Source: Pocillopora damicornis (lineage: Eukaryota). Taken from it: a stretch of 64,000 bases of DNA. A program made the position numbers and the translations under genes. The stretch covers positions 1-64,000 of the forward strand of contig NW_020846637.1 in the NCBI RefSeq assembly GCF_003704095.1. The letters are read 5' to 3'. Under the pieces are notes generated by a model that saw nothing but the letters and a program-made list of their open reading frames with translations, did not search any database and was not told where the DNA came from. Positions 1 to 64,000 of this stretch are shown here, one piece after another; positions within the stretch are counted from its first letter, which is position 1, and every line of letters begins with the position of its first letter.

Positions 1-1047
1 CTGTGAATTAGGCTTTCCCCAAAAGAGCGTTAATTACCTCATGCCCTCTTGATTGCACTAATGATTCCTTTCTAGATTTCTTGATTGGGGTGAAGCAATT
101 TTAAGCGAGGATATCTTGCTAGTAAGCAGNNNNNNNNNNNNNNNNNNNNNNNNNNNNNNNNNNNNNNNNNNNNNNNNNNNNNNNNNNNNNNNNNNNNNNN
201 NNNNNNNNNNNNNNNNNNNNNNNNNNNNNNNNNNNNNNNNNNNNNNNNNNNNNNNNNNNNNNNNNNNNNNNNNNNNNNNNNNNNNNNNNNNNNNNNNNNN
301 NNNNNNNNNNNNNNNNNNNNNNNNNNNNNNNNNNNNNNNNNNNNNNNNNNNNNNNNNNNNNNNNNNNNNNNNNNNNNNNNNNNNNNNNNNNNNNNNNNNN
401 NNNNNNNNNNNNNNNNNNNNNNNNNNNNNNNNNNNNNNNNNNNNNNNNNNNNNNNNNNNNNNNNNNNNNNNNNNNNNNNNNNNNNNNNNNNNNNNNNNNN
501 NNNNGTTATAATTTCTTGACATGGGTGACGTTTGAACTTCAAGAGAACCAAATTGAAATGGCTTTTGAGTTTCAAAAATAATAAAGACTCATTAACAGTG
601 TACATAAAATTGTTTTTGTACTAGTCCAAAAATTNNNNNNNNNNNNNNNNNNNNNNNNNNNNNNNNNNNNNNNNNNNNNNNNNNNNNNNNNNNNNNNNNN
701 NNNNNNNNNNNNNNNNNNNNNNNNNNNNNNNNNNNNNNNNNNNNNNNNNNNNNNNNNNNNNNNNNNNNNNNNNNNNNNNNNNNNNNNNNNNNNNNNNNNN
801 NNNNNNNNNNNNNNNNNNNNNNNNNNNNNNNNNNNNNNNNNNNNNNNNNNNNNNNNNNNNNNNNNNNNNNNNNNNNNNNNNNNNNNNNNNNNNNNNNNNN
901 NNNNNNNNNNNNNNNNNNNNNNNNNNNNNNNNNNNNNNNNNNNNNNNNNNNNNNNNNNNNNNNNNNNNNNNNNCCCCCCCCCTCCCCCCTTTATAAGGTC
1001 CAGCAATTACACCTCTACACGCACACTCCTACTGATGCGTAACTTAC

Positions 1048-4000
1048 AAGAAGCCACTGCTATTCTCTCGATCGGCTCTCTTGCCTCGGATCTCTCTCAG
1101 CATGTTCTTACGACAGTTCAACATCTTAATATGACTCATTCGGTCTTTCAGGTCTTGAACCTGCAACATAGACAAGGTAAAACATGAAAAATCTAAAAGC
1201 ACTTTTACAGCAGAACTTTCAGCATTTCTCATCATTTACTCTGACACGGAATGAGCAGCTATGACGACCAATTTTACCCAAGAGAGTGTAAAGATTTCAA
1301 AGGTATATATTTAAAGTACACAGCCTTCACTCAGTCCACTAAAAGTTTTCTTTCCCAAGGTGGTACTTTTTATTGTAAGATTTGGGTCATTTCAATACGA
1401 TAGAATCAATTACAAAAACGGACCGTGTTACAGTTTTTGACGTGAAAACAGAATTGATCACGTGAACAGTTCACCATCTGCAAATTTCGGACGCTGATTA
1501 AAGCCAGGAGTATGACAAACCCTATACAGACATTGATACAAAACCAGTCTGACCTTTGTAATGGCGAAGACATCCAGCAGTTGTTTCTGAACATCAATCA
1601 ACATATCTATAGCCTTGGCTTTCGCTTCATCACCGTCTGAGATCTGACTCATGGTTTCCGTGATCCTTCGGCACTTTTCCTGGGCCTCTTGAATTGAAAC
1701 TTCCTTTTGATGAGACTTTCGTAAGAGCTCCTCTTGCATGCGGTTCTTGTGGTCTTCTTGGTTCTGTTTGATTTCAGTCTTTCTGACCTTCTTTTCCCTC
1801 TGATGATGGAGAGGGTTTAAAATAGGCATATTATCATGGTGGAATTCAACTGGATATGGTACAAAAATTGGGTAAACCTCCCTGACTACGAATTGCTAGT
1901 TCCAAACTAAGTGTTTGAAAGCAAAGCTCTGTCAGCTGAGACGAACTGAATCGAGTTTAAACATCACATTACTGGCGTTGGCCAGATCTCTTAGAGATAA
2001 CTTTTCTGTCCTCAATCCCAACCCCCTCACTCCTCATCCAATGTTGCAACTAAGCATAATTAAACATAATGTAAAACACGTCACGTGGACGGAGCTGAAT
2101 AATGAATGTGCATGTCTATACATGCAGTATATATTTTTTATCTGACCGTTATTCTAAAGTGTTGAAAGTCGTTATATCCTTCATCAACTGAAACTGTCAT
2201 TTAATAAACTATCACTGAGGACCGCCCAACATCCATGTATTAATGTAGACTAACTTTCGCAAAATGCTTTTTCGCGATCAAACAACAGCAACTTTGGTGT
2301 GCAAAGGGTATTTTTTTGTCCCCGTTGTAAGACATTCTGCAGCGAAAGTTTTGAGCATAAACTTTCTCTGCTTGCCTCTTAAACCAATGACAAAACTGCA
2401 CCGCTTTTCAATTTTTCAAGACTCCATCCATTTCATTCTGGTGTTGCTATGGTTTCATGCATGAGCCCATGACATAAATTGATATGCGCCGATATTTTTC
2501 AGCTCTGTCCATCACGTGTCAGCCAATTTTTCTAGCTAGGTAAAGTAGAATTTACCGATCAAATGAAAATGTTCTGCCCGAGAAAAACATGTTGACAAAT
2601 GCAATTTGTCCACTCGTGGTTGGCGCCTACGGTTAGCTCGCGATAAAACCTCATCGTTACATAGGTAAAGATTTTTAAAAATTCTTAACCCCTTGAAAAT
2701 ATAGGTTATGAAACAAAGCCAATGTTTGTAACCTTTTCCCAGAGCCTATTTGGAATATGATGACTTAAACGATGATTAAGCAGACCTTGATTTTGGAGAA
2801 TATTTTCAATAATTGTTCTTGAACTTCCAAAAGCGTGTCGGTGGTTGAACCTCGTCGATCGATCATTTGTTGCTGATGCAGTTCAATTCGTCTCATTCTT
2901 TCTTGTTCCATGATGTCCTTCTCATTTTTTGCTGGCCGTCGTCTAATTTCTTGCAGCATCATCTCCTTCAAGTCCTCTGTTTTCTCCCGATCTTTTACTT
3001 CCTTAGCGGCGTCGGCATCCTAAGAGCAAAGCAAAGGATTTTGTCTTTTCTCGACCTGCTTTGCGTTCACTTATCAAGTAATCGAGATTATCATTGATGC
3101 AATTATTCTTCCTTTTCATAGGTCAGGAACCCTGCACAAGAGCTGTAGATGACTTCCTGGGAAGGATGGTTTGCTCATGCGCGGTAACATGGATATTTGG
3201 GTCCACGTCTTTCCTATGGAAACTGGCAGAACATTGCTTTGAGAGAACCATTCTCGAAACAGACATACACTAAGTAATCGAGAGATTTAACAGTTATTGA
3301 TCTAGGTTATCGCAAAATATTTCGATTTTCAGAATCTTACGAATTGAAAGTAATTTCTTCAGAATGTAGCAAGATAACATAGGAAATCAATCTATATCAC
3401 TTTAAATTTGCGACTGACGTGTCAGACGAAACATAAATTATTCATGGTCTCTCTCTAGGCAAATCACTGACTCAAACTCGTTACTGCGACGATTTACTTC
3501 CCTATTGCTCCTTACCCTCATCATTTGAAACGCATTTTTCAGATCAGCGTGTACATAACTCAGTCTATCGTTTGTTTCTGCCATCGCAAGCCCCGTTTCG
3601 CTGACTGTCTCTGTTAACTCCTTCATTTCTTTTATCTTTCTCGTCCTTTCTCTCTCGAATTCTTCTGTGGCTTTCATTCTGGCCATCTTGCTCATAAGTT
3701 CTTCGTGCATTCTGTTCTTGGAATTTTCCATATTGCGTCTGTCACGCTCACATTCCATTTGAAACTTAGCCTGAAAGATTGAAACATATACAACAGTTAA
3801 TAATGGCAATAGGATTGAGTATAGTCCAATTTGCTCTGCAATCATACGAGTGATCGACAAAATTAGACGACGGCGAAGCGGGAGTCCAATTTGTCAATCG
3901 CGAGTATGATTACAGACAGAATTAGACGACAAGAAGTCCTGTTAACAATTAGTCATAACCGTTTCAATTTCCGAAAACAAAAAATACATTTAGGTCAATT

Positions 4001-5568
4001 ATCTCCAGTAGAGACAAAAAAGTAAAAGTACAAAAATGTCTCCATTTTGAAAATTCCTCTCTTTTTTTTAGGATAAGTTGTTGCTTTGGTTATTGTGTTT
4101 AATGCTGTGATTGGTGGATTTGGCAGAGCGGACTTAGTATGATTGACTACTTCAAATGTAGAACCACAGGTGTCCGATTACAGCCAACTGTCTGATTACA
4201 GCTCTACAGAATGATTAATGAAAAATAAAGCAGCTAATGCAGCAATCACGTTTGAGGAAACTGTAATGGTTTATGATTAATATTATACAAGGAAGTCCCA
4301 AGGGCGTGAATTTATATTTCAATCGCGTTTCGTTGGCTCATGCTGTAGAGTGCCTTGCGGGAGAGTTAGAGTGCCAGACCGGACGAACACTCGAGGCTGC
4401 CTTTGCTCAGTATGACATCCTCAAATGGTTAGACGATAAACCGTAAGCCCTTCCTCCTGTACCTTCTCTGAACTGGTTATCAGGAAACATTAAAGAACCT
4501 TCGCATTTCTCGCAAAGAGTAACGTACATAGTTCCCAGTGTTGAGGCCTGGTCTTGTTATTGTTTATACTTTTTTAAGATTCCCAGAAATATTTCTATAT
4601 AATACAATTGAGAAAGAAGACGAAAAATCTCTGCTTGATGTTGCTGGCGTAATTGTCTAGTTTTTTTCAGAAATTGGCTCACGTATGCAAGATAAATGGT
4701 GTGAATAAAAACAGTTTTGACTCTGTTGTGGATAGAGAACAGCGAACAACCGGAAGCAAGAAAAACAAAAAGTCAGCTTACATCGTGAATGGCAAAGAGG
4801 TGTAGAAGTTCCGTATGAACATTTGATAACTGTCCACTCTGAATAGAAATGTCCAGCTCGGTTTCTTCCACATCAGCTGAAAAAGGTATTGACATTCGGC
4901 GAGCTCTTTCACCTTCCTCAGCTCTATTGACCATCTGAATTGTGTCCTGTAAGTCTTCACCCTCCAGGTTATTTGAATGGTCTAGCTGTGAAATTACTCC
5001 TTTTAACCAATTTTTGTGTTCACTCTTCAAGGTTGCAACGTCCTGTGAAAGGAAGGATTTATATCAAGGAGAGTAAAAGGAAGGAATTTCTCGAAATATT
5101 TTAAATTCAATTATCAACTTCCTGGAACACTGTGGCAGAGCAACGGATCGATGTGGGGATCAGGCCAAGAGTGTCAGCTCTTCCAGTACAGGTAAAAATA
5201 CCTTTTTCCTTCTTTTAAGGAGAGATTGAACGAGCATGCTTAACGACAGATTAAGAACAAAAAAACTCCATCTCTAAAAAACTCACTCAAGTTCGCAATT
5301 TAATGTTAAAGTTTAGTGGACAGCTCTTGCAGTAATGCCAAAAGTGGAACTATGCGGCGCTTAAATAAGTAACTGATGTTTTTGCGCCTCACATGAACTA
5401 TTCACTTACCTTGTGCCGAGCACATTGTCTTCTTAACAAACTTTTCACTCCCAGTATCTCCTTCTCAATTTCTTCAGGGTCAAAATCTGAATCACCGTTG
5501 TCATCCTCACTATCGGTGGTGCTGTCATGTTCAATGGGAGGTTTACTTGTTTCGGCGCTTTCACTCAT
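1048..5568 (-). CDS. Uncharacterised helical/coiled-coil protein made of tandem ~80-aa exon modules (3' end uncertain, near assembly gaps)
   Basis: Exons 5568-5410, 5042-4782, 3770-3516, 3019-2786, 1799-1554, 1160-~1048, all joined by phase-0 GT-AG introns. Shared motifs KNRMxEEL/EMMLQEI and LxxVH/QxxLLxxF recur in successive exons. The last exon either stops at TAA 1044-1046 or splices at gtaagt. Confidence 0.7.
3785..4285. repeat. Dispersed repeat (probable non-autonomous element), second copy at ~34128-34505
   Basis: Blocks such as cgaagcgggagtcc(a/g)atttgt, agtatgattacagacagaatt, aatttccgaaaa and gtgattggtggatt occur in the same order at both loci. Confidence 0.8.
4330..4560 (+). mobile_element. 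Degenerate SINE-like repeat
   Basis: Segments ccggacgaacactc, gctgcctttg, aaatggttagac, gataaaccgtaagcc and ttaaagaacc resemble, from memory, tRNA-derived cnidarian SINE bodies. Heavily decayed. Confidence 0.4.
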
Positions 5569-7041
5569 ACTGATGGCGACTTCCACTGCTATATAGTCCT
5601 AAAGCTTGAATTTATGCCAATGTTAGTTAAGGGAAAAATGAGTATTGCGCAACAAGAAGTAATGATGTTAATTACCTATTCTTCACTAATTAGAAATATA
5701 TGCGCGCGCATCTTTACATTTAATGAGCAGAAAAAAATCACCAAAAAATTCGATGCGTACAAGCAGATGCGCAAAGAAATCAGAGGAGCTACAGTGCTTC
5801 ATCTGTTTAAGACGCTACTTTGCTAATACTGCGTCTAAATAAATGCTGGGATTGACCAACCTTGTACCAGGTCCCCAAGAGGCATGTTGTTTCGCGTAGC
5901 TTCGATCTTTTTCATTGTAGCGTGAGAAACAGATCCAAAAACCCACAAATTGGAAATAAAAGGTTTTCGTTAAAATTTTGTACCTTCCGGAATGTGTGCG
6001 GTCATTTTCACTTTCCCACACAAATCAATGATCTCCTTGGCCTGTCATGGAGAGAAGAAAGGTGCAAAAATACAACTACAAAAGAATTTGCGAAGCACTT
6101 TTACCTCTGTATCTCACACATCAACAACTACAAAGATTGAGGCCACGCAAACAAAATGTCCCTTGAGGGACCTATTACAGGGTTAGGCAATCCTTGCGTT
6201 CATTCTAACCCCAGTATTAGAAAAGATAGCCAGCTAAATTGTATGGTCGTAATTCGATTTGATCTGTGAAACTGGTTATACTGCAGGGTTGCAATCTGTT
6301 TACGTACCCGGAAGTTCCAATTTGGATGCCACATAATCAAGTGGCCCCAGAACTTAATCTCTGAATAAGGGCATTGATGTAAATTTTTCCGTTTCCAGGC
6401 TAGTATATTTTTGGCATTAAATGCCACGAAACTTTTCAAATAACTTCCGACAGGACTTTGTATTCGAAATAATGTTGCTATAGATAAGTTTTGTAGAAAG
6501 ATAGAATATTTAAATTTTGATCGAGTTCTCATTGATTTGTTACCAGTTTTCTTATTCTCGTAATGGATGGCTTGCGATGTAAAGCTGATTTCAATTTGGC
6601 AACATTTATTCCCGAACACTGAACACAGCAAGCAGTAGCTCTTTTCTCTAAGAAAACAATTAAGTGTAAACCAGGGTTTAGGACAAAACACTGATCAAAT
6701 TTATCAAACAAAAGGAATTGCCAAAAATTGGTTTTCTAGAAGAGTTACAATACGACCAACAAAACCCTGAAGACATTTTTGGTCCTAGTTTTGAAAGCAA
6801 ATTTTATTCATTTAAGTTGTGTACTACAATTGCGTTAGTATCTTAATGTTAAGCCTGCACTCCGATTGGCTGACTTACTCTTTCATCTCATATACAGCGA
6901 GTTGAGAATATCCGGGACTTCATCAATAAATATGGTATACAGAGGTTTTTCTAATTAATGGCTTTCGAAATTAGGTTAGTGAAAACTTTCCATCAACAAA
7001 AATTTCGAGATCGCCGCTCATTTTTCATAATCAGAAAAATT

Positions 7042-10000
7042 CTACAACTCTTGGTGTGTATCATCACTTTTTGTTTTCCATTCCGTCTCCTCGTTCTCAT
7101 CATCGTTATCACTATCATCTTCATCATCCTCCATGTAAGCGTCATTTGGCTCCGGACTATCCATTCCCGGGGGGATTTCCGGCTCTCCCCCCCACTCAAG
7201 AAACCGCTGGATGGCACGGCGCAGGTTATTTTGTACTTCCTGCTTAGTAACCTGGTCTGAGACGTTTGTCTCGTTGCGCAGTTTATTAAAAATCTAAAAT
7301 CAAAATTAAGAAATTAAAATTATTTTAAGACACATTGATTAAACTAGCGATGACTTCCAAAGCTGTCGATTGTCTAAGATCATCTAACTGCCGTTCGAAA
7401 AGGAGCTGGCAGTGGCATGCATATAGTGTCGTTTATTTTTCCCTTAAATGGATGTTTTGAGAAACAGACCGTGTGCTAAATTGACCAAACCAGAAAAGGG
7501 CTTTCAATCTGGAAATTCCATTCTGTTAAACGTAACTTAAAACGCTGCAATTGGAAGTTTTTAAATTACTTATAAGAGTAACAGCCTGAAGAAATCAAAG
7601 GTTTGCTTTTGGTGGACGCTTATATTATAAATCTGGAAGCTTCTCTTATTTCTGAGAGAGAAACAGAAAATCAGCAAAGACTAAACGTCTAAACCGTAGT
7701 CTACTTACAAGCTCTGCAAAAACTTCGGTTCCCTGTGTAGCCTGGTTATAGGAAAAAAAAGTTGTCATCAAAGTGCATGAACTTAAAAAAGTAAATGGAA
7801 GGAACTGAAACATGGTGCTGTTTCTTCATTGAATGTATGGCTAACATTTACGAAAATTAAAGAAAAAACTTCTCAAAACAAAAAAGGCTAACCAACCCAA
7901 AATCTTACAAAAATAAAACAGTCTCCAAGAGCTCAAAAAGAAAGGTGTATTTACTGGCGTGATAACTGTGCGGAGAAAGAAAAGAAATACACCAAAAAAG
8001 CAGGAAAAATAGCAGAAGGAACGACACGCAAGCACTTGTCAAACGGCATGCAACACATACATAACAAGCCTCTAAACACTCACCTCCACATAAGCTCGGA
8101 TAAACTTGTCCCTTGACACGAGACCATCAAGAGCCAAAAGTTCCCTAATCACATCCCTGGGGTTTAATCACAGATACATAGGGAATACTCATTAGTTATG
8201 ACTTGGAGGGGGTTGGAAGATTTTGGAGTTTTTTTTTAGAGGGTGCGGGGGTTTAGGGGTCAGTCGGTGTCAAAAGAGCATAAAGAGGGACAAAGCAAAA
8301 TTGATTGCCAGAGGGGGGGGGGGGNNNNNNNNNNNNNNNNNNNNNNNNNNNNNNNNNNNNNNNNNNNNNNNNNNNNNNNNNNNNNNNNNNNNNNNNNNNN
8401 NNNNNNNNNNNNNNNNNNNNNNNNNNNNNNTAGGGCTACCTTGGGATGTGGAAAGTTCTGCATGACTTTGATAAAAATCCCTCAAAATCATCCTCACTTA
8501 AACAAGAGATATGAGTGTTTACCTGACATTTGCTACATCAATAACTCCATACTCTGCCTCCTCTGTGTTACTCACGTCCGTTCCTTCAAATGCAAGAACA
8601 GTTTGCCTCATTTGTTCACGGGTTAGCTTCAAAACCTCTTGTTTGGTTATAAATCCTTTTTTGTTACCACCAAGCCAATCAAACATCTGCCAGCCAAATA
8701 AAGCATTTTCATCAATTAAAAAAAATCATTTTTGTGACTGAAAATGACATATCAGGCCATGAAGAAATCATGACTGGCTGAAACTGGAATACAATTTAAA
8801 TTAAAATGAAAGCATTACATTGCAAATTATTGGCTGCTAAGATGCCATCACACCATACATAAAGACTATATATATTGTCTATAATGGGGTCACATTTCCA
8901 TCACAGTTTCTACAATGGGTAAGACAATTCTGGTAAGTAGGGATTTGAATATAGGAAGATTTGCAGTTAAAAATTGTAACCATAAGACCAAAAGCAACTA
9001 AGGTGGGGTCTATAATTGGCCAAAGAATAGACTATAATAGGTTAGCTGCACATACCCAGTAAAAATTGACCAAAGCACCATTCCCCTCTCCCTCCCCCAG
9101 ATGGGCTTTGGACAGCTACAAATGCCCCATAGAGACACAAATTGGAATATAGTGGGAAAAGGTTGCGAGAGACAACTTGAAAATCAAAAGGATTTCTGTT
9201 GTCCCATGTATATTTAACTTTTGATCATGGCAATACCTGAAGCCCTTAGCACCTAAAATGAATTCTTCCCCTAATACCTCAAGGAGGTTTATATGCCTTG
9301 GCAAGACTCATTTAATGAAACTTTCTAAGGACCAGGAATATTTTTTCCAGATACCAGAGGTTTGAATTTCAATGAAAAAATTGTTATACTGACCATTAAA
9401 GCCTGTTGCCTGACTCCTTCAACATAGCTATATAGCTTGTGTACCTTCAGGGAAAAGGGAAAAGTAAACTCTCTTCACAATCATATGCCTTGCCAATTTT
9501 TAGACATAATAAGTGAGTCTCACCTGACACACATAATAATCCAAAATGCTCCTGTTGATCATACAACTTGAAATGCTTATTATTTTTGAAGGCTACTTTT
9601 TCTGCCATTTCAGATTTATAATAACAGCTCACCAGTGGGGGTCACTTTGCAAAAATATGATTTATGAGATTTTACATCTTTTCTGTCTCAAACATCACTC
9701 ACAGGGACCTCAAAAGGGCTACTTGTCACATTGAAGGAAATTTTTAACTTCACAGCAAACCAATCTAAAATAACATAGCATCCCTAAAAATCACAACCAA
9801 AGCCCATAAACATCAGCAAAGGGTATTTAAGATTCCAATATGAAATTCTTGTGTAATATCATTTGTTTAAATTCAGAGAAATTAATAAAAATGCGAGTGG
9901 TACACTCTCCTTACCTCATCTTCCTCTGTAACGTTTTGGATTTTTCTTAAAATTCCATCTTTATCAAGCTTTTCATCCTTTCCAAAAAAGTCCAGCATAC

Positions 10001-13000
10001 CTTCTCTAGAGTAAATAACAATGTGAAGTTTAAAATCATCATCCCAAGAGCACTTATCTCATTAATGTGTGACATCAAACAGAAGTCAACACTTAGTTAC
10101 TATGTTGCCCTTGATATGCCACACTCTCACTCTTAAACTATGGACCTGAGTCACTGAAAGGCTTCTCATAGCATTATTGAATGAATGAGGAGCTGTATTT
10201 ACTTAATATTAAAAAAAATGGCATGCCACTAAATTAACCAAGAGAAAAGTTTGTTTTCTTTAGCAGCAAGTGGTTCACACACATACCGCTAAAATTTGCA
10301 CAAAGCTTCTCCTTATGGTGGCTTGTTAGAGCAATGGGAAGCATGTATCTGAGAGCCTAAGTTCACATACTAAAGATAACTTCTGCCCCCACCCTCTCCC
10401 TACCTAAGGACATTTAAAGGCAGCATTTATACCAAGCTTGACACAGTTGTTAACAGGTATATTATTAGTGTCAACTATAATTTTGTCATATCTGATGCAG
10501 AAATAATGAAAAGTGACCCACTATTTATGGTGTAAAAAGAATCTACAACCAGTTGTTAAGAAAACATTAACTAGTTGAAATTAGAAAATAACTGAAATGA
10601 AAATTAAGTGCCACACATGCATGAAGCCTGTGGTTGGAGTGAAATTTGACAATATGTGTCATTTGGTGCTGTTTCCTTTTTCCCCAAGTTAACTGTTGAT
10701 TTGAAAACACATAACCAAAAGCTACTTTGTTGATACAATTTTGTCACAGTTTTGATTAATTGGTAACAGGACCTTGTGTCTTCCAACTAGGTAGACATAA
10801 TTATACTCTCTTGTATGATTACAGGCAGAACTGGACTCTTCTTAAGCCTATTACCACTAAAGAAGCTGTCACAGCAAAACCTTCATTTCTTATCAAATTC
10901 CTCTTGAAAACTTTTCCTCCTGATTAGGTCCAGTAAGCTCCAAATAAGAGCATAAGTAATGTTAAACTTTGGCTTTAGTTTCCAAATTCCCAAATTAACC
11001 CTTATTACCAAACAGAAAATAAAAATAAAAATAAAGTTCAATTGAATACCTAACTGACTCCAAGTCTGTGTTACCCATACTCAGATTGCCATGTCCAGGG
11101 TATTCCCAGTCTAACTCCATCTCACTCAGAGGTTTGAAACTTAAGTTCTCATCACAGCCAGTGAAATCAATGTCATCAACACCATCCAGCCGGGAGAACA
11201 ACAAGGCTACAGCCACATTATTGGTACCATATGAATTCACCTGGTGATAGTAACCTTTGAATAGAATATTATATTGGCATTTAAGAAAACAACATTCAAT
11301 AGAAATGTATCTCAAAACTTTCAGTTCAAACAAATCTATTTGGTCAACATACTATAATGGTGATGAATTCATTTGAAACCTGGAACATGTCTGAGTAAGC
11401 TATTTTCAATTAGTTTTCTTTAATGATCTCAGAAAGTAAAATTGTTTTAAGTTACATAAGTCAAATGTTAGACAAACTACAGGAACACCAGTCTGAAGAT
11501 CAAATTCTTAACTATCATTTTAACAGGTGCAATGTGTTTCCAAAGCTGAATAACATATAAAGTAATGAGGTGAGTTGCTTTTACCTATAAATCAAGAAAT
11601 TTTCAATTAATATTAAAAATATGTTTTTAAGGTTTTGTGGCTAGCTACAATCTTGAATCCATTGTGAAAAAAACACACCATTTCATGATATCACAACATT
11701 TAATGAGGGTAACATTTCAGCAAATAAAAAACAGTAACTTAACTTTAAGAGCCACCTTACTTTTCGGTAAGAAGAGGCAGTCACCAGCATTTATGGTAAC
11801 AATGGACCAGGGGACTTCAGAAACCTTAGGATACTTCAACAGATCAACTTGCTGAATATTTACGCGTGAAAATCCACCAACATTTTGTGGAGGCTCCCAT
11901 GCTTTGTATATCTTATCTTCATATTTGTACTCTATCAGTTTCCATTCCTTGGTACCATTGTATAAACAGTTGATAGCATTGTATGCATCTTTGTGGAGTA
12001 TACTTTTGGTGCCTCCCCCACTCATCCATAAATCTACTTCCACAAGTCTGTCCTTCAAAAGGCCACAAGTCAGGGGGGGAATGACTGTCACATCACGCCA
12101 CATGGGAGTAGGGAGTTCCGAGACAATGTAGAGATTATTGTTTTCTTTATGGTAGTTATTGATGAAGTTTCCTTTAAAAACAAGAAGGAAAATAATCACA
12201 CTGAACTGAAATCAGAACAAGAAATAGAAGTTGGTCTGAAAGCTATTTTTCATTTAAGAAGAATTTTCAAATTTTTGGAACTTTGAAACAAGTTTGCAGT
12301 TTGCAGGGGTAACAACTAACCCTTAAACTCCCAGAAGTGTTTAAACATGTCACTTTCCGTGTCATATCCATACATTAGCAAGCAAACAGGTGATGACAAT
12401 ACTCTAACTTATCAGGTAAAAGTTGTATTTTGATTTCACAACAAATTCAAATCACTAATGTACAAGGAAATGTGAAGCAGGTATAGAGGGATAGAATTAA
12501 CAATCAGATGGGCCTGGAACAGTTGACATACTCACCAAGATTACCTTTAGAGCACTTACGCTAAAGGTTAAGAGCCTCGAAGGATCCTTCTTTTCAATTA
12601 AAGTATTCATATTTGTGAATCAATTATTACTTGATTCTTGTGCCAGAAAAAAAGTCTTATACCACACAATTGGTTTGATTGTTTTATTCGCTCTCGTGAT
12701 TAAAATAGCAGTAACAAAATCCTGTAAGCAATACTGGTGCTTCTGTTTTGTGGTGTATATATATCAACATTCTACTGAGAATAAGTGCGAGAATTGAAAT
12801 TTTACTCCAACTCCGAGCCATTAAATATTCCTTAAAATTTTGAAATTAATGAACAAAAGATGTAAACTTCTTAACTCACCAATTGTATCCCTACCGACTC
12901 CCTTTGCTCCGATCGGAACTTTAGAACTCTTTTCTTTCTTTCCTTCTAGCCGAACCTCTAAATCTGCAAAATTTTCCTTCAGATACTTATCAGTCCATTC

Positions 13001-13246
13001 AGTAAATGCTCTCCCAAGTTTGGCGGCTCCGCGCAACACAACAGCCTTCGAGGGTCGAACATATTTAGTCCAGAATTCTTGAGGAGACGGCACTTCTTGT
13101 AAATCGTCCACTAAGTTTATTTCTGGCGGCCTGTGAGATCCTAACGGCTTCAAATGACCAACAGGAACATTGAAATCACCGCCAGTTGTGAGAGATACGA
13201 CTTCAACTAAAGCTACAACGAAATTGAAATACAAGCGACGATTCAT
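7042..13246 (-). CDS. Secretory-pathway JmjC (cupin_8-type) 2-oxoglutarate/Fe(II) oxygenase with EF-hand-like region, acidic tail and C-terminal HQEL, 548 aa
   Basis: Nine exons: 13246-12880, 12171-11761, 11254-11050, 10005-9915, 9444-9394, 8686-8523, 8156-8084, 7741-7709, 7293-7042 (1647 nt, in frame, GT-AG). Hydrophobic N-terminus (MNRRLYFNFVVALVEVVSLTTGG). JmjC motifs FWTKYVRPSKAVVLRG, LWMSGGGTKSILHKD, GTKEW and INAGDCLFLPKSYYHQVNS give an intact HxD...H triad. Ends ...DDTHQEL*. Confidence 0.88.
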
Positions 13247-13946
13247 AACTGCAAAACCTCTCCACTTATGACAGCTGTGTGGATGAATTATGCTATCGCT
13301 CGGGAAACTCGGCCAGATTTGAAAAAAAAAACAAGAAAAATACTCTTGTCAAATCCCGCGATCTCCGTCCACATTCAGTGTTTCTGTTTATCGGTGAGCA
13401 AAATATTCCTAATGGGTGTAGGGTGCGTGATTTGAAAACAGCTGAAGTTCTTTGAGGATGAGGGTACAATAATTAATCCACCCTTTTCAAGTGTGCTTTT
13501 GTTATCAAAAGTGCATATTGTCTTTTGATAGAACCACAGGCGAACCTTAAGCGTACTATGTGTGATTTCTGGGTTTTAAGGTCATAAACAGGAATATCTA
13601 ATGTGCCGATTGTGGGGTAAATTTAGATTGAATTTTAAGGGTTCACGCGTGGCGTAAAATAAATAGAACAAAAACAAAAATAACAATGATAAACAACGCG
13701 AGAAATTAAACGTGTTTTAAAACCTCCTTACCTTACTCCATGCCTGCGTGGTCTCTTCTGGCCGTTTCCAACCCTATTTTATCGTATTTCTTTAAACCCC
13801 ATCCTGTGCGTAATAGTACACAAAAAATTGCCAAATTTCAAACTTCTTCTCCGCAGGTGAAACGTGGTAAGATGACAAGATAAAGAATTTGAATCTGAGC
13901 ATTTCAATCGACCTAAAGTGGGAGTTCATTAAGAGTAAAAATTACT

Positions 13947-64000: not shown

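Follow-up and report, generated by a model that had tools for sequence, protein, structure and literature searches.

What kind of protein is encoded on the minus strand between positions 7042 and 13246 of the window, that is, of the whole 64,000-nucleotide stretch of Pocillopora damicornis contig NW_020846637.1 that was analysed? An earlier note had proposed an ER-luminal JmjC oxygenase with EF-hand-like repeats and a KDEL-type end, and the comparisons described below support a JmjC oxygenase of the Fe/2OG type that resides in the ER lumen, is retrieved to it and carries an EF-hand-type region at its C-terminus. With moderate confidence, we read the protein as an ER-resident Fe(II)/2OG oxygenase of the HRJD family, which would hydroxylate secretory proteins on a basic residue, most probably arginine, and whose EF region would be structural.

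The gene is real, spliced and expressed. It consists of nine exons on the minus strand (as are all features below), with GT-AG borders at all introns and an open reading frame of 548 residues, and its translation aligns gap-free with the public coral protein P0001, with which it shares 538 of 548 residues. RNA contigs from four of four runs, belonging to four studies, support seven of the eight introns; the intron at 10006-11049 is absent from the joint table of these contigs, and at the joint 7741/8084 one run differs by three letters. A single transcript contig (X5 record 21) spans exon 3 to exon 9, where HQEL is encoded, and the 142 letters that it has between the pieces of exon 3 and exon 6 are exactly exons 4 and 5 (91 + 51). 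The nine-exon model of the earlier note was thereby confirmed by the RNA-seq check that it had called for. The 3' untranslated region occupies 6785..7041, with an AATAAA starting at 6808; the contigs of three runs stop at 6785-6824 and those of one extend beyond 6500. The Desmophyllum model P0085 fuses the gene to the glycine amidinotransferase that lies upstream. This was set aside as a likely annotation read-through, since in the coral stretch the amidinotransferase gene ends in a stop of its own, some 1.7 kb upstream.

By sequence comparison, the coral gene belongs to a family that has been described twice, as the "secreted JMJD5-like family" of Iyer, Abhiman, de Souza and Aravind and as the HRJDs of Cao and others, which are one and the same (Iyer et al., 2010, PMC2938197; Cao et al., 2019, PMC6390904). 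Iyer and others defined the family as secreted, predicted that it hydroxylates cell-surface proteins, and described it as restricted to animals and lost in vertebrates, arthropods and nematodes. The features they list are also those of the coral protein and its relatives: a GHxxxhG motif near the N-terminus, conserved cysteines, JMJD5 as the closest relative, an invertebrate distribution, lineage-specific expansions and several subfamilies (PMC2938197). The motif reads GHLKPLG in the coral protein (residues 30-36 in exon 1, 13159-13139) and occurs in 78 of 93 rows of the long clade, to which the coral protein belongs, and in 132 of 148 short-clade rows.

On the HRJD side, the family is likewise characterised by a JmjC domain plus an EF hand, with KDM8 (JMJD5) as nearest human paralog, and Cao and others admit a protein when its BLASTP score to listed HRJDs exceeds 100 and KDM8 is nearest; in their tree, HRJDs form a clade apart from the KDM8 orthologs. 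The coral model scores 197, 194 and 177 bits against TaHRJD6, TaHRJD4 and CtHRJD2, and KDM8 is its nearest human paralog among solved structures, which is as far as that comparison reaches. The listed HRJDs TriadP57500, TriadP54286 and CapteT211217 are our matches P0150, P0168 and P0356. In a quick tree, built with neither an outgroup nor a true KDM8 sequence and with 22 of 87 branches starred, a group of 34 rows (SH-aLRT 92) contains both the coral protein and TaHRJD6, the latter on a long branch. True KDM8 genes exist separately in invertebrates (PMC6390904; PMC11295675), and two annelid "kdm8-like" clades may belong to the HRJD family (PMC12153100). No vertebrate, insect or nematode name appears among the matches listed, and the tunicate Styela has family members. 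Among the same matches are one sea-spider protein (P0160) and one Cafeteria protein (P0167), which would extend the range stated by Iyer and others.

The claim of an uncharacterised system overstates the novelty: the family was defined in 2010, and in 2019 it received its name and was linked to regeneration by knockdown in planarians (PMC6390904), and a report of 2024, which mentions the EF hand, still calls its biochemistry unknown (Nagai et al., 2024, PMC11295675). In the main text of PMC2938197 the terms KDEL, endoplasmic, retention, calcium and EF hand do not occur. Neither ER retrieval, nor the equating of the two families, nor conservation of the Arg-binding glutamate of JMJD5 was found in the main text of PMC2938197 or in the covered parts of PMC6390904 and PMC11295675. 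Biochemical work on planarian HRJDs has reportedly appeared since and may already describe activity or localisation.

Exon 1 (12880..13246, residues 1-122) begins with a likely signal peptide (residues ~1-22), as the earlier note held: the best ten-residue hydropathy is 2.61, at residue 10, with Glu15 inside the hydrophobic stretch being atypical. Such an N-terminal peak is found in 76 of 96 relatives and in 20 of 1011 internal control windows. At the other end, HQEL (7056-7045, exon 9) has its counterpart in an xxEL C-terminus in 91 of 96 full-length relatives (at least 480 residues, 4 chimeric or partial rows having been removed beforehand). HQEL and the ends of 78 of the 96 fit the KDEL-receptor pattern [KRHQSA][DENQ]EL. 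A hydrophobic start is combined with an EL end in 82 of 93 long-clade and 117 of 148 short-clade rows. The 93 long-clade and 53 of the short-clade rows were hand-picked as full-length, which may raise the proportion of EL ends among them; the counts on 96 and on 95 rows are free of that selection. Two planarian HRJD coding sequences from the supplement of PMC11295675, read by eye, also have hydrophobic starts and end in KYEL and HDEL. Against the "secreted" label of the family, the xxEL ends suggest residence in the ER.

Other traits of the protein concern the same compartment. Four cysteines (C158, C191 and C254 in exon 2, C293 in exon 3) are nearly invariant, with 91-93 of 93 rows in the long clade and 147-148 of 148 in the short clade having them, and are predicted to form disulfides, and the sequon at N194 is present in 71 of 93 long-clade rows. 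The tail before HQEL had been called calreticulin-like; its composition agrees (13 of 20 residues are D/E), but residues 524-548 have pLDDT below 50 in the structure model and the tail has no Pfam match. In the proposed route, the hydrophobic N-terminus would direct import into the ER, where the signal would be cleaved, and the KDEL receptor would then retrieve the protein through HQEL. Human JMJD8 is likewise an ER-lumen JmjC protein with a signal peptide, but there the signal is uncleaved and a histidine replaces the Asp/Glu ligand, whereas the coral protein has HKD, an EF region and HQEL (PMC5684140). The JMJD8-type histidine is absent from the long clade, D184 being present in 93 of 93 rows.

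The nearest solved relative is human JMJD5/KDM8, an arginyl C3-hydroxylase (PMC5862942), which ranks first among solved structures in both sequence and fold searches (E 1e-10; Z 23.9, rmsd 2.3, 227 aligned). Fold, Fe triad and the K/Y/S set that binds the 2OG C5 end are shared. Residues H321, D323, H400, K336, Y272, S318, W310 and V402 of JMJD5, with roles assigned in PMC5862942, all have identical counterparts in the coral protein, and the eight are conserved in 90-93 of 93 long-clade rows. Exon 2 (11761..12171, residues 123-259) carries the JmjC core with H182-K183-D184 (11995-11987), Y137, W171, S179 and K197, and exon 3 (11050..11254, residues 260-328) carries H263 (11246-11244), the predicted distal Fe ligand, followed by a linker. 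H182, D184 and H263 are thus predicted to bind Fe, and K197, Y137, S179 and W171 to bind 2OG; every motif cited in the earlier note is present, namely HKD...H, GTKEW, the two helix-loop-helix segments that it quotes, the run of acidic residues and the HQEL end.

The choice of substrate turns on the glutamate that, in JMJD5, forms a salt bridge to the guanidinium of the substrate arginine (E238; PMC5862942). It aligns with coral E101 (12946-12944, exon 1), a match drawn from sequence alignment at ~22% identity to JMJD5 rather than from a measured superposition, and is Glu in 91 of 93 long-clade and 137 of 148 short-clade rows. In both clades E101, like E105, hardly varies. By analogy with JMJD5, E101, with E105, is predicted to grip the basic side chain of a secretory-pathway client for hydroxylation; C3 as the hydroxylated carbon is assumed from JMJD5 and JMJD7, and that secretory proteins are the clients is likely. 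For the skeletal or venom proteins once suggested as substrates, nothing specific speaks. Unlike JMJD5, the coral protein has no counterpart of Y243 or N327, and it adds a likely signal peptide, the EF region and the retrieval tail. Y243 makes a cation-pi contact with arginine and is required for activity (PMC5862942); its position is K106 in the coral protein, Lys in 80 of 93 long-clade and Arg in 140 of 148 short-clade rows, and would not favour a cation. In the long clade, moreover, the N327 counterpart is Ala, Thr or Gln and the C-terminal strand Trp (W414) is Leu, both residues being kept in the short clade, which indicates a remodelled pocket.

These losses feed the strongest competing account, which is rather unlikely: an ER-resident protein acting on a non-basic residue, a glycan, a lipid or a small molecule, or else serving as a peptidase or as a scaffold for folding. 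An acidic substrate could be accommodated by the conserved Lys/Arg at 99, 103, 106 and 183, close to the substrate loop. Protease activity has been claimed for JMJD5/7 in the literature, a role in folding and in the assembly of complexes has been proposed for JMJD8 (PMC5684140), and in the family member TaHRJD6 both Fe histidines are missing. Against this account stand the full Fe triad and the 2OG C5-binding set, kept in 90-93 of 93 long-clade rows, and the nearly invariant E101 and E105. The hydroxylation of a basic residue remains the reading we prefer.

In the structure model, the C-terminal region forms four helix-loop-helix units in two EF-hand-type pairs (pLDDT 89), encoded by exon 4 (9915..10005, residues 328-358; first unit, degenerate), exon 5 (9394..9444, residues 359-375; 51 nucleotides, recognised through alignment to P0001; entering helix of the second unit), exon 6 (8523..8686, residues 376-430; second loop, and a linker with conserved N415 and E420), exon 7 (8084..8156, residues 430-454; third unit, degenerate), exon 8 (7709..7741, residues 455-465; 33 nucleotides) and the coding part of exon 9 (7042..7293, residues 466-548; fourth loop, acidic tail and stop). 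The helix-loop-helix segments of the earlier note, up to four in its count, are there and resemble EF-hand proteins weakly, and none of the four loops fits the Ca-ligand pattern (PROSITE-type, 12 residues); the best, the second, has Gly as its first and Lys as its fifth residue.

A calcium-regulated ER hydroxylase, with the EF hands as an activity switch as in P4H-TM, is accordingly improbable, and the responsiveness to calcium once suggested loses its footing with those loops. For it speak the two pairs; a Foldseek list filled by EF-hand proteins (best E 0.003); a weak match to VIA (Z 6.5, rmsd 3.3, 67 aligned); a short-clade profile that matches calmodulin-type chains (E 4e-8 to 4e-6); canonical loops retained in 15 of 93 rows of the long clade and, in the short clade, in 17 of 53 and in 53 of 95; and a fourth loop that keeps E-x-N-x-S...T..E. 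ER calcium is high, and weak EF sites could fill. P4H-TM provides the precedent of an ER-luminal 2OG oxygenase with EF hands, but it belongs to another oxygenase family, is membrane-anchored and has its EF domain, with two proven Ca sites, within the catalytic domain (PMC7948501), whereas the coral protein has a degenerate EF region at its C-terminus. Conservation of the loop residues is poor, the loops are lost in most medusozoan rows, loop 4 holds two possible, non-conserved glycosylation sequons (N472, N475), and all Pfam EF scores lie below the cut-off. The two pairs are arranged unlike calmodulin (TM ~0.3), and an Atlas search matched only unnamed Cupin_8 clusters, with the C-terminal part unmatched. 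The region is likely structural, not calcium-sensing, in the coral protein.

HRJDs have been read as epigenetic regulators, with no mention of a signal peptide or ER in the covered parts of PMC6390904 and PMC11295675. A nuclear histone demethylase controlling stem cells in regeneration, proposed by analogy with JmjC paralogs and accompanied by lower survival of regenerating planarian pieces upon knockdown (PMC6390904), is very improbable given the joint hydrophobic starts and EL ends, those of the planarian proteins included, the non-nuclear tagged HRJDs in flies, the absence of any chromatin-reader domain found in the coral protein and the absence of an enzyme assay in the covered parts of PMC6390904. 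The knocked-down planarian members belong to the other subfamily, which is shorter (read by eye), while the coral protein is of the longer type, which has two pairs of EF units and an altered pocket. In flies, HRJDs also improved junction-protein localisation non-autonomously (PMC6390904; PMC11295675); the localisation itself is weak support because the N-terminal FLAG tag could disturb the signal peptide. Taken with the conserved glutamate, the two ends argue against the demethylase model and point to an ER hydroxylase of basic residues.

Within its widespread family the coral gene itself is unexceptional, and its value lies in linking two papers that describe that family differently. The conserved signal and xxEL architecture would move the search for HRJD substrates to the ER, and the JMJD5-type glutamate would name a first candidate chemistry for them. 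Database names such as "KDM8-like", "JMJD7-like" and "TYW5-like" on family members make inventories of invertebrate chromatin enzymes too long. According to a review passage, styelin D, a secreted peptide of tunicates, contains dihydroxyarginine and dihydroxylysine. As a tentative and rather doubtful extension, HRJDs may be a large, ancient class of ER arginyl/lysyl hydroxylases, lost in vertebrates and insects and present also in some protists, which would supply the missing enzymes for styelin D-like hydroxy-Arg/Lys and would act in regeneration and epithelial barriers through matrix, junction or signalling proteins, not chromatin.

The minus-strand JmjC gene proved to be a spliced gene of nine GT-AG bounded exons (13246-12880, 12171-11761, 11254-11050, 10005-9915, 9444-9394, 8686-8523, 8156-8084, 7741-7709 and 7293-7042), as the earlier note had modelled it. 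Joined, the exons give an open frame of 548 amino acids that contains every motif quoted in that note, and the product shares 538 of its 548 residues with the public protein P0001. In RNA contigs from all four runs, each from a different study, seven of the eight introns were seen, and the eighth was bridged, by length, in one single contig. Repeats inside introns at 10737-10786 and 12318-12489, probably short mobile elements, draw many unrelated RNA contigs.

Directly upstream on the same strand lies a glycine amidinotransferase gene (26848-14978), matching that of P. verrucosa by 87-100% per exon, with its stop about 1.7 kb ahead of the JmjC start. In the Desmophyllum gene model P0085 the two genes are fused, so stony corals probably share this arrangement. 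Elsewhere in the window, a minus-strand cysteine-rich ORF (36139-36585) with a hydrophobic C-terminal end and a sub-threshold Ly6/uPAR match (E 2e-4) possibly encodes a GPI-anchored three-finger protein. A G/A-rich minisatellite with periods of 8, 17, 25 and 42 (44283-45619, with a similar array about 1 kb off on the opposite strand, 46667-46838) gives rise to long spurious ORFs, and two long minus-strand Pro/Gln/Ser-rich ORFs (61183-63230), which found no match in Pfam, are possibly exons of a transcription regulator.

The JmjC gene is an ordinary member of a known family. Iyer and others described a secreted JMJD5-like family that animals possess but vertebrates, arthropods and nematodes have lost. 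Its defining features are an N-terminal GHxxxhG motif, conserved cysteines and a division into three subfamilies, and its predicted role is to hydroxylate cell-surface proteins (PMC2938197); the coral protein carries GHLKPLG at residues 30-36 and four near-invariant cysteines. The same distribution was reported by Cao and others, who named the genes HRJD, proposed histone demethylation and found knockdown lethal to regenerating planarian pieces (PMC6390904). By gene id, three of the database matches appear in the published HRJD list; against our model they reach 177-197 bits, exceeding the cut-off of 100 used in that work (PMC6390904). The interpretation in the earlier note, a possibly Ca-responsive luminal hydroxylase of secreted proteins, is supported in part; the secreted-hydroxylase idea itself dates from 2010 (PMC2938197). 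Nagai and others noted the layout of JmjC domain and EF hands and called the molecular function unknown (PMC11295675). Text searches of the main texts turned up neither KDEL nor ER nor retention in Iyer et al. (PMC2938197), neither signal peptide nor secretion nor ER in Cao et al. (PMC6390904), and neither signal peptide nor ER in Nagai et al. (PMC11295675); later HRJD work may cover this ground.

The termini of the family point to the secretory pathway. Among relatives of at least 480 aa (96 sequences, four chimeric or partial ones excluded), 91 end in xxEL, the type of end that the coral protein has in HQEL, and a hydrophobic N-terminal peak occurs in 76 of the 96, in comparison with 20 of 1011 control windows. 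Planarian HRJD coding sequences (supplement, PMC11295675), inspected by eye, show a hydrophobic start and KYEL and HDEL ends. Tagged HRJDs were located outside the nucleus, and rescue of junction proteins was non-cell-autonomous (PMC11295675). These observations agree with an enzyme of the secretory pathway, but the tag sat at the N-terminus.

Among the matches listed, close relatives occur in sponges, cnidarians, echinoderms, hemichordates, amphioxus, tunicates and one placozoan, and database names for family members are JMJD5-, JMJD7-, KDM8- or TYW5-like. A profile search (371 clusters with E of 1e-30 or below) brought out subfamilies that are shorter (about 400-450 aa), have a single EF pair and, among the matches listed, are also named in molluscs, annelids, a brachiopod, a nemertean, a priapulid and a sea spider; 87 of 95 new sequences from these end in EL. 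A quick tree of 90 JmjC domains, built without an outgroup, places the coral protein with Porites (support 97) and Actinia (94) within a long-form group of 34 sequences (92) holding no protostome names. P0167, from Cafeteria, combines the active site of the family with a hydrophobic N-terminus and has an amino-acid make-up (3.66) far outside the animal range (0.48-1.14), which suggests that the family extends beyond animals; the position of P0167 in the tree is unsure. This protein and unnamed environmental ones (P0169, P0175, P0189, P0201, P0219 and P0257) share the active site; most of them start with a hydrophobic stretch and end in EL, EM or DL, and they probably represent protist members of what had been described as an animal-only family.

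Residues 1-22 of the coral protein are hydrophobic (hydropathy peak 2.61) and likely form a signal peptide, Glu15 being atypical for one. Residues 55-280 match Pfam Cupin_8 (E 3e-31), and AlphaFold gives a confident model (pLDDT 89.5, pTM 0.86), whose closest solved folds are JMJD5 (Z 23.9), TYW5 (22.2), JMJD7 (21.8) and FIH (20.6). Folded alone, residues 324-499 form four helix-loop-helix units with weak but consistent matches to EF-hand proteins, in agreement with the earlier reading of this region; the units form two pairs, in an arrangement unlike calmodulin. The tail (524-548), ending in HQEL, is acidic and modelled with low confidence.

The metal- and 2OG-binding residues of JMJD5 (H321, D323, H400, K336, Y272, S318, W310 and V402; PMC5862942) correspond to H182, D184, H263, K197, Y137, S179, W171 and V265, every one of them retained by 90-93 of the 93 sequences of the longer subfamily, a conservation that makes an active oxygenase likely. 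Variants exist: the Trichoplax protein TaHRJD6 (P0150) has neither Fe histidine, nor the 2OG lysine, nor a counterpart of E101, keeps its signal and RDEL, and is likely catalytically dead. Planarian HRJDb (supplements, PMC6390904, PMC11295675) reads HYH by eye, His replacing the Asp ligand as reported for JMJD8 and as found in 4 of 148 shorter-subfamily sequences.

As to the substrate, JMJD5 E238 forms a salt bridge to the substrate arginine and is required for activity (PMC5862942). It aligns to E101, a position where 91 of 93 longer and 137 of 148 shorter sequences have Glu; E105, in the next loop, is equally conserved, and judged from sequence the pair would favour a basic substrate residue. 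Against this count the Lys or Arg that the family has at the JMJD5 Y243 position and the loss, in the coral protein's clade, of the N327 and W414 counterparts, both kept in the shorter subfamilies. Because the evidence divides in this way, we lean only slightly towards an ER enzyme that would hydroxylate Arg (or Lys) of clients in the secretory pathway; another ER substrate or role, to which the altered Y243, N327 and W414 positions point and against which the conserved glutamates speak, appears rather unlikely. Hydroxylated Arg and Lys are known in a secreted tunicate peptide, whose connection with the HRJD family would be hypothetical.

The possibly Ca-responsive hydroxylase of the earlier note has a precedent in P4H-TM, an ER 2OG oxygenase bearing EF hands (PMC7948501), but a Ca-linked version of the coral protein is quite improbable, as none of its four loops matches a PROSITE-type EF pattern; even the best of them carries Gly at position 1 and Lys at position 5. 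A canonical loop is still present in 15 of 93 longer sequences, mostly as tunicate loop 2 or as Actinia or crinoid loop 4, and among shorter ones in 17 of 53 and in 53 of 95, which makes Ca binding plausible for the family ancestor and some members.

For an ordinary gene of a family whose secreted-hydroxylase role was put forward in 2010, the value here lies in the putative ER-retrieval end and the arginine-binding candidate E101, both added from sequence. Together, a retrieval signal and a conserved arginine-binding glutamate would open the question of HRJD function to direct experiments.
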